From Promethearchaeota archaeon (GTDB lineage: Archaea > Asgardarchaeota > Lokiarchaeia > Sigyniarchaeales > SOKP01), in contig JBHLLU010000006.1 of NCBI GenBank assembly GCA_048938895.1, positions 1 through 64,000 on the forward strand: a stretch of 64,000 nt of DNA, given 5' to 3'. Below the pieces are notes generated by a model. The model was not told the DNA's origin and searched no databases. It was given only the letters and a program-made list of their open reading frames with translations. Shown in pieces: positions 1 to 64,000 of this stretch. The first letter of the stretch is position 1. Each line of letters opens with the position of its first letter. The translations under genes were made by a program, and so were the position numbers.

Positions 1-850
1 TCTCAAAAATTCCTCCAGCAACATTCCGTATCGACCAGTGGCAATCTGCATCATACCTGAAAAAATAATCTATGGTGGAGAGGAAATCTCGCTTTTTTTT
101 CATCGCACTTTTGTAATAAATATCGTAGAAATATTTACTCTTGTAAGGAGCTTCTTTCTCATCAACGAAGCTGGCAACGCAGAGCAAGTTCATATTCTCG
201 GAGAAGATAAGCCCGTCCATCATTTCAATATCCTGCTTTTTGTAGTGTTGCTTGATAGCTTCCATGTATTCTCTAAAGGTATCGTAACGGATGTAATCGA
301 TGCGGACGCACTCTTTTGCTGGAACGAGTCTGAACTTCAGGAGCGTGATGATTGCTATCGTGCCGAAACTCCCGTGCAGCATCTCGAATATTTCATGGTT
401 ATCACTTTTCGTGCATAACATTATGTCACCTGTTCCTGTCACAATCTCTATTTCTTCACAGGAATCGAAAAATCCCCCATACTTGAAAGACATGGATTCA
501 ACTGAACATCCTGCTACTGCCCCGCCTATCGTGATTCCCTTGAGCTCGGAAACACATTGCGGTACAAGCCCATACTTTAAGGTTTCTCTTGCAAGCCTAA
601 CAAAAGTAACCCCTGCTTCTGCAATACACGTCCTTGTATCCGTGTTTATCTCAATAATGTCTGTAAGTGACTTCACGTCTATCGGCTTGTCACTATAGAT
701 CGGGTTATCCGGCTGTGGAGCCATGTGGGAAACGCTCGCCTTTTTTAGAGAGAAATATTCCCCCGGCTTCGCGTTATCGTACGCATTTCTAACCATTTCA
801 GAGATCGCTTCTACTTTTCTTTTATGTATTGCTAGTTTTTCTTCGCTCAT
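1..850 (-). CDS. FAD-binding oxidoreductase, delta24-sterol reductase (DHCR24)-like; truncated by the window edge; absent from the ORF track
   Basis: Manual translation from ATG 850: MSEEKLAIHKRKVEAIS...CIAEAGVTF...PQCVSELKGITIGGAVAGCSVESMSFKYGGFFDSC...GSFGTIAIIT...DYFFRYDADCHW. The frame is open to base 1 and carries FAD_binding_4 motifs. Confidence 0.8.
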   Translation of the reverse strand, partial: MSEEKLAIHKRKVEAISEMVRNAYDNAKPGEYFSLKKASVSHMAPQPDNPIYSDKPIDVKSLTDIIEINTDTRTCIAEAGVTFVRLARETLKYGLVPQCVSELKGITIGGAVAGCSVESMSFKYGGFFDSCEEIEIVTGTGDIMLCTKSDNHEIFEMLHGSFGTIAIITLLKFRLVPAKECVRIDYIRYDTFREYMEAIKQHYKKQDIEMMDGLIFSENMNLLCVASFVDEKEAPYKSKYFYDIYYKSAMKKKRDFLSTIDYFFRYDADCHWSIRNVAGGIFE

Positions 851-1253
851 GTCGAACACAGGGTTGGGATTATTGCACATGCAACATTAGTTTTCTTGTT
901 GATTCAGGTTAAGATAATGAATATTATTGATTGTTGTTTAAACTATTGTTTAAATAACAAAGCAAAAAATAAAAAATTACCTATTTGAAACTAAATCTCA
1001 AAAGTATGATTCTCTTATTAAAAATTTCAGCTATGATTAATAAAATTACATAGCATACAAAATAATCTCACGTATTTAGAATACGGTTGAAATACAAAAC
1101 TATAATCTATTTAACAGACATAATAATTATCTCTTTTTGTCTATAAAAACCTGTTTTTCACTTTTTACTTAGTTCGAAGTTCTCGGAAAGTTATGAAATA
1201 TAAACTATAAATGGAAGTGTATCTAAATTAAAATTAAGAAAAGAAAAATATTA

Positions 1254-1454
1254 GTGAAAAAAAAAATGGCTGAAAAAATAAGGTCGGATATAAGATATTA
1301 TGAATTCCTTTATGCAATACAAGATATCTCTCAAAATTCACATTCTATCCAGAAAAAAGTCATAACTCAAGTTTTCGAGAATTATGATGTTTGTCATTTT
1401 ATTAACAAGCTAAATAGACAAATTGCACATCTTGATGGATTAATTTCTATATAA
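1254..1454 (+). CDS. small hypothetical protein
   Basis: 66-aa ORF with no recognisable motif. Confidence 0.35.
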   Translation: MKKKMAEKIRSDIRYYEFLYAIQDISQNSHSIQKKVITQVFENYDVCHFINKLNRQIAHLDGLISI

Positions 1455-1499
1455 AAATCATATTAATTTAAAATTACAAAAAAAGAGGTGGTATGAAAA

Positions 1500-1550
1500 A
1501 TGTTTGCTTTACTATATTACATCATACTTGTTATCGCCGCAGTATTCTAA
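1500..1550 (+). CDS. putative 16-aa hydrophobic micropeptide MFALLYYIILVIAAVF
   Basis: GAGGTG SD at 1485-1490, 9 nt before ATG; wholly hydrophobic; followed by a hairpin and T-tract. Confidence 0.45.
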   Translation: MFALLYYIILVIAAVF

Positions 1551-1566
1551 GAGTACTGAGGGAAGC

Positions 1567-1606
1567 CTTCTAGTAAAAAAAATTACTAGAAGCTTATCTT
1601 TTTTTT
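1567..1606 (+). terminator. hairpin plus T-tract terminator
   Basis: Perfect 10-bp stem CTTCTAGTAA (1567-1576)/TTACTAGAAG (1583-1592), followed by T8. Confidence 0.6.
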
Positions 1607-1691
1607 ACTTATTTTTTATTCTTTTTTTAATTGTCAAAATATAGATTTATAAATGTTAAAAGCATAATAATTTAATTAAGGGTGTGCTCAA

Positions 1692-3317
1692 TTGAGAAAG
1701 GCTATTCAAAGATTTTTGATTATAAGTATAATAATATCAAATTTTATGCTCATTCTTTCACCAGTATTGGCTTTAGAAGAATCCATATCTTTTATAGCAA
1801 TTGAAGATGCAACAGTCGATAAAAACAATCCTGATACAAATTATGGTGGTGAAAACGATCTAAAAGTTGCTCATGGTACAAATTGGTATGAATCCTTCCT
1901 GAAATTTAATTTAACTGGTGTTCCAGATAATTTCACAAGGGCAGTCTTAAAAGTAAAAATCATCTCGTTTGAAGCAAATAATACTTTAAGGGTTTTCAGA
2001 ACCGGGAATGAATGGAGTGAATTTAATATTACATGGAATAACCGACCTTCAAAAGAGATCGGCATTCTCCCGCCTAGAAAAATTACTAAAAAGGGTACAT
2101 ACTTAATTGATTTAACATTTGGATTTGATTATGCAATGCTTGGATATCCAAGTACTCTTTTGCTTGAATCATTAATTTGGTCTATTTGTATCAATACAAA
2201 TGATGATAATACCATAAGCATGGCTTCAAAACAGGGAGATAATAGATATTTTCCTCCTAAATTAATTTTTTATTATGAAGTGAGTAATATCCCTATTTTT
2301 TGGGGGGGAACTATTGGAACATTGATTATAATAGGAGTTATTCTTGGAGTTAGTTGGTATTTCCTGAAAATTAAAGGCTTGAAACGAATTTCTCCATTGG
2401 ATCAGCAACCTAAAGCATCAATCCAGCAATTAGATACTCAAGAAATAGAAGTTCAGGAAGAACTACCGAAAATAGCAACCAAAGACTTGATCTCTAACAA
2501 ACAAGACAAACTATGGCCTCCAAAGTTTTCCATAGGATTACCACTCATAGCTACTTTGGTAATGAACCTCGTACTTTTAGGATTATTGATTATATTGGCA
2601 CTTATTTGGTCCAATCCAAACGTTTTAACCCAGTTATCCTTGCTTTCACCTTTTGTCTCAGTAATATCTCTATTTTCTATAATTTTCGTAATCTTTCCAA
2701 TATTACATGTACGAAAGTATCTTGAAGAACCAACAGTTAAAAATAGTCTAATTTTACTAGGATTTACCTCAAGAGGATTTACTAGAAATGGAATCATAAA
2801 AGAAATTTTAATGGGAATCGGTTTTGCAATACTAGGATTTTTAATGGTATTATTGATTCAGAATTCTCTCTCTCAATTTATAGAAATTGTATTTGGGATT
2901 GAGTTAGAGAAAGAAGTTTCAGATCCAACGGTCGCTAGCCTACCCAATGACATACCTAGCTTAATATTTTCTATAGTAACAATATTATTGATTGTAGCAC
3001 CCACAGAAGAAATTCTATTTAGAGGTTTTATGCAAAAAGGATTAGTTCGAAGAGTGGGAACAATCTGGGGAATAATTATTACAGCTTATATTTTTTCGAT
3101 GATACACCTTTCTGGCGTATTTTTACTTACATATGAAAGACCTTTAATTCTCCTCCTTTCGTATATAGCAACATTCTTGCCCTATTTTTGTATTTCTTTG
3201 ATGCTTGGGTTAATTTACCATTGGCGTAATGAAAACTTAATAGCAGTTATAATTATACATGGACTTTATAACACTATCACTATTATTTATGCTGTAATTT
3301 TACTGGGTCTCGTTTAA
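1692..3317 (+). CDS. DNRLRE-like extracellular domain fused to a CPBP (CAAX/Abi) intramembrane metalloprotease
   Basis: Signal peptide; EDATVDKNNPDTNYG..ESFLKF..W.E..ITWNNRP; TM helix; C-terminal multi-TM domain with EEILFRG, FSMIH, HGLYN. Confidence 0.8.
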   Translation: MRKAIQRFLIISIIISNFMLILSPVLALEESISFIAIEDATVDKNNPDTNYGGENDLKVAHGTNWYESFLKFNLTGVPDNFTRAVLKVKIISFEANNTLRVFRTGNEWSEFNITWNNRPSKEIGILPPRKITKKGTYLIDLTFGFDYAMLGYPSTLLLESLIWSICINTNDDNTISMASKQGDNRYFPPKLIFYYEVSNIPIFWGGTIGTLIIIGVILGVSWYFLKIKGLKRISPLDQQPKASIQQLDTQEIEVQEELPKIATKDLISNKQDKLWPPKFSIGLPLIATLVMNLVLLGLLIILALIWSNPNVLTQLSLLSPFVSVISLFSIIFVIFPILHVRKYLEEPTVKNSLILLGFTSRGFTRNGIIKEILMGIGFAILGFLMVLLIQNSLSQFIEIVFGIELEKEVSDPTVASLPNDIPSLIFSIVTILLIVAPTEEILFRGFMQKGLVRRVGTIWGIIITAYIFSMIHLSGVFLLTYERPLILLLSYIATFLPYFCISLMLGLIYHWRNENLIAVIIIHGLYNTITIIYAVILLGLV

Positions 3318-3448
3318 CAGTAAGAATTTGAATTAATAAGCAGTGCTACTCTATGGTGGAACAGTAATATATATTAGGTGTAGAGGCAAAATCAATAAAT
3401 AAAGGGAATTCACCTATAATTCTCCTATAGAAAGGCTCTAATTTAGGA

Positions 3449-3847
3449 TTACTTATAGTTTAATTGTACAAACTCTATAATATAACCGAGGGTGTCTGTA
3501 GCATCATAGTATACAAATTTTGCCGGTCCAATTATACCTTTATTCACTTGTTTAAAACCCTTTGAATCCCATTCTTTAATTTTCTCATCAACATCATCAA
3601 CTTGAAAACCTATATGATGAAGTCCTACATTCCCGTTCTTCAAAAACTCATAAAAAATTGAATTTTCGTCTTGAGGTTCAATTATATCTATCTGCAATCT
3701 TCCAATCATAGCTCTCGCAACTTTAACAACAATATAATTAAATCGAGCAAACTCTTCAATACTAAAAAGATCCTTGAATTTTTTTATTGCTTCTTCCCCA
3801 TCTTTGTATACATATCCAAAATGATGAATTTCACCAAACATAATCAA
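3449..3847 (-). CDS. VOC/glyoxalase family protein (methylmalonyl-CoA epimerase-like)
   Basis: IHHFG, GLHHIGF, IIEF metal-ligand pattern. Confidence 0.8.
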   Translation of the reverse strand: MIMFGEIHHFGYVYKDGEEAIKKFKDLFSIEEFARFNYIVVKVARAMIGRLQIDIIEPQDENSIFYEFLKNGNVGLHHIGFQVDDVDEKIKEWDSKGFKQVNKGIIGPAKFVYYDATDTLGYIIEFVQLNYK

Positions 3848-3850
3848 AAC

Positions 3851-4414
3851 TCACTTTTGTTTTAATTCAGACCCACAATATTCACAAATAAATTGATTTG
3901 GATCAGAACTTCTTTTCCCACAATAAGAACATATAAGAAATTTATTTTCTCTGGCAATTTGAGGTATAGGTATCTTGGTTTCTTTAGGTGCTAAAGAAAT
4001 ATATTTATTAAAACTGGCTTTCTCCCCCTCTTTATGTGATGCAATTATCACTTTATGAAATCCTGGAGTAATATTTGGCCGATTAGGGACAATCAATCCA
4101 AATTTATCTCCAATCTTCAAGGATTTATCATAAATTTCTAAAGTTTCTTTATTAGGATAAATCTTATCATCCAATTTAACATCGTAATCAAAAGGAAATG
4201 TGGTTGCATCATATATAACAACATCATTAATTTTTAAAATCAAATTTTCTAAATATTCCTTCAATGTCTGATTTTGTATAACTGGGGGTAAATCAAATTC
4301 TAATGAGTCACCCAAAATGGAAATATGTACCCATCGTTTAGTAATTAAACTAGGTATTTTTTTAACCCTTTCTCGGATATTTTTAATATTCTCTATAAAC
4401 TTGGACATATGCAT
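3851..4414 (-). CDS. hypothetical protein with C-terminal zinc ribbon
   Basis: CSYCG...CEYCG. Confidence 0.7.
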   Translation of the reverse strand: MHMSKFIENIKNIRERVKKIPSLITKRWVHISILGDSLEFDLPPVIQNQTLKEYLENLILKINDVVIYDATTFPFDYDVKLDDKIYPNKETLEIYDKSLKIGDKFGLIVPNRPNITPGFHKVIIASHKEGEKASFNKYISLAPKETKIPIPQIARENKFLICSYCGKRSSDPNQFICEYCGSELKQK

Positions 4415-4640
4415 AGGAAATCATTTATTTTGTTAAAATTTTACCCCATCATTCATTCGTTTTTATTAAAAAGTGACTAAAACTTGGAATTATTTTTTAT
4501 CTAATAACACAGAATAATTCTGCTCAACTTAAATTTAAAAATGCAAAATACCATGTATCTATAAAGGCTTTGTTCTTAAGAATATATTTTGTGCAAATTG
4601 TGTATTTATTAGTCAACAATTTTTTTAGGATGAAATTGAA

Positions 4641-5015
4641 ATGAGTAAAGTAGAAGAAGTAACAAAAATTTTACAGGAACTTGAAGGAAAAGTGTCTGAT
4701 ATAATTGGTTCTGCTGTAATAAGAACAAATGGATTAGTGATTGCTTCAGCATTACCAAGTGAGGCTAATGAAAGGATGATTGCGGCGATGTCAGCAGCTC
4801 TTTTAGGTACATCCAAAAGATCAGCAGAAGCACTCTTTAACGGTAATTTTGTCAGTTTGAACTTGGAACTTGACAAAGGAAACATGTTTCTAATTGGAGC
4901 GGGGCGTGTTATTCTAGTTGCAATAACAAGGAAAGAACCTAATATTGGATTAATTACATTAGAAATGGAAGATACTAGTAAAAAAATAAATGACATATTT
5001 AAACTGGAGGAGTGA
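4641..5015 (+). CDS. roadblock/LC7 (MglB-like) protein
   Basis: GSAVIRTNGLVIASAL..IAAMSAALLG..PNIGLI; AGGATGA RBS upstream. Confidence 0.9.
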   Translation: MSKVEEVTKILQELEGKVSDIIGSAVIRTNGLVIASALPSEANERMIAAMSAALLGTSKRSAEALFNGNFVSLNLELDKGNMFLIGAGRVILVAITRKEPNIGLITLEMEDTSKKINDIFKLEE

Positions 5016-5021
5016 GAAATC

Positions 5022-5492
5022 TTGAGTGAAAGACTAAAGCAAAGATTAAAACAATTAAAGTTTATATCATCGATGTTTAGTATGGCTATGGATGAGTTTA
5101 ATAATGTAATGGGACCAGAAACGATACAGACAATTTTTAGGTTAATAGGCGAACGTCAAGGAGAAGCTGTTGAAAAAAGATTGAAAGAAATATATAATAT
5201 TGATAAATGGACTCCTGAGTTATTTGCTGAAAAGCTAACTCATGATATTATTGATCCTGCAGTAGGAACTGGGGCCACTGAAATCAAGGTAGATGGAAAT
5301 GAATTAATAGTTACAATTAAAGATTGTCCATTCAAAAGGGCAGGAATTAGGATTTCGAATAAGTTTTATTGTACCTACACAGAAGGATTAATTGAGACTG
5401 CTGTTAAGCATGCATTAGAAAATATTGAGTTTAAGAGTTTAAAACTAAGAGCAGTCGATAACTGCGATTGTAGTTTTCTTATTAAGGTTTAA
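5022..5492 (+). CDS. V4R / MetOD1-like domain protein
   Basis: IGERQG; CPF..YCTYTEGLIE..CDCSF cysteine pattern. Confidence 0.7.
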   Translation: MSERLKQRLKQLKFISSMFSMAMDEFNNVMGPETIQTIFRLIGERQGEAVEKRLKEIYNIDKWTPELFAEKLTHDIIDPAVGTGATEIKVDGNELIVTIKDCPFKRAGIRISNKFYCTYTEGLIETAVKHALENIEFKSLKLRAVDNCDCSFLIKV

Positions 5493-5570
5493 ACTATAAA
5501 TTTTTTAGATTATAACTTTAAGTTTTTATTAAAGTATTTTTTTATTTTAAATTTCACATTTAATACAACA

Positions 5571-6299
5571 ATGATTCTTGCGATTTTGATTTTAAAGAGA
5601 ACTGGAGAGAATATATGTAGCCGATCATACGGTCCTACAAAATGGGATGAAACTTTAACAAGTGGATTTATTTCTGCAACGTTTGATTTTACTCAGAAAA
5701 CTTTTGGCACTGAAATTCAAGATATTGAATTAGGACCATACAGAATTTCATTTGAACTCACAAAAGATTTCATTATAGTGGCATTTTATGAAAAATCTGA
5801 TAGTATTATAAATATTCAAGAGAAATTGCTTGAATTAAAAGATAATATTTATACACAGTATAAAGATGTATTAAAAGATCCTTCCTGGTGTTTGGAAGAT
5901 TTTAAGGGATTGGGGGAGATAGTTGATAAAATTATAGCTGAATATTATGATATTGATATTGAGGAAGATTTAAGAAAACAATATAGAGATATTTTAGATA
6001 ATTTTCGCTCAAATGCAGAAATCTTAGATTGTGATTTAATAACAAGCTCAGGAGTCCCCTTAACTAAGGAATGGAATAAAGAATTCTTAGATCTATGCTT
6101 AAGAATGATTGATGCATTTTGGAAGTCTCAACAATATGTATTGGATCAAATTATTCTCTCTTACGAACAACGAACCTTAATTTTACATAAAGTTAATGAT
6201 AATTTTGTACTTTCTGCACTCATAAGAAGAAATACCCCAATTGGGATGGCTACATACTTAGTAGAAGAAACTTCAGAAAATATTGCAAAATTGGGGTAA
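5571..6299 (+). CDS. longin-like plus roadblock-like two-domain protein
   Basis: N-terminal ILILKRTGENI..DETLTSGFISA (Asgard longin type); C-terminal CDLITSSGVPL..PIGMATYLVEETSENI (roadblock type). Confidence 0.7.
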   Translation: MILAILILKRTGENICSRSYGPTKWDETLTSGFISATFDFTQKTFGTEIQDIELGPYRISFELTKDFIIVAFYEKSDSIINIQEKLLELKDNIYTQYKDVLKDPSWCLEDFKGLGEIVDKIIAEYYDIDIEEDLRKQYRDILDNFRSNAEILDCDLITSSGVPLTKEWNKEFLDLCLRMIDAFWKSQQYVLDQIILSYEQRTLILHKVNDNFVLSALIRRNTPIGMATYLVEETSENIAKLG

Positions 6300-6331
6300 A
6301 TAATTAAATTATATGGATAAGGTAATCAAAA

Positions 6332-6739
6332 ATGGGATTTTTATCAAAAATTTTCGGTAAAAAAGAAGTAAAAGGTATCCAGGAAATTGAATTGGAAATG
6401 CAAAAACTTAAGAAAAAAGTAGATGCTGAAATGATTGCTATAGTTGGAATTGGAGGACGATTAAAAGGCTTACCCCTAATCTATACCTCTGATGATGATT
6501 CTAACCTTAAGCAGATATCTGCACGATTATATGAAATAATCGAACCATTGAATAACCTTGCGACTGAGAGATTGTTAAAAGATCTAATAATAAATTATGA
6601 TACCTCTACTCTATTTTTTAAACAAATTATGAAAAATATTGGATATTTTGTAATTTTTCATGAAAAAAGTAATCTTCTAACCTTAAAACAATGGATTTAT
6701 AAAAAAGAAGAGATTTTGAAAGAATTGCTTCACGATTAG
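6332..6739 (+). CDS. divergent roadblock/longin-superfamily protein
   Basis: Helix, IAIVG..GLPLIY, helix, beta strands, helix topology; lies in the roadblock cluster. Confidence 0.5.
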   Translation: MGFLSKIFGKKEVKGIQEIELEMQKLKKKVDAEMIAIVGIGGRLKGLPLIYTSDDDSNLKQISARLYEIIEPLNNLATERLLKDLIINYDTSTLFFKQIMKNIGYFVIFHEKSNLLTLKQWIYKKEEILKELLHD

Positions 6740-6799
6740 ATCTTTTTCTTCTAGAAAGATCGTACTGTTCTTAGGAAGGTTATTGATATAAAAAATAAT

Positions 6800-7597
6800 T
6801 TAAATTTTATTCATATAGTTTAAGAATGCCTTAACAACCATGTGAAATTTCGGATCAGGCACAACGGTTAAATGATCTTTCCCTTGGATTTGAAAATGAC
6901 ATGCATCAGGAACTAATTGAGCTACTAAGGTTTTATTTCCTGGTATAGTTTCGTTTGATCCTACAACTGTCAATACAGGAACATCTAATTTTTTCAGAAC
7001 TTCTTTAATCTGGTCAGAAGAAGCTGCAGTTTCAAATTGTTCTAGAGTTCCACCTTCCACAGCAGCTAAAGCAGCTAAATCATTCCCTCGCATTTCTGCA
7101 TATTGACGAAATTGACGTGCCATAGGATCCTTCACTAGTTCAATATTATCCACTTTAAACGCTTCGATTCTTCTTTTTATACCTTTTCTAAAATCGTTTC
7201 TTGCTTTTTCATCCTCTCTTAAGTTTAAAACAAAACCTCCAAGGATGGCAGAAATAAAGATCTTTGGTTTTTTTAACAATAATCGATATGTAATAAGTGC
7301 ACCCATAGAATATCCAAATACGTTAGCTTTCTCAATAGAAAGGTGTTCTAATAACTTTACGGCATCATCTTGCATTTTTTGACCATAAGATGCTTTATTA
7401 TAAGGTTTATCACTTTTTCCATGACCTCGACAATCTATAAGAATAATTTGATAATTGTCTTTTAGAGCTTTTACCCAACCTGTCTGTTTCCAATTGAGAT
7501 CCATACTTGATGCAAAACCATGGATTAACAATACGGGAGGACCCTCTCCTTCTATTTCATAGTAAATTCTCACATCATCATTAGTAAAAAATGGCAT
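6800..7597 (-). CDS. alpha/beta hydrolase
   Basis: LIHGF, DCRGHGKS, GYSMG nucleophile elbow, C-terminal His. Confidence 0.9.
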   Translation of the reverse strand: MPFFTNDDVRIYYEIEGEGPPVLLIHGFASSMDLNWKQTGWVKALKDNYQIILIDCRGHGKSDKPYNKASYGQKMQDDAVKLLEHLSIEKANVFGYSMGALITYRLLLKKPKIFISAILGGFVLNLREDEKARNDFRKGIKRRIEAFKVDNIELVKDPMARQFRQYAEMRGNDLAALAAVEGGTLEQFETAASSDQIKEVLKKLDVPVLTVVGSNETIPGNKTLVAQLVPDACHFQIQGKDHLTVVPDPKFHMVVKAFLNYMNKI

Positions 7598-7609
7598 ATC
7601 TTCAGATCC

Positions 7610-7888
7610 TCATTCATCTTTAATTCTTTTTAATTCAATTTTTACTAAATTGTATTTATCCATACATTCGAGGTTAACAATGTCTGGATCCCCTCCCCAT
7701 GTTTTAGGAAATGATCCCCCAAATTGAAGCATTATTATATAAGGGAATATATCATGATAAAGGAATCCACACAATCCGCCAGCACTATGACCACTCAATT
7801 CTATTTTATCTCCTACTTTATGGCCGGCATTACAACTCCCTTTTACCTCTTTAATGGTTCCTACAACTCGATATCCAACTTGACTCAT
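7610..7888 (-). CDS. TIGR04076-like small Cys protein
   Basis: VKGSCNAGHKVGD..GLC..FPY..CMD..VKIEL pattern. Confidence 0.7.
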   Translation of the reverse strand: MSQVGYRVVGTIKEVKGSCNAGHKVGDKIELSGHSAGGLCGFLYHDIFPYIIMLQFGGSFPKTWGGDPDIVNLECMDKYNLVKIELKRIKDE

Positions 7889-7994
7889 AAATTTTACTCC
7901 TATTTTTAAATTTTTAAATAATTATAAGTTAAATTATATCTAGTGTTATTAGTATACAATTTATATAAATCAACTAGATTATCTCTAGTGTTTA

Positions 7995-9500
7995 GTGATT
8001 AAAATGTCAAATTTAAAAGAATTAGGAGAACCTGAAGAATTTTGGGATTATTTCGAGAAAATTTCGAAAATCCCTCGTTGCTCTAGATTTGAAGAAAAAA
8101 TTAGAAATTTCATCGAGGAAGAAGGGAAGAAGTTCGGGTTTAAAACTAAAATAGATAAGATTGGTAATCTGGCAATTAATATTCCTGCAAAATCAACTGA
8201 AAAAGAAAAATTAATCTTACAATGTCATATGGATATGGTTTGTGAGAAGAATGATGATGTAATTCACGATTTCTCAAAAGATCCATTGAAATTAAAGATT
8301 ATAGAAATTGGGAACGATAAGTGGTTAACTGCTGAGGGTACAACTCTTGGAGCTGATGATGGAAATGGAATATGTTTTAATCTCGCTATTATGAAAAATT
8401 TACACGAAGGAACGTTGAATTTTGAATCATTGAGTTTAACACTTTTGTTTACTGTTCTCGAGGAATTCAATCTCGGTGGTGCAAAAGGAATTGACAAAAA
8501 CTTGGTTGATGGAAATATGATTATCAACCTCGATTCTGGAGGAGAAGGGATGATTACAAATGGCTGCACGGGAGGTATTGGATTCATTGCAGATATTAAA
8601 ACAAAACCAGTTCCTGTTGATAAGCATAAAGGTAAACTTACGCTTTTTAAATTATCCTTGAGTGGTTTAATTGGAGGTCATTCTGGAGGAGATATCAATC
8701 GTGGAAGAGCAAGCGCGAATAAATTATTATGTCATATTTTGTGGAAATTACACCAAAATCACTTGATCTATATCAATTCCATCAATGGAGGATTAGCTGC
8801 AAATGCTATAACGCGAGAATCATATGCGTTAATTTTTGCAAAGGAAGATGAGTTGTTTGAAATAAAATCTACAGTCCAAAATTCCTTTACCGAAATAAAG
8901 ACTAACTACAATGGAATTGAGAAGGATATGAAAATATCAATTGAAGAACTAGAAGATCAAAATGTGGATACTGTATTTTCGAGAAAAATCCAAGGAAAAT
9001 TACTTGATTTATTATTTATTCTTCCAAGTGGTCCTCTATCTATTCATCCAAAGATTAAAGCATATGCATTTGCCTCAACTAATATAGGGATATTAAAAAC
9101 AGAAAGTGAACACATTAGAATACGAATGCTTCATAGAAGTTTTAATAAATATTTTAATACAAGCACTTATGAGCAAGTTTTAACATTATTAAAAATGTCT
9201 GGTCTTGAAATGGAAACTACAATAACAGGAAGTTATCCTCCATGGGAACCCAAATTTGACTCTAAACTTCTAAATATAGCAAAAAGTGCCCATAAAGAAT
9301 TATTTAAAACAGATCCAATAATAATATTGATACAGGGAGGTTTAGAGTGTACACTCTTAATAAATCTAAATCCCAATATGGAAGCAATAGCAATGGGTCC
9401 CACAACAGTAGACGTACACTCACCCAATGAGCGTTTGCGAGTAAATTCTGTTGAGAATACATGGAAACTCCTTTTAAATATTCTAAAAAAATTAGATTAA
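7995..9500 (+). CDS. pepD: M20C aminoacyl-histidine dipeptidase
   Basis: QCHMDMVCEK, GTTLGADDG, EE, NLDS, GGHSG, GGLEC, HSPNE. Confidence 0.9.
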   Translation: MIKMSNLKELGEPEEFWDYFEKISKIPRCSRFEEKIRNFIEEEGKKFGFKTKIDKIGNLAINIPAKSTEKEKLILQCHMDMVCEKNDDVIHDFSKDPLKLKIIEIGNDKWLTAEGTTLGADDGNGICFNLAIMKNLHEGTLNFESLSLTLLFTVLEEFNLGGAKGIDKNLVDGNMIINLDSGGEGMITNGCTGGIGFIADIKTKPVPVDKHKGKLTLFKLSLSGLIGGHSGGDINRGRASANKLLCHILWKLHQNHLIYINSINGGLAANAITRESYALIFAKEDELFEIKSTVQNSFTEIKTNYNGIEKDMKISIEELEDQNVDTVFSRKIQGKLLDLLFILPSGPLSIHPKIKAYAFASTNIGILKTESEHIRIRMLHRSFNKYFNTSTYEQVLTLLKMSGLEMETTITGSYPPWEPKFDSKLLNIAKSAHKELFKTDPIIILIQGGLECTLLINLNPNMEAIAMGPTTVDVHSPNERLRVNSVENTWKLLLNILKKLD

Positions 9501-9548
9501 AAAAGTAAAATTCTTTTTCACTATTATTAAATTTTAAGATGATATCAG

Positions 9549-10277
9549 TTGACAGAAACAACTAAACTAGCTGTAATAGCTGACATTCATGCAAATAAAT
9601 ATGCTTTAGAGAGTTTTCTTCAATATAATGAAGAACATTTTCAGGCAGAGAAGATATTAAATTTAGGGGACTTTGTCTCAATTGGTCCACATCCTAATGA
9701 AGTAGCTCATATTATTTTCAATGATAAAAGATTTGAGAATATACTTGGAAATAATGAAATGATAATGTTGGGAAAACGAAAAAGTGAATGGCGTAGACCT
9801 TCTTCACCTCATCACGAATGGATTGCTAGCCAACTTGGCAAAGATTTAGTTGAAGTAATAAAGAAGATGGCTTCTTTAAAATATCTTGATATAAATGGAA
9901 ACAAATTGCTAATGCTTCATTCATATCCTTATGATGATCCAAACAGGACAATTATGGACAATCTTTTAATCTATCAAGGTAAGTCTCTTGAAGAATTTGT
10001 AAAAGATTATCCTGAAAATGTTGACATTATATTGGTTGGCCATTCTCATTTGCAATTATATATTGATTGGAAAGGTAAGAAAATTATAAATCCCGGCTCG
10101 ATTAGCATCAATTGGAAACCAAGAGCATCTTTTTGTTTGTTAGAGATTGATGATGATAACTTGAATGTTAATTTCAAAAATATTCCTTACGATTTTTCCA
10201 AATTAAAGCACGATTATGATAAAAATAAAGTGGTAGCAAAAGATTTTCTTATTAAATATTTTTATCCATTTATCTAA
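9549..10277 (+). CDS. calcineurin-like metallophosphoesterase (YfcE-like)
   Basis: ADIHAN, LGD, GNNE, GHSH, INPGS. Confidence 0.88.
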   Translation: MTETTKLAVIADIHANKYALESFLQYNEEHFQAEKILNLGDFVSIGPHPNEVAHIIFNDKRFENILGNNEMIMLGKRKSEWRRPSSPHHEWIASQLGKDLVEVIKKMASLKYLDINGNKLLMLHSYPYDDPNRTIMDNLLIYQGKSLEEFVKDYPENVDIILVGHSHLQLYIDWKGKKIINPGSISINWKPRASFCLLEIDDDNLNVNFKNIPYDFSKLKHDYDKNKVVAKDFLIKYFYPFI

Positions 10278-10325
10278 AGTTACTTTCAGAAATAAAAAAA
10301 AAATATTTTTTTTGGATTATATATA

Positions 10326-12440
10326 TTAACAAAATTTACACCATGGAGTTTTAAAGATAACTTTACGACCTGTTGCGATAATTCTTGATCCTTTTTTGAT
10401 CACAATCAATGATCCAAGTTCCCCTCTACAAATATAGATCTCCGTATGTTTTGTTTTCCAATGTCTACATATATCCCATTTCAACCATTGACCTTCAAAA
10501 TTCAAGTAAATACCATTATCATATATATGCATCTCAGCTGGGCCATTATATCTCATACCCCATTTTTTAATCTTGGCATATCCATCGAATATATTCGTCT
10601 TAGGTTCTACAACAGGGAGTATTATATATGAAAAGAAATTGTCGTCATGAAATATAGTGTTAAGGGCTATTTGAATATCTTCTTCTGTCTCAGTATATAA
10701 ATCTCCTCCTGTATTAAGGTTGCGATCATGTTTAGGAAAGTTACTGCTAGAAATATCAACTTGTATGCGGTGTCCTGCTAAAAATACATGACTCATATCA
10801 CCTAAATTAATTTCAAAATTATAAATTTCCCCAGGTGTCATTAAAATAGGATCACTCATCGATTCTCGAAATCTTGCTCTTAGAATACCGTCACCTACTA
10901 ACATAGCACTTCCATCAGGATGAACATCTATCAATTTAGCTGTAAAATCCGTGTCAGTACAGTTTGATGAAGCACTTAAAACTACCTTAAGTGGCCCAGA
11001 AATTTCAAGATTTTCTTCTAATTCTTCACTAGTGTAGATGAGCACATCTTTTCTCCCCATTTCTACCGGTCTCTGATCAAACGAACCCGCTGGTAGTCCA
11101 AGATTTCTTCCGCCCCAGGTTAATACTGGATTCATTGGATCATAAAGATAACTTTCCGATAATTCACCATCAGAAGAAAATTGTGTACTAAGAATACCTC
11201 CCTCATGTAGGTAATAATTAGTATATTCTACTCCTCCTAATGGCCACTGGTCTGCCCATTTCCACTCATCTAGACCATGAACATAGTAATATACGGAAGG
11301 CTCATCCATTATTCCTGTATCTTCACCTTTTAACCAATAATCAAACCAGTCATAGTACATACTATAATAAAGTTCTGAAGGAAATCCTAATCCTCCATGA
11401 GTTCCCGGCGCTACATACAGTTTCTGGTTTCCCTTGTCTTGTAAAGCTACAAACGCATCTATTGATGGTCTAGAGAAAAAGTCATACCAACCCGCTACGT
11501 GGATCATAGGAATATCTATAGTGTCTTGAACATTAATTTTATTTCGAAACTCATCTTCATTTGGATGAGATAATATTTCATCACCAAATGGCTGTAAGGC
11601 ACTAAAGCTAGGATCTCCCCCATTCAAAGGAAGATTTGTCCATGTTGCAGAATCTAGAGGAGTAGCCCCTGGTGCTAAAGTCACATGTGAGATCAAATCC
11701 ATGAGACTAGTATACACACTCCCTAAATATGCTGGAATATTCCACGGGTCAGGGATTGTAGCAAGATGTGAATTAGATAGCCCTTGCAGAGTCTGTGAAT
11801 ATGTCCAAATTAGAGCATCCTGTCGATAAGCTCCACCGTCAAAAGTAAGGTCGTTATAAAGATTAGCACTTGCAACGTATGATAATGCTGAAACCAAATG
11901 AGGTGGATTCTCACCTGCAGCTAGATATGTAGTTATACCTGAAGCTGATCCACCATGAATACCAACTTTTCCGTTACACCAAGATTGAGAAGCAACCCAT
12001 TCGATTGTATCATATCCATCAGGTCCGTCATCATAAAAGAGACGATCTTTACCTTCTGACAAATATCTACCCCTGGTGTCTTGAGTAACATATGCATAAC
12101 CATGCTGTATATCATCTGGCCATTGTGTTAAATCTGTTGGATCGGGAGGTTCTCCAGGACCTCCGATTCCATAGGGAGTTCTTGTAATGATTGCTGGATA
12201 TTTTCCAGATCCTGGAAGGAAAATTCTTGTATATAAACTCACCCCATCTCGCATTGGTACCATTTCTTCTAGAAATATTGGTTCATCTGGTTTAGCTCTT
12301 ACAGACGGGATTGTAATAATAAGGAATCCGCAAAAAACACAAAGTAAGGTTATACTAATAAGTTTTGTATTTTTTCTCATTTTATTTAAACTCTTTTTTC
12401 TTTGGGTACTTTTATCATTGCGCCCCTCCTCGGCGCTCAT
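10326..12440 (-). CDS. secreted CocE/NonD family hydrolase (peptidase S15)
   Basis: VPMRDGV, RTPY, DTRGRYLSEG, GGSASG, GWYDFF, ISSSNFP; signal peptide; true start probably near 12380. Confidence 0.9.
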   Translation of the reverse strand: MSAEEGRNDKSTQRKKSLNKMRKNTKLISITLLCVFCGFLIITIPSVRAKPDEPIFLEEMVPMRDGVSLYTRIFLPGSGKYPAIITRTPYGIGGPGEPPDPTDLTQWPDDIQHGYAYVTQDTRGRYLSEGKDRLFYDDGPDGYDTIEWVASQSWCNGKVGIHGGSASGITTYLAAGENPPHLVSALSYVASANLYNDLTFDGGAYRQDALIWTYSQTLQGLSNSHLATIPDPWNIPAYLGSVYTSLMDLISHVTLAPGATPLDSATWTNLPLNGGDPSFSALQPFGDEILSHPNEDEFRNKINVQDTIDIPMIHVAGWYDFFSRPSIDAFVALQDKGNQKLYVAPGTHGGLGFPSELYYSMYYDWFDYWLKGEDTGIMDEPSVYYYVHGLDEWKWADQWPLGGVEYTNYYLHEGGILSTQFSSDGELSESYLYDPMNPVLTWGGRNLGLPAGSFDQRPVEMGRKDVLIYTSEELEENLEISGPLKVVLSASSNCTDTDFTAKLIDVHPDGSAMLVGDGILRARFRESMSDPILMTPGEIYNFEINLGDMSHVFLAGHRIQVDISSSNFPKHDRNLNTGGDLYTETEEDIQIALNTIFHDDNFFSYIILPVVEPKTNIFDGYAKIKKWGMRYNGPAEMHIYDNGIYLNFEGQWLKWDICRHWKTKHTEIYICRGELGSLIVIKKGSRIIATGRKVIFKTPWCKFC

Positions 12441-12586
12441 TTAAAGAAATTTTTTGATTGAAAAATTGGTTTTCGATAATAAAATTAGATCGGTTAAATA
12501 ATATGATAAAGTGATATAAAAGGTTTGACTTTTATATTTTTTATTTTTATACCACTTATCCTATTAAATAAAGCTACTATTGTATC

Positions 12587-13093
12587 ATGGATATATTAAA
12601 GAGAGAATTAATTGAATTTAAAGATAGGAAATTCCCAGAAAAAATATGTTTTAAACCTATCGGCATAATTCATACATCATTTAAGAATTTAAAAGGCATA
12701 CCAATCCAATTTTCGTTATCAAATGCTAAGGGAACCATCGAGATTTTTAATGAATATACTGCGGGTTTAAAAGATCTCTCTGGTTTTTCACATCTTTATT
12801 GTTTATATTATTTCGATATGGTAAAACAACCAGTCCCCCTTCAATCTAAACCATTTCTAGTCGATGAAGAAAAAGGAGTTTTTGCTATCCGTACCCCTTT
12901 TCGACCTAATCCAATAGGACTTTCGATTCTCGAAATAATAGATCAAAGAGAAAATATAATTTTTGTTAAAAATGTGGATATTCTTGACAGAACACCGATA
13001 TTGGATTTAAAACCTTATGTGCCAAAATTCGATAATGTCAAAACAAAAAAAATTGGTTGGCTACAAGGAAATATAAAGAGAAAAACAAGCTAA
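12587..13093 (+). CDS. tsaA: tRNA m6t6A37 methyltransferase TrmO/TsaA
   Basis: PIGII, GLKDLSGFSH, GVFAIRTPFRPNPIGLS, TPILDLKPY. Confidence 0.9.
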   Translation: MDILKRELIEFKDRKFPEKICFKPIGIIHTSFKNLKGIPIQFSLSNAKGTIEIFNEYTAGLKDLSGFSHLYCLYYFDMVKQPVPLQSKPFLVDEEKGVFAIRTPFRPNPIGLSILEIIDQRENIIFVKNVDILDRTPILDLKPYVPKFDNVKTKKIGWLQGNIKRKTS

Positions 13094-14499
13094 TTTGAAG
13101 CTAATTGATTCTTTTTTATACGTACTCGTTTAGCTTGAATAGCAATTGTCTCAAGAAGTCTTTGCTGATTTGTTGAAATCCATGGACCTTCGCAGTCAAT
13201 TGCTGCATAAGGAATGTCGCTTTTATTGGCTAGAGGCCGTATAATAGCTTGTGAGTTCATCGCTGGTTGACAATTAAATGTACCCATATTAACAAGCCCA
13301 TCGTAAACATTTTCTTCAATCGAATGCAAAAATCGGCCAGTGATTATTGGAGTTTCACTAAGACTGTTTGCAGAAACATATTGGCTACCTTTTTCAAATA
13401 GATCAATAAATTCGATATAAGGATCGAATAATAGTCCCGATTTTTTCATTTGTTTCCTAAAAGTTTTACATTGTGAGTTTAAAAAGTTTAAAGCACTTCT
13501 ATTCCTATTTGCTCTAGTAACCTCTTTTTGATCATTTTTGTTCAAATTCTCAGCATTATATAACCTTTTATTATATTGCTCTTTCGGCTTAATATATCCT
13601 TTTTTAAATCCATATCTTATTGAACTTTCTGCTAATATTAAACTCATTGTTTCAACAATATCCACTACTTTTGGGATTATTCCCTTCTCAAGAAAAAATT
13701 CTTCTACAGGATAATGATCAAACATTAGGTTTAAGCCCCCAAAAATTAATACTTTTGGAGTCTCTTCAACGGTAGCTTTCAGGGGTATTTTTGAGACGTC
13801 TCTTGCCCATTTTATTAATCCTGTGTTTAGTGTTTTCTTTTCTTCTTTTACATTGGTTATAAATTCATCTGTAATTTCTTCAAATTTCTCCAAAGCAGTG
13901 TCTTTATTTTCAGCAACACATTGTAAAGCATTTCGAGCTTCGATTAAATATTGACCGAGTATGAAGTAAAGATTTTCCCACGCAAGTAGATCTCGATTTA
14001 ACCCTAAATAACCATTTGTAAATTTAGGAAAAGCACAAAAGATTACATTCTTCAAATTTAATCGTTTTGAAAAAGTATCCCATAAAGCAGGCCAAGCTCC
14101 ATTCTGGCAAGGACCGTGATTATCAATTGGTGTTCTATAAATTGTAATCTCATTTTCTTTTCTATATTCAGAAATGTCTTTTAATACCGCACCAGCTATA
14201 GCTACACTAGCAAGGCACTCTCTACCAGAGCATATTTTTTTTGCATATTGTAAAATAGAACTATCTGTATCACCACAAATTCTAATTCTTCGACCATATT
14301 TTTCAAAAAGATTGATAACTAAACGTCGACCATATGGATTACGTGGCTCTGGGTTTACATATACGATCCTTGGATCATCAAATTCAACTTTTTGGTCATC
14401 ACTATCAATAATATGTTTATAATTATCTGAAATTCTGGCCTGTTTGTTTTTTTTAATTTTATTAATGGTACTATTCTCATTTTGTTCTATTTCAATCAT
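13090..14499 (-). CDS. 2-hydroxyacyl-CoA dehydratase-like C-terminal partner of the CoA activase
   Basis: SGRECL, GPCQNG, GTFNCQP, AIDCEG motifs; directly downstream of the activase gene. Confidence 0.7.
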   Translation of the reverse strand: MIEIEQNENSTINKIKKNKQARISDNYKHIIDSDDQKVEFDDPRIVYVNPEPRNPYGRRLVINLFEKYGRRIRICGDTDSSILQYAKKICSGRECLASVAIAGAVLKDISEYRKENEITIYRTPIDNHGPCQNGAWPALWDTFSKRLNLKNVIFCAFPKFTNGYLGLNRDLLAWENLYFILGQYLIEARNALQCVAENKDTALEKFEEITDEFITNVKEEKKTLNTGLIKWARDVSKIPLKATVEETPKVLIFGGLNLMFDHYPVEEFFLEKGIIPKVVDIVETMSLILAESSIRYGFKKGYIKPKEQYNKRLYNAENLNKNDQKEVTRANRNRSALNFLNSQCKTFRKQMKKSGLLFDPYIEFIDLFEKGSQYVSANSLSETPIITGRFLHSIEENVYDGLVNMGTFNCQPAMNSQAIIRPLANKSDIPYAAIDCEGPWISTNQQRLLETIAIQAKRVRIKKNQLASN

Positions 14500-14501
14500 T
14501 A

Positions 14502-17459
14502 TTAAACTGTGATACTTTGAGTTATTTGTTTTTTTATATTTTTATCTTTCTTTCGATGACGTTCTTCTATAATATCAAGAAAAGCGCCAACTCTGGTCTC
14601 AAAACCAGCATGTGCAGTATGAGAATCTATCTCAAGATAACAAAATGTATGACCTTCAAGTTTTTGTCGAAATTGATGATACATAGTTCCATCAGGTCCA
14701 CAAGAAAAGCAAGATACAAAACAAATATATAAATTGGGATATCGTTTGACATATTCAACAGCATTATCAATTTCTTGAGTAAAACTCCATGCATTTCTTA
14801 GATGAGCTGATTCATTATCTAATAAAGGAAGCAGATCTGAAGGAATTGCATTATATCCTCGACTTACAATTTTACGGGGTAATGCTATATTGACATCTGT
14901 GGGGTATACAACATATGGTCTTCCAGCAATAATTACTGAAGGCTTTTTTAGCAATTCCTTCAATTTCTTTTTACCAAATTCGTTATAAATTTCTCTAAAC
15001 ATTCTGTAGTGTGATAAAGCAACTAATCCCGCATTTAGACCAATTTTCTCTTCTAAACCCAGTACTACTGCAATTCTTCCAAATTCCTTTAAAGTTGTTT
15101 CTATAAGGTGTTCCGAAAGTCCAATATGAGGAGATAGTATTTTTTTACTTGAAATTTCAAAAGCAGCTCGAATTATATCTGGAATGGTGGTTGTTGATGG
15201 ACAGGTATAAGCATGAATATATCCTTTTGGTATTTCCAATTCAATAACATGAGGTAAAAATATATAATCTACCTCGCGATCTATTAGATCACTTACAGCT
15301 CCATGAACTAACTCACAAGGATAACAAATTGGTGCTTTTGTTTTTGTGTTGCCTATTTTTGAGGGATTTGATAAAACAACGTCATATCCTAGCTCGTTGA
15401 TGAATTTTGTATACAGTGGGAAAAGAATATGAGAGGTCAAACCCATTGGGATTCCAATTGTACCTCGTGGATTCTTTATAGAAATAGCGCCAAATTCATT
15501 AAAAACCAAATTATTTCTTAATTCAATTAGATCTTGTCCTTCTTTTACTTTTATATTCTTTTGTCTTAATAACCTGTATTTTGAACACAATCCTCCGAAA
15601 GGATAAACTTTTCCTCTTATTAAAATGTTTTGAATCTCACAATTATTATCACATGCTTTACATCTGAACATATTTTTAATTTGTATATCCCCTTTTAATA
15701 ATTCTTTTAATTGGTAATTTTTCTCATTGATAATATTCCTTGTGAGAAGATCTTGTGTCATAAGTGCTGTCCCGACAGCACCCATAAGTTCGGGATGTGC
15801 GGGAACTATAACTTTTCGTTGAGAACGAGCGGCTATCGCTAATGCAACTGATCTGTTAAGAGCTACACCCCCTAGAAAAAGAAGATTTTCCCCTATCTGA
15901 CGAGGTCCAACAATCCGAGAAATGTAATTATCAGCAATAGAATAGACTAATCCTGCAACAACATCATCTGGATTTGCTCCTTGTTGAAGAGCATTCCTTA
16001 GATCAGTATTGATAAAAGCAGCACATCGTTCTCCAAATGCTATAGGATGATTACTTTTTTCTGCTATACTACTAATCTTTTCCACAGCTATACCCATATC
16101 TACTGAGGCTGATTCTTCAAGGAAACTTCCCGTTCCTGCAGAACAACCCTCATTCATGGCATAATCAATTGGAACTCCCTTTAAAAATGATATAAATTTT
16201 GAGTCCTGTCCTCCAATCTCAAATACTGTATCAACATCCGAAACTTCTTCTGTAGCTGCTCTAGCATGAGCTAAAATTTCATTAAAACTTCGACAATTTT
16301 CTAAATAAACGGATACCATCTCCCTAGCAGATCCAGTTACCCCACTCTGAATAATCTTTATTGATTTTTCTCCTACTTGTTCTAAAAGTTCAATAATACA
16401 TTGTTTAGTTGCCAAAATAGGATTTCCTAATGTTCTTAGATAAACACTTGCTCCTATTGAACCATCTTCACTATTAAATAATACAGCTTTAGTAGTTGTT
16501 GAACCAGCATCTACACCCAATATATATTTACCTTTATTTTTTACTTCGAATTTGTCATTTAATTCTACTCGATAGTCCAATAGAGATTCTGCATTTCTAA
16601 GTGGTTTGTGAGTGGGGAACTCAATTTTAGAATATTTGAACCGATCATTATATAGTGTTGCAGAATTTTGTAATTCAGAAGCAAATAATGAAGCGCCAAA
16701 TACCTCTAAATACGGGCTTTCAGGTAATACTTTGATTTCAGAATCCTTAAGAAAATGAGACAAATTTTCAATGAAAATCTTATTTAAAGCAACTCCTCCT
16801 GATATAACTATAAGTTTCGTTGACCATTGAGCCGCTTCAATCATTTCACTAACTTTTCTTGCTAAATCATAGATTAAAGTTTTCACAATATCTTCAGGTT
16901 TACATTCACCTTTATTGAGCTTATGAGTTGCATCCGATTTACAATGAACGGAACATCTTGTTGCTAATTGAGTGAAATTCCCAGTCTTACTAGCTTTAAT
17001 TCCTGCTTCAATTGATAAACCCATCCGTTGGAGTTGTTGGACAAGAAATTCCCCAGTTCCCGCAGCACATTTCGAAGTGGAGATAATATTCTTTATTATC
17101 CCATTTTTCATCGGATATACACTAAAGGTTTCGCCTCCAAGTGAAAGAAGAATATCTGGTTTCAGGTTATAATAAGATAAAGCTTTCTCTAGACATTCTA
17201 CCTCAGAGATATAAGGAAGATCCAAAAAACTTGACGTTGCTTGCCCTGTAATTATAATCTTCGATTTTTGATCAATATTATAACGTTTAAATATTTCTTG
17301 TATTTTTTCTCTAGGAGATCCTTCATGTCTTATAACTTCACTTTGAGTTTCTCCACTTGTTGATCGTCTAACCCATTTAACTGAAACAGCTCCAATTTCT
17401 AATCCTTCGTAATATTCTATTTTACGTTGACTTATTCCCGAAAGAGTATCATCTGACAT
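14502..17459 (-). CDS. CoA-substrate-specific enzyme activase (two BadF/BcrAD ATPase domains plus DUF2229)
   Basis: KCAAGTGEFL, GVDAGSTTTK, EIGGQDSK, NEGCSAGTGSFLEE, CYPCE, FSCGPD, EIDSH. Confidence 0.88.
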   Translation of the reverse strand: MSDDTLSGISQRKIEYYEGLEIGAVSVKWVRRSTSGETQSEVIRHEGSPREKIQEIFKRYNIDQKSKIIITGQATSSFLDLPYISEVECLEKALSYYNLKPDILLSLGGETFSVYPMKNGIIKNIISTSKCAAGTGEFLVQQLQRMGLSIEAGIKASKTGNFTQLATRCSVHCKSDATHKLNKGECKPEDIVKTLIYDLARKVSEMIEAAQWSTKLIVISGGVALNKIFIENLSHFLKDSEIKVLPESPYLEVFGASLFASELQNSATLYNDRFKYSKIEFPTHKPLRNAESLLDYRVELNDKFEVKNKGKYILGVDAGSTTTKAVLFNSEDGSIGASVYLRTLGNPILATKQCIIELLEQVGEKSIKIIQSGVTGSAREMVSVYLENCRSFNEILAHARAATEEVSDVDTVFEIGGQDSKFISFLKGVPIDYAMNEGCSAGTGSFLEESASVDMGIAVEKISSIAEKSNHPIAFGERCAAFINTDLRNALQQGANPDDVVAGLVYSIADNYISRIVGPRQIGENLLFLGGVALNRSVALAIAARSQRKVIVPAHPELMGAVGTALMTQDLLTRNIINEKNYQLKELLKGDIQIKNMFRCKACDNNCEIQNILIRGKVYPFGGLCSKYRLLRQKNIKVKEGQDLIELRNNLVFNEFGAISIKNPRGTIGIPMGLTSHILFPLYTKFINELGYDVVLSNPSKIGNTKTKAPICYPCELVHGAVSDLIDREVDYIFLPHVIELEIPKGYIHAYTCPSTTTIPDIIRAAFEISSKKILSPHIGLSEHLIETTLKEFGRIAVVLGLEEKIGLNAGLVALSHYRMFREIYNEFGKKKLKELLKKPSVIIAGRPYVVYPTDVNIALPRKIVSRGYNAIPSDLLPLLDNESAHLRNAWSFTQEIDNAVEYVKRYPNLYICFVSCFSCGPDGTMYHQFRQKLEGHTFCYLEIDSHTAHAGFETRVGAFLDIIEERHRKKDKNIKKQITQSITV

Positions 17460-17635
17460 TGTTGTTCGAATTGATTTTGCGTTTTTGTATAAATTAACTC
17501 GATAATTATAAAATCAAATAATAAGTTATTTTTATCAATAGTTAATTTATAAAAGTTTCACTTAAAAACACACTATCAGAAGTATTACTATTAAAGATAT
17601 ATAGAGATTTAACCTAAACAAAAATTAAATCTAAT

Positions 17636-18562
17636 TTATAAGATTAATTCCCAATTCTCTTCTGTTAAATCTCGACCCCATATCTGGTGACTTTTAGATT
17701 CGACTAATTGAAATCCATTCTTTTCATATATCCTGCGGGCTATTTTAAGTTCACTAATAGTTCCCAAAACAACTTTTTCATAACCTTTTTTCTTACAAAA
17801 ATTTATAGCTTCATGAATTAACTTTGTTCCAATTCCCTTATTTCTCTCACTTGTTTCAACAAGAAACCACCTCAGTTGAGCAATCTTTTCTTCTAATTGA
17901 ACAATCGCAATTGAACCAACAAATTCTTCATCCTTTTCAACAACCCATAAATGTTCTTTACTTGAATTATAGTTATCTAAAAATTCTGCCATATATTTGG
18001 CCACATAAGCTTCAAAAGTTTCATCAAGTTGATTTTCGATAGCATATATTACACCATGTCGATAGATTATATATCCTATATCACCAGATTTATGAGTTCG
18101 TATACTATAAAATTCAGGTCCCTCTGTGCTACTTTTTAAAATTCTCTCGATAGTTTGCATTGCAATGACGAGTTTAATTTGTTCAGTGTTGCTTAGATTA
18201 ACAAGTAATTTTTCGATTTGTTCATTAGCTTTTTCTTGAAGCCTATCGATTAATTTTTGTCCCTGATTTGTCAAATAAAGATGTTGTTTACGCATGTCTA
18301 TTTTAGATTTTTCCTTCGTAATTAACCCTTTCCTCTCAAAACCACTCAATATTCGACTAAGGTATGCAGGATCTAAGTTAAGTAATTTAACAAGCTCACT
18401 TGCAGTTATGGGTGAAAGACGATTAATCTCAAACATGATTCTCACCTCAGTTAACGAATATGCGCTTTTAAGCAAGGTTTTATCTAGGAGACCAAGTAAA
18501 TTTGTATAGAAGCGATTAAAGCTTCGTATTTTACCTATTCTATTTGATTTTTCTGTTTCCAT
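17636..18562 (-). CDS. MarR-HTH/GNAT acetyltransferase fusion regulator
   Basis: IRSFNRFYT..LDPAYLSRIL..D.R; C-terminal AQLRWFLV..RNKGIG..ARRIYEKNGF. Confidence 0.9.
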   Translation of the reverse strand: METEKSNRIGKIRSFNRFYTNLLGLLDKTLLKSAYSLTEVRIMFEINRLSPITASELVKLLNLDPAYLSRILSGFERKGLITKEKSKIDMRKQHLYLTNQGQKLIDRLQEKANEQIEKLLVNLSNTEQIKLVIAMQTIERILKSSTEGPEFYSIRTHKSGDIGYIIYRHGVIYAIENQLDETFEAYVAKYMAEFLDNYNSSKEHLWVVEKDEEFVGSIAIVQLEEKIAQLRWFLVETSERNKGIGTKLIHEAINFCKKKGYEKVVLGTISELKIARRIYEKNGFQLVESKSHQIWGRDLTEENWELIL

Positions 18563-18596
18563 TTCAAGTTTTAATAATGAATATGTTAATTTAAAT

Positions 18597-18611
18597 GTTG
18601 ACTAAGACAAC
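18597..18611. promoter_or_regulatory. candidate MarR operator GTTGAC-TAA-GACAAC
   Basis: Imperfect palindrome (5/6) about 35 bp upstream of the MarR-GNAT start. Confidence 0.4.
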
Positions 18612-18745
18612 TAAATACTTGCCATAATCACAATAAATCCTTAAAATACTTCAAAATCATACCAAAGGGTTTTATAATATCATCTTACTGCTATTTTCTT
18701 AAGTCTAACAAAAAAGTAAGAATTTCAAGAAAAAGGTAAAATAAA

Positions 18746-19078
18746 ATGAGTTTTGATGAATTTGATGAAGATTTAGTTGGAGGAGAACCAGTAAAATCTA
18801 AAACTCCCGCCTCTAAAACACCTTCAGGTGGTAAAAAATTGACCCTTTATTTCATGTCAACCATTGGTCCCGGTGAAAAAAAAGAAAAATTAACTGTGAA
18901 TGATGGAAATCGTGTTGAAGATATTAAAAGTACCTTAGGAAATTTGTATGGACTTGATCCTAATGATTTTCACTTATCCTCAGGGGGAGTAACTATGGAT
19001 GAAAATAGTACCTTAAGGGATTATGATGTAAATAATGGGGATGACATACTTTTAATCCCTGCAAGTACTGCAGGCTAA
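18746..19078 (+). CDS. ubiquitin-fold protein with N-terminal extension and single C-terminal Gly
   Basis: V.DIK..L...G......L..GG..MD...TLRDYDV..GD.ILL ubiquitin pattern; ends IPASTAG. Confidence 0.8.
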   Translation: MSFDEFDEDLVGGEPVKSKTPASKTPSGGKKLTLYFMSTIGPGEKKEKLTVNDGNRVEDIKSTLGNLYGLDPNDFHLSSGGVTMDENSTLRDYDVNNGDDILLIPASTAG

Positions 19079-19099
19079 TTATATAATTTCTTTTTTTTT

Positions 19100-20233
19100 T
19101 TAATTTTTATCTGCTTTCTTTTTTACGATACAATATGCTGTATCATTAGCTGCTACAGTTATACATCCATTACAATTTGTACAGAGAGGGGGGGTTAAAT
19201 CACCATTTTTCCAGCGATTTGGAAGATTTGGTTCATAAATTAAAGGTCTACTTAAAGCTATAAAATCAGTTATATTATCATTAAGAAAACTTTCCATGAT
19301 CAATGGATTTCTGACTCCACCTTGAAGAATAATTGAGTGATCTTTCATTATAGGTTTTAATTTTAAGACATTCTGTAAAAAATAATTCTGACTTTCTTCC
19401 GATTTAATCATTACAGAAGGATATGTCTTCCTATTGCTAAATCCTAAATCATAACGACCAGAACTAGGTTCTATTGCATCATAACCTGTGTCTATAAGGA
19501 TTTTAGCAATTTCTTTTGCTTCATCTAAAGTCAATCCATCCTGAAGATAATCTTTTGTATTCAACTTAATGATAATTGGGAAATTATTATCTACTTCTTC
19601 TCTAAGTTGATTAAAAATGTCAACCAATATCCTAGTTCTATTTTTAGTGTTCCCCCCGTATTCGTCACTACGTTTATTCGTAAAAGGAGATACAAAATCA
19701 CTTAGTAGATACCCATGAGAACTATGAATTTGCACCATATCATAGCCACATTCGTAAGCTCTCCTCCCTGTGTTTACAAATTTTTTAATAATATCTCTTA
19801 CTTCCTCGGTAGTTAACTCATGGCATGGCTTTTTAAGTCTTAAGTTGATCATCGATGTAGGTCCAACCGGTATAAAATTGGTATTTCCAAATATAAAAGG
19901 ACCATTACCAGTATGAGCAATTTGAGCAGCAATTTTCACTTCTGAAAAGTCATGAACTGTGTCTACTATCTTTTTCTGCCCAGGAATAAATGTATCATCG
20001 TACAGACAAGCCATTTTTTGGGTAGCTGCTCCCAATGGATCTACAGCAAGATATCCTGAAATAATTAGACCTGTTCCTCCTTCAGCTAAATCCCTAAATA
20101 CTTTAATCAAACCTTCCGTTACATAACCCTCGGCTGTTGCTTTTGCCATCCACGTTGCGGATCTGACGATTCTATTTTTAGTATGAACATTTCTAATTTT
20201 TCCAGGGCTAAATAGGTTTTTTAGTTCTATCAT
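19100..20233 (-). CDS. NADH:flavin oxidoreductase (old yellow enzyme family)
   Basis: KNRIVRSAT, QIAHTG, IHSSHGYLL, NKRSDEYGG, RPLI, CTNCNGC. Confidence 0.9.
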   Translation of the reverse strand: MIELKNLFSPGKIRNVHTKNRIVRSATWMAKATAEGYVTEGLIKVFRDLAEGGTGLIISGYLAVDPLGAATQKMACLYDDTFIPGQKKIVDTVHDFSEVKIAAQIAHTGNGPFIFGNTNFIPVGPTSMINLRLKKPCHELTTEEVRDIIKKFVNTGRRAYECGYDMVQIHSSHGYLLSDFVSPFTNKRSDEYGGNTKNRTRILVDIFNQLREEVDNNFPIIIKLNTKDYLQDGLTLDEAKEIAKILIDTGYDAIEPSSGRYDLGFSNRKTYPSVMIKSEESQNYFLQNVLKLKPIMKDHSIILQGGVRNPLIMESFLNDNITDFIALSRPLIYEPNLPNRWKNGDLTPPLCTNCNGCITVAANDTAYCIVKKKADKN

Positions 20234-20369
20234 AATTACTCTCTAAATTAGAGATTCATAGCTAATCTCTTTTTGTCAATTTTATATTTAGTAATCAATG
20301 AGATAGCAATATTCGTATTACTTTCATTTTAAATTTATTTAGAAGGAATAGCATGGTATTTACAATAGC

Positions 20370-21422
20370 TTAAATTGCTATGGTTTTTTTTTGGGAATCC
20401 ATTGCCAGTTTTTTTTTCTTCCTCCGAACCATCTCTACAAACGATTCTACACGCGTAAGTAATCCTGCTTCACCCGAATGTTCATCCATTGTAATTTCTA
20501 AGAAAGGAAGGCCTACAACTTTCATATCTCGCATAATCAATTCGGATATAAGGCTATCAGGACCACAAGCGAAGCTTATAAGAAAGATTACGCCATCTAT
20601 CTCACCACGACCTCTCGTAAGAAAATATCTTATAGATTGCATTATTTCTTCTTCATGCCGCCAATAATTTCTAAGACGTTTGTTTACTATAACAGGTGTT
20701 TTAAAAATTTCTTCAGGTAGATTTTCAATTGTAATTACTTTGACACCTTGATCCTGCAATTTTTTCTGAAAATCTAAATTTATAAAGGTATCAAAAATAT
20801 TGTATGCATGACCGAGAAGCAAAAATCTTAAATCTCCCTTTTGTTTTCTTTTTGGTAATGTAAAAGGTCTGTTTCTTTCCACAAATCTCAAAGCATGATT
20901 GACAGATGCTCCATCTCGTAGGAATCTATGATATTCATCAAAATATTTTTGAGCTTCTCTATAAGCATTTAGAGACTGATTTTGAGTTCGCCCTAACTCC
21001 TTCCCTAACTCAATTGCAGAAGTAGCTACTGGGAATTCCTTGACATTTACTTCAAAATTTAATATTTTGGGGACTCCTGGTAGAATTTTAATAATATCTG
21101 GTAGGGATAAAAATTTTGGACAAAAATATGCCTCTTTTACTTCTGCTACATATCTAGGGACAAAAATATAATCTAAATCAGGATTATCTCGTATTAATTT
21201 TAACACTTGACCATAATAGATCTTTACAGGTATGCACAATTCCCCAAATCCATGCGTTACACCCTCTTCTACTATTTTTTTGTTGGTTGGAGGGCTTAGA
21301 ACAATCTCAACTTCTAATTCTTCAAGTAATTTTTTCCAAAAGGGAAAATATCTGTAGAAGTGAAGTGCTCTAGGTATTCCCACCTTTATTTTTTTCTCGC
21401 TTGCTTGTTTACTTGATTCCAT
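20370..21422 (-). CDS. acyl-CoA dehydratase activase-related protein (DUF2229)
   Basis: VGIPRAL, CIPVK, CPKF, FACGPDS, DEHSGEAGLLTRVESF. Confidence 0.82.
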   Translation of the reverse strand: MESSKQASEKKIKVGIPRALHFYRYFPFWKKLLEELEVEIVLSPPTNKKIVEEGVTHGFGELCIPVKIYYGQVLKLIRDNPDLDYIFVPRYVAEVKEAYFCPKFLSLPDIIKILPGVPKILNFEVNVKEFPVATSAIELGKELGRTQNQSLNAYREAQKYFDEYHRFLRDGASVNHALRFVERNRPFTLPKRKQKGDLRFLLLGHAYNIFDTFINLDFQKKLQDQGVKVITIENLPEEIFKTPVIVNKRLRNYWRHEEEIMQSIRYFLTRGRGEIDGVIFLISFACGPDSLISELIMRDMKVVGLPFLEITMDEHSGEAGLLTRVESFVEMVRRKKKKLAMDSQKKTIAI

Positions 21423-21517
21423 TTATTTAAGTCTCCAATGACTCACAAATGAGGAGTATCATATTTGTTAATACATCTTGGTTAAAATTTATTGTTATTT
21501 CAATAAGAAAAAAAGCA

Positions 21518-22111
21518 TTATAATGCTAGAAAATTTTTTAGTATTTTCATTCCAAAAGGTTTCATCATTATTGACTCTGGATGGAATTGAATACCCTCAA
21601 TTGGATATTGTTTGTGTCGAACAGCCATAATTACTCCATCGTCAGCTGTAGCCGTGATTTTAAGACATTGGGGCAAAATTTCCTGTTTAGCCGCTAAAGA
21701 ATGATACCTAATCCCTAATAACGGGTTAGGAACATTACTAAAAATAGTTTCTTGGTCGTGAAATATTTTAGAAATCTTACCATGCATAGGTCCTACATTT
21801 GCTCGTTCAACATAATCTTTACTTATATCATCTCCAAACGCTTCAACAATCGTTTGATGCCCTAGACAAATTCCAAGTATAGGAACTTTTGAATAAAATT
21901 CTTTTATAATTGAAATCGCAGAGCCAGTGTCATATTTCGGGTGTCCAGGTCCAGGAGAAATTACAATTTTATCCACTGATAAGCTCTTCACATATTCTAG
22001 AGATATACTGTTTTTTTCAACAAAAATATTCGATTTGGGTTCTAACTGACAGAAATAATTTACTAAATTATAAACAAAACTGTCATAATTATTAATAAAA
22101 AGGATGTTCAT
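21518..22111 (-). CDS. trpG: anthranilate synthase component II
   Basis: NYDSFVYNL, SPGPG, GICLGHQ, RYHSL, QFHPES. Confidence 0.95.
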   Translation of the reverse strand: MNILFINNYDSFVYNLVNYFCQLEPKSNIFVEKNSISLEYVKSLSVDKIVISPGPGHPKYDTGSAISIIKEFYSKVPILGICLGHQTIVEAFGDDISKDYVERANVGPMHGKISKIFHDQETIFSNVPNPLLGIRYHSLAAKQEILPQCLKITATADDGVIMAVRHKQYPIEGIQFHPESIMMKPFGMKILKNFLAL

Positions 22112-23604
22112 TATTCTCTCACCTCTGCTATTTTGATTGATTTTATTACGCTATACAATTTATTGTATGTTTCCATGTATTCTTTATCTGGTTGACTATC
22201 TGCAACAATACCACCACCCGCTTGAGCAAAATATTTATCCTTCATTCCAAATAATGTTCTAATAGCTATAGCAAAGGTCATATCACCATTGAAACTAAAA
22301 TAACCCACACCACCGCCATAAGGACCTCGATTTTCTGTTTCTAAATCTTGTATTATTTCCATGGCTCTAAGTTTTGGGGCACCTGAGAGCGTACCTGCAG
22401 GGAACACGCTTTTAAGGACTACATATCCATCTAATGGTGTCTTACTCCTTATTTTACTTACAATATGTTGGACTTTTTGATATTTTTGGATTGTCATTAG
22501 CTCAAAAGTATCAATTGTACCAGGATACGAGACTTTAGCAAGATCATTTCTAGCTAAATCGACTAACATTATATGTTCAGCTTGTTCTTTTGGATCATTT
22601 AATAACATTCTTTCTAATTCTAAATCTTCTTCTGGTGTCTTACCTCTTCTTATGGTTCCAGCAATTGGAACAGTGTTAAGAACATCCTTATCTTTAGATA
22701 TGAGTGCCTCAGGACTACTTCCAATAATTCTTATTTTATCAAAATTCATGCTATACATATATTGCGAAGGGTTTTGAACTCTTAAAACCTCGTAAATCGT
22801 CATTGGGTTTATTTTACTCTCTGTATATAGTCTTCGAGAAATGACTGCTTGGATTATATCACCTGCATAAATATGCTCTTTAGTTTTCTCGATCATTCTT
22901 TCATGAGCGCTCTTACTTGTATTAGATTTAAATCCAGATTCATCGATATCTTCAATATTAAAAGGAAGTTCCTTAACACTCTTCGATTTATGGTTTTTTT
23001 TAAATAGATCTAACTGATATCTAATGTTCTTATCTTTTGAATAATCATCAATGCTATTATCAACCAAAAATAATGAATTAGATTTATGTGAATATACAAG
23101 TGCTTTAGTATAAAGCCCCATTAAGATATCTGGAAAATCACTTGTTGATTTGTACCCAACGAAGGGAGCAACCACATCATAACCTATATATCCAAGCATC
23201 CCTCCATAAAATATATTTCTTGGAAATAGTTCTGTAAAGGGAAGATTTGAATAAGGAGTAAGAGAGCTCAGTGTATCGAGAGCAATCATATTATATTCGA
23301 CGTTATCCTTAAAGGGTAGTGGATTATGAGGTCTTTCCTGCCAAATATCTTTAGATTCTACATACTCCTTAATAGTTTCTCCTCTTGCAGTAGAAATGTC
23401 ATAAATTTTATATCTATTTTCGTTGATTTCCAACATGAAATCGGGTTCTAGTGCAATAAAGCTATAAAGGGTTTTTTTAGTATTTTCTGAAGCAGATTCT
23501 AATAATACATGCTTTCTTAACTCATACTTCTTCACCAAAAATTTATAGAATGCAAAAATATTATCCAATTCTCCTATTTTTTCTATATGAATATCAAATT
23601 CCAT
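22111..23604 (-). CDS. trpE: anthranilate synthase component I
   Basis: LLES, GSSPE, PIAGT, EHIMLVDLARND, FPAGTLSGAPK, AGGGIVADS. Confidence 0.95.
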   Translation of the reverse strand: MEFDIHIEKIGELDNIFAFYKFLVKKYELRKHVLLESASENTKKTLYSFIALEPDFMLEINENRYKIYDISTARGETIKEYVESKDIWQERPHNPLPFKDNVEYNMIALDTLSSLTPYSNLPFTELFPRNIFYGGMLGYIGYDVVAPFVGYKSTSDFPDILMGLYTKALVYSHKSNSLFLVDNSIDDYSKDKNIRYQLDLFKKNHKSKSVKELPFNIEDIDESGFKSNTSKSAHERMIEKTKEHIYAGDIIQAVISRRLYTESKINPMTIYEVLRVQNPSQYMYSMNFDKIRIIGSSPEALISKDKDVLNTVPIAGTIRRGKTPEEDLELERMLLNDPKEQAEHIMLVDLARNDLAKVSYPGTIDTFELMTIQKYQKVQHIVSKIRSKTPLDGYVVLKSVFPAGTLSGAPKLRAMEIIQDLETENRGPYGGGVGYFSFNGDMTFAIAIRTLFGMKDKYFAQAGGGIVADSQPDKEYMETYNKLYSVIKSIKIAEVRE

Positions 23605-23606
23605 AT

Positions 23607-24446
23607 TTAATTCAACCCCTTAATAGCCTTTTTGATACTAGATACAAATTCCACTAAATCTTGTTCCATTTCTTCATAATTATTTAAATTTTTTTTAATT
23701 AAATTAACTATTGCTGACCCTATTATGATACCATCAGCTCCGGCATCTATTATTGTAGTGGCATGTTCCTGCTTAGAAATACCAAAACCAACGAATACAG
23801 GGAGTAGTTTATTTGTTTTTTGCTTCATTCTTTTAATTGTATCTTTTGTAATTTGAGCTACTCTTTCTCGTGCTCCAGTTACTCCCATTACTGATATTAA
23901 ATATATGAATCCTCTCGCAACCTTCAAAATTTTTTCCAATCTATCTTCTGTAGTTGAGGGGGCAATTAGAAAAATTAAGCAAATATTATATTTTTCACAT
24001 AGCTTCAAGGTTAAATTGGCTTCCTCAATAGGTAAATCTCCAATTACAATGCCATCAATACCGCATTCTTTTAAATTTTTAAATGTTATATCAAGAGAAT
24101 CTTCAACGGTATCTGCTCCTTGGATTAGAATATTGTAATAAGTGAGAATAACTATAGGTTTTTCAGTTTTTTCTCTTATATCTTTTATGGCGCGTAATGC
24201 TACTTTTGTATTTATACCTGCATTGAACGCTCTAACATTTGCTTCTTGAATTGTAGGTCCATCTGCTATAGGATCACTGAATGGTAGCCCTATTTCAATA
24301 ATATCTGAATATGGTTCGATTTTTTCAACAAGAACTTTAAATTCGTCAATATTTGGGTCACCCGCAACTAAAAAGGGCATAAAATATTTCTCATCCTTCC
24401 GCTTTTCATCTTTAAATAACTTTAAAATTCTGTTTGAATCGATCAT
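23607..24446 (-). CDS. trpA: tryptophan synthase alpha chain
   Basis: [35 protein letters not shown]. Confidence 0.96.
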
Positions 24447-25654
24447 TTTACCTTAAACTCCATATGTTTTTTTAAAATATCCAAATCCTTAGAACCGCTA
24501 CCAGACAAATTTACAACCACAATGTCTTCTTTATTAAACTCATCCTTTATTTTTTCCAAATATGCTAGAGCATGAGAACTTTCGAGAGCTGGAATAATTC
24601 CCTCTAATAAACATAATTTATTAAATGCCTTTAGGGTTTCTTCATCAGTAGCCTCGCCGACTCTGAGGCGATTAAGTTCTTTTAAGAAGCAATGTTCAGG
24701 ACCGACACCAGGATAATCTAATCCCGCACTTATTGAATGGGTTTCCAATATATTCCCATATTTATTCTGTAATAAATACATCAATGACCCATGAAGCACT
24801 CCTTTTCGTCCTAAACCTAAGGCAATAGAGTGTTTTTCAGTTTCTTTACCCTCCCCAGCTGCCTCAATTCCAATTAATTTAACATCTTTATCATCAATAA
24901 AATCATACATAATTCCAATTGCGTTGCTTCCTCCACCAATGCATGCAATTATATAATTTGGAAGCTTTCCCTCTAATTTTATAATTTGTTTTCTTGTCTC
25001 TTTACCTATAATTCTCTGAAATTCTCTGACTATTAGCGGATAAGGATGTGGGCCAACAACACTTCCCATCAAGTAATGAGTATCATCTACATTAGCGATC
25101 CAATAGCGAAGCCCTTCATTTACAGCGTCTTTTAATGTTTTTGATCCAGACTTAACAGAAATTACTTCTGCACCAAGAAGCTGCATCCTATAAACATTGT
25201 AGGCTTGTCTCTCGATATCAATTTCACCCATAAAAACTTTGGTTTCCATCCCAAAATAAGCTCCAGCTATAGCAGTCGCAAATCCGTGTTGTCCGGCACC
25301 TGTCTCTGCCACAAGTTTTGTTTTTCCTATTTTCTTTGCCAGAAGAGCTTGACCCATAACGTTATTTATCTTATGTGCTCCTCCATGATTTAAGTCTTCT
25401 CGCTTTAAATAAACTTTACATCCAATATATTCACTCAATCTAGCTGCGTAATATAAGGGTGTAGGTCTACCACTGTAATCTTTAAGAATTTGATAATATT
25501 CATTTTGAAATGACTCATTAGGTAGATATTTATGACAAGCTTCTGTTAATTCTTGAAGTGCTGGCATGAGAATTTCGGGTGCAAAAATGCCTCCGAATTC
25601 ACCAAACTTGCCCTGTTCATCAGGATATTTATCTATATAATCCATTTTTATCAT
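24443..25654 (-). CDS. trpB: tryptophan synthase beta chain (TrpB1 type)
   Basis: [50 protein letters not shown]. Confidence 0.97.
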
Positions 25655-26304
25655 ACTCTTGAGTAATTATTTATTTCTTCTATTTTAATCAAAAAATCTT
25701 CTAATTTTTTAAGATCCTTTATACCTTTCTCAGATTCCAAAGCACTACTTACATCTATTCCGTACGGATTTAATTCCCTATAAACCTTTTCAACATTATT
25801 AATATTGATTCCACCAGCAAGGATAATTTTTGCTTTACTATACTTTTTTAAAAATTGTTTTATAAGGTTAAAGTTAAACGCTTTTCCACTACCTTCACTA
25901 TTATCTAATAAAATTCCATAAACATCACCGTAAATTTGATTGATTTGAGTCATAATTTGATTTTTGTTTTTATAGCTTAATTTTATTGCTACAATAATTT
26001 TCATTCTTAAGTTCCTATCAAGCTTCTTTATTTCAACTAATTCAAATTGAGGGTGTATTTGATATAGATCTGCTTCTATATCATTCATTATCTTAATTAA
26101 TTCTGAGATATTTACAGGTTTACAAACAATAACAGTTAAGATATTTTTGTTTACTACTTCAAGGAGTTTTAAGAGTTCCTGTTTTCCTAAATTTCTTGGA
26201 GATTCCGGAACATTATAAATAAAACCTACAGCAAAAGCATCTTTTTCAATGCATAGTTTTATTTCCTCTGATTTTTTCAAACCACAGATTTTTACGAATT
26301 CCAC
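25651..26304 (-). CDS. trpF: phosphoribosylanthranilate isomerase
   Basis: VKICG, SPR, GSGKAF, LAGGI, IDVSS.LE. Confidence 0.93.
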
Positions 26305-27098
26305 TATATTATCCCCCTTAATGACAGAATTTTTTTTTTTATATTTTCAGATTTCATTATAGAAGAACCAATTAAAAAAGCATCTGCTCCATAAGATTGA
26401 AGATATTTAATGTCTTCAAGGGAATTTATTCCACTCTCACTAATTACAATAATATTATCATCAAATAGTCGCTTGATTTCAGGGATTAATACTTCAGAAA
26501 CTGATAAATCAATTTCTAATGTTTTGAGATTTCTATTATTTACTCCAATCAAATTAAGTTTCATTCCAATCTCTTTTAAGTGCTCAATATCTTTGATCTC
26601 TTCAATATTATGTATTTCAATTAATGGTTCCAAATTGAATTCTTGCGCTAACTCTAGCATTTCTTCAAGGTTTCCAAGAAGATTGATAAGTAAGATATTT
26701 GTGGCACCCAAGTCTTGAGCTATCTTAAATTGGGTATCGCAAAAGACAAAATCTTTCATTAAGCACGGGAGATTACTTTCTTCTGACGCTAGATAAAGAT
26801 TTGAAAATGAACCACTAAAATATTTCGGTTCGGTAAGGATACTAAGCCCAATGACTCCAGATTCCTCCATTATATGTACAAGCTCAGGTATATTAATTTC
26901 GTTCCTAATTTCTCCTAGCGTTGGAGATGCTGGTTTAATTTCTGATATAATCGAGATCCCATTGTTTACTTTAATAGCACTACTTAACGATCCCCGATTT
27001 TGGTCTTTTGATTTTTTATCAAGAGCATTCAATTTCTTAAATTGTTGCTCTAACGATTTCTTGCGACTTTCAAGAATTTCAAATAATATATTTGACAT
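26304..27098 (-). CDS. trpC: indole-3-glycerol phosphate synthase
   Basis: EIKPASP, SILTE, KDF, GVNNRNL, SESGI, LIGSSIM. Confidence 0.95.
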   Translation of the reverse strand: MSNILFEILESRKKSLEQQFKKLNALDKKSKDQNRGSLSSAIKVNNGISIISEIKPASPTLGEIRNEINIPELVHIMEESGVIGLSILTEPKYFSGSFSNLYLASEESNLPCLMKDFVFCDTQFKIAQDLGATNILLINLLGNLEEMLELAQEFNLEPLIEIHNIEEIKDIEHLKEIGMKLNLIGVNNRNLKTLEIDLSVSEVLIPEIKRLFDDNIIVISESGINSLEDIKYLQSYGADAFLIGSSIMKSENIKKKILSLRGII

Positions 27099-28183
27099 TA
27101 TTTTTCTAATTTTAGTGAGTTATAATTTTTTCCGCTCGAAACTTGAATAAGTTCCTTAAGAGTGCCCAAAGCTTTTCCAGATTCGATAGAGTCTTTAGCA
27201 ATTGAAACACCTTCTATGAAATCATTTGTTATATTTGCACTTTTTAACGCTAAAGCGGCATTCATTAAAACAGTATTGTATTTTGCTCCATTATCTTCAT
27301 TCTTAAGGATTTTTCTAGCAATTTCCAGATTTTCTTCAAGGCTCCCTGCTAAAAGATCATTTATTGTACAATCAGGAAGGTGAAAATCTTTATTTGTAAT
27401 TGCATAACTTTCAAGAGTGCCATTATTATATTCCGTTATATAATTTATTCCAACTGGTGCTAGTTCATCAATCCCACATGAATTATAAACGGTATACACG
27501 TGTTTTGCTTCTAGATTCTGTAATACTTTTGCCATTATTGGTGCTAAATCTTTATTAAACACACCTAATATATGATATTTGGCATTTGCAGGATTTGTAA
27601 GGGGACCAAGAATATTAAATACTGTTCTTGTCTTGATTTCACGTCTAGTTGGCATCGCATATTTCATAGCTGGATGAAATAAAGGTGCGAACATGAATCC
27701 AAACCCTACTTGTTCAATACAATTTTTGACATTCTCTGGTTCTAAATTAATATTTACTCCTAAACCTTCTAATAGATCCGCACTTCCACAATTGCTAGTT
27801 ACAGCACGATTACCATGTTTAGCGATGGGTACTCCAGAACCTGCAACCACTAAAGCAGAAATTGTGCTTATATTAAATGTTTTAATTTTATCTCCTCCTG
27901 TACCACATGTATCTAATAATTCTCCAATTATTTGGGGTTCAATACAAGTCGCAAACTCTCTCATAATTCGTGCAAAACCAGTAATTTCTTCGTAAGTTTC
28001 TCTTTTCATCTGTAAACCCATTAAAAGTGCACCCAACTGAGCATCAGTCACTTTTCCAGACATTATTTCTCTCATAACATCTTCTGCTTCTTTTATAGAA
28101 AGGGATTCTCTTTTACTTAATTTCTTTAATCCGTTAATTATGTTTTCCTCAGACATTTTAAATCTACTTTTGTTTTCATTCAA
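27098..28183 (-). CDS. trpD: anthranilate phosphoribosyltransferase (start may be ATG 28156)
   Basis: DTCGTGGD, FNIST, AKHGNR, GSADLLE, HPAMK, RTVFNILGPLTNP. Confidence 0.96.
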   Translation of the reverse strand: MNENKSRFKMSEENIINGLKKLSKRESLSIKEAEDVMREIMSGKVTDAQLGALLMGLQMKRETYEEITGFARIMREFATCIEPQIIGELLDTCGTGGDKIKTFNISTISALVVAGSGVPIAKHGNRAVTSNCGSADLLEGLGVNINLEPENVKNCIEQVGFGFMFAPLFHPAMKYAMPTRREIKTRTVFNILGPLTNPANAKYHILGVFNKDLAPIMAKVLQNLEAKHVYTVYNSCGIDELAPVGINYITEYNNGTLESYAITNKDFHLPDCTINDLLAGSLEENLEIARKILKNEDNGAKYNTVLMNAALALKSANITNDFIEGVSIAKDSIESGKALGTLKELIQVSSGKNYNSLKLEK

Positions 28184-28223
28184 TTTTAATAGTCTAATCT
28201 AATTGATTTTATAGTTCATAATA

Positions 28224-28352
28224 TCTTAGAATTTCTGATAATCTTAAAAGATGTTTTAAGTCATTGGATTTTCATTAAAATACAAAATGAAAGCGATAGT
28301 GATTACAAATCAGAAAATCTAAGAATTAATTTAAACAATTGAATTAGGCGTT
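28224..28352 (-). promoter_or_regulatory. structured trp leader RNA (candidate attenuator platform)
   Basis: 15/16 inverted repeat 28224-28239/28309-28324 enclosing two 7-bp hairpins (28243-28260 and 28270-28292); AACGCC at 28352-28347 is complementary to the Trp-codon region. Confidence 0.6.
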
Positions 28353-28405
28353 CACACACGCCACCAACACTGCCAACGCCAAGAAAATATTTTTACAGTT
28401 GACAT
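28352..28405 (-). CDS. trpL: Trp-rich leader peptide MSTVKIFSWRWQCWWRV
   Basis: ATG TCA ACT GTA AAA ATA TTT TCT TGG CGT TGG CAG TGT TGG TGG CGT GTG TGA; AGGATGA RBS 8 nt upstream; lies directly before trpD on the same strand. Confidence 0.85.
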   Translation of the reverse strand: MSTVKIFSWRWQCWWRV

Positions 28406-28413
28406 TTATTAAA

Positions 28414-28464
28414 TCATCCTTAAATTATTAGGTTTTAAGATTTGTTAATTTATATACTTTATTT
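28414..28464 (-). promoter_or_regulatory. BRE-TATA promoter and RBS of the trp leader
   Basis: Minus strand reads AAATAAAG-TATATAAA (TATA at 28456-28449), then AGGATGA (28420-28414). Confidence 0.55.
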
Positions 28465-28576
28465 GTTTTTTAGGAAAGAAGAAATTAAATATCCTGATGA
28501 AATTTAGTTAGTGTGAATTCCTAAATCTTTTAATAAAAAATTAAGAGGTTAAAAAATTTTTTTTTGGTTTAGATTC

Positions 28577-30244
28577 CTAAACATCAGGAACATCGTAAAA
28601 TAGTAATTCCTTTATTCGATCCATCATGTTAGCTGTTAATCTTCTGAGTTCATCATAATCCGGCATAGGTTTATCCCAATATTGTTTGTGCTCCATAAAA
28701 GGTTCACCTGCCCTTAAAATTTGACCCTTGTAGAAACTTAACATCTTCGCATGCTTGGGATAAGTTGATTCGGTGCCAGTTATCCCTATAGGGATTATCG
28801 GGGCTTTTGTTTGGATTGCTAATCGCATTGGTCCCGTATGTCCCTCTAATAGTTGACCATTCCCTGTATTAGTTGTACCCTCTGGATATGTAATAACAAC
28901 TTTCCCTTCTTCAAGAAGTTTTCTTGCATATTCAAATGATTCGACATCGTGCATTCCGCGTTTTAATGGGAACGCATGGTGATCTCTAACCCATGCATTA
29001 ACAAGAGGAATTTTAAAAAGAGATTGTTTTGCCATCTGGTAAGCAACACGTCTAGGAGGGTGATGTATAATACTTGCTGCTAGAATTAGAACATCCCATT
29101 CGGAATTATGACTTGGACAAATAAGAGCTGGACCTTCAGCAGGAATATATTTATCAAAATCAATTGCTCTATATGGCATCATTATATCAGACCAACCGCA
29201 GACGAGATCGCCTGAGAAACATTGAACAGATCTCTGGAATTGCTCTCGAACTCCAAATTCTTCTAAACTCCTTAAAAAAGCATACCACGCGTCATCTATA
29301 AGTTTTACAACACCTTTGGCTTGATCCTTTAAATAACTCATTATGTTAAACTTTGATTCTTTCTGAACTTCTTCTGGAGAACCAATAGATAATTCTTGCT
29401 CTTCTTTCCTACCATAAAGACCCTCACGTAATTCCCATACCACATTTCTCAATTCATCCGTCAATCTTCTTATATCCTCATAAGATACTGAATTAATATC
29501 GTAATCGTTATAATGAATGGGATCAGCCACACGTACTTTAACTTGAGTCGGTTTCATAACCAATTTCCCCTTGGGAAGTGCGTTTCGGCTTCCAATTACC
29601 GCCATAGGTACTATTGGAACCTGCATCTCTATTGCGAGTCTTACTGCTCCCGTTTTGAACTCACCTAATTCTCCATCATAACTACGAGTACCCTCTGGAA
29701 ATATTCCAACCCACTCTCCTCCGCGGATAATCTCTTTAGCTTTATTCCATCCTCGTTCGGGAGTTTCACGATCTACTTTAAATGCCCCTAGATTATGAAA
29801 GAGAGTTTTTACAATTGGTGTCTTAAAATTGTCTAATTTGCTCATGTAGCGAATCCTTCTATGACAAGCCGCCCCATAGAAAAATGGATCTAAATGGCTT
29901 TCATGATTGCCAACAAGAATGCCTGGACCCCACTCTGGAAACATGTTCTCCTTCGGATATTCTGTTTTAAAATTCCAGAATGTTCGAACCGCCCATTTGA
30001 TATAAACATAAGCAGCCCACCATTGAAGCCTTCCTTCTATTTGTTTTAAGTCTAATCGTCTAATTATGTACCTATATAAGTCATTAAGAGGGTCAATAGG
30101 ATTGAATTTCATAATTTTATAAGTCCAGTCTTGATGTCGTTTCTCGTATTTTAATTCTTCTTGCATCTTTTCTTCTGTGGACTTCCGACGTTCGATTTCT
30201 GCGGCGATTTCATAACCTTTTTTCTCTATTTTTTCAAGCACCAT
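28577..30244 (-). CDS. lysophospholipid acyltransferase with two tandem PlsC domains
   Basis: NHESHLD..FPEGTR and SHNSEWD..YPEGTT: two HX4D/PEG sets. Confidence 0.9.
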   Translation of the reverse strand: MVLEKIEKKGYEIAAEIERRKSTEEKMQEELKYEKRHQDWTYKIMKFNPIDPLNDLYRYIIRRLDLKQIEGRLQWWAAYVYIKWAVRTFWNFKTEYPKENMFPEWGPGILVGNHESHLDPFFYGAACHRRIRYMSKLDNFKTPIVKTLFHNLGAFKVDRETPERGWNKAKEIIRGGEWVGIFPEGTRSYDGELGEFKTGAVRLAIEMQVPIVPMAVIGSRNALPKGKLVMKPTQVKVRVADPIHYNDYDINSVSYEDIRRLTDELRNVVWELREGLYGRKEEQELSIGSPEEVQKESKFNIMSYLKDQAKGVVKLIDDAWYAFLRSLEEFGVREQFQRSVQCFSGDLVCGWSDIMMPYRAIDFDKYIPAEGPALICPSHNSEWDVLILAASIIHHPPRRVAYQMAKQSLFKIPLVNAWVRDHHAFPLKRGMHDVESFEYARKLLEEGKVVITYPEGTTNTGNGQLLEGHTGPMRLAIQTKAPIIPIGITGTESTYPKHAKMLSFYKGQILRAGEPFMEHKQYWDKPMPDYDELRRLTANMMDRIKELLFYDVPDV

Positions 30245-30530
30245 AATATCACACTAAACTTATTAAAAAAAGCTCTAAATTTTAATAAAAACTCATTTTT
30301 TCAGCTGAATTATCTTTATTAAAATACCCTTTTATATAAAAAATTATTGGTTGAATTAATACGAGAAAAAGTATGATTTCTTTTAGGTATTGAAAAGGCT
30401 TGAAAAAACACGATTGTTTACTCCTATAACGAGTTTTATAAAATTACTTTAATTATAACACAAATTTTATTTAAATTTACACTTTCCGTTAATTGGTTCC
30501 CGTAATTATGCGAAAAAGGTTTAGAAGGAT

Positions 30531-30974
30531 TTAACTCAAAAAATATTTAAAGAATTCCATAATATTCATTAATTTGTTGGTTTTTAGATTTAAGACAAAT
30601 CGAACAGCTTCCACACTAGCTAGAAGGCTATTATCTGATTCTTTAAACAATTCATGGTTAAATGTAAACGATGTATTTCCAATGTTTTTTATTGTTGTTT
30701 TAACAATCACATAATCTCCAAACTTAGCAGAACCTTCATAAGTAATATCGACATGTTTTACTCCGCAAGCTAGTCCTTCGTGGATCATTTCTTCAATGTA
30801 CCGCTTATTTCTATTTGAATTCATGAAACTTACAAAACCATCATCAAAATATACCATATAATTTTTAAAGTGGACCACACCCATAGAATCTGTATCGTTA
30901 AAGCGAACTTTTACTTTTGTTATATCTTGAGCATTTAACAATTTCTCTCTTAAGGATGATTTAACATCACTCAT
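30531..30974 (-). CDS. hot-dog acyl-CoA thioesterase (YbgC/4HBT family)
   Basis: VRFNDTDSMGVVHFKNYMVYFD. Confidence 0.9.
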   Translation of the reverse strand: MSDVKSSLREKLLNAQDITKVKVRFNDTDSMGVVHFKNYMVYFDDGFVSFMNSNRNKRYIEEMIHEGLACGVKHVDITYEGSAKFGDYVIVKTTIKNIGNTSFTFNHELFKESDNSLLASVEAVRFVLNLKTNKLMNIMEFFKYFLS

Positions 30975-31032
30975 TTTATTTCTGACAATAAAAGTTAATA
31001 TAAAGAAAAAAAAAAAGGATTTAAAAAATATT

Positions 31033-33438
31033 TTAGCTTTTTTTACGGACTTTCTTAACTAACACTCCTGAAATTATGACAATCAGCATAGATATCAAGA
31101 ATAGATCAAAACCAGGAATTTCTTCCGGTAAATCAGCCTCTATATCGATAAATGCCATACATGACATTATCGGATCGTTAAATGGCTCCAAGACAATGGT
31201 TATCGTATTCTGGGCGAAATTATATGTAACTTGGTACAAGTAAAATTCTGGTGGTGGAGAATCCCATTCTTCGGTTCCACTCATATTGAAAGCATAGAAG
31301 AAGAATAAATCATTCTTCAGATCAACGTCTGAAGGGAGATGGATTATCATCGTTATATTTCCAACTATAACCGAAGAATCTTCAATTAGAAAGTCGAAAT
31401 AGTTTGTAACAGTACCATTGGGTACCGAAACCTCAACCGGATTGTGAATAAATTGGTTATAAATAAATCCAGTTCCCCCTGCAGCTGGACCAACCTCTAC
31501 TTCTACATCAACAGTTACCCCGTTTGAAAAGTCGGTATTTAGAGTAAATGAATTCGTTCCTGGTGCAAGAGCTTCGTAAAATTTAGGATAAATGGATATA
31601 TAACGCCAATCTGATACAGAGATTGGATCTGCATTCCAACCATACATCATTTCAACTCTACCTGTGGTTTCATCAAAATAGAGATGTAATTCTCTGTCCA
31701 TTGTATTGTTTCTAAGCATAACATGCCCGGATGTGTATGTTATCTCATCATAAACGCTAGCGAACACATCAAATAGATCTGAAAGATCAGCGCTTGCAGT
31801 GTTTTGAGGCAATAATATAGGAGGTCCAAAGTCAAATTGTAAAGGTGAAATTGGCCAGTAAATATTAGCAATTGCTAAAATTTCGTAATCATCAAACATC
31901 CAAGTTCCTGTATTTAGGTCCCATCTGTCTATTTCAGCATAAATGCATGAATAGAACTGTAATTCTGGTTGACCAGTTGGGAGCGGTATTCCCATAGGAG
32001 TTAGCATTGAACTAAGGTTAGCATAATAAACATAATCACCAATAACTGTAGCTTTAACATTATAAAAGTTATCTTCCTCATTTTGTTTATAGTATATCGT
32101 ATCCCCTCCATTTGCAGACCAACTCACAAGTGTTTGAGCTTTGATTTCGTAATACAAAGTATAAATCCCTTGCTTCATAAGGTAGGATTGAACTATTCCT
32201 GTTGTTTTATCTACTTTAGATAACACCATATCTGTTCCGGTGGAATTTACTACATAACTTTCAAAAACCCCATTTTCAGTATAGTAGATTTCATCGAATG
32301 GCGCGTCCCATATGCGGAGTGTTTCATTATTCCACATGAATTCAAAATCTTCTAATACGAAATTATTAGGATAAATGAAATTAAATAGATTTGGACCTTC
32401 ATTGTCAAAGTATTGAGGATAGAAATTATTTGCAGCTCCTAATGGTATGTCGACTTCTACAAGCTCATATTCGGTACCATTCCATAGATATAGATCACCA
32501 GTTACCTGTTCATAAACCATATAGACAGGGTCATTTTCCTGATTGCTGAAACTATTTCCAGTCTTATTTAACAATACAGGAGAAATACTATTTATATGTG
32601 CTTTTAGATCATATGCTTCTCCAGCGGGATCTGAACCTTCATACCAATCATAGTAGATATCTTGTCCAGGAGAGACTCCCCATGTAATTTCATCAGTAAT
32701 ATCATAATCAAAAACTTGTTTCATAGAAGCCTGGATATACAGTGGGCCATCACCCATATTTACTAATAAAGCTGCTTCTCCATAATCTAGAGTTCCGTCA
32801 TTTAAATAAGTGGCATCAGAATAGAATGGACCTGTAGAATTCCAGAAGTAAATATTTCGTAAACCTATATCATAAGTGTAGTTGTCAAATTTATTAAAGC
32901 CACTCATTCCCATCGGATAATAAAAAGATTCATTTATGATTGGTGCTAAAATATCAACCTCTAAGCTTGAACCGTTTTTAGGTAATAATAAAGGCATACC
33001 CATATTTCCTGCTCTTATTCTATATGTCATTGGATCGGTACTATTATAACCGAAAAGTGCGAATTCTTGTGAATCCCAATATGGTTCTAACTCACCTGCT
33101 GTAACGTTGTTATAACATTGAGTTGCATTCACTTGGGAGAATTCATTTATTCCTAACCAGTTGATTGTGACATTTTCAATTGAAGTAATATTATAAATCC
33201 AAATATCTCGCCACATTCCAGATACCTCACCTGTGGTAGCATTTGTGATAACGAATTCTGTCTCGTAATATAGTTGATCTCCAATGTTAATATCCCAATG
33301 CCAACCATTATTCGGATCAGGTTCAGGGACATATTCTATCGCTTTAGCATTTAGGCTAAATGAACTAAGTATCATCAATGTTGGAATAAGAATCAAAAGA
33401 ATCAAAACTAATGGTTTTTCTCTTTTTGAAATTTTCAT
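31033..33438 (-). CDS. cell-surface glycoprotein with three internal repeats and a PGF/Loki-CTERM anchor
   Basis: Signal peptide; many NxS/T sequons; C-terminal IPGF + TM + basic tail; repeats begin WxxxxGxxxYY at aa 48, 253 and 440. Confidence 0.82.
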   Translation of the reverse strand: MKISKREKPLVLILLILIPTLMILSSFSLNAKAIEYVPEPDPNNGWHWDINIGDQLYYETEFVITNATTGEVSGMWRDIWIYNITSIENVTINWLGINEFSQVNATQCYNNVTAGELEPYWDSQEFALFGYNSTDPMTYRIRAGNMGMPLLLPKNGSSLEVDILAPIINESFYYPMGMSGFNKFDNYTYDIGLRNIYFWNSTGPFYSDATYLNDGTLDYGEAALLVNMGDGPLYIQASMKQVFDYDITDEITWGVSPGQDIYYDWYEGSDPAGEAYDLKAHINSISPVLLNKTGNSFSNQENDPVYMVYEQVTGDLYLWNGTEYELVEVDIPLGAANNFYPQYFDNEGPNLFNFIYPNNFVLEDFEFMWNNETLRIWDAPFDEIYYTENGVFESYVVNSTGTDMVLSKVDKTTGIVQSYLMKQGIYTLYYEIKAQTLVSWSANGGDTIYYKQNEEDNFYNVKATVIGDYVYYANLSSMLTPMGIPLPTGQPELQFYSCIYAEIDRWDLNTGTWMFDDYEILAIANIYWPISPLQFDFGPPILLPQNTASADLSDLFDVFASVYDEITYTSGHVMLRNNTMDRELHLYFDETTGRVEMMYGWNADPISVSDWRYISIYPKFYEALAPGTNSFTLNTDFSNGVTVDVEVEVGPAAGGTGFIYNQFIHNPVEVSVPNGTVTNYFDFLIEDSSVIVGNITMIIHLPSDVDLKNDLFFFYAFNMSGTEEWDSPPPEFYLYQVTYNFAQNTITIVLEPFNDPIMSCMAFIDIEADLPEEIPGFDLFLISMLIVIISGVLVKKVRKKS

Positions 33439-33566
33439 ATTTAATCATTTGGTTTTTTGTGTAATACTATTTATATTCTTATTTTTAAATTAAAAGGATA
33501 ATAGTAGAATTTATTTTTATATTTATTTACACAAAAATGTATAAAAAATACTCAAGGAGTATTAAG

Positions 33567-34295
33567 TTATAATATCTCCAATAATTCATCTAGAGAATTT
33601 AATAATAGATCAGGGTTGTATTCCCCCAAAATTTCTTTTTTACTAACCCCAGTTGCTACTCCTATGGTCCAAAAACCCGCTTCATACCCCGCAGTTATAT
33701 CAGAGGGCATATCACCGATCATTAAGAATTCATCTCTTTTTTTTTTATTATATGTTTCGAAAGGTGGTTGAAGTGCCATAGGATCTGGTTTTTGAACTGG
33801 GATTTTATCACTACCATAAACACCTTTAAAAAACTTATCAATACTTTCTTTTTCTAAATGATCTATTATTGTTTCCGTTTTATTATGAGAAACAATAAAG
33901 AGATCGAAGGTCTTACTTAGTTTTTTTAGAAGTGGTTTGACTCCTGATAATATAGGTGCTTCTTTTGAGTATTCAAGATACTTTGAAAAGATCTCTACAG
34001 CGATTCTTAATTGTTTAAAGTAAGTTAAGTTATTTAAACTAGTGATATGTTTGAAAATTTCATAAGATTCCAAGAGCACTTTTGGCAAAGGATATCCTTG
34101 GATTGTTTCTAATAATGCGCCTATCTCCTGAATTGTTATTTCCATGTCTACCTCAATCTTTTTCTCTACTAGAGTTTCTTCTATAGATTTTTCAAGTATT
34201 TCTCGTATATCAAGAAGAGTACCATCAAAATCAAATATTATGGCTCTTAACGATCCGTTTTGAAGCCTTTCAATTAATTCCTGTTCTCTGTTCAT
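33567..34295 (-). CDS. HAD-family phosphatase (phosphoglycolate phosphatase-like)
   Basis: FDFDGTL, KPDP, IGDMPSD. Confidence 0.9.
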   Translation of the reverse strand: MNREQELIERLQNGSLRAIIFDFDGTLLDIREILEKSIEETLVEKKIEVDMEITIQEIGALLETIQGYPLPKVLLESYEIFKHITSLNNLTYFKQLRIAVEIFSKYLEYSKEAPILSGVKPLLKKLSKTFDLFIVSHNKTETIIDHLEKESIDKFFKGVYGSDKIPVQKPDPMALQPPFETYNKKKRDEFLMIGDMPSDITAGYEAGFWTIGVATGVSKKEILGEYNPDLLLNSLDELLEIL

Positions 34296-34368
34296 ATCAG
34301 TAAAAATTTTTTAAATAAATGTTAATGATGAAAAGAATAAACTTCTTAAAAACTATTGTAGAAAAATT

Positions 34369-35055
34369 TTAAGAAGATAAATGTTTGATAGCACCAAATC
34401 CTTGAATGATACCACATAATAGGAGGGTGTAAATCATAAATTTTTGTCCTACTACATAAATATACAAACCAACAGCAGTATGATGAGTAGGAGCAAATAT
34501 AAGAATTACATAATAGATACCTAAAATAATTGCGGAAATTGTAAATACAATCGCATATGAATTTGCATAATTTTCAGTCTTAAATATTACAATTGCATAC
34601 AAGATGATACTCAAAAAAATTGAACCAAATCCAAGGAAAACAAATAACTCATGAAATAAATTAACTAAATCTGAAGGAGTTAACGCTATACCAACATAGA
34701 ATATCCCTGCAAATACTCCAAAAATAGATCCAGTAAGGTAGAATTTCTTTAATCCTTTAGTTGTTTTGAAAAATCGAGAAAAAGTAATGTAAAATGGAAT
34801 TTGAAATAAACCCCATATACTTAGAGTAATTGTAAAAAGTATAAATGAAATTGTATTAATATTTCCCGAGTGCGCGACAGTTCTTCCTAGATCACTAAAA
34901 TAATTATACCAAAATAAATACTGGGATGTAGACGGATCTATATAAGTTCCGCCCTCATATAAACTCATAGCAAGTGCAGTAACAATGATAAATTGAATAC
35001 AACCTGTTATATTTAGTGCAAATAGCCACTTTTTTAATTTTATATTTAAAACCAT
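34369..35055 (-). CDS. integral membrane protein (DUF998-like)
   Basis: About 6 TM segments; YEGG, NYFSDLG, conserved His. Confidence 0.6.
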   Translation of the reverse strand: MVLNIKLKKWLFALNITGCIQFIIVTALAMSLYEGGTYIDPSTSQYLFWYNYFSDLGRTVAHSGNINTISFILFTITLSIWGLFQIPFYITFSRFFKTTKGLKKFYLTGSIFGVFAGIFYVGIALTPSDLVNLFHELFVFLGFGSIFLSIILYAIVIFKTENYANSYAIVFTISAIILGIYYVILIFAPTHHTAVGLYIYVVGQKFMIYTLLLCGIIQGFGAIKHLSS

Positions 35056-35060
35056 TTAGG

Positions 35061-36257
35061 TTATCTCACAACTTCTTTAAATTTTCTGATGAAGATAAGG
35101 TTAATAATAAAAAGAATAATCAAACTCAGTGAAAGAGAAAGGTATCCTAATAGAATATTAATATCTGCCATGAAACCTAGAAAAATTTGAGATATAAAAA
35201 AGGATAACCCAGTAGAGGCTTCTAGTATTCCACTATACTTAGATGTTTTTTTCAAGACATTAAGGGTGATAAACAATTTCGATGCTGTACCGTATAAGAT
35301 ACCATAAAAAAATCCCGAAAACATGAACAAAATGATAAAGAGGTAATAAATCTTATTAAATAGGAAGAAGATAAACAGAAATGGATAGATCATTAATGTA
35401 AGTACTGATACGAGCTTTAATTTACTTAAAATTAATAAATTGGAAAAATATAATGCTAAAGTTTGTGTAATTACTGCAAAAATATTGGTAATATATGTAC
35501 TAGAAGCAGAAAAACCAAGGAACTCTGCTCTAATTGGATAAAGAAACGAGCCATTCGCCGCAGCAAAAGAAGTATATAGAATAAAAAGTAGTGGGACAAT
35601 TACAGGAATGTAATAATTCTTAATTGATTTATAATTTTCATTAGCAGTGCTATCTATTGGATTCATGCTTCGTGTATTATAATAATTATTAATCGAAGGC
35701 TGGAAGCAAGTAATTGCAATAATAGAATTGATTAGCAAGATTATAGGGCTAATGTAAAAAATAAATTTTAGATCCTCAGTAAACATTAAGATAATTGCCC
35801 CAAATAATAAACCAAAGACGATCGCTATACTCCAAGAGAGATTGAATTTCGCTAAATATCTCGGATGATTGATGTTAGGAACGTCTGATATACTTGCGGT
35901 AAGGTTGGGGAAAAAAAAACCTAAAATAAAGCCTTCAAGGAGTCTTTCAATTAAAAAAATAATTGGATTTAATGTAATATAGAATATCAATTGAAGACAT
36001 GTAGCACCAACCATAGAAATAATTACGCTTCTTCTTCTCCCTAATCTATTAGAATAATTGGTTAGTATAATTGGTGAAATACTATATGTAATTGTCATAG
36101 CAATGGAAAGTAGACTAATAAATTTAATTTGGATACCTTGTCGAATAAAATATATTGGTATTGCTAATGATAGGAGAGGACTACTAAAAGCAAAAATAAA
36201 AGCTAAAATAAAAATTGGCCAAAACTGCAATTTTTGACTAGAAGTTTCAAACGACAC
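35061..36257 (-). CDS. MFS transporter
   Basis: About 12 TM segments; motif A-like SNRLGRR; RLLEG. Confidence 0.85.
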   Translation of the reverse strand: MSFETSSQKLQFWPIFILAFIFAFSSPLLSLAIPIYFIRQGIQIKFISLLSIAMTITYSISPIILTNYSNRLGRRRSVIISMVGATCLQLIFYITLNPIIFLIERLLEGFILGFFFPNLTASISDVPNINHPRYLAKFNLSWSIAIVFGLLFGAIILMFTEDLKFIFYISPIILLINSIIAITCFQPSINNYYNTRSMNPIDSTANENYKSIKNYYIPVIVPLLFILYTSFAAANGSFLYPIRAEFLGFSASSTYITNIFAVITQTLALYFSNLLILSKLKLVSVLTLMIYPFLFIFFLFNKIYYLFIILFMFSGFFYGILYGTASKLFITLNVLKKTSKYSGILEASTGLSFFISQIFLGFMADINILLGYLSLSLSLIILFIINLIFIRKFKEVVR

Positions 36258-36418
36258 GATCTTATAGCTAAAAATGAATGATTAATATTAAACTTAAATT
36301 ATCAAATTTTGAAGCTCTGAAACAACAATAATTTAAAAACTTGGGATTAATTGTTTTAATTAGGGGATTAGTAGTTTATTTGTACTAAACCTATTATATA
36401 CAGTATTGTGAATCTAAG

Positions 36419-37177
36419 ATGAAAGAACTTTTTGTTTATAATTTTATCTTGTTATTTTTTGGATTATCATCAATTTTTGTATTTATTGTGTTATTTTTTA
36501 TTCCAGCGGGGTATGGTCAACATGTAGATAAAAAGTGGGGACCAACAATTAACAACAAGCGGGGATGGTTCATAATGGAAGTTCCAACAGTTATCATTTT
36601 CCTTTTTTATTTTTTAATTGGAAATAGATCATCTGGTTTAATTCCATTAATATTTCTATGTATTTGGATGTTGCACTATTGCCAGAGAACTTTTCTATTT
36701 CCCTTATTAATTCATGGCGTTCAACCAATGCCAATTACAATAATCATAATGGGAATGACATTTAATGGAATAAATTCATATTTACAAGCAAGATGGCTTT
36801 ATACATTTTCTCCCTCGTATGCATTCTCTTGGCTTTTTAATCCACTGTTTATCGCGGGTCTTATTATTTTTATTTGTGGATTTATAATTAATATGCATTC
36901 TGATTATATCATTCGGACATTACGAAAACCTGGAGAAAATGAATATAAAATTCCATACGGAGGAATGTTTCGATATGTAAGTTGTCCTAGTTATTTTGGA
37001 GAGATAACAGAATGGGTGGGATGGGCAACTTTGACGTGGTCATTCCCAGGGTTAGTGTTTGCTGTATGGACATTTGCAAATCTTGCTCCTAGAGCACGAT
37101 CAAATCATTTATGGTATATAAAAACTTTTGGAGATTATCCACAAAATCGAAAAGCTCTTATTCCCTTTATTTTCTAA
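36419..37177 (+). CDS. steroid 5-alpha-reductase family (SRD5A1/2/DET2-like)
   Basis: GWFIME, HY..R, NMHSD..LRKPGE..YKIPYGG.F.YVSCP.YFGE, NLAPRA..H.WY, RKALIPF. Confidence 0.92.
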   Translation: MKELFVYNFILLFFGLSSIFVFIVLFFIPAGYGQHVDKKWGPTINNKRGWFIMEVPTVIIFLFYFLIGNRSSGLIPLIFLCIWMLHYCQRTFLFPLLIHGVQPMPITIIIMGMTFNGINSYLQARWLYTFSPSYAFSWLFNPLFIAGLIIFICGFIINMHSDYIIRTLRKPGENEYKIPYGGMFRYVSCPSYFGEITEWVGWATLTWSFPGLVFAVWTFANLAPRARSNHLWYIKTFGDYPQNRKALIPFIF

Positions 37178-37189
37178 CCCATCTTTCTA

Positions 37190-38221
37190 TTAAAAAATAT
37201 TTGAGTGAGATTTTATATAGATCCGGTTTCGTGAATCTACTAACTTAAAACTGCTCTTTTTATCAAGAAGGCTTTCAGTTTTACCCAAAATTAAGATACC
37301 ATTTTCCACTAACCTATCTTCAATAATTTTTAAGAATTTAGTACGATTTTCGCGATTAAAGTAGATAAGAAGGTATCTACAAAAAATTATATCATATTTA
37401 TAGGATTTCTTATGACCTTTGGTAACATCTTCTTCAATCCATTCAATGACTCCTTTAATCTTACTACTAATTAAATTATTATGTCCAAAATGAGTTTTTT
37501 GTTTAGTGAAATATTTAATTTCATAATAATCTGATATTTCTTTCATAGCATCATCACTAAAAATTCCAGTCTTTGCTTTTTCAACTGCTTCATGAGCAAT
37601 ATCAGATGCCACGATTCTATATTTTGGGAAACGGGTTATTTGAGATTTAAGGTTGTCCATAATCATTGCAATTGAATATGGCTCCTCTCCCGTAGCACAT
37701 GGACAAGACCATATATTTATACAATTTTTTTCAATTGGAGCAAGTTTTAATTTCTTGTAAAAAGATAACTTATTAAGGAAGATAAAGAGATCCATATAAT
37801 TATTATCAGGTTTTGTTTGCCTGTTTTTCATTAAATTTTTCGCAGCATTAGCTTTAGATCGAAATTTTGCTAGTTTTAATGGATCAGGTTTTATATTACA
37901 ATCTATATCTCTTTTAGAGACATTTAAACCTTGTAGGATAACGTCTTGGAAAGTCTCAAATATATCATAATCTCTGAAAAAGAACGTATAGTTTATAGTG
38001 AAACCATCAACAAATTTTTTTACCTCGTTTTCTTTTGAAGAGATTTCTTTTAAATAATCTTCAGGATCCGCACATTTTACCCTTATCATTCTTGCTTTTA
38101 TGCGTTTTTCAATAAAATGTTTATTATAATATTCAAAGTTTAATCCTGTTTTAACTCTCAATAGTTTAAGCAGTTTATGGTAAGAATTGGTATCGATATG
38201 AATACTTTCGATGAGTTTCAC
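37190..38221 (-). CDS. cheR: CheR-type protein-glutamate methyltransferase (no che genes nearby)
   Basis: TINYTFFFRD, IWSCPCATGEEPYSIAM, ASDI, DIIFCR, LGKTES. Confidence 0.88.
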   Translation of the reverse strand: MKLIESIHIDTNSYHKLLKLLRVKTGLNFEYYNKHFIEKRIKARMIRVKCADPEDYLKEISSKENEVKKFVDGFTINYTFFFRDYDIFETFQDVILQGLNVSKRDIDCNIKPDPLKLAKFRSKANAAKNLMKNRQTKPDNNYMDLFIFLNKLSFYKKLKLAPIEKNCINIWSCPCATGEEPYSIAMIMDNLKSQITRFPKYRIVASDIAHEAVEKAKTGIFSDDAMKEISDYYEIKYFTKQKTHFGHNNLISSKIKGVIEWIEEDVTKGHKKSYKYDIIFCRYLLIYFNRENRTKFLKIIEDRLVENGILILGKTESLLDKKSSFKLVDSRNRIYIKSHSNIF

Positions 38222-38418
38222 CTATATATTAAAGGAGAATATTATATTTTACTTATATACTTAGAATGTTTCTTTCATGTCAAATTCACACTTCCATTAT
38301 ATTAGTTTCCGAATTTATATATTGCTAAATAGAAAAGTTTGCTTCAAGCATCTCGAACAACTCTTTAAAGATGAGAAAACTATTTTGTTAAACAAAAAAT
38401 AAGCAATTCCCCCTATAG

Positions 38419-39723
38419 TTATTCTTTCTTTTCCAGTTTTTCTAATGCTTTCCTAATCTTTATTAGTTCTTCTGAGCTTAACTTATCTTCTTGTTCTTCA
38501 GATTTATTTATCTCTTTTTTTTCATATTGGGATTCCATATGTCTTATCTTTTCCCTTATTGCTGCACGAATAAATTCAGATTGAGATTGACCAGAAATCT
38601 GTGCATAATACTTAATGTTATCTAGTTCTGCCACACTTGCTAGAAATTTGACTTGTTGACTTTTTTTCATTGCCTCTTCTACTTTTTTTAGCTCTTCCCT
38701 TCTTTTTTCTTTCTCGATTTTTCTCGCTCTTATTTCTTCCTCGTCTGCTTTTTGTAGATAACTACCAGTTTCTCTTGCTAATTGAAAAGTACTTTTTAAT
38801 TCGCCCAATATATTTTTTCTGATAGATGCAGGTCTGGATTTCTGATCCTCAAAAATCTCAGGACTTATCCATTTTAATGCCCTTGCATCAAGGTTCCTCA
38901 CTGGATCTGGGAGAATTTCTATTTGATTTCCCAATAGGTCGAGATAATTTAATGATCTTAAATTTTCAAATATATCAGGAATGGATTTAAGATTATTATT
39001 TTGTAAAGAAACCTTTCTAAGAAACGTGAGATTCCCAATTGATTCAGGGAGCGATATTAGCTGATTATCATTTACCCAAAGAGTTGTAAGTGATCTAAGG
39101 TCACCTATTGATTCCGGTAGAGTCATTAAATTATTTCTTCCTAAGTAAAGGAGTTTTAGAGATTTAAGATTCCCAATTGTTTCTGGGAGTGTCTCTAATT
39201 TATTAAGATCTAACCATAACAATTCCAATGAGGAAAGATTACCTATACTCTCTGGGAGTACGTTTAACAAATTCCCATCCAAATATAATTCCTTAAGATT
39301 CGATAAGTTTCCAATTGATTCTGGAAGATTATTTAAGAAATTACTATCTGAAACAAGTATTTTAAGAAATTTTAAATTCCCTATTGATTCTGGAAGGAAT
39401 TTTAACTTATTTGACCTAATATTAAGATGTCTAAGCAACTTGAGATTTCCAATCGACTCAGGGAGAGATGTCAGATTATTATAACCTATGTAGAGCATCC
39501 TAAGTGATGAGAGGTTTCCAATCGAATCTGGAAGCGTAGTTAATTTCTTTAGGTTAAGTTTTTCTAATTTCTGACCATTTAACATTAATTCGGTAATATG
39601 ATCACCAATAACTTTGATCCCAAAATTACTACTCTTTTTCCTTTCTACTCGAGGAAATTGTTTTCCTATCAATTCTTCTAATTCTCTTAATACTTCATTT
39701 TCTTCTGGTTTTAACTCACTCAT
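38419..39723 (-). CDS. leucine-rich-repeat protein with C-terminal coiled coil and ribbon-helix-helix domain
   Basis: About 10 LPESIGNLxxL 23-aa repeats; C-terminal QVKFLAS..ELDNIK.YA..SGQSQSEFIRAAIREKI; ATG 39723 preferred over TTG 39741. Confidence 0.88.
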   Translation of the reverse strand: MSELKPEENEVLRELEELIGKQFPRVERKKSSNFGIKVIGDHITELMLNGQKLEKLNLKKLTTLPDSIGNLSSLRMLYIGYNNLTSLPESIGNLKLLRHLNIRSNKLKFLPESIGNLKFLKILVSDSNFLNNLPESIGNLSNLKELYLDGNLLNVLPESIGNLSSLELLWLDLNKLETLPETIGNLKSLKLLYLGRNNLMTLPESIGDLRSLTTLWVNDNQLISLPESIGNLTFLRKVSLQNNNLKSIPDIFENLRSLNYLDLLGNQIEILPDPVRNLDARALKWISPEIFEDQKSRPASIRKNILGELKSTFQLARETGSYLQKADEEEIRARKIEKEKRREELKKVEEAMKKSQQVKFLASVAELDNIKYYAQISGQSQSEFIRAAIREKIRHMESQYEKKEINKSEEQEDKLSSEELIKIRKALEKLEKKE

Positions 39724-39889
39724 ATGTTCTATACCCACCAAATCTAATATTAAATACCCTATCGAATCTAGAGGCTTCGATTGCTTCTATTAAAAAACTT
39801 TTGATTCCTACTCTGGAACTGCTAATAATAATGCCATCGATTTGAATCTTATCTTCTCGTTCTGGCTTTTTAAATACTATCTCAGTCAT
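39716..39889 (-). CDS. 57-aa hypothetical protein overlapping the LRR-RHH start (not in the ORF track)
   Basis: MTEIVFKKPEREDKIQIDGIIISSSRVGIKSFLIEAIEASRFDRVFNIRFGGYRTYE*; its stop lies in ATGAGTGA, overlapping the LRR start. Confidence 0.6.
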   Translation of the reverse strand: MTEIVFKKPEREDKIQIDGIIISSSRVGIKSFLIEAIEASRFDRVFNIRFGGYRTYE

Positions 39890-39910
39890 TTTTTCAAACT
39901 CAAATTGTAT

Positions 39911-39970
39911 ATGTACTTATTATGTACATAGTAAATTTTATCACATTTAAATGTACCGAATATGTACATA
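39911..39970. promoter_or_regulatory. twin palindromic operators ATGTAC-N7-GTACAT
   Basis: ATGTACTTATTATGTACATA (39911) and ATGTACCGAATATGTACATA (39951), exactly 40 bp apart, flanking a TTTAAAT element. Confidence 0.75.
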
Positions 39971-40044
39971 AAACAAAATTATAAGATAGATAATCTTTTT
40001 AGGATATTTTGTCAAAATTTATACTGAATTATTTAGCAAGCAAT

Positions 40045-42405
40045 TTAAATAAAATCATGTTCAGTTCTACTAATTATTTCATCCTGTAAATCAGATCCTA
40101 AGTTGTTGAAATAGTCACTATAACCCGCAACTCTCACTATAAGGTTTCTATACTCTAACGGATTTTTTTGAGCATTTCTTAATGTGTTAACAGACACCAC
40201 ATTGAATTGTATATGATGTCCATCCATTTTAAAATAAGATCTTATTAAATCAGCTAGTTTGCTAATTCCCGATTCACCTGCAAAAAATTGAGGAGTAAAT
40301 TTTTGATTAAGTAGAGTCCCTCCAGTTCGTAGATGATCGATTTTACTAGCAGATTTAATAACAGAAGTCGGACCATTAATGTCCATTCCCTGAACGGGCG
40401 AGATACCTTCTGATAATGGCATAAATGCCTTCCTTCCATCGGGCATAGCGCCAGTAACTTTTCCGAAGTACACGTGAACAGTTGTAGGAAGTAGGTTGAT
40501 ACGATGCACACCACCTCTAAGATTTGGGCGATTATCCACAGCATTAAAAGCAATTTCAAATACTTTTTGCGTCAAAGAGTCAGCATAATCATTATCATTT
40601 CCATATTTGGGAGTTTTATTAATGAATTTCTGTCTTAAAATTTCATAGTCTTGAAAATTATTATCTAGAATAACAAGTAGCTCTTTCATCGATACAATTT
40701 TCTCATCAAATATATTATATTTTAAAGATGCTAGACAATCAGTAATACTTCCCATCCCTACTATTTGGATATAAGAAGTATTATATCTTGCCCCCCCATC
40801 ATTATAATCCTTTCCTTTTTGAATACAATCTTCTATCAGGAGTGATAAAAATGGTGCTGGATTTTGAGCCCAAATTCGCTCTATTATTTTGTTGCCATTG
40901 ATTTTAATATCAATAAAATACTCAACTTGTTTCTTGTAAGCTTCAAACAACTCATCAAAACTCTCAAAATTAGCAGGATCTCCTGTTTTTAAACCAATTA
41001 ATTTCTTAGTCAACGGATCGAATCCATTATTAAGTGTAACTTCCAGAATCTTTACTAAATTAAAATATCCAGTAAGTATGTAAGCTTCTTTACCAAAAGC
41101 ACCTGATTCGACACATCCACTTGCTCCACTATTATATGCATCGATTAGTGATTTATTTTGCCGAAGTAATTCTTGGACAATTGCATCAGTATTAAACACT
41201 GAAGGTTGCCCAAATCCTGTCTTAATGATATCAATAGCGCGCTTTAGAAACTTATCAGGCGTTTTTGTGCTGATCTGTACATTACTACTCGGTTGTAATA
41301 TCCGCATTTCTTCGATTACATCAAGAAGAAAATAGGAAAGTTCATTCACACCATCGGAACCATCTTGTTTTAAACCACCGATGTTAATGTTGCAAAAATC
41401 AGTATATGTGCTACTTTCTTCTGCTGTAACACCTACCTTTGGAGGAGCAGGTTGGTTATTGAATTTTATCCAAAATGCTTGCAAAAGTTCTTTTGCTTGT
41501 TCTTTTGTTAGAATTCCTTTAGCTAAATCATTTTGATAAAAAGGAAAAAGATGTTGGTCTAGACGCCCAGGGTTAAAAGCATCCCATGTATTAAACTCAG
41601 TAATAACGCCCAAATGAATGAACCAATAGTGCTGTAAAGCATCCCAAAATGTCTCCGGTGCTCTTTCAGGAACGTTAGAACAAATTTCTGCAATTTTTTC
41701 TAGTTCTTGTTTTCGTTTAGGTTCAGATTCAATTTCTGCTAATTTAGATGCTTCGTAGGAATATCGTTTAGCAAATGAAATTATTGCATCTGCGGCTATT
41801 TCCATACCCTTAAGTTGCTCTAATCTTTTAGAAGCTTCAGATTTATCATAATTATCTAAATTTTCGATACTTTCTTTTATTTCTTGCTTAAAATCTGAGA
41901 ATCCTTTTCTCCATATATTCCCACCACCTGCGGTATGCCCTGGTGCTCTCTGCTCCATGAATTCAGTAAAAATACCTGCTTCATAAGCGTCCAACCACCT
42001 TTGCTCCATTTGAGAAAAAATTCTATCTCGAATAGATTTACCCTTCCAAAATGGTATAATGATGTCTTTTGATTTCCTTTTTGTCTCATCTGATACCTTA
42101 AATGATATTTTATCTCGGGTATCCAATATTTTTAAATCATGTAGAGTATGACAACATACCTCAGGATAAGTGGGAGTTGCTTTTGGTTTGGGGCCTCGTT
42201 CCCCCACAATTAATTCCCCCTCATTTATACAGATTTTTTTATTTTCTAGGATATGTTTGAAAGCTTGCGCTCGAGCAACTGGAGGAGATATATTTTGATT
42301 AGCAATAGATTTATAAAATTCTGTTATTAATTCTGCACGTTCTAAAGAAAGATAAGGAATAGCTTCACTACTTTGTTTCCTAAGTTGTTTTATTCGTTGA
42401 TTCAT
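40045..42405 (-). CDS. hypD: glycyl radical enzyme, trans-4-hydroxy-L-proline dehydratase-like
   Basis: EQRAPGH, WDAFNPGR, PPKVGVT.EESSTYTDF, SGCVE, YILTGY, LLPTTVH, RVAGYS. Confidence 0.85.
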   Translation of the reverse strand: MNQRIKQLRKQSSEAIPYLSLERAELITEFYKSIANQNISPPVARAQAFKHILENKKICINEGELIVGERGPKPKATPTYPEVCCHTLHDLKILDTRDKISFKVSDETKRKSKDIIIPFWKGKSIRDRIFSQMEQRWLDAYEAGIFTEFMEQRAPGHTAGGGNIWRKGFSDFKQEIKESIENLDNYDKSEASKRLEQLKGMEIAADAIISFAKRYSYEASKLAEIESEPKRKQELEKIAEICSNVPERAPETFWDALQHYWFIHLGVITEFNTWDAFNPGRLDQHLFPFYQNDLAKGILTKEQAKELLQAFWIKFNNQPAPPKVGVTAEESSTYTDFCNINIGGLKQDGSDGVNELSYFLLDVIEEMRILQPSSNVQISTKTPDKFLKRAIDIIKTGFGQPSVFNTDAIVQELLRQNKSLIDAYNSGASGCVESGAFGKEAYILTGYFNLVKILEVTLNNGFDPLTKKLIGLKTGDPANFESFDELFEAYKKQVEYFIDIKINGNKIIERIWAQNPAPFLSLLIEDCIQKGKDYNDGGARYNTSYIQIVGMGSITDCLASLKYNIFDEKIVSMKELLVILDNNFQDYEILRQKFINKTPKYGNDNDYADSLTQKVFEIAFNAVDNRPNLRGGVHRINLLPTTVHVYFGKVTGAMPDGRKAFMPLSEGISPVQGMDINGPTSVIKSASKIDHLRTGGTLLNQKFTPQFFAGESGISKLADLIRSYFKMDGHHIQFNVVSVNTLRNAQKNPLEYRNLIVRVAGYSDYFNNLGSDLQDEIISRTEHDFI

Positions 42406-42490
42406 CGATGTAAGTAAAAATCAGTTTTAGCTAGATAAGAAATAATATAATTTCGAATAAATTTGTTATTGTAATGTATGATAAGAGTTC

Positions 42491-44320
42491 TTATTCTAAT
42501 GAATCTTTTATAGTTGATTCTTTGAAAGGAGTCCAATCAATTTGCTGATGTTCAAAATACTGTTTATATAATTGAGCATATTTCCCGCCTTTCGCAAGTA
42601 AGGATTTATGGTCACCTTCTTCAATAATTTCACCGTGATCCATTACGATTATTCGATCAGCATTAACCACTGTTGAAAGCCTATGTGCAATAATAATTGA
42701 GGTTCGGTTAGTTAATAAAACATCAAGAGCTTCTTGAATAACTGCTTCAGTATAGGCGTCAACACTCGATGTTGCTTCATCAAGGATTAAAATTCTAGGA
42801 TCTGTTAGGAGTGCCCGAGCAAAACTAATTAATTGTCTTTGACCTGCTGAAACTCCTTTTCCCCTTTCACCTACCTGAGTCTGTAATCCCTCCGGTAAAT
42901 ATTCAATGAGTTCATCAGCATGAACAGCATTTACTGCTTTTCGCAAGTCTTCTTCAGATGCATCTTGTCTTCCGTATCGAATGTTCTCTTCTATAGTTCC
43001 TGAAAAAAGAAATACATCTTGTGGAACCATACCTATATTCTTTCTATAGGAGTCTAATGTCAAGTTTCTGATATCAATTCCATCAATTTTAATCGATCCT
43101 CCTTGAAATTCATAATATCTGGCAAGAAGTGAAGCTAATGATGTTTTTCCTGAACCTGTATGACCGACAATTGCAAGCTTCTCTCCCTTTATTATTTTGA
43201 GATTTAATCCTTTAAACACCCACTCGTCGCTATTATATCTGAAATCGACATTTTCAAATTCAATATATCCTTCAACATTTTTCACATCAATAGCATTAGG
43301 ATTCTGTATAACATTGGGTTTAGAATCAAGAATTTCAAGGATGCGTTCATATGCTGCCATACCTGTACTGAATTGAGGAAAAAAAGTTGCGAGTACCATT
43401 ATAGGACGGAAAAATGTTGGAAGATAAAGATAGAATATAAATAACCTTCCAGGACTTAGCAAGCTTCTAAAGACAAGTTGACCTCCTATATACATTATAG
43501 TTATAAATGTAAGAGTGGAGATAAATCCAAGAAGTCTTCTCCAGAGATGAGTTACAGCAGTCAATCTAAATCCAGATTTAAAATACTTTTTATTTGTTTC
43601 ATCAAATTGTCCAGAAATCATTGATTCTTGCCCATAACTTTTACAAACATGTATACCTTCAACTAATTCAACCATTGATATATTGACGCTATCTAAAGCC
43701 TTCCTATAACTTCTACTTACTCTTCTAGCGAGCTTTCTAAGAGAGAACATCAATAATAAAATGAGAGGAACTGTTGCAAGGGCAATAAAAGCCAAAAAAG
43801 TATTTAACCAGATTAGGATACCAAGAGTCAATCCACTTAGAAAAAGATTTCCAATTGTCTCCACTATTAAAAATGTTATATCGCCAAAATCAACAACATC
43901 GTTAGTAACTCTTGTATTTAATCCACCTGTTTGATGAGTATCAAAAAAACTCATATCTTGTTCTTGTAACTTATCAAAAATGTCCATTCGGAGTCGTTCT
44001 GCGAAAAAAGGAACAAATCTAGATATCTCTTTATATTGCAAGTAGAACATTAACCATATTACTCCGTATAATATTATATAAAGGATTGAAGCCCCTACTA
44101 TTAGAAGATAATTTGGCTCTATCCTGATAAATTCATCTACAATATATGAAAGTAAGAGGGGATTAAGAATATCCGCTCCTGCTGAAATCACAATGAATAT
44201 TGCTATTCGAATCACACTTCTTTTAAAAGGGGTAATTCTTTTGATATATCGAACAAATAATTCCCTATCAGAATAATTTCGTTTTTGATCTTCAGTCATT
44301 AATCCTGCGTAGAGTCCCAT
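42491..44320 (-). CDS. ABC exporter, fused TMD-NBD subunit
   Basis: GHTGSGKT, VSAGQRQ, ILDEAT, IAHRL. Confidence 0.93.
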   Translation of the reverse strand: MGLYAGLMTEDQKRNYSDRELFVRYIKRITPFKRSVIRIAIFIVISAGADILNPLLLSYIVDEFIRIEPNYLLIVGASILYIILYGVIWLMFYLQYKEISRFVPFFAERLRMDIFDKLQEQDMSFFDTHQTGGLNTRVTNDVVDFGDITFLIVETIGNLFLSGLTLGILIWLNTFLAFIALATVPLILLLMFSLRKLARRVSRSYRKALDSVNISMVELVEGIHVCKSYGQESMISGQFDETNKKYFKSGFRLTAVTHLWRRLLGFISTLTFITIMYIGGQLVFRSLLSPGRLFIFYLYLPTFFRPIMVLATFFPQFSTGMAAYERILEILDSKPNVIQNPNAIDVKNVEGYIEFENVDFRYNSDEWVFKGLNLKIIKGEKLAIVGHTGSGKTSLASLLARYYEFQGGSIKIDGIDIRNLTLDSYRKNIGMVPQDVFLFSGTIEENIRYGRQDASEEDLRKAVNAVHADELIEYLPEGLQTQVGERGKGVSAGQRQLISFARALLTDPRILILDEATSSVDAYTEAVIQEALDVLLTNRTSIIIAHRLSTVVNADRIIVMDHGEIIEEGDHKSLLAKGGKYAQLYKQYFEHQQIDWTPFKESTIKDSLE

Positions 44321-44326
44321 TCTTAC

Positions 44327-46111
44327 TCATTTCCCTCCTTTTTTAACTATTATATTTGAATGAGTGATTTTTTTTCCAAATATTCGTCTATAGTCCTCTG
44401 AGCTTTGTAATAAATCATTATGCTTCCCTTCTGCTACAATTTTTCCGTGCTTAAGTACAATTATCTTATCTGAATTTCTTATTGTATGTAAACGATGGGT
44501 AATTATTATTGTAGTCCTATTTCTTAAGATATTTTCCATAGCAAGGCCTATTTTCTCTTCAGTTTCACTATCAACAGCAGAAACAGAGTCATCAAAAATG
44601 AGAACCTTTGGGTCAGTCAAAAATGCACGAGCAATGGCTATACGTTGTTTTTCTCCTCCAGAGAGTCGTATTCCCCTTTCACCAACGATAGATTCATATC
44701 CATTAGGGCGCTGTTTAACAAAATCATCAACTTGAGCTAATTCCGCAGCTCTAAATATCTCTTCATCAGTGGCATCAGGTTTACCGAATTTGATGTTTTC
44801 TTTTATAGATCTTGGATAAAGATAAATTTCTTGTTCAATATAACCAATATGTCTTCTTAAAGCTTCAAAAGAATAATTACTTATATCTACTCCATCTAAA
44901 TGAATAGATCCTCCTTGTGGTTTGTAAAGAGATAAAATCAATTTTGCTAAAGTTGATTTTCCACATCCAGTTGGACCAACAAGGGCAACTCTTTCAAATG
45001 GTTCAATACTAAAAGTTATATTGCTTAGTGTCGGTGGATGATTTTTAATTTCATTTTCGTGAGTAAACGAAACATTCTTGAATTCAATTTTCCCTTTGAA
45101 TTGCGCTGGCCATCCTAGAGTCATATCTTTGTCAGTTTCACTTTCTCCTTTGGAAAGCGAAGTGTATAATCGCGAAGCAGCAGCGAATCCATTCATCATA
45201 TCATTAGTAGACCAATGAATCATTCTTGTAGGTTCAATAAGTGCTATAAAGAGGATGTTGATAGCAACTAGATCACCCACTGTTAATGTATTTTGATAGA
45301 CTAAAAAACAACATATTAAAAGCGTGCATCCTATCAATAGATAAAGGATTAATAGTGCATAATATCTAGCTTGGACTATATTTATCCCAATCATATTATT
45401 CTTGTAATCAATTACAGACTTTCGAAACTTTTTTCTTTCTAACCTTTCAGCATTAAAAGCTCTGACTACATTTGCACCAGTTATTGAGTCTTGTAGCACT
45501 ATTGCTAAATTAGAATATTTTTTCATACGATTGGTAACAAAAGGAGAAAGCCTTTTTCGATAATACAAAATAAAATAAAAATATAAAACTATGAAAGGTA
45601 AACTAAATAAAGCTAAACGATAATCTAAAACCTCGATTAAGAGGTATAAAGTTATGAATATCTGGATGAAGGGATAAAAGAAAAAACTTCCATGGGCGAT
45701 CATTGTATTAATGACCCTGACATCATTCGTAGCAAACGCAAGCAAATCCCCAGTTCGAACATTGTCATGAAAACTTAGAGTTTTTAATTGGATTGTATCA
45801 AAAAATTCTTGTCTCATATTTTTTTCAATTTTCAAGCCAAGATAATGCCCGGCCATCATAACCAAATAGTCAGATACATTATAACCAAAAGATACTGAAA
45901 GTCCGATAACAAGTAATATCAGTAAATTAGCCAAATCTCGAGTTATTAAGACATTGTCAATGATCCTACCAATTATTATTGGCATTATAGTGACACCTAA
46001 GCTTACCACAAAAATTCCTATAATAACTAACATTACCAGGTATTTTTGTCTAAAGAGGTGTTTTAGGAGCCACTTTCTATATCCCTTATCTCTTTCCTTA
46101 CTATTATTCAT
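44327..46111 (-). CDS. ABC exporter, fused TMD-NBD subunit (degenerate-site partner)
   Basis: GPTGCGKS, LSGGEKQR, IFDD Walker B variant. Confidence 0.93.
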   Translation of the reverse strand: MNNSKERDKGYRKWLLKHLFRQKYLVMLVIIGIFVVSLGVTIMPIIIGRIIDNVLITRDLANLLILLVIGLSVSFGYNVSDYLVMMAGHYLGLKIEKNMRQEFFDTIQLKTLSFHDNVRTGDLLAFATNDVRVINTMIAHGSFFFYPFIQIFITLYLLIEVLDYRLALFSLPFIVLYFYFILYYRKRLSPFVTNRMKKYSNLAIVLQDSITGANVVRAFNAERLERKKFRKSVIDYKNNMIGINIVQARYYALLILYLLIGCTLLICCFLVYQNTLTVGDLVAINILFIALIEPTRMIHWSTNDMMNGFAAASRLYTSLSKGESETDKDMTLGWPAQFKGKIEFKNVSFTHENEIKNHPPTLSNITFSIEPFERVALVGPTGCGKSTLAKLILSLYKPQGGSIHLDGVDISNYSFEALRRHIGYIEQEIYLYPRSIKENIKFGKPDATDEEIFRAAELAQVDDFVKQRPNGYESIVGERGIRLSGGEKQRIAIARAFLTDPKVLIFDDSVSAVDSETEEKIGLAMENILRNRTTIIITHRLHTIRNSDKIIVLKHGKIVAEGKHNDLLQSSEDYRRIFGKKITHSNIIVKKGGK

Positions 46112-46246
46112 AAGTATTATATTAAATTACACATAACTAAGAGATTAATATCTTTTTTAAATAAGGTATTAATTTAATCATATAATTATTCAAAGTTTTA
46201 GTATATTATCAAAACTTTAAGGAAATAAAAAATTAAACAAGAAAAC

Positions 46247-47113
46247 ATGTTGAATAAAGAATGGTTTATAAATAGGATAAATTCCTTTTTGAGGGAAGAT
46301 GAGAGCAATAGAATGACGGGCGTTGATGGAATACTTTTTTGGGATCCCGAAGTCATAGTTGGTTTTTGTTCGGGGGATGATTCTATATTTGAATATTATA
46401 AAAAAGTGGTTGGACCTTTCCATTTAACACCAGCAGAAGCTTATTCTAAGCATTTCTCAGTAGAGATAAACTCCCCGGAGAATCTTTCAGTTATAGCTTA
46501 TATACTTCCCACAAATAAGATCACTAAAAAAGAAAATTATGAATATAATACTGAATGGCCAGGAGAAAGATGGAGTCATACTAGGCTTTATGGAGAACAA
46601 GCAAACCAAAAACTCCAAAAATATTTACTAAATGAAATTAAAGATGAATTTGGCATAGACGGAGTAGCGCCAATGACCGAACAAAAGTTATTTAAAATTC
46701 ATAGACAACATCCAGAAGCATATCAAGGAGTATGGGCATCAACATGGTCCCATCGACATATGTGTTTTGCTTCTGGTTTAGGTTCTTTTGGGCTATCCGA
46801 TGGATTTATAAATCCAAGAGGAAAAGCAATGCGTTGTGGGAGTATTGTTATCAATTATAAATTGCCTTCAGATGCCAATAGTCGCCCCTCTGATCCCTAT
46901 GAGTATTGTCTGCGTGATTCATGTGGTGATTGTATAAAAAGATGTCCCGTTGGAGCTATAACTTTAGAGAATGGTCATGATAAACAGAAATGTTTTTTGA
47001 AGGTTTCAAGCACAACAAAATATATCCAAGAGCATTATCATATCCCAATCTATTCCTGTGGACTTTGTCAAGTTGGTGTGGCGTGTTCAGATGGTATACC
47101 ACTGAAAAAGTGA
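46247..47113 (+). CDS. QueG/RdhA-related Fe-S reductase-like protein
   Basis: STWSHRH..ASGLGSFGLSDGFI..G..R.GS; C..CGDCIKRCPVGAI; CGLCQVGVAC. Confidence 0.75.
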   Translation: MLNKEWFINRINSFLREDESNRMTGVDGILFWDPEVIVGFCSGDDSIFEYYKKVVGPFHLTPAEAYSKHFSVEINSPENLSVIAYILPTNKITKKENYEYNTEWPGERWSHTRLYGEQANQKLQKYLLNEIKDEFGIDGVAPMTEQKLFKIHRQHPEAYQGVWASTWSHRHMCFASGLGSFGLSDGFINPRGKAMRCGSIVINYKLPSDANSRPSDPYEYCLRDSCGDCIKRCPVGAITLENGHDKQKCFLKVSSTTKYIQEHYHIPIYSCGLCQVGVACSDGIPLKK

Positions 47114-47203
47114 GATATATTCAAATAGAAAGGCTTATGTTTTGGTGAATATTCTTTGATATAAATATATTTTAAGTAAAGCTTAAAAAATGAGGTTGGA
47201 AAG

Positions 47204-48286
47204 ATTCCTGTAATTAAACCATCAGATGGTCCAGTTGCTGTTACTGGCGCATCAGGATATGTAGGCTCCCATGTAGTGGTCGCTTTGGTGAAGCATGGTT
47301 ACACAGTGCACGCATGTATCACAGATATGAATAATCCAGATAAGACAGAACATCTATTAGCACTCAATCAAACGAAATATTCTGGTCATGTGGAACTTTT
47401 CACTGGTAATTTACTTAAGCAAGGTAGTTATGATGTGCCCTTTCAATCCTGTACTGCAGTACTCCATGCTGGGACACCCATGGCTTATGGGGGGGTCAAT
47501 AGTCCTAGACAAGTATATGATGGAGCAATAATTGGAACTAAAAATGTACTCAAATCAGTTAAGAAAGTAGAGACTGTAAAAAGGTTTGTTTATACAAGCT
47601 CCTTTTCAGCAATTCATCATCCAATGAAATCCGGGTATGTGTTTTCAGAAAAAGATTGGGCTTCCAATAATCGTGAGAACGATCCAAACTGGAGTGTAGA
47701 TAAAATAGATCAAGACGGTGATATGGCCTATTCCATGGCTAAAGTCGAATGTGAACACATTGCATACCAATTTGCTCAAGAGGATGGACGGTTTGATGCT
47801 ATTTCTGTATGTCCTATTTCTGTGTTAGGACCGCTTCTTTCACGGGTACATGGTCGAATTGGTTCTTGGCAATGGTGGATCGGTCGTATGTTAGCAGGGA
47901 ATGAATGCCAACGACAGTGGAAGGCATTATGGAATGTTATTGATGTTCGGGATGTAGGGGAAACACAAGCACTAATACTTGAAAGGAATATCTGTAAAAA
48001 TGGAAGTCGCTATCAATTAAGTGCAACAGATGAATCTGGAGAAATTGATGTGATACAACTGCAAGCTCACCTTCAGAAGTTATTTCCCCACATTACTGTG
48101 GGTGGTCCACCACAGGAGATACACCAGATTATCGAAAAATATGGTGCAGTTTACCAAGCTCCCCTTGCTCACTGCAATCTAGCTCGTGAGGAACTTGGAC
48201 TCAAGACCCATACTATTCAAGACACTTTATATGAAACGGGGAAAACTCTGATTGATTTTGGTCTGATTGAGCCAGCATTAAAGTAA
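47204..48286 (+). CDS. extended SDR (aldehyde/cinnamoyl-CoA reductase-like NAD(P)-dependent reductase); ATT start inferred
   Basis: The Rossmann motif VAVTGASGYVG is in frame upstream of the tracked GTG 47276; YTSS, YSMAK, DVRDV. Confidence 0.82.
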   Translation: MPVIKPSDGPVAVTGASGYVGSHVVVALVKHGYTVHACITDMNNPDKTEHLLALNQTKYSGHVELFTGNLLKQGSYDVPFQSCTAVLHAGTPMAYGGVNSPRQVYDGAIIGTKNVLKSVKKVETVKRFVYTSSFSAIHHPMKSGYVFSEKDWASNNRENDPNWSVDKIDQDGDMAYSMAKVECEHIAYQFAQEDGRFDAISVCPISVLGPLLSRVHGRIGSWQWWIGRMLAGNECQRQWKALWNVIDVRDVGETQALILERNICKNGSRYQLSATDESGEIDVIQLQAHLQKLFPHITVGGPPQEIHQIIEKYGAVYQAPLAHCNLAREELGLKTHTIQDTLYETGKTLIDFGLIEPALK

Positions 48287-48413
48287 TATTAACAATCAAG
48301 GCTTTTTTTTGATGTTTAAATTACAAACTATTACAATTTTCTATAAGTTATTAAAGATTTGAAAACTAATTCTACACACTACTTAGTGTGAAAAACTCAT
48401 TTTTGGTGGAAGT

Positions 48414-50027
48414 TTGTTGAAATTGCAAAATGAATTAGGTATACACATACCTGCAAATAAGCCTCTCATCGTGCGCACGATTAAGCAAGTTACAAAAAAA
48501 CAACGTGAATATGCACTTAAATCTACCGAATATAATGTTTTTTCTTTTCCCGCAGATTTATTATTTGTTGATTTTTTATCAGATTCAGGCTCAGGTACTA
48601 TGACAGATTTACAATGGGCTTCTCTTTTTCATGGAGATGAATCATATGCCCGCAATAAAGGTTATTATGTACTTCTTGAGGCAATTAGAGATACTTTTGA
48701 ACGTGGGGACAATCCTAAAAGAGCAATAAATCTGATACTTTCTGGAGAAACTAATGTAAAGAAATTAATGGATGAGCTTTATCTTACATCATTTAAAGGA
48801 GGTTTTGTTAATGGTGGTGTACATCAACTAACTCGCCCAAATGCCTTTATAGTTCCTCAGGGACGGTGTGCAGAACACTTACTTTTTTCTACTATTGCTC
48901 CAATTCTAAGGACACATTTCAATTCTAAAGAGTTTTTTATCCCAAATAATGGCCATTTTGATACAACAGAGGCTAATATTATGGCCAATGGGTTAAATCC
49001 TATAAATTTATTTTCAACAAACTTACTAGATGAATTTCCATGGGATCAGATGGATAATAGAAACCCCTTTAAAGGAAACATGGATATTAAAAGGCTAGAG
49101 GAATTAATTCAGGAAAAAGGGGTGGATGCCATTCCATTGATATATATAACTATTACCAACAATACAGCCGCAGGTCAGCCAGTTGAAATGAAAAACATCA
49201 AGGAAGTTAGTAAAATCGCTAAAAAATATGATATTCCACTCTTCTTTGACGCATGTAGGTTTGCCGAAAATGCCAATTTTATAAAAGAATTTGAAGAAGG
49301 ATATCAAAACATTTCAATTCCTAATATTGTTAAAGAAATGTTTTCCTATGTAGACGGTTTTACAATAAGTTTCAAAAAAGATGGTTTAGCAAATATTGGT
49401 GGAGGATTTTTTTTTAAAGATGAAGGTACCTTCCACAGGAAGTTTTCTATAGAAGAAGATATTGGGATCAAACTAAAAGAAAAACAGATTCTGACTTTTG
49501 GAAACGACAGCTACGGGGGACTAAGTGGCAGGGATATTATGGCACTTACCACAGGTTTATATGAGGTTGTTCAAGAAACTTATTTGAATGAAAGAAAATT
49601 TCAAGTTAGAAATTTTGCCAGAAAACTAGCGCAAAACAGTATACCAGTTATCCTCCCTGCTGGAGGCCATGCGGTTTATATCAACATGGATAAATTCTTT
49701 GAAGGACTGGAATCTAAACTAGATGATTTTAAAGGCGTTGGATTTACAATTGAATTAATCAGACATTATGGTATTAGAGCAGCTGAATTAGGACCTTTTG
49801 CTTTTGAATGGGATAAAAAAACTCCTGAGCAAAAGAAGGGAGTTCTAAATTTGGTAAGATTTGCTCTACCTAGAAATGTTTATGGACAATCTCATATTGA
49901 TTATGCTGTTGCAGCTATAACTGAATTGTATAAAAATAGAGAAAAAATTCCTAAAGTAAAGATTTCTCGAGGAGCAAAGCTGCGATTAAGACATTTTCAA
50001 ACAGGATTACAACCGATCTATGAGTAA
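48414..50027 (+). CDS. tnaA: tryptophanase-like PLP beta-eliminating lyase
   Basis: DFLSDSG, GDESYA, QGR.AE, FDTT, TNNTAAGQPV, DACRFAEN, SFKKDG, GGHAVY; ends LRHF (TnaA-type His, where TPL has LRFF). Confidence 0.8.
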   Translation: MLKLQNELGIHIPANKPLIVRTIKQVTKKQREYALKSTEYNVFSFPADLLFVDFLSDSGSGTMTDLQWASLFHGDESYARNKGYYVLLEAIRDTFERGDNPKRAINLILSGETNVKKLMDELYLTSFKGGFVNGGVHQLTRPNAFIVPQGRCAEHLLFSTIAPILRTHFNSKEFFIPNNGHFDTTEANIMANGLNPINLFSTNLLDEFPWDQMDNRNPFKGNMDIKRLEELIQEKGVDAIPLIYITITNNTAAGQPVEMKNIKEVSKIAKKYDIPLFFDACRFAENANFIKEFEEGYQNISIPNIVKEMFSYVDGFTISFKKDGLANIGGGFFFKDEGTFHRKFSIEEDIGIKLKEKQILTFGNDSYGGLSGRDIMALTTGLYEVVQETYLNERKFQVRNFARKLAQNSIPVILPAGGHAVYINMDKFFEGLESKLDDFKGVGFTIELIRHYGIRAAELGPFAFEWDKKTPEQKKGVLNLVRFALPRNVYGQSHIDYAVAAITELYKNREKIPKVKISRGAKLRLRHFQTGLQPIYE

Positions 50028-50157
50028 TGGAAGATAAAAACTTTATTCAATATCATAACCAAATTTATCAGTAATTTTTATTTATAAAATTTAATTTATA
50101 TCATTAAATTTATAAAATCAATAAAATAATGTAAATACTTAAACGGGAATTGTAAAA

Positions 50158-51504
50158 ATGCCTGGGATTTTAGACGGTATAATAGTGTTAGATTTTTCGG
50201 AATACATCGCAGGTCCATACTGCGGATTCTTGTTAGCAGATTTAGGTGCCGAAGTTATAAAAATCGAACCCCCCGATGGTTCTGAAGAAAGACGATGGGG
50301 GAGATGGAAACGATATAAAGGGAATACAAGAATGGCTCTGACAGTGAATAGAGGTAAAAAAAGTCTTTGTCTCGACGTTAGAAAGGAAGAAGCAAAGAAA
50401 ATTATATACCGTATGGTTGAAAAAGCCGATATTGTAATCCAAAATTACACACCAGGAGTCGCTAAAAGACTGGGGATAGATTATGACACCTTATCAGCTA
50501 TCAACAAGGGTATAATTTTCGTCTCAAGCACCGCATTTGGTGAAACTGGGCCGTATGCATCGCGTAAAGGCTTTGATATTATTGCACATGCCGCTTCAGG
50601 TATGATGGCCGCCTATGCTGATGAAGATGGTAGACCTCGTGGACCCGGAGGAAGCCCATTTATAGATATTGGCACTGGTATGCTCAATGCTCTAAGTGCT
50701 GTATCGGCTCTGTTTGCTAGGACAAGAACCGGAGAAGGTCAAAAAATAGAAACATCTCTCTTTTGTACAGGATTAGCTTTAAGAGCTGCGGGCTTCGCAA
50801 AGATCGAAAGTCTGGATAAAGAAAAACATCAAGAGGAGTTAGATATTTTAAACAATGCTTTTCGACATGGAAAGACTCATACTGAAATTATTGACGAATT
50901 GGCTTATTTGAATCTTCGCTATGAAATGCCTAAGTCAACACGAATACTTGAAGTTCCTGACTGTAATCATAGACCTGCAGATAGATATTACCTCCCATAT
51001 TATCGGATTTATGAAACAGCAAACGGATTCATGAGTGTTGCCGCTCTCACCACTCGACAAAGAGAAGATATGTGTGAAATTATAGGTATTTATGAAAAGG
51101 GAGCTGGGGTGCCATTTAGTCAAATTGACGATGATGTTATATATGATAATCAATTATCAATGAAAGAGACATTTGAAAAACGTTTTCGAGAAAAAACAAC
51201 TGAGGAATGGATCGAAGCTTTGGAAAATGTTGGAGTGCCCTGCGGACCAGTAAATTACAGTGCAAACCTTTTTTATGATCCTCAGGTAAAGGCATTGAAT
51301 ATGATTTGGGATTTGGAAAATAGCAAGCTAGGGCCCTATCAAATGGTTGGTCACCCAATCAAATTCACGAAAAATCCTGTAAAACCCGGGAAAGGTGCCC
51401 CTACATTAGGGGAGGATACTATTTCCATCTTAGAACAGTTTGGGTATAGTAAGGATGAAATTGAGGATTTTAAAGAGAAAGCTGTTATTAAAATAGAAAA
51501 ATAG
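50158..51504 (+). CDS. family III CoA-transferase (CaiB/BaiF)
   Basis: IAGPYC..LADLGAEVIKIEPP, NRGKKS, GFD, APTLGE. Confidence 0.92.
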   Translation: MPGILDGIIVLDFSEYIAGPYCGFLLADLGAEVIKIEPPDGSEERRWGRWKRYKGNTRMALTVNRGKKSLCLDVRKEEAKKIIYRMVEKADIVIQNYTPGVAKRLGIDYDTLSAINKGIIFVSSTAFGETGPYASRKGFDIIAHAASGMMAAYADEDGRPRGPGGSPFIDIGTGMLNALSAVSALFARTRTGEGQKIETSLFCTGLALRAAGFAKIESLDKEKHQEELDILNNAFRHGKTHTEIIDELAYLNLRYEMPKSTRILEVPDCNHRPADRYYLPYYRIYETANGFMSVAALTTRQREDMCEIIGIYEKGAGVPFSQIDDDVIYDNQLSMKETFEKRFREKTTEEWIEALENVGVPCGPVNYSANLFYDPQVKALNMIWDLENSKLGPYQMVGHPIKFTKNPVKPGKGAPTLGEDTISILEQFGYSKDEIEDFKEKAVIKIEK

Positions 51505-51558
51505 AATTTTCAACTTCTCTTTTAATATCTGCTTTTGGATATCTAATTTAAAAAATTC

Positions 51559-51858
51559 TTAAATTTCTAACATACGTAATTTTTGGGATATATCCTTTCT
51601 TCTCAGAATTTTCATAAAATCATCTTTTCTCTGTTGAAGACGTGTTAGAAAAGAATCCAATTTATCAAAATTATTGAAATAATATTCTTTACCTTCCACC
51701 ATCATCTTCACACCGCGCTTTTCATTTAAAATAATAGCATAAATTCCTCCAACCTCTGAATCATGTTTAATAAAAACCTTTTCTGAATTTGGATTTTTTT
51801 CATTCCCTTTTTTTGCCCAGAAGTTATTTTTTAACAAATAAGATCGATACATTGACAT
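51559..51858 (-). CDS. hypothetical protein
   Basis: 99-aa ATG ORF in an otherwise empty interval. Confidence 0.55.
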   Translation of the reverse strand: MSMYRSYLLKNNFWAKKGNEKNPNSEKVFIKHDSEVGGIYAIILNEKRGVKMMVEGKEYYFNNFDKLDSFLTRLQQRKDDFMKILRRKDISQKLRMLEI

Positions 51859-52481
51859 TTTTCACACACAACCTTTTTTTAATTTTTTTTATGGTGAGTC
51901 ATCGAGATATGTTCAATAATATACCCGACAATACCATCGATATATAGCTCTGAGTATTATAAAATAAAGTTTAATTATAACATCGTGTAATATGCATGGA
52001 ACACAATATTACCCGAATATTACCTAACTTTATTTCTACACTACACAAGAAATTAAGATTTCAAAATTATATAAATCACAAAGTAAAAACTCCAGAAGTA
52101 TTTACTAAAAATTTTTTACTTAGGGTCATTTCAATTGGAAATTTCTTTTTATTCTGGAATATCCAGGTGCCATGATGTTTTTTAATCTAAACACCAACAT
52201 CTAAATCATATTAGTTGAATTTTAACATCGAAACCACAAAAAAATACAAAAATGGAGAGATTTCTAAAAAAAGCGACAAAAAATAATTATTTTCAATAAT
52301 GATTTTTCTAAAAAAGATACAATCTCTACAAATTTAGGAAAAAGATTGATGTTTGTTTGACTATAACGAAAAATTCAAGAAAAGACTTGATTAAAAAATG
52401 TTCAAAACAACTATTAACTAGTTAACATATGGGAGAATTTGAGTTACCTAGTAATTATGTATAGGGGTCTTTAAGCAAAAA

Positions 52482-52781
52482 ATGATATCAGAGGCTAAAT
52501 TTTTTCATAAAATTTTTGAAGAGTTTCTTTGTTTAGAAGAAAACCTACATGATAATGAGATTTGGAAATCAAATTCTATAATAAAACTTATGAAAGCTTC
52601 TCATGAAATTGAAGACAAGCACATTATTACCGAAGGATTGAAAATGATCCTTAATTTATGCAAATTTAGAGAAACCGGAGAGTTAATCGATTTTTATGAA
52701 TTAGAAAGCTATCCTATAGACAAGCTAAATAAACAAGATAAATTTCTCGTAGATTCTATCTTAAGAGCCGAATTCACTTAA
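52482..52781 (+). CDS. hypothetical helical protein
   Basis: 99-aa ATG ORF convergent on the PUA gene. Confidence 0.6.
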   Translation: MISEAKFFHKIFEEFLCLEENLHDNEIWKSNSIIKLMKASHEIEDKHIITEGLKMILNLCKFRETGELIDFYELESYPIDKLNKQDKFLVDSILRAEFT

Positions 52782-53280
52782 ATTGCTTTTCAAATTCCCA
52801 AATAGCGTCTTGAATTGTGTGAAGGTTCTTTATAACTTTCCCTGAAGTTTTTGATTCCATTTCTGCTGCATCAAACATAGCTTTTCCAACTGCTAATGCT
52901 CTATGTTTCGTTTCTTCCTCTATTTTTAAGATATCCCCTTTTTTTATAGTAGGATCGATCTTGGTGATTCCTGGTCTCATTACATCAGCCCCATTTGTAA
53001 CGTAGCGAACTGCTCCAAAATCTACTACAATTGTTTTTAATTCTACCTTATTATTTAAAAGAAAGGTTAATACTGGGATATAGCCATCCTTAGATTTCCA
53101 CAGTTTCAATTCGTTATTAACCGCGTATAACATGTCACCAGATTCCGTTTGGATAAGTTCTACCTTACTTTTTTGTGGAAAAATTTGATCGACAAAATTA
53201 TGGTCATAATGACTTAGGATTTCGTTTTTCAGATCATTTAATTCGGATTTTCGAATAAAGTGTCTTTGTTTAATTTTCAT
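52774..53280 (-). CDS. PUA-domain RNA-binding protein (MCT-1/Tma20-like)
   Basis: VVDFGAVRYVTNGADVMRPGI, GKVIKNLH..D.IW. Confidence 0.9.
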   Translation of the reverse strand: MKIKQRHFIRKSELNDLKNEILSHYDHNFVDQIFPQKSKVELIQTESGDMLYAVNNELKLWKSKDGYIPVLTFLLNNKVELKTIVVDFGAVRYVTNGADVMRPGITKIDPTIKKGDILKIEEETKHRALAVGKAMFDAAEMESKTSGKVIKNLHTIQDAIWEFEKQFK

Positions 53281-53368
53281 TATACAAATTGCATCTAGAC
53301 TTTTCTTAAATAAAAATCTTTTAATTAATTTTCATTAAAATAAAAGAAAAAATATTAATCAAAATTCA

Positions 53369-53911
53369 ATGAATAAAGTTTATAATTCTGCTGTGGTAAT
53401 AATCCCTCCTAAAGAATTGTGGGCTCCAATTCAAAAAATTCGTAAAATATATGATAGAGGATTTAACAGATGGATGCCCCATATAACATTACTTTACCCA
53501 TTCAGACCTAAAACAGAATATATTACTTTTGAACAAAAATTTATCAAGACTTGTGAAAAAATTCATCCGTTTGAATTATCTCTGAGAGGATTTAAATATT
53601 TTAGTCATGGACGTCAAAACTATACTATATGGATAGATCCACAACCTGCTGATTTAATTATCAATTTACAAGCAGAAATTCTAAAACTTGTTCCAGATTG
53701 TAATGATGTAAATAAATATAAGAGCGGTTTCAAACCACATCTAAGTGTCGGACAACTCAAAGGGAAACAAGAATTGCTTGATATTATCCCAAAATTACAG
53801 AAAAATTGGAAAGAAATCAAATTTACTCTCAACAAAATTTACTTTATCTCTCGGGAGAATACCAAAACTTCTCAATTTGAAATCTCCACTCAAATCTATT
53901 TTGAAAATTAA
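53369..53911 (+). CDS. 2H phosphoesterase / 2'-5' RNA ligase family
   Basis: Two HxT/S motifs: PHITL and PHLSV. Confidence 0.88.
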   Translation: MNKVYNSAVVIIPPKELWAPIQKIRKIYDRGFNRWMPHITLLYPFRPKTEYITFEQKFIKTCEKIHPFELSLRGFKYFSHGRQNYTIWIDPQPADLIINLQAEILKLVPDCNDVNKYKSGFKPHLSVGQLKGKQELLDIIPKLQKNWKEIKFTLNKIYFISRENTKTSQFEISTQIYFEN

Positions 53912-55553
53912 AGGAAAGTTTTGTTAAGCAAATCTTCTAGTAAAGGGTAATTAGTTAATTGAATTTCTTCATGGGTTTTATAAAAGTTATTTAAAGTTTG
54001 CCAAATAGAATCTATATTACTTAATTCCCTAATAAAATGTCTTAATTTCTGTTTTGCAAGGTAAGATTGACCCTTAAATAAATAGCACACTGAAAAAGAA
54101 TTTATACGACTCATAATAATCGTATATTCCCCAAATTTTGCTCTGTCTAACCCTTCGGAGAAGATTTCATTACTAAATAAATTAAATGCAGTTAAAAAAC
54201 TACCAATGATATCCTCTTCAATTGTTAATCCTTGAGTGAATGTCTTGGAAAACAAAGGTAATCCACCTTCAGATATAATTAAAAGAAGGACTGGAATTTC
54301 GGATTCTACATTTGGTGTGTGTACAGCATGCTTTTTCAGCATATTTTCCATATAATCATTTATATGAACCATTTCTAGAAGTTGATCTATAGAAGCTTTC
54401 AAATCCTTTAGATTATCCCAAATACTAAGTTGCTTAAGTAACTCATCATGTTCATTTGAAATTATAACTGCTAGTCTATTAAGTTTAAATTTTTCAGCTA
54501 AATATTGTGCTTGGGATAATATTTGCCGCGCTTTCTTAAGATCTAAAGTCAATAATGCTAATTTAGCGTTTAAAATATAAGCTTCGACTTGAATCCAGTA
54601 AGAATCTTGATCTTATGCCATATCTGATAATCTAGTTATTAAAAGTTGTATCTCCTCCAGAATTTCACTATCTTTTGTAATTTGTAATTCACTTAGAAGC
54701 AATTCACAAAGGTTAATAAGTGCCTTAACAGAAGATTCAAAATGGATAACATGTTCTTCAATGATTTTTCTCAGTATATCTTCAGCTTTTACTCGATTTC
54801 TTAATCGAGGGCTTGATTTTAAGACATATGCATAACCTTCCCGATAAAATAGATCAATTAGTTCATTCTCTTCTTGATTATTAAGCTGCTCTAAGCGCAA
54901 CAAACAACTTTTAGCTAATTCTATATTACCCATTTCAAGAGCAATATCCAATGTTGTACTAAGCCCAAAAGCTAAGCCTACTACACTCTTATTAGATAAG
55001 AATTTATTATAAAATGTTATACAACGCTTTCCATATATTAATGCTTGATCTAAATCGCCTAATATACGATACCGTTCTGCAAGATTGTTAAGACTTGTTG
55101 AAATTAATCGTAAATCGTTAATTTCTTCAGCAATTAATATAGCTTCTTCTTGATATTTTAGTGATTCTCTTTCATCGCCTTTAAAAACAAAAACATTTCC
55201 TTTTAATCTTGTTAAACGAAATCTTCGCATTTTTCAATTTTTTCAAGACTTTTGTCTAGTTTTCCTAACATTTGTAGTGAACGAGCTTGTATTAAAAGAG
55301 CGTCGAATGAATGAAATTTAATATTTAAACGTTTAGCTTCTTCATATCCTATCTCAGCGAGTTTAATCGATTCATTATAATTTCCTAGGCATCCTAAACA
55401 ATCACTCTTTATTATTTGGAAAGCATTTTGCTCTACCTCTGTTAGATTTCCTCTCTCTTCAACTTTTTGAATAATTTGAAGAGCCTCGTTAAGATTTCCT
55501 TCATTGAAAAAATTACGGGCATCAGTTAACTCTTGAGATTCGGAAAAGAGCAT
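53908..55553 (-). pseudogene. disrupted TPR-repeat protein with C-terminal longin-like domain
   Basis: Three fragments. Frameshift/deletion near 55212-55230; in-frame TAA at 54613-54615, after which the frame continues DQDSYWIQVEAYILNAKLALLTLDLKKAR into the 53908-54552 fragment (LLIISEGGLPLFS..IGSFLTAF). Confidence 0.78.
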
Positions 55554-55835
55554 ATTTTCATCAGAATTAAATTTTAATTAAGAAACTCAAGTTTATCTAA
55601 CTTTTGAAATGAGATTTCTAAATATATAATATAAAGAAAGAACTCATCTTTATTTAAAAGATTTACTGAGAAGTAATTGTTTCCAATGAGTAATTTGATT
55701 TTAAGAACCGAAAGATTGAATTGTAAAATTCTTAATGAAATTCCCTATAAAAAAGAATAATTAACATTTTTATATCCGAATTTCATTAATTAATTAATTA
55801 CAAACCGAAAATTATTTTCTGGAAAATTTGGCATC

Positions 55836-56417
55836 ATGAATGATAAAAATAAATCTGACGAAAATTTGGTGTTTCATGACCGATCTGAGATGATATTTAA
55901 GATAATTGTTATAGGAGACCCAGCGGTTGGTAAAACGAGTCTGTTGACTAATTTCTGTGGCGATAAGTTTCAATATGAATATGTTCCTACTGTAGGTGTT
56001 AATATTACCAAAGAGAAAGTCACTGTTAAGAACGACATGGGCAAGGACACAAATATAAGTCTTATGGTATGGGATGTAGCAGGTCAACCTCAATTTTATA
56101 TGCTCCACCGACCCTACTTTAACGGTGCCGATGGAATGATACTAGTCTATGACGTTACTCGGTCAAGTTCATTCTCAAATATAAACAATTGGTATTCAAC
56201 TGCCGTCAAATATGGACTTTCTGGTATTCCCCGTATTCTAATTGGTAATAAAATTGATTTAAAGGATGAAAAAAAGATTATTCTTCCAATGGCTGAACAT
56301 TTAAGCCAAAAACTCAATGCGCCATTTTTTGAAACCTCTGCATTAACAGGAGAGAATGTTTCTGAAATTTTCCATAAAATCGGAGAATTGACACTTCTTT
56401 CAAAACTACAAGAATAA
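55836..56417 (+). CDS. Rab-like small GTPase
   Basis: GDPAVGKT, PTVG, WDVAGQ, GNKID, ETSA; no C-terminal prenylation Cys. Confidence 0.93.
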   Translation: MNDKNKSDENLVFHDRSEMIFKIIVIGDPAVGKTSLLTNFCGDKFQYEYVPTVGVNITKEKVTVKNDMGKDTNISLMVWDVAGQPQFYMLHRPYFNGADGMILVYDVTRSSSFSNINNWYSTAVKYGLSGIPRILIGNKIDLKDEKKIILPMAEHLSQKLNAPFFETSALTGENVSEIFHKIGELTLLSKLQE

Positions 56418-56517
56418 TTTTTTTATAATTGTCACTCCTTGCTTCAACCGTAAGCTAAATATAGTAGCTAGACATATTTAGAATCAGTAATAATTTTTTT
56501 GAGGAGGAGATTAATTT

Positions 56518-56808
56518 TTGAAAATCCAAGAAGAAGATTTATTAGAGGCTAGAGTTCGCAAGTTAGAAATGATTGAGGATGTTTATGTAGTCACCACATT
56601 TTTTATCATGATTGCACTAATTTTTTTGGCTACATATACAATTCCTGACCTTTTGGATATCATTAGGTCAGATCGAGCTATTATTTTCAATTTAAATGAA
56701 ATTGTAAAAATTATATTAGTGTATTTGATTATTTTAATTGAGATAATTGGATTTTTTGTAATTCGAAGTTATAATCGAAAAGTTAAAAAGGAAAAAGATA
56801 AAAAATAG
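56518..56808 (+). CDS. small two-TM membrane protein
   Basis: Two hydrophobic segments, basic tail, GAGGAGG RBS. Confidence 0.65.
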   Translation: MKIQEEDLLEARVRKLEMIEDVYVVTTFFIMIALIFLATYTIPDLLDIIRSDRAIIFNLNEIVKIILVYLIILIEIIGFFVIRSYNRKVKKEKDKK

Positions 56809-56822
56809 CTTTCAAATAAACA

Positions 56823-57386
56823 TTATCCCTTTACAGTTAATTTGTTAATCCAAAAATTGATTTTTTCTTTTAATTCTTCTTTTATTTCTTCTGGAAGAGA
56901 TGCTAGCACTTTCAATTTATTATTAAACTGACCAATTTCATAAAGAATCCTATGTCCTCCTGTAAACTCATAGATCTCCTGTTTTAGATTTTTTAATATA
57001 ATGACAACAGTTTGAGGATCATCATTCTCATCTAAATAATCCATTAAACTTCTAAACTCATCTACTATTGATATTTTTCTGTCTGTTGCGGATATGTTAC
57101 GCTCAACAGTTTCAGCTTCCACTTCCTTTGGTTGGGATGAAATGTTAGATCTTTGAATTAATGTTCTGATTAAATCGAGTTCTGCTTCCAGAATCTTTTG
57201 ATTTTCAATAACATTAGTGAGTTGCGGTAATAATGCTTTTACATCAATTGTAGCCTTGCTTAATTCATCAACTTTTTCAGTAAGCATATTTAACTTTAAA
57301 TTAGTTTGACCTAACTTTGTTATTATATCAAGGCCAAATTTCTCAAGGATTGATGCAAATTTTTCAATTTCTTCTGAAGGACTCAT
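56823..57386 (-). CDS. hypothetical coiled-coil protein
   Basis: N-terminal heptad pattern plus helical C-terminal domain. Confidence 0.65.
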   Translation of the reverse strand: MSPSEEIEKFASILEKFGLDIITKLGQTNLKLNMLTEKVDELSKATIDVKALLPQLTNVIENQKILEAELDLIRTLIQRSNISSQPKEVEAETVERNISATDRKISIVDEFRSLMDYLDENDDPQTVVIILKNLKQEIYEFTGGHRILYEIGQFNNKLKVLASLPEEIKEELKEKINFWINKLTVKG

Positions 57387-57528
57387 TACGTTTCCCCCTT
57401 AAGATTTAAGTTGCATAAAGATATTTAATGATTAAAAAAGAGTGCTTTTACAAAAACTATTTTTTATCGAAATTTATTATTTAATTATTTAATTAATAAT
57501 CATAATGGTATTATAAAAAACTTCTGAA

Positions 57529-58419
57529 GTGGAAAACTTGATTCAGTACATAAACATTCTTACTAAAGATGGGAAATCCTTACTTTTCAGGAATTACGGA
57601 ACTTCTGAAGTAGACAGAGATTTATTAGCTGGATTCTTAAGTGCTTTTTCAGGTTTTATGAAAGAAATTAGCCAGAGTGATATTAAAAGTACTCAGACCG
57701 AGGATTTCAAGTATTTTTATACAATTATTGATACCATTATCATTGTAGTTTGTACTGATTTAGAGGATGATGATTCCACTATTAATTCTAAAATCTTGAG
57801 TATTAGAACGAGATTTGTTGAACAATATGGTAAACTGCTTGAGGATGGTAGTTGGGCAGGAAATCGTACTCTTTTTTATGACTTTGAAAAGGAATTAGAT
57901 AATCTTATCCTTGGAGCGATTAAGATTTCTATCCTTGGCTTCCCAGAAGTTGGAAAAACTACATTAACAAAATTAATATGTGGAAAGGATGTTGATCTTG
58001 AGTACGTACCTACAATTACAGCAGATATTGCTTCCTATGATGGAGATGAATTCGAGCGATCCATTACTTTATGGGATTTCGCAGGTCAAGCTCAATTTAG
58101 ATCATTATGGAAAAGCCTTTTAGAGGGTTCAGATATTTGCATTTTAGTGACTGATTCTACATATGAAAATATAAATGGTTCTAAAGAAATCATTTATGAT
58201 ATATTGGATAAATATTATCAAAATAAATTAGTAATTGGTATTGCAAATAAGCAAGACTTGCCAAATCGGCTTTCACCTGAATTTTGCGAAAGGATATTAT
58301 CTAGTGAAAAACGAGTTATCAAAACCCATGGAATGATCGCAATTGAACCAATGTATCGAGAAAAAATTTTGGCTATATTAAAAGAAGCAATAAAAGAAAT
58401 CTCAGTAGTTAGTGACTAA
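57529..58419 (+). CDS. longin-domain/small GTPase fusion
   Basis: N-terminal INILTKDGKSLL..DRDLLAGFLSAF; GFPEVGKT, WDFAGQ, ANKQD. Confidence 0.88.
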   Translation: MENLIQYINILTKDGKSLLFRNYGTSEVDRDLLAGFLSAFSGFMKEISQSDIKSTQTEDFKYFYTIIDTIIIVVCTDLEDDDSTINSKILSIRTRFVEQYGKLLEDGSWAGNRTLFYDFEKELDNLILGAIKISILGFPEVGKTTLTKLICGKDVDLEYVPTITADIASYDGDEFERSITLWDFAGQAQFRSLWKSLLEGSDICILVTDSTYENINGSKEIIYDILDKYYQNKLVIGIANKQDLPNRLSPEFCERILSSEKRVIKTHGMIAIEPMYREKILAILKEAIKEISVVSD

Positions 58420-58497
58420 TTTATAGCTATAAATCATATTTTATAATCATAATCATTTTAAGATTTTCAAACCTTTTTCCAATTATTAAATTAAATT

Positions 58498-60255
58498 TTG
58501 GCGATTTACTTGATCGAATTAATAATAGAAGATATTAAATTAGAGGATTCAGAAGGAAACACTGAAATTATCAAATTACCTGAACTAACTGAAGAGGAAA
58601 GAAATATTATTGATCCGATTATTGCTCCTACATCAGGTTTGAGAATTCAAATTTGTGATGTAATTGAAGAAAACAAGAAATATTTTATCCCAAATAGAAA
58701 ATTATTTCTGTTTCTAAGAGTCTTTAAAGCGATCAGTCAATATTATATTGAAGAAATAAGAAATCAAAATTTAAAGATACTAATTGTAACTGACGATCGT
58801 CCAAGTAGACATTTATTGTTAAAATATTGTTCTCAAATTTTTGCTTATGACGGGTTTAAAATATACTATCAACAAGATTCTCCTAATGAATCAAGAGTAT
58901 CTTCCCCATATGGGGCTGCATCTGTTGCCTTATATGATGATATCGATCTTCTCATTGTACTTACTGCAAGCCATAATGATTTATCCTGGAATGGAATTAA
59001 GTTTTATATTGAATACCCAATGCCTATGTCTGGTAAAATATTCCAAGAAATCTCTAAAAAAGCCTTAACTTATAAGGAAATCTTTCTAAAAACAGATTTT
59101 GAAGCTATCCAAATTGAAGCTATAAACAAAAACAATGAATATGTGAAGAAATTAGTATCAGAAGTAATAGAAATTAAAAGCATTAAAGGTAAAAATATTG
59201 TAATTTGGCCTTATTTAGGTAAAGCCCGAGGAATTGTTGATTTATTCAAAGAATATGGAGCAAATGTGATATTAATTGAAGAGGAAATTAATCCCCCTAA
59301 TCCTATCAAAGTCATTTTTGAAGATACATTACAGAAGATTATGAGCCAAAATAATTCTATTCTTGCACTCCTCTTAGATGCTGATAGAGATAGAATTGCT
59401 TTGTACGTAAAACAAAATGGAAAATATTATACCTATATCCCAAATGAAATATATTCAGCAATGCATACTATCTTAGCTAAGGAATTTAATAAAAAAATTA
59501 TAAATGTAAGAACTATTCCAAGCGATTTACGCGGAGATCATGCAAGTTATATTAACATTTTGACTGGTGTAGGATATAAACATATAGGAGTTATTATGTA
59601 TTTCTTATTTGGTATAGCGGTAGAGCAGTCAAAAATTGATACAGCAATACTGTACTATGAGGATCAAAGTAAAAATTTGATCAAAATAAATAATCCGATA
59701 CCTTTAAGGCAAGAAATAATAGATTTGATGAATCTTGAAGATAAAAATAGCGAAAAGTTTTTAGCTGTATATTGGGAAGAGTCTGGTGGTCATACTTTAA
59801 ATATAGTAAACGTTTCAAAGGATCCAGTAAATGGCACCTTTAGTTTCTCTACAAATTTACCTATTATTGCTGATAAATACCCTGTTCCTGCATTAGTTCT
59901 TATAACAGAACTAATTTGTCGAGGATTTACTATTTCAGAATCAATAGATTGGTCAATTATGGGAATAAATAGAACAATTCCAGCTATTGATGAAGAAAAA
60001 GTTGAGATTATGGAGAAGTTTAAAAAATTTGATGGGAAAACTATTTGCATTGATAATAAAGAATATAAAGTCCATGCATTATCGGATAATAACGATATGA
60101 TAGATATCTATCAACTTAAAAGTACTGATTCAACACTTTATTTTCGTCCCAGTGGAACAGGTCCAGAAGTGAGATTCTATATTTTTGGAAAACGAGAAAC
60201 TCATTTAGAGGAAATAAAAAAAGTAATGGATTATATCAATAGTAATTTCAAGTAA
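58498..60255 (+). CDS. divergent alpha-D-phosphohexomutase (PGM/PMM family)
   Basis: D.RPS, TASHND..NGIK, DADRDR, GVGYK, EESGG, RPSGTGP. Confidence 0.85.
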   Translation: MAIYLIELIIEDIKLEDSEGNTEIIKLPELTEEERNIIDPIIAPTSGLRIQICDVIEENKKYFIPNRKLFLFLRVFKAISQYYIEEIRNQNLKILIVTDDRPSRHLLLKYCSQIFAYDGFKIYYQQDSPNESRVSSPYGAASVALYDDIDLLIVLTASHNDLSWNGIKFYIEYPMPMSGKIFQEISKKALTYKEIFLKTDFEAIQIEAINKNNEYVKKLVSEVIEIKSIKGKNIVIWPYLGKARGIVDLFKEYGANVILIEEEINPPNPIKVIFEDTLQKIMSQNNSILALLLDADRDRIALYVKQNGKYYTYIPNEIYSAMHTILAKEFNKKIINVRTIPSDLRGDHASYINILTGVGYKHIGVIMYFLFGIAVEQSKIDTAILYYEDQSKNLIKINNPIPLRQEIIDLMNLEDKNSEKFLAVYWEESGGHTLNIVNVSKDPVNGTFSFSTNLPIIADKYPVPALVLITELICRGFTISESIDWSIMGINRTIPAIDEEKVEIMEKFKKFDGKTICIDNKEYKVHALSDNNDMIDIYQLKSTDSTLYFRPSGTGPEVRFYIFGKRETHLEEIKKVMDYINSNFK

Positions 60256-60313
60256 AATCACATTAAATTTCGGAATCGACATATTTAAATATGATTATAT
60301 TTTTATTATATAT

Positions 60314-60352
60314 AAAATATCGATATGTCAAATAAAGACATGTTGATATTTT
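60314..60352. promoter_or_regulatory. inverted repeat, candidate PadR operator
   Basis: AAAATATCGATATGTC-N7-GACATGTTGATATTTT (14/16), just upstream of the PadR gene. Confidence 0.55.
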
Positions 60353-60366
60353 AGGGGTTAACAGTT

Positions 60367-60927
60367 ATGAGTACGGATAAATTTGTCGAAAATATAGAAC
60401 AATCTATGAAAAGTGGGTATATCAGCATGCTTATTTTGTTAGCTCTTGAAAAAGAGAAAGAGGCAAATGGTTATAAGCTCATGAAATTGATATCTGAAGA
60501 TACATTTGGTGAATGGCGTCCAACCAATTCCACTATATATCCTTATCTTTCCAACCTTACAGACAGAGGATTAATTCATTATAAAACGAGGAAACAAGGT
60601 GAAAGAGAAAGTAAAGAATATTCCTTGACAATGAAAGGCAAGAAGATCTTAAAAATGTTAGTAGAAAAGCAACAAGAAATGAATATAACCTTGTTTAGCT
60701 TCATATCAAATGTTATTGATATAAAAACTCTTCCTATTCGTTTATTCAACTTTTTTGACCAATCCTTTAATGAAAATATGTTAATGGGTAAATCTGATAA
60801 AGAAAAAATCGAAATTCTTAATAGACGACTTGAAATATTAAATTTTATCTTGGATATTATTGGGAAGAATAAAGTTGAAATGAAGAAAGAATTAGAAATT
60901 CTCAAGGGTAAAACTCCTGAGAACTAA
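60367..60927 (+). CDS. PadR family transcriptional regulator
   Basis: LILLAL..GYKL..TIYPYL..L..RGLI..K.YSLT.KG. Confidence 0.88.
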   Translation: MSTDKFVENIEQSMKSGYISMLILLALEKEKEANGYKLMKLISEDTFGEWRPTNSTIYPYLSNLTDRGLIHYKTRKQGERESKEYSLTMKGKKILKMLVEKQQEMNITLFSFISNVIDIKTLPIRLFNFFDQSFNENMLMGKSDKEKIEILNRRLEILNFILDIIGKNKVEMKKELEILKGKTPEN

Positions 60928-61001
60928 ATTGTGAGGAGATTACCTTCCTCAGATTTATACAAAAAAAATCTAATAAAAAAAGAAAAAGAGTAAAGAAGAA
61001 C

Positions 61002-64000
61002 ATGGGTGTAATACTAAAGATCTCGTTACGTAATATGAAAAGACGTAAACTCCGTTATATTCTAACCACACTTACCCTTGTTATTAGTGTTGCGCTATTT
61101 GGGGGAGTTATGATCGTTTCTGATTCATTTAATGAGATGATGTTAGAGACATTTGATAAACAAATGGGTACGGCCGATATTCTCATTAAACCAGCAAATA
61201 GTACAAACGGTTGGTTCAATCCTATTGAAATTAATAATGAGATAGAAGATATAAAACATGTTGAATCTATAGCTTATAGAATAGTAGGATTTAATGTTTA
61301 TGTCAGTGCTACAGATAGTGGAAATCAGGTTGATAATAGTACTAGAACTATGATAAATGGTATCGATCCCCAAGATTCAGATGAACGAGCACTAGGATCA
61401 GAACCATTTATTCTAGATTCTGTTATCGATGGCAAAATCGTTGAAGATCTTCTTGATTATGTGGATCCGATTAATAATAATAGTGTAATAGTGATTTCAG
61501 AATCATTAAAAATCAAATTAGGTAAGGACTTTAAGGCAGGTGATAGTGTATGGATTCTTCCGGTTAATGGAACATTGCTAGGATATAATCCAATGGATAC
61601 AGGAACATGGCAAGAATATACTGTTACCGCAATAATTCGTGATATAGGAGAGGCGCGTGATTTTGATCCTGAAAATCCTTCAGAATCTTCAATGTTTGCA
61701 GAAGGACCGGGGATTTATGCGAGTATTAATAACACACGACGGATGGTTGATGGTACAGGGGAACATACTGATGAATTCAATTTAGCTGTTGTAGGTGTTG
61801 ATAATATATATAGCGTATCATCTGTTACAGAAGAAATAACTAGTAGATTAGCGGCTCTTAATGATGAGAGAGATTGGAGAGTCAATGACCTAAAATCAGA
61901 TAGTTTAGAGATGATAGAAACGTCAATGAGTACAATGCGTACGATGTTTATGATGTTTGGAGTTATAGCATTAACATTATCGGTCATATTGATGATGAAT
62001 ATCTTTAACATTATTAAAAAGGAACAAGAATATGAAACAGGCATGTTTCAAGCGATAGGTGCATCAAAATCCGAAACTTTCAAGATGTTCTTGACGCAAG
62101 GAGTAGTGATGGGAATTGTCGGTGCATTAATAGGCACAGCATTTTCTTACCTTATATCTTATGTGATATTTTCAGTTACCTTAGAAACAATTCAAAGTAT
62201 TGCTTCTCAAATGGGTGGATTCACGATTTCAGATTTTACAATTGTTGTTTATCCAACTACATTGATAACTACCTTTGTAATAGGTCTAATTGCGTGTATT
62301 GTAGCCTCGCTATATCCTAGTTGGAAAGCAAGTAGGAAACCCATCATTGAATGTTTAAATCCTATTGAAGAAAAATCTAAAAGAGAAAAAAAACATTATA
62401 TAAGAAGATTAGTTTTCTTTATTTTAGGAGGCTTACTTTTAGTTGGTGGATTAATACTCACTTATTCAGGCACTGAGAGTACAACCCAAATCCAAACAGG
62501 TGCAGGACCACCTCAGGGAATGATTTTGTCTATGTTTGCTCCCATTTTAGTTTTATTTGGGATTATCTGGTTATTAGCGCTTAGTATAAAGCCTTTTAAT
62601 AGAACTTTTGTATATTTGTTTTCCCCATATCTGCGAAAAACAAGGTTATTAACTGAAAAAAATATCTTAAGACATCGGCGAAGGACAACTCTTACCTTCA
62701 CAATGATTGCAATTACAACGAGTTTTCTTATTGGTATGAGCGTAATGATGGATTCTATGAGAGCAGGAATTCATACTACTGTAAATGACTTCATGGGTGC
62801 AGATATTAGAGTATTTACTTATAATACACCAAGATCATTTGAAGTAGGACTTCTCAACCAAACTGGAGTTGATGATGTTATGGGTGTGAGTCATCAAAAT
62901 GCCCAAATTCATATAGAAGGTGAGTGGATAGGTCATAGCCTACTTGAAAGTGAATTTAATACCTCTATTACTGCTAATGTGTTGGAAACAGACAAAATTA
63001 AGGAACATATGAAGAAAACTCAGATAATTTCCCCGTCGTCAATGAGCCTGAATGAAATGATGAATGAAATCGCAAGTGGAAATAAAATTATAATTGATGA
63101 AAATTTTGCTAAAGATTATGACGTAGATATTGGTGAAATTATACCAGTAAAATTTACACTTGGGACAACATTTGCTAATCTAACTGCAATGCTTGATCAA
63201 GATACTACGAATGCTCAAGAAGATACCTTAGTAGTTAATATGACAGTTGTCGCAGTAGTACGATCTATTCAAGGTTTTTCTACTGTGGATATAATGGGCT
63301 TTTTAAGTGAAGGAAAAACGTATAATGTGTTTATATCATGGGAAACTTATGAAAATATAGCTAATAAAAATTTACCTGGTGGTGGTACTGATTTAGCTTT
63401 TAGACAATTAACTCAAACCGGTAATCCAATGTTAGATATAGTTCTACCCAATTGGTTTAACTTTTCTACTATTGAAACAATTCTTAATAGCATTACAGGT
63501 ATTGAATATTATACAACCAGAATGGATTATTATAGTCCAACAGCTTTTAATGGAATTCCCATAGATTATATGAGTTCAATTACCGGAATTCATATTAATT
63601 CAAGTGGAAGACTAAGATCTGATTCTTATTTCGGTAATAACAGTGTTATGGCTCAAAAAGTGGGATATTCAGGAGAAACTATGGAAGAACTTCTTAATAC
63701 AGCTCAAAGGGTATGTGTTGTTGATGAAATTTTTATGATGCTCAATCCTTCTATTGCAATTGGAGATAACATTTCAATTTTTCCACAACAATTTGTACCT
63801 ACTATAATTGATGCAAGTGAATTTATTTCAACAATTATACCATATTTAGCTAATTTTACATCAATTTCTGGCAGTACAGGAAATTTAACACTATCTGATG
63901 ATGTTTACTTATCAGTTGAAAGTAATCAACAATGGCTTGCTTTTAATATAACAACAAGTCTATTACCAACAAATTTTTATAAGGCTATTAGTGTCACTAT
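61002..64000 (+). CDS. large FtsX/MacB-like ABC permease, 3'-truncated (not in the ORF track)
   Basis: ATG 61002: MGVILKISLRNMKRRKLRYILTTLTLVISVAL...EQEYETGMFQAIGASK...LYPSWKAS..KNILRHRRRTTLT; no stop seen before the window end. Confidence 0.85.
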   Translation, partial: MGVILKISLRNMKRRKLRYILTTLTLVISVALFGGVMIVSDSFNEMMLETFDKQMGTADILIKPANSTNGWFNPIEINNEIEDIKHVESIAYRIVGFNVYVSATDSGNQVDNSTRTMINGIDPQDSDERALGSEPFILDSVIDGKIVEDLLDYVDPINNNSVIVISESLKIKLGKDFKAGDSVWILPVNGTLLGYNPMDTGTWQEYTVTAIIRDIGEARDFDPENPSESSMFAEGPGIYASINNTRRMVDGTGEHTDEFNLAVVGVDNIYSVSSVTEEITSRLAALNDERDWRVNDLKSDSLEMIETSMSTMRTMFMMFGVIALTLSVILMMNIFNIIKKEQEYETGMFQAIGASKSETFKMFLTQGVVMGIVGALIGTAFSYLISYVIFSVTLETIQSIASQMGGFTISDFTIVVYPTTLITTFVIGLIACIVASLYPSWKASRKPIIECLNPIEEKSKREKKHYIRRLVFFILGGLLLVGGLILTYSGTESTTQIQTGAGPPQGMILSMFAPILVLFGIIWLLALSIKPFNRTFVYLFSPYLRKTRLLTEKNILRHRRRTTLTFTMIAITTSFLIGMSVMMDSMRAGIHTTVNDFMGADIRVFTYNTPRSFEVGLLNQTGVDDVMGVSHQNAQIHIEGEWIGHSLLESEFNTSITANVLETDKIKEHMKKTQIISPSSMSLNEMMNEIASGNKIIIDENFAKDYDVDIGEIIPVKFTLGTTFANLTAMLDQDTTNAQEDTLVVNMTVVAVVRSIQGFSTVDIMGFLSEGKTYNVFISWETYENIANKNLPGGGTDLAFRQLTQTGNPMLDIVLPNWFNFSTIETILNSITGIEYYTTRMDYYSPTAFNGIPIDYMSSITGIHINSSGRLRSDSYFGNNSVMAQKVGYSGETMEELLNTAQRVCVVDEIFMMLNPSIAIGDNISIFPQQFVPTIIDASEFISTIIPYLANFTSISGSTGNLTLSDDVYLSVESNQQWLAFNITTSLLPTNFYKAISVT

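Follow-up and report, generated by a model that had tools for sequence, protein, structure and literature searches.

The trp operon of this Promethearchaeota archaeon is preceded by a short, tryptophan-rich open reading frame (ORF), and counterparts of this ORF recur in related genomes before four kinds of trp gene: trpD, trpB2, trpE and trpA. The ORF is accompanied by an archaeal promoter, a hairpin that includes its last codons, and a U-rich tract. The explanation that we consider probable is that a ribosome on the leader ORF senses how much charged tRNA-Trp is available and signals this to the trp operon, gating premature termination of transcription. Its parts carry different weight. That the ORF acts as a Trp-sensing leader peptide is, on the comparative evidence, very likely, while for an output by premature termination the chances appear about even overall.

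The leader ORF and its genomic setting

The leader ORF occupies positions 28405 to 28352 on the minus strand of the window (the whole 64,000-nucleotide stretch of DNA analysed). It comprises 17 sense codons followed by TGA, with the start ATG at 28405-28403 and the stop at 28354-28352. Its four TGG codons (28381-79, 28375-73, 28366-64 and 28363-61) all lie within the last nine codons. An earlier sequence-only reading had reported such an ORF, with four TGG in seven codons including one adjacent pair; each of these features is present, and the strand, which that reading did not give, is the minus strand. Between 28350 and 28389, GC content is 0.50 and G is in excess on the minus strand, whereas both flanks lie at 0.15-0.25, so that the previously described G-rich island in AT-rich DNA is borne out; the genome as a whole has a GC content of 31%. 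The distance to trpD had been put at about 170-200 nt on the same strand, which agrees with the 195 nt that separate the ORF from the ATG at 28156 (the start common to trpD orthologues) or the 168 nt that separate it from the first TTG in the trpD open frame.

The operon itself spans 21518 to 28156 on the minus strand and, according to NCBIfam, consists of trpD (28156-27098), trpC, trpF, trpB, trpA, trpE and trpG. TrpD, TrpB, TrpA and TrpG exceed the curated NCBIfam cut-offs; TrpC, TrpF and TrpE are best matches that fall below them. Neither the TrpR family nor the TRAP family (Pfam PF02081) was found in the whole genome (G000, 98.7% complete), and the PF02081 search did give a match in the control, Bacillus subtilis. 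The lack of a trpR-like gene had previously been remarked on for the window.

A promoter lies at 28449 to 28470 (minus strand), where an A-rich BRE-like stretch adjoins a TATATAAA box (28456-28449) that stands 51 nt ahead of the leader ORF's ATG; this is the BRE/TATA element that had been proposed. Based on the usual archaeal TATA-to-start spacing, the transcript is predicted to start about 20 nt before that ATG. Each leader ORF has a TATA box ahead of it, at a distance in relatives similar to that in the window, and the TATA-like box is conspicuous in GC-rich lineages. In these GC-rich relatives, the leader ORF may be leaderless, because the box is about 25-31 nt from the ATG.

Between promoter and start codon, at 28409 to 28420 (minus strand), an AGGATGA heptamer (28420-28414) overlaps a two-codon mini-ORF, ATG-ATT-TAA (28417-28409). 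A related motif, ATG(G/A)TTTA, is found 5-8 nt before the leader ORF start in many relatives. The heptamer had been interpreted as a ribosome-binding site that also precedes the gene at 4641. It is indeed present in both places (the second at 4627-4633), but 14 occurrences in the window against 11.5 expected do not amount to enrichment. It also matches only partially the genome's own Shine-Dalgarno (SD) consensus, GGAGGTGAT, as inferred from upstream hexamers and pentamers in an assembly without 16S rRNA.

Rarity in the genome and conservation in relatives

ORFs of this kind are rare. Reading all six frames of the whole genome gives 52,710 ORFs that start with ATG and have 8-45 codons, and four of them have at least four TGG in their last ten codons. 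Two of these are inside longer ORFs, and the remaining two are the window leader and a second Trp-rich ORF located 160 nt upstream of trpB2 on another contig. Similarly, of the genome's 6,690 short intergenic ORFs, two have four Trp within eight codons, and both precede Trp-synthesis genes. The Trp-rich leader ORF is thus not a chance occurrence. The same 6,690 ORFs contained no leader rich in His, Thr, Leu, Phe, Met or any other residue before a recognisable cognate gene, the downstream ORFs being judged by eye from their first residues only. Equivalents for other amino acids (His-, Leu-, Thr- or Phe-rich leaders), which the sequence-only reading had envisaged, were accordingly not seen in this genome.

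In Promethearchaeota relatives, the counterparts are ORFs that end W-x-W-x-W-R-x-stop before trp genes. Within the family and order, a Trp-rich short ORF precedes trpD at 27 of the 29 loci with upstream DNA and at two of two additional family loci (29/31 in total). At least three Trp occur in the last ten codons at 27 of 40 trpB2 loci, and two Trp at three more. For all the loci compared here, the counts overstate independent support, because many of the loci are close kin. A test independent of ORF calling found sense-strand TGG repeats upstream of trpB2 in 32 of 40 regions, compared with none of 40 antisense. A stop codon follows the last TGG within three codons in 30 of these 32 regions (estimated chance rate about 22%), and 29 have an in-frame ATG 8-24 codons upstream. 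Leader ORFs also precede five trpE loci and two trpA loci, at spacings of 139-149 nt, as well as operons that begin with trpD and belong to other families within the phylum (L052, L054-L056, L058 and L059). The genomes that carry the element include three assembled as single contigs (G033, G038 and G171).

The distribution has limits. The element is absent from 2/31 trpD loci, from 8-10 of 40 trpB2 loci, from G032, where about 1.4 kb of sequence upstream of trpB2 contains no leader, and from all 16 trpE-first operons of other families, and it was found at none of 57 non-Promethearchaeota loci. A search of 135 family genomes for the TGG-repeat pattern was noisy, with many coding matches and about 0.5 control matches per genome; 17 of the resulting regions were examined, giving 7 true leaders and 10 that were coding or unclear. 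One additional locus set mostly duplicates contigs already counted, and adds names rather than independent cases. A small ORF that lies between leader and trpD in relatives belongs to no Pfam family and has no copy in G000.

Among 66 leaders, length ranges from 14 to 35 codons, and in 64 of them the last Trp stands 0-3 residues away from the stop. Towards the N terminus, the sequence varies greatly from group to group, with the reading frame kept open. W-x-W is present in 60/66 and W-R in 53/66, W-Q-W-P-W is near-invariant in trpB2 leaders, and the Trp motif always adjoins the stop. The number of Trp residues varies by lineage from two to six, adjacent or spaced. Trp-rich ORFs before trpD, trpB2, trpE and trpA, which are separate units, form the pattern expected of a leader-peptide sensor. 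The proposal of the sequence-only reading, that a leader peptide controls Trp biosynthesis, depended on orthologous loci having such an ORF, and it gains support from both the trpD loci and this wider set.

The hairpin, the U-rich tract and the output of the leader

At the end of the leader ORF, GGCGT (28362-58) can pair with ACGCC (28351-47) to form hairpin P1 (28347 to 28362, minus strand). The last Trp and Arg codons make up its 5' arm and the stop codon lies in the loop; the first Trp-Arg codons (28380-75) offer an alternative 5' arm. Contiguous stems with a 3' arm beginning at the stop or beyond it were counted in 59 leaders and compared with random flanks of local composition. Stems with at least three G-C pairs occur in 50/59 leaders versus 11.5% with random flanks, and stems with at least four in 30/59 versus 1.9%. 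GC content after the stop is 0.45 in the first 12 nt versus 0.24 beyond.

Downstream of the hairpin is an A/U-rich tract (28305 to 28346, minus strand) that contains a CAATTG box-like motif and whose U runs do not exceed four (28317-14). This is a candidate site of premature termination, weaker than those of relatives. A scan of the window leader for bacterial-type terminators found none, the longest U run being four; bacterial-type promoter matches in the same leader were discarded as meaningless for an archaeon. Across the leaders, U runs are enriched about two- to threefold: T5 or longer is found within 60 nt of the stop in 35/59 leaders versus 32% of control short ORFs, and T6 or longer in 24/59 versus 14%. 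In the family, the first T4 run begins a median of 10 nt past the hairpin, not directly after it, and 41 of 59 leaders have a CA(A/T)TGG box 4-14 nt after the stop. Three lineages have clear hairpin-plus-U-run terminators that overlap the ORF end. In L055 and L056 (f33), a Trp-codon stem with the stop in its loop is followed directly by U5 or U4; in G171 and G038 (f2), the stop lies within a roughly 18-bp stem, and two of three leaders have T5 6-7 nt further on. L054, which also shows a hairpin with a following U run, and L059 have several T5-T7 runs ahead of trpD. In L058, trpD has a full SD and is only 52 nt away from the leader ORF, a distance with little room for a second promoter.

From this arrangement we infer that the ORF is translated, that ribosomes stall on it, that transcription terminates and in which direction the response goes, as follows. 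Transcription would start at the TATA-box promoter, about 20 nt ahead of the leader ORF, and the transcript would present the last Trp and Arg codons as the 5' arm of a G-C hairpin, with the stop in the loop, the 3' arm just past the ORF and the U-rich tract next. When Trp is plentiful, the ribosome would complete the leader ORF and depart, the hairpin would fold, and most transcription would end ahead of trpD, within the U-rich tract. Under Trp shortage, a ribosome close behind the polymerase would stall on the Trp codons and cover the 5' arm; the hairpin would be blocked and transcription would continue into trpD-C-F-B-A-E-G. The same cassette would control trpB2 in this genome and the trpE and trpA units in relatives, forming a ribosome-directed Trp regulon. 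The role of the hairpin is put forward tentatively, because termination in archaea is generally regarded as depending on U tracts and not on hairpins.

A more specific version can be proposed for an archaeal polymerase, which is Pol II-like, and for the termination factor aCPSF1/FttA, a CPSF73 homologue. The stalled ribosome might directly decide the release of polymerase at the U tract, possibly via aCPSF1/FttA and without an antiterminator. The cassette of promoter, sensory ORF and hairpin would then have been copied before trpD, trpB2, trpE and trpA, and its copies would form a ‘Trp ribulon’ across Promethearchaeota, a type of attenuation without a bacterial equivalent. We regard this version as speculative and rather doubtful.

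Folding predictions gave little sign of a bacterial-type switch. Masked minimum-free-energy folding yielded no consistent 2:3 antiterminator, GC-rich relatives included, and masking the ribosome footprint leaves the remaining leader fold unchanged, with no mutually exclusive antiterminator (2:3) and terminator (3:4). Compared with dinucleotide shuffles, hairpin windows have little extra stability (mean z -0.66) and the signal for the whole window leader is weak (z -1.35). Swapping 3' flanks between leaders costs about 2 kcal/mol, the cognate flank being better in 44/59, a modest effect. A crude count of pairs spanning the stop gave 93% of leaders versus 65% of controls and discriminates poorly. 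Rfam returned no match below E = 0.85 for the window leader, and none at E ≤ 1 for four related loci.

Further downstream, folding predicts a long-range helix (28224 to 28324, minus strand) in which 28324-28309 pairs with 28239-28224. By eye, 15 of 16 positions are paired, and the helix encloses two small hairpins; equivalents of changed sequence are found in L036, L038, L041, L083, L044, L050 and L084. Long structured leaders with conserved helices between leader ORF and gene are a feature of the family. RNAalifold, applied to a MAFFT alignment of 31 trpB2 leaders, recovered three hairpin pairs and one conserved stem-loop with compensatory changes in 4 of its 11 pairs.

The same ribosome sensor could have an output other than intrinsic termination: mRNA might be protected from 5'-to-3' decay, translation of the first gene might be changed, or aCPSF1/FttA might be denied access just past the stop, as TnaC blocks Rho. 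The likeness to tnaC and Rho is that a ribosome stalled beside the stop could shield downstream RNA from a termination factor. The position of the leader ORF right at the transcript's 5' end, the separation of U run from hairpin in the family, the lack of a strong U run in the window leader and the long structured leaders would all suit such an output, and the conserved CA(A/T)TGG box could be a factor site. Archaeal operons are also tuned by internal terminators, according to one report (PMC10450193). Against this stand the plain hairpin-plus-U-run terminators of three lineages and, for the translational version, the folding predictions. Masked partition-function folding led us to reject translational unmasking: mean SD/start accessibility stays at 0.52, being 0.52 free, 0.52 stalled and 0.51 at the stop (n = 51 leaders), and under masking it rises in 2/51 leaders and falls in 3/51. 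Overall, an alternative output is somewhat unlikely.

Other explanations dispense with codon-based sensing altogether. The nascent W-x-W-x-W-R might be an arrest peptide that senses free tryptophan within the ribosome. TnaC itself senses free Trp, induces a catabolic operon (tryptophanase) and has Pro as its last sense codon. The frequency of W-x-W and W-R, and the near-invariant W-Q-W-P-W adjoining the stop, are more regular than codon counting needs; however, the hairpin arms, which are made of these same codons, explain most of that regularity, and the motif differs among lineages in the number and spacing of Trp residues. Nearly all Asgard leaders, unlike TnaC, end in residues other than Pro, and so lack its combination of Trp with Pro as the last sense codon. 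A biosynthetic operon would, moreover, need a Trp-induced stall to repress, and no structure suggests how, which leaves an arrest peptide improbable. Alternatively, the TGG repeats might be untranslated and serve as a protein site, for a TRAP-like RNA binder or for a DNA transcription factor with the hairpin as an operator-like inverted repeat. The triplets are 3 nt apart, as in TRAP sites; an A/T-rich TATA-like sequence follows the hairpin, and trpB2 leaders contain a strongly conserved palindromic block. Yet the in-frame ATG (29/32) and nearby stop (30/32) at trpB2 loci point to translation, Trp codons are adjacent in some leaders, and a canonical TATA box already lies upstream of the leader ORF. 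The hairpin arms, which form 36 different pairs among the leaders, vary yet stay complementary, and this fits RNA rather than a sequence-specific operator. The leaders have 2-6 UGG as opposed to the 9-11 (G/U)AG of TRAP targets, and the absence of TRAP and TrpR families from a nearly complete genome also counts against a protein site, which we judge very improbable. It is less credible still that the product of the ORF is a small Trp/Arg-rich peptide that has a role of its own, trans-acting or antimicrobial-like, and is merely co-expressed with trp. Some bacterial leader peptides do act in trans, as is described for peTrpL (PMC7298713), but here conservation is limited to the Trp positions and the peptide end, the remainder diverges freely, and four different trp genes are the only ones with which the ORF was found to be associated.

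Relation to known systems and significance

A Trp-sensing leader peptide would have its closest parallel in the E. coli-type trp attenuator (trpL; Rfam Trp_leader). Both are short ORFs that lie immediately upstream of trp genes and have Trp codons shortly before the stop; in both, a first (1:2-type) hairpin takes in the regulatory codons together with the stop, and a U-rich tract stands ahead of the first structural gene. E. coli trpL also has a Trp-Arg pair near its end, as in the Asgard leaders. In contrast, the Asgard leader has no Rfam match, and neither a 2:3 antiterminator nor a separate 3:4 terminator was found in it; it uses an archaeal promoter and polymerase, and the family has a long extra structured leader. 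Characterised archaeal trp control is exemplified by TrpY of Methanothermobacter, a DNA-binding repressor acting at the promoter. TrpY shares the pathway and the domain of life with the Asgard leader, whose conserved element is instead a predicted translated ORF with an RNA hairpin.

Actinobacterial trp attenuators, incomplete ones among them, as presented by Seliverstov et al. 2005 (PMC1262725), have leader peptides with double or triple UGG, and separate attenuators can precede two trp operons of one genome, including trpB2-A. Multiple UGG codons and two separately led trp units in one genome are likewise seen here, while the actinobacterial terminators described there have a high GC content and poly-U after them, unlike the Asgard hairpin, which is built from the Trp codons. 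In the mycobacterial ‘Cys ribulon’, as outlined by Canestrari et al. (bioRxiv 10.1101/834739), polycysteine leaderless short ORFs serve several loci of one pathway, each with its own sensory ORF at the 5' end. The Asgard arrangement resembles this ribosome-directed regulon, including the possibly leaderless ORFs of GC-rich relatives. It differs in that the stalled mycobacterial ribosome is described as freeing a sequestered ribosome-binding site; for such unmasking, also of the ermC type, masked folding of the Asgard leaders gave no support.

Leader-peptide attenuation is a textbook bacterial mechanism, and a literature search found no paper that describes it for any archaeon; neither ‘attenuation’ nor ‘leader peptide’ appears in two reviews of archaeal coupling and termination. 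The Asgard leaders represent a conserved, multi-locus case of apparent leader-peptide attenuation, so far known from bacteria. At 14-35 codons, their ORFs belong to a type of gene that annotation pipelines skip. In the genus of this genome, searches found trpD in 5 of 53 genomes; indole salvage seems tuned to Trp supply, because trpB2 was found in 42/53 and usually stands behind a leader. As natural, mutable reporters, the leaders would allow questions to be asked about ribosome-RNA polymerase communication in archaea in vivo, about the regulation of archaeal terminators, and about amino-acid sensing by short upstream ORFs before eukaryotes. The link to eukaryotic upstream-ORF control, which the sequence-only reading had drawn, is at this point an idea; the ‘Trp ribulon’ version, if true, would mean that the lineage nearest to eukaryotes senses amino acids through upstream ORFs.

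The leader ORF and its surroundings

The Trp-rich short ORF ahead of the trp operon is confirmed. It comprises 17 sense codons, with TGG at four of codons 9–15, as the sequence-only reading had claimed, and lies on the minus strand (ATG 28405-28403, TGA 28354-28352). The G-rich island described in AT-rich DNA is equally real: GC is 0.50 across 28350-28389 versus 0.15–0.25 in the surroundings, and 31% in the genome overall. On the same strand, trpD begins at 28156, 195 nt downstream of the leader ORF and within the 170–200 nt first estimated. It is followed in NCBIfam scans by trpC, trpF, trpB, trpA, trpE and trpG, to 21518 (minus strand). TrpD, TrpB, TrpA and TrpG exceed curated cut-offs, while TrpC, TrpF and TrpE are best hits below theirs. 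Named public records with the closest TrpD loci are metagenome-assembled genomes labelled Promethearchaeota (Asgard phylum).

On either side of the operon lie two further minus-strand genes. An acyltransferase gene (30244-28577, by profile scan) ends 172 nt before the leader ORF; its 555-residue product contains the 1-acylglycerol-3-phosphate O-acyltransferase domain twice (two stretches matching TIGR00530) and is an ester-lipid enzyme of bacterial type, here in an Asgard genome. The 350-residue ORF directly 3' of trpG (20370-21422) has no NCBIfam match at E <= 1e-10.

The promoter and ribosome-binding sequences claimed earlier are both present: a TATATAAA box at 28456-28449, 51 nt 5' of the ATG and preceded by an A-rich stretch, and AGGATGA at 28420-28414 (both minus strand). 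The second part of that claim stands less well. AGGATGA matches the Shine-Dalgarno (SD) consensus of the genome, GGAGGTGAT, only in part, the heptamer is not enriched in the window (14 observed versus 11.5 expected), and the SD evidence for the leader ORF is weak. A two-codon mini-ORF, ATG-ATT-TAA (28409-28417, minus strand), overlaps the SD-like motif just 5' of the leader ORF, and many relatives have a related ATG(G/A)TTTA motif 5–8 nt before the leader start; an SD variant and a start-stop element are among the possible explanations.

Such ORFs are rare in the genome (4.65 Mb, 174 contigs). Among all 52,710 ATG-started ORFs of 8–45 codons in six frames, four have at least four TGG within the last 10 codons. 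Two of these are nested in ORFs of 305 and 261 residues; the others are the leader ORF and an 18-codon ORF on another contig, 160 nt upstream of trpB2, the gene of a TrpB-like enzyme (640 bits against the TrpB-like family; cut-off 366). The same two are the only ones with four Trp in an 8-codon window among 6,690 short ORFs between long ORFs. Thus, both of the Trp-densest intergenic short ORFs in the genome sit ahead of genes for tryptophan synthesis.

Recurrence at tryptophan loci and signs of translation

TrpD has a patchy distribution: at E <= 1e-40 it was detected in 65 of 400 genomes from the phylum and in 5 of 53 from the genus. DNA upstream of trpD was fetched wherever the contig extended far enough. 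Across the family and order, a short ORF with at least two Trp in its last 10 codons occurs at 27 of the 29 trpD loci having upstream DNA, and a leader ORF at both of two additional family loci; these counts, like those for the other loci below, are drawn from related genomes and overstate independence. One of the 27 has only a TTG start, and the two loci lacking a leader are L046, whose upstream DNA spans only 409 nt, and L048. The Trp-rich ORF is therefore conserved at orthologous loci, and the original interpretation survives the comparison. In other families of the phylum, leaders were found in operons that begin with trpD (L052, L054, L055, L056, L058 and L059), and in none of 16 loci where trpE-trpG lies ahead of trpD. 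Antisense control strands gave no leader-type match in 35 loci. About 700 nt upstream of trpD at one locus (L005, genome G039), a second Trp-containing ORF end is followed by a GC palindrome, and may be another leader, for a neighbouring gene.

Leaders also precede other tryptophan transcription units. Forty trpB2 upstream regions were sampled over 13 genera. In 27 of them, an ATG-started ORF containing three or more Trp in its last 10 codons ends 133–180 nt before the gene, and another three have an ORF with two Trp. A degenerate TGG-repeat pattern located seven more leaders across the family, each of 23 codons and 139–149 nt upstream, at five trpE and two trpA loci. Outside the phylum, no ORF with at least three Trp was found in the 700 nt upstream at 57 archaeal and bacterial loci with the next most similar TrpD, which argues against the leader having come with a bacterial operon, although this control is imperfect because trpE is first in most of those operons.

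The coding signal can also be approached independently of any ORF, beginning from the nucleotide TGG repeat upstream of trpB2. Repeats occur in the sense direction in 32 of 40 regions and in antisense in none. An in-frame stop follows within three codons of the last TGG in 30 of the 32 (chance about 22%, estimated from base composition), and an in-frame ATG lies 8–24 codons upstream in 29. Across 66 leaders, length is 14–35 codons (median 18), with two to six Trp, and the last Trp is 0–3 residues from the stop in 64. The N-termini fall into at least a dozen unrelated sequence types; the frame is open nonetheless. Everywhere, the ORF has a TATA-like box ahead of it, some 50 nt from the ATG in the AT-rich family and, conspicuously, about 25–31 nt from it in GC-rich relatives, where the ORF may be leaderless. 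Together, these patterns suggest that the leader ORF is very probably a translated Trp sensor.

The hairpin and other structured elements

In the leader of the window, GGCGT (28362-28358) can pair with ACGCC (28351-28347, minus strand). Leaders in general share this design: the closing Trp-Arg codons supply the 5' arm, the stop codon is either within the loop or begins the 3' arm, and the 3' arm comes straight afterwards. At this position, a contiguous stem with at least three G-C pairs occurs in 50 of 59 leaders versus 11.5% with the 22-nt flank randomised at the local base composition, and one with at least four in 30 of 59 versus 1.9%; cruder measures are much less telling. The arms comprise 36 different pairs, and GC after the stop is 45% over the first 12 nt versus 24% further on. 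A CA(A/T)TGG-like box, 4–14 nt 3' of the stop in 41 of 59 leaders, pairs in many folds with an earlier Gln/Arg-Trp codon pair, lengthening the hairpin. T content is 49% in the 25 nt 3' of the hairpin. Within 60 nt of the stop, runs of T5 or longer occur in 35 of 59 leaders versus 32% of 588 control short ORFs, and of T6 or longer in 24 of 59 versus 14%.

Further structure lies between leader and gene. The trpB2 leaders have, in common with some trpD leaders, one variable hairpin, one strongly conserved stem-loop and, ahead of the SD, a covarying hairpin. The trpD leader of the window is a second type, with a predicted long-range helix (28324-28309 with 28239-28224, minus strand); equivalent helices, differing in sequence, occur in seven relatives. 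The conserved stem-loop of the first type is palindromic and nearly invariant around ATTGA(A/T)TTCCAAT (approximately L086:783-819, the trpB2 leader locus of the window's own genome on contig C67; columns 153-185 of trpB2 leader alignment A1). Most of its pairs never vary, and it may be a hairpin in the RNA or, just as well, the DNA operator of some regulator. In some relatives, a leader-trpD gap of 417–505 nt is filled by a conserved ORF of 80–99 residues (L031:2742-2999, L033:194-445(-), L035:177-440(-), L038:2365-2664, L039:2754-2996 and L042:1640-1912), apparently decayed in L002. This ORF matches no Pfam family at cut-off and has no copy in the genome of the window (best E 0.2).

Probable mode of action and relation to known attenuators

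Folds were recomputed with the footprint of a ribosome masked at one of three positions: the first or last Trp codon, or the stop. Masking alters the predicted fold at the hairpin alone, and predicted accessibility of the downstream SD/start is steady (0.52, 0.54, 0.52 and 0.51; n=51). Consequently, these folds give no hint of a 2:3 antiterminator of the bacterial kind or of an unmasked ribosome-binding site, and a stalled ribosome would decide hairpin formation and nothing else. Compact leaders of other lineages likely indicate the role of the hairpin. At L055, the Trp codons build the stem, the loop contains the stop, and U5 comes right after the stem; L056 has this layout too, with U4. In genomes G171 (trpD and trpB2) and G038, the leader ORF ends W-P-W-H-(x-x)-stop, and a stem of about 18 bp (predicted stability -19 to -34 kcal/mol) begins a few nt past the last Trp codon and encloses the stop, with T5 6–7 nt after it in two of three leaders. 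T5 to T7 runs lie between leader ORF and trpD at L054 and L059, and at L058 the ORF lies just 52 nt from trpD, which has a full SD.

Because masking touches only the hairpin, and given these compact layouts, a direct-occlusion attenuator is favoured. When Trp is sufficient, the ribosome would depart, the hairpin would fold and transcription would stop in the U tract. When Trp is short, the ribosome would stall on the Trp codons close behind the polymerase and hold the 5' arm, so that transcription would go on. Premature termination as the output has about an even chance. Archaeal termination is thought to rest on U tracts, with the termination/cleavage factor aCPSF1/FttA (a CPSF73 homologue), rather than on hairpins. 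Moreover, the leader of the window has no U run above four and no bacterial-type terminator by terminator scan, and the first T4 run in family leaders starts a median of 10 nt 3' of the hairpin. These points keep in play the versions in which the stalled ribosome acts on access of a factor, on protection of the mRNA or on some other step after transcription, an output that is less likely than premature termination. An arrest peptide, a repeat that is bound by a protein and not translated, and a peptide with a function of its own are each given small odds.

The characterised archaeal trp control is TrpY. Full-text searches of literature open without subscription located no description of a leader peptide or attenuator from an archaeon. 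'Attenuation' and 'leader peptide' are absent from reviews of archaeal transcription-translation coupling (PMC8116511) and, from 2026, of termination signals (PMC13675443). Bacterial trp attenuators have a sensor of this design, in which Trp codons close to the stop combine with a first hairpin, but differ in the switch, as their alternative hairpins were not found in the leaders here. Among the closest printed cases are actinobacterial attenuators, which include separate leaders ahead of two trp operons and 'incomplete' attenuators (PMC1262725), and the mycobacterial Cys 'ribulon' with leaderless sensory ORFs (bioRxiv 10.1101/834739).

The element is probably best classed as leader-peptide attenuation in a new, archaeal form that controls several trp transcription units. 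With 114 of 135 genomes in the family and 42 of 53 in the genus, trpB2 is far commoner than trpD and mostly has its own Trp-rich leader; the full operon is rare. Many relatives may therefore make Trp from salvaged indole only, under Trp control.

Follow-up and report, generated by a model that had tools for sequence, protein, structure and literature searches.

We analyzed a window of 64,000 nucleotides, the start of contig JBHLLU010000006.1 of a Promethearchaeota archaeon (assembly GCA_048938895.1), and found that positions 28,224 to 28,405 encode a conserved two-module RNA with attenuator-like logic, which lacks a bacterial terminator and for which no antiterminator of the bacterial kind is supported. 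The first module, P1, is an imperfect hairpin formed by the final Trp and Arg codons of a short leader ORF with the strand that follows the stop codon. The second, P2, is a long-range stem between the leader and trpD. We define a type-B trp leader RNA as one that carries both the stop-codon hairpin and the long-range stem, and the leader in the window has both. Our confidence is evenly divided on the broader reading, in which this stretch would be the RNA part of a Trp leader-peptide control element that Loki-type (Promethearchaeia) Asgard archaea have conserved and would work as a ribosome-gated attenuator with P1 and P2 as its modules. All coordinates are those of the window, and all features described here lie on its minus strand.

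The leader ORF (MSTVKIFSWRWQCWWRV plus a UGA stop; 28352..28405) has 17 codons, 4 of them UGG (W9, W11, W14, and W15), and lies 195 nt 5′ of trpDCFBAEG. An SD-like site (AGGAUGAU; 28413..28420) is located 8 nt 5′ of its start codon, and a TATA-like box (TATATAAA; 28449..28456), ∼45–50 nt 5′ of the leader ATG, is the presumed promoter of the leader-trp transcript. Relatives carry similar signals: among 38 distinct upstream regions aligned on the ATG, most have a TATAAATA-like box at a comparable distance, and a AAAAUAUGAUUUAA block in the 5′ UTR, matching the SD-like site of the window, is kept. The operon itself, trpD-trpC-trpF-trpB-trpA-trpE-trpG, was assigned from Pfam matches and ORF coordinates. 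It is complete, its genes are tightly packed (28156 to 21518), and the trpD ATG is at 28156. The stretch had been proposed to be a trp leader, and the finding of a four-Trp ORF with an SD-like site and a TATA-like box at the head of trpDCFBAEG bears this out. Upstream of the leader lies an unrelated acyltransferase gene. By TrpD, close relatives are Promethearchaeota or Promethearchaeia metagenome-assembled genomes, in agreement with the placement of the window in Lokiarchaeia. The trp operon is patchily distributed: TrpD was present in 3 of 36 sampled same-genus genomes and, at the level of the order, in 34 of 154, the window's own genome included.

Small ORFs that end in a Trp cluster, typically W-x-W-x-W-R, also precede trpD in relatives. 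By our own reading of the locus listings, such an ORF stood before trpD in 12 of the 16 examinable loci of the first relatives and in 17/17 further loci with a usable TrpD N-terminal match (3 more loci gave none). The counts were 22/25 for close metagenome loci, 21/23 for Asgard-like genome records, and 2/20 for distant metagenome loci; credible cases in other archaea and bacteria came to 0/22. The genome of the window has a second leader of this kind (MKLATTPEWCWQWPWRWR) on contig C67, ∼160 nt 5′ of a gene encoding a 467-aa TrpB2-like protein. The relatives fall into two RNA architectures. Type A, seen in same-genus relatives and in the C67 leader, has a 3′ domain unlike that of the window, in which an outer stem surrounds the hairpin AUAUUG-AAUUC-CAAUAU; this domain is 87% paired vs. 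31–46% in slid controls, and one of its pairs shows 10 double changes. A K-turn reading of the type-A bulge was dropped, the G-A pairs being absent. Type B has the long-range stem of the window, with the core UUAGAAUUUCU/AGAAAUUCUAA. In many relatives, a conserved protein of 80–105 aa is encoded directly before trpD, after the RNA domain. A Pfam search of this small ORF returned no family, and the ORF is missing from the window's locus; a tblastn search of the genome gave no clear homologue (best E 0.005).

P1 joins the end of the leader ORF to the sequence behind it. In the window, ACGCC directly after the stop codon (28347..28351) pairs with GGCGU of the W15-R16 codons (28358..28362) to form P1a, with a predicted energy of −8.6 kcal/mol. 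Together with A28352, the 3′ arm reads AACGCC and has a distal alternative partner, GGCGUU of the W9-R10-W11 codons (28375..28380; −7.6 kcal/mol). The original prediction had described AACGCC at 28352-28347 as complementary to both 28380-28375 and 28362-28358, and both complementarities are indeed present. The two hairpins are nearly balanced in the predicted ensemble, with probabilities of 0.55 for the proximal and 0.44 for the distal form. The 24-nt stop hairpin (−8.6 kcal/mol, z −2.84) was equaled by 5 of 500 dinucleotide shuffles. From the best duplex, we also recognized an outer extension, P1b, in which GUUGG of the C13-W14 codons (28364..28368) faces UCAAU (28338..28342). The latter strand is the equivalent of a conserved CAUUGG/CAAUGG box that lies ∼12–18 nt after the stop in relatives and pairs there with CA(G/U)UGG codons as the outer helix. 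P1b is weak in the window, with a pair probability of 0.07–0.12; in 26 distinct type-A rows, 82% of its cells are paired. We had also considered the CAUUGG box as a T-box-like UGGN site for a tRNA 3′ end and dropped this idea, as the next base varies.

Complementarity between the regulatory codons and the post-stop strand was found across 40 distinct leaders; in the window, the 5′ strand of P1 is W14-W15-R16. For the duplex of the final five codons and the stop with the 20 nt that follow, the mean energy was −11.3 kcal/mol vs. −7.4 kcal/mol for flank shuffles and −3.9 kcal/mol for downstream intervals. In 15 of the 40 leaders, the duplex was matched by at most 15 of 300 shuffles, and the other 25 were individually unremarkable against flank shuffles. 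The leaders are related, and therefore, Wilcoxon tests on P1 energy, like those on the T-rich zone discussed below, overstate significance. The arms vary by lineage with the pairing kept: GGCGU/ACGCC in the window and GCGCG/CGCGC, GCACGC/GCGUGC, and GGCGUU/AACGCC elsewhere.

Because the 5′ arm of P1 consists of the Trp/Arg codons themselves, the position of the ribosome must decide whether the stop-codon hairpin forms. The proposal that ribosome position decides the fold is thus correct for this hairpin. In silico folding with ribosome masks gave the corresponding picture: masks at W9 and W11 still allowed the proximal hairpin or part of it, and masks at W14, W15, or the stop abolished it. The further proposal that the two partners of AACGCC compete as a switch did not hold. 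Both partners lie inside the ORF, and the choice between them therefore passes no information downstream; comparison with relatives makes them parts of one conserved extended hairpin. They are best read as alternative registers of a single conserved arrangement, whose principle is that the post-stop strand complements the Trp-codon strand. Ribosome masks from W9 to W15 left the predicted P2 domain unchanged, and hence, nothing links the sensor to P2.

In the window, neither a 2:3 nor a 3:4 alternative pairing is supported. Pairing of the post-stop strand with arm 1 of P2 or with the 5′ strand of the type-A domain, as a 2:3 antiterminator would need, was rejected, since by eye it reaches 4–5 bp at most and is unconserved. 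In relatives, pairings seen by eye in one genus (a1:b, b:c, and c:d) and 2:4 in GC-rich relatives are possible alternatives, likewise unconserved. We saw no pairing over the trpD SD or AUG in folds of the window and, by eye, none conserved in relatives. The masked folds did pair the post-stop UUCAAUU (28344-28338) with AAUUGAA (28190-28184), ∼30 nt before the trpD start.

The long-range stem predicted for the downstream part of the leader is real, as it is conserved in relatives, shows compensatory changes there, and is single copy. Its arm 1 (UCUUAGAUUUUCUGAU; 28309..28324) and arm 2 (AUCAGAAAUUCUAAGA; 28224..28239) form 15 pairs over their 16 positions, interrupted by a U-U mismatch, as had been proposed, and a covariance model, R1, places both in register with the arms of relatives. 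The P2 domain (113 nt, 28330-28218) has a predicted energy of −22.0 kcal/mol (z −3.63), equaled by 2 of 500 dinucleotide shuffles, with pair probabilities for P2 of 0.5–0.73 in the predicted ensemble. All of the pairings in the original prediction appear in the minimum-energy fold. The fold of the whole leader is unexceptional (z −1.10, 23/200 shuffles), and the region from the stop to trpD is similar (z −1.22, 59/500).

Alignment of the type-B set with MAFFT and RNAalifold recovered P1 alone, with arm 1 misaligned in the window and in two relatives (L044 and L142), and the covariance model was used for this reason. R1 was built from nine type-B sequences with the window excluded. It matched L063 with 61.9 bits, L059 with 44.2 bits, L044 with 36.6 bits, L038 with 30.1 bits, and the window (28380-28219) with 27.7 bits (E ∼0.008 in 86.5 kb). 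R1 placed P2 of the window in register but misaligned its P1; L142 (E 1.8) was misaligned and left out of the P2 pair counts. In the resulting alignment of 14 sequences, which R1 had fitted to the structure and which favors the structure for that reason, the 12 core P2 pairs were 90.5% paired, and 5 pairs had changed on both sides. Over the whole structure, 6 pairs had changed on both sides, compared with a shuffled mean of 1.5 (0/500 shuffles reached 6) and with 1–3 in slid controls. The homologous leaders thus do show compensatory changes in P2. Moreover, the closing stem appears in the minimum-energy fold of 15/15 type-B domains, 13 of which were matched by at most 2 of 100 shuffles.

Most P2 pairs are identical in 11–14 of the 14 sequences, and conservation is mainly at the sequence level, which could reflect protein binding instead of pairing. 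The changes that do occur were compared by eye. Where other sequences carry U-A, the window carries C-G, and GAU/AUC adds to its stem. The arms of L044 are UCUGAAUUU/AAAUUCAGA, and those of L142 are GGGAAUUCUG/CAGAAUUUCCC plus UAUUCGG/CCGAAUA; L063 has lost one base in each arm, and L038 pairs with 4/17 G-U. The stem is 12–17 bp long, its 5′ arm lies inside the U-rich zone, and the domain of variable content that it closes lies ∼70 nt 5′ of trpD. The P2 interior differs from lineage to lineage.

We also examined whether the element recurs in the genome. The 146-nt element matched only itself, and the next best BLAST match covered 57 nt at 75% identity (E 0.0037). Elsewhere in the genome, the 16-mer arm occurs once exactly, within a coding gene, and once with a single mismatch, before another gene; both copies are unpaired. 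The genome contains no second paired copy, which rules out a MITE or dispersed inverted repeat. A cmscan search of 27000-29500 at E up to 10 returned four weak, unrelated Rfam matches (best E 0.098), with neither Trp_leader (RF00513) nor a T-box among them.

Two inner hairpins had been predicted between the arms of P2, and both exist at their coordinates. Hairpin A, UUUCAUU-N9-AAUGAAA (28270..28292; arms 28292-86 and 28276-70), has a pair probability of 0.5–0.63, and hairpin B, CUUAAAA-CAUC-UUUUAAG (28243..28260; arms 28260-54 and 28249-43), has one of 0.6–0.97. They are, however, not conserved in relatives, and pairs are lost even in a ∼90% identical strain. Strain variants were taken as contigs from public DNA runs, which yielded two diverged versions, one with 26 differences in 253 nt and one with 8 differences. 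In a strain contig, hairpin A has lost its loop-closing pair, and in hairpin B, one pair has become a mismatch and one has become G-U. Both diverged contigs have zero changes in the 32 arm positions of P2 and in the arms of P1a; by simple proportion, ∼3.3 arm changes would be expected in the contig with 26 differences. P1b is broken in one strain, where W14 UGG has become UCG. Across the sequences compared, both inner hairpins are lineage specific, and they are probably dispensable.

The absence of a classical terminator was confirmed. No GC-rich stem with a U-run behind it occurs between the stop and trpD, where the longest T-run is 4. The sequence from +20 to +59 after the stop (28293..28332) is T(U) rich, includes UUUU at 28317-28314, and constitutes a candidate site of premature 3′-end formation. 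Over 41 distinct leaders, the T fraction in this zone was 0.52 vs. 0.38 further downstream and was the higher of the two in every leader. T-runs of at least 4 that start at +20 to +45 occurred in 37 of the 41 vs. 8–31 in other equal-sized intervals. The window follows the trend weakly, with a T fraction of 0.45 vs. 0.39 and a single UUUU. The suggested termination at short U-tracts would agree with such a zone. U-runs after arm 2 were discarded as a terminator belonging to P2: T-runs of at least 5 within 30 nt were counted by eye in 8/15 type-B leaders, about what chance predicts for the composition, and the window has none.

These parts may amount to genuine archaeal leader-peptide attenuation, a mechanism to which we give slightly less than an even chance, in which P1 gates 3′-end formation in the U-rich tract, a stalled ribosome switches the gate off, and P2 locks the U-tract away. 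When tRNA-Trp is charged or the leader is untranslated, no ribosome would stay on the ORF and P1 would form. With P1 formed, transcripts would end or be cut in the U-rich zone by archaeal oligo-U termination, possibly aided by aCPSF1/FttA. Under Trp shortage, the 5′ strand of P1 would be occupied by a ribosome stalled on W14/W15, P1 would be blocked, and the polymerase would read on. After read-through, arm 2 would be made and pair with arm 1, and the U-rich tract would be buried in the full-length trp mRNA. The archaeal RNA polymerase terminates at oligo-U without a hairpin. We know of no requirement for an upstream hairpin in archaeal intrinsic termination, and a role of P1 in termination is therefore an assumption. 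A ribosome on the stop codon would also block P1; the model therefore presupposes that the ribosome leaves quickly or that the polymerase pauses. Apart from the parts themselves and their conservation, we infer from sequence all of the working steps, including the transcript ends, the tryptophan response, and the role of P2.

The proposed element can be compared with several known systems. Enterobacterial trpL (RF00513) is a ribosome-mediated transcription attenuator with a 1:2 pause hairpin, a 2:3 antiterminator, and a 3:4 terminator. Like trpL, the leader in the window is a short ORF, just 5′ of a trp operon, whose clustered Trp codons precede Arg, and its codon strand pairs with the post-stop strand as in the 1:2 pause hairpin, such that a UGG-bound ribosome decides the hairpin. 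Unlike trpL, it lies in an archaeal host, has no Rfam match, lacks a GC-rich 3:4 terminator with a U-run, and carries the additional long-range stem P2. A 2:3 antiterminator is also unsupported; by eye, changes at the variable base of segment 3 are accompanied by changes in segment 4 and not in segment 2. In Gram-positive ermC and cat, where no terminator is involved, a ribosome that stalls on a short leader ORF protects or remodels the mRNA downstream of it, and stalled ribosomes stabilize ermC mRNA in Bacillus. The mechanism proposed here would share the stall on a short leader ORF and the lack of a terminator. In contrast, the ermC and cat stall is drug induced, and the regulated start is hidden in a hairpin; sequestration of the trpD start was not found here. 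The known archaeal trp control is TrpY, a DNA-binding protein that represses the trp operon of Methanothermobacter thermautotrophicus at promoters. Like TrpY, the element proposed for the window would control an archaeal trp operon in response to tryptophan, but what is conserved here is a translated ORF with Trp codons together with RNA pairing, G-U pairs included.

Leader-peptide attenuation, a standard example of transcription coupled to translation, has to our knowledge been described from bacteria alone. Our searches of the freely accessible full-text literature turned up bacterial attenuators only and no report of an archaeal Trp leader-peptide attenuator. The proposed mechanism, if true, would give Archaea their first ribosome-read amino-acid sensor, with a design that does without a bacterial-type terminator. 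A conserved Trp-codon leader in the closest prokaryotic relatives of eukaryotes provides a concrete, mutable test system, in which the P1 arms, the U-rich zone, and the P2 arms are the targets for mutation. It could address whether archaeal ribosomes signal to the polymerase or to its termination factor, and how a switch of this kind can operate in the absence of a hairpin-dependent terminator.

Control might instead be posttranscriptional, with the stalled ribosome and P1/P2 acting on mRNA stability or trpD translation and not on transcription. We regard this as unlikely, if the strongest of the competing explanations, and include in it variants in which P2, or a ribosome stalled near the 5′ end, blocks a 5′-to-3′ exonuclease or refolding alters access to the trpD start. 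The exonuclease idea would draw on archaeal RNase J/aCPSF2. The lack of a convincing terminator in the window speaks for posttranscriptional control, as does the location of P2, past the point of any early decision and 68 nt 5′ of the trpD ATG. So do the pairing close to the trpD start in masked folds (28344-28338 with 28190-28184) and the different, well-paired domain that type-A relatives have at the same place. However, the lack of pairing over the trpD SD or AUG, in the window and as a conserved feature by eye in relatives, counts against such control, which also leaves the conserved T-rich zone directly after P1 unexplained. Less probable again is a binding platform (TRAP, PyrR, or riboswitch type) beside the leader peptide, with P2 and its interior recognized by a protein or a small ligand. 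The arm cores UUAGAAUUUCU and AGAAAUUCUAA hardly vary amid diverged surroundings, and the conserved 80–105 aa protein lacking a Pfam family, encoded just after the RNA domain in many relatives, would suit this idea. That small ORF, however, is the one missing here (best tblastn E 0.005). The P2 interior is unconserved, Rfam gave no match, and the compensatory changes in L044, L038, L063, and L142 indicate selection on pairing itself.

It is improbable, more so than a binding platform, that the arms act as DNA, binding a transcription factor around an internal trpD promoter in a role like that of TrpY in Methanothermobacter. The arm core AGAAATTCT is palindromic, AT-rich TATA-like strings lie between and after the arms, and the 13-mer TTAGAAATTCTAA, allowing at most one mismatch, occurs 97 times in the genome vs. 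32–70 times for eight composition-matched permuted motifs. Nevertheless, the arms of L044 and L142 are complementary to each other but not individually palindromic, and the 4/17 G-U pairs of L038 are possible only in RNA of this strand. An operator would also leave the conserved leader ORF, with its promoter-like box and SD, lacking a role, and no paired copies occur elsewhere in the genome; P2 is probably not an operator. The smallest chance attaches to the idea that the stem and hairpins are functionless, reflecting chance complementarity in AT-rich DNA or the remnant of a mobile inverted repeat. The unexceptional fold of the whole leader (z −1.10), the unconserved inner hairpins, and the exact 16-mer copy elsewhere would fit it. 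This idea is nonetheless largely refuted: the 16-mer copy sits in a coding gene without a partner arm, the 146-nt element matches only itself, and 15 leaders from several genera have the stem at an equivalent position, with compensatory changes, and the diverged strains keep it unchanged. A third, less diverged strain contig (4 differences) carries UAA in place of UGA as the leader stop.

The window's genome carries a second Trp leader ORF, MKLATTPEWCWQWPWRWR, which lies outside the window on the plus strand of another contig, C67, at approximately positions 9641-9697. The RNA of this leader is of type A, comprising a stop hairpin, a CAUUGG box, and a AUUGAAUUCCAAU hairpin, and ∼160 nt downstream of the leader ORF is a gene for a TrpB2-like protein of 467 aa (C67 9857-11260). 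The trp leader in the window is of type B, combining a stop-codon hairpin (P1, formed by Trp/Arg codons and the post-stop strand) with a long-range stem (P2, 28324-28309/28239-28224). Both RNA architectures, therefore, occur within one genome.

The UUCAAUU sequence of the post-stop strand (28338-28344, minus strand) is fully complementary to AAUUGAA (28184-28190, minus strand), located ∼30 nt 5′ of the trpD ATG, and in predicted folds with the ribosome masked, the entire P2 domain falls inside this pairing. Several type-B relatives also have a AUUGAAUA box directly upstream of trpD. Two trpD loci, L023 and L025, belong to a GC-rich family within the same order and have the leader MAILPRTIAWSWRR, in which P1 is a 7-bp helix (CCUGGCG/CGCCAGG). 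When the ribosome footprint was masked in these two loci, the post-stop strand was predicted to pair instead with a downstream GCGCC, after which the sequence continues with UCUUUCU. Such pairings could constitute a three-strand switch, one that is more readable than in the AT-rich genomes.

Contigs from public runs revealed strain variants of the leader codons. A strain with ∼90% identity has UCG in place of the W14 UGG codon (window 28365), leaving three Trp codons, and a different, less diverged contig has UAA in place of the UGA stop (window 28353). Immediately 5′ of the leader start codon, a mini-ORF of two codons, AUG AUU UAA (28413-28405, minus strand), falls within the conserved 5′UTR block AAAAUAUGAUUUAA; its equivalent in relative L011 reads AUG GUU UAA. 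This mini-ORF may merely be a portion of the SD-like site.

Among sampled genomes of the window's genus, only 3 of 36 yielded TrpD (5 of 53 when more were drawn); across the order, 34 of 154 did, a count that includes the window's own genome. Since many of the TrpD-less genomes in the genus and order samples are >90% complete, it seems to be unusual within this group for a genome to have the full trp operon.

In relatives' loci (for example, L026, L028, L029, L032, L033, L036, L058, L061-L064, L068, and L107), a conserved ORF of 80-114 aa with the motif ...LINxxxxxMLGPEKxxTAxFIxxNYxDVYxIL sits between the leader RNA and trpD, ending 0-15 nt upstream of trpD in most of these examples. A Pfam search matched no family to it. 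The ORF is missing at the window's locus, and tblastn of the window's genome gave no clear homologue; an apparently decayed copy is present in L010 and in L060.
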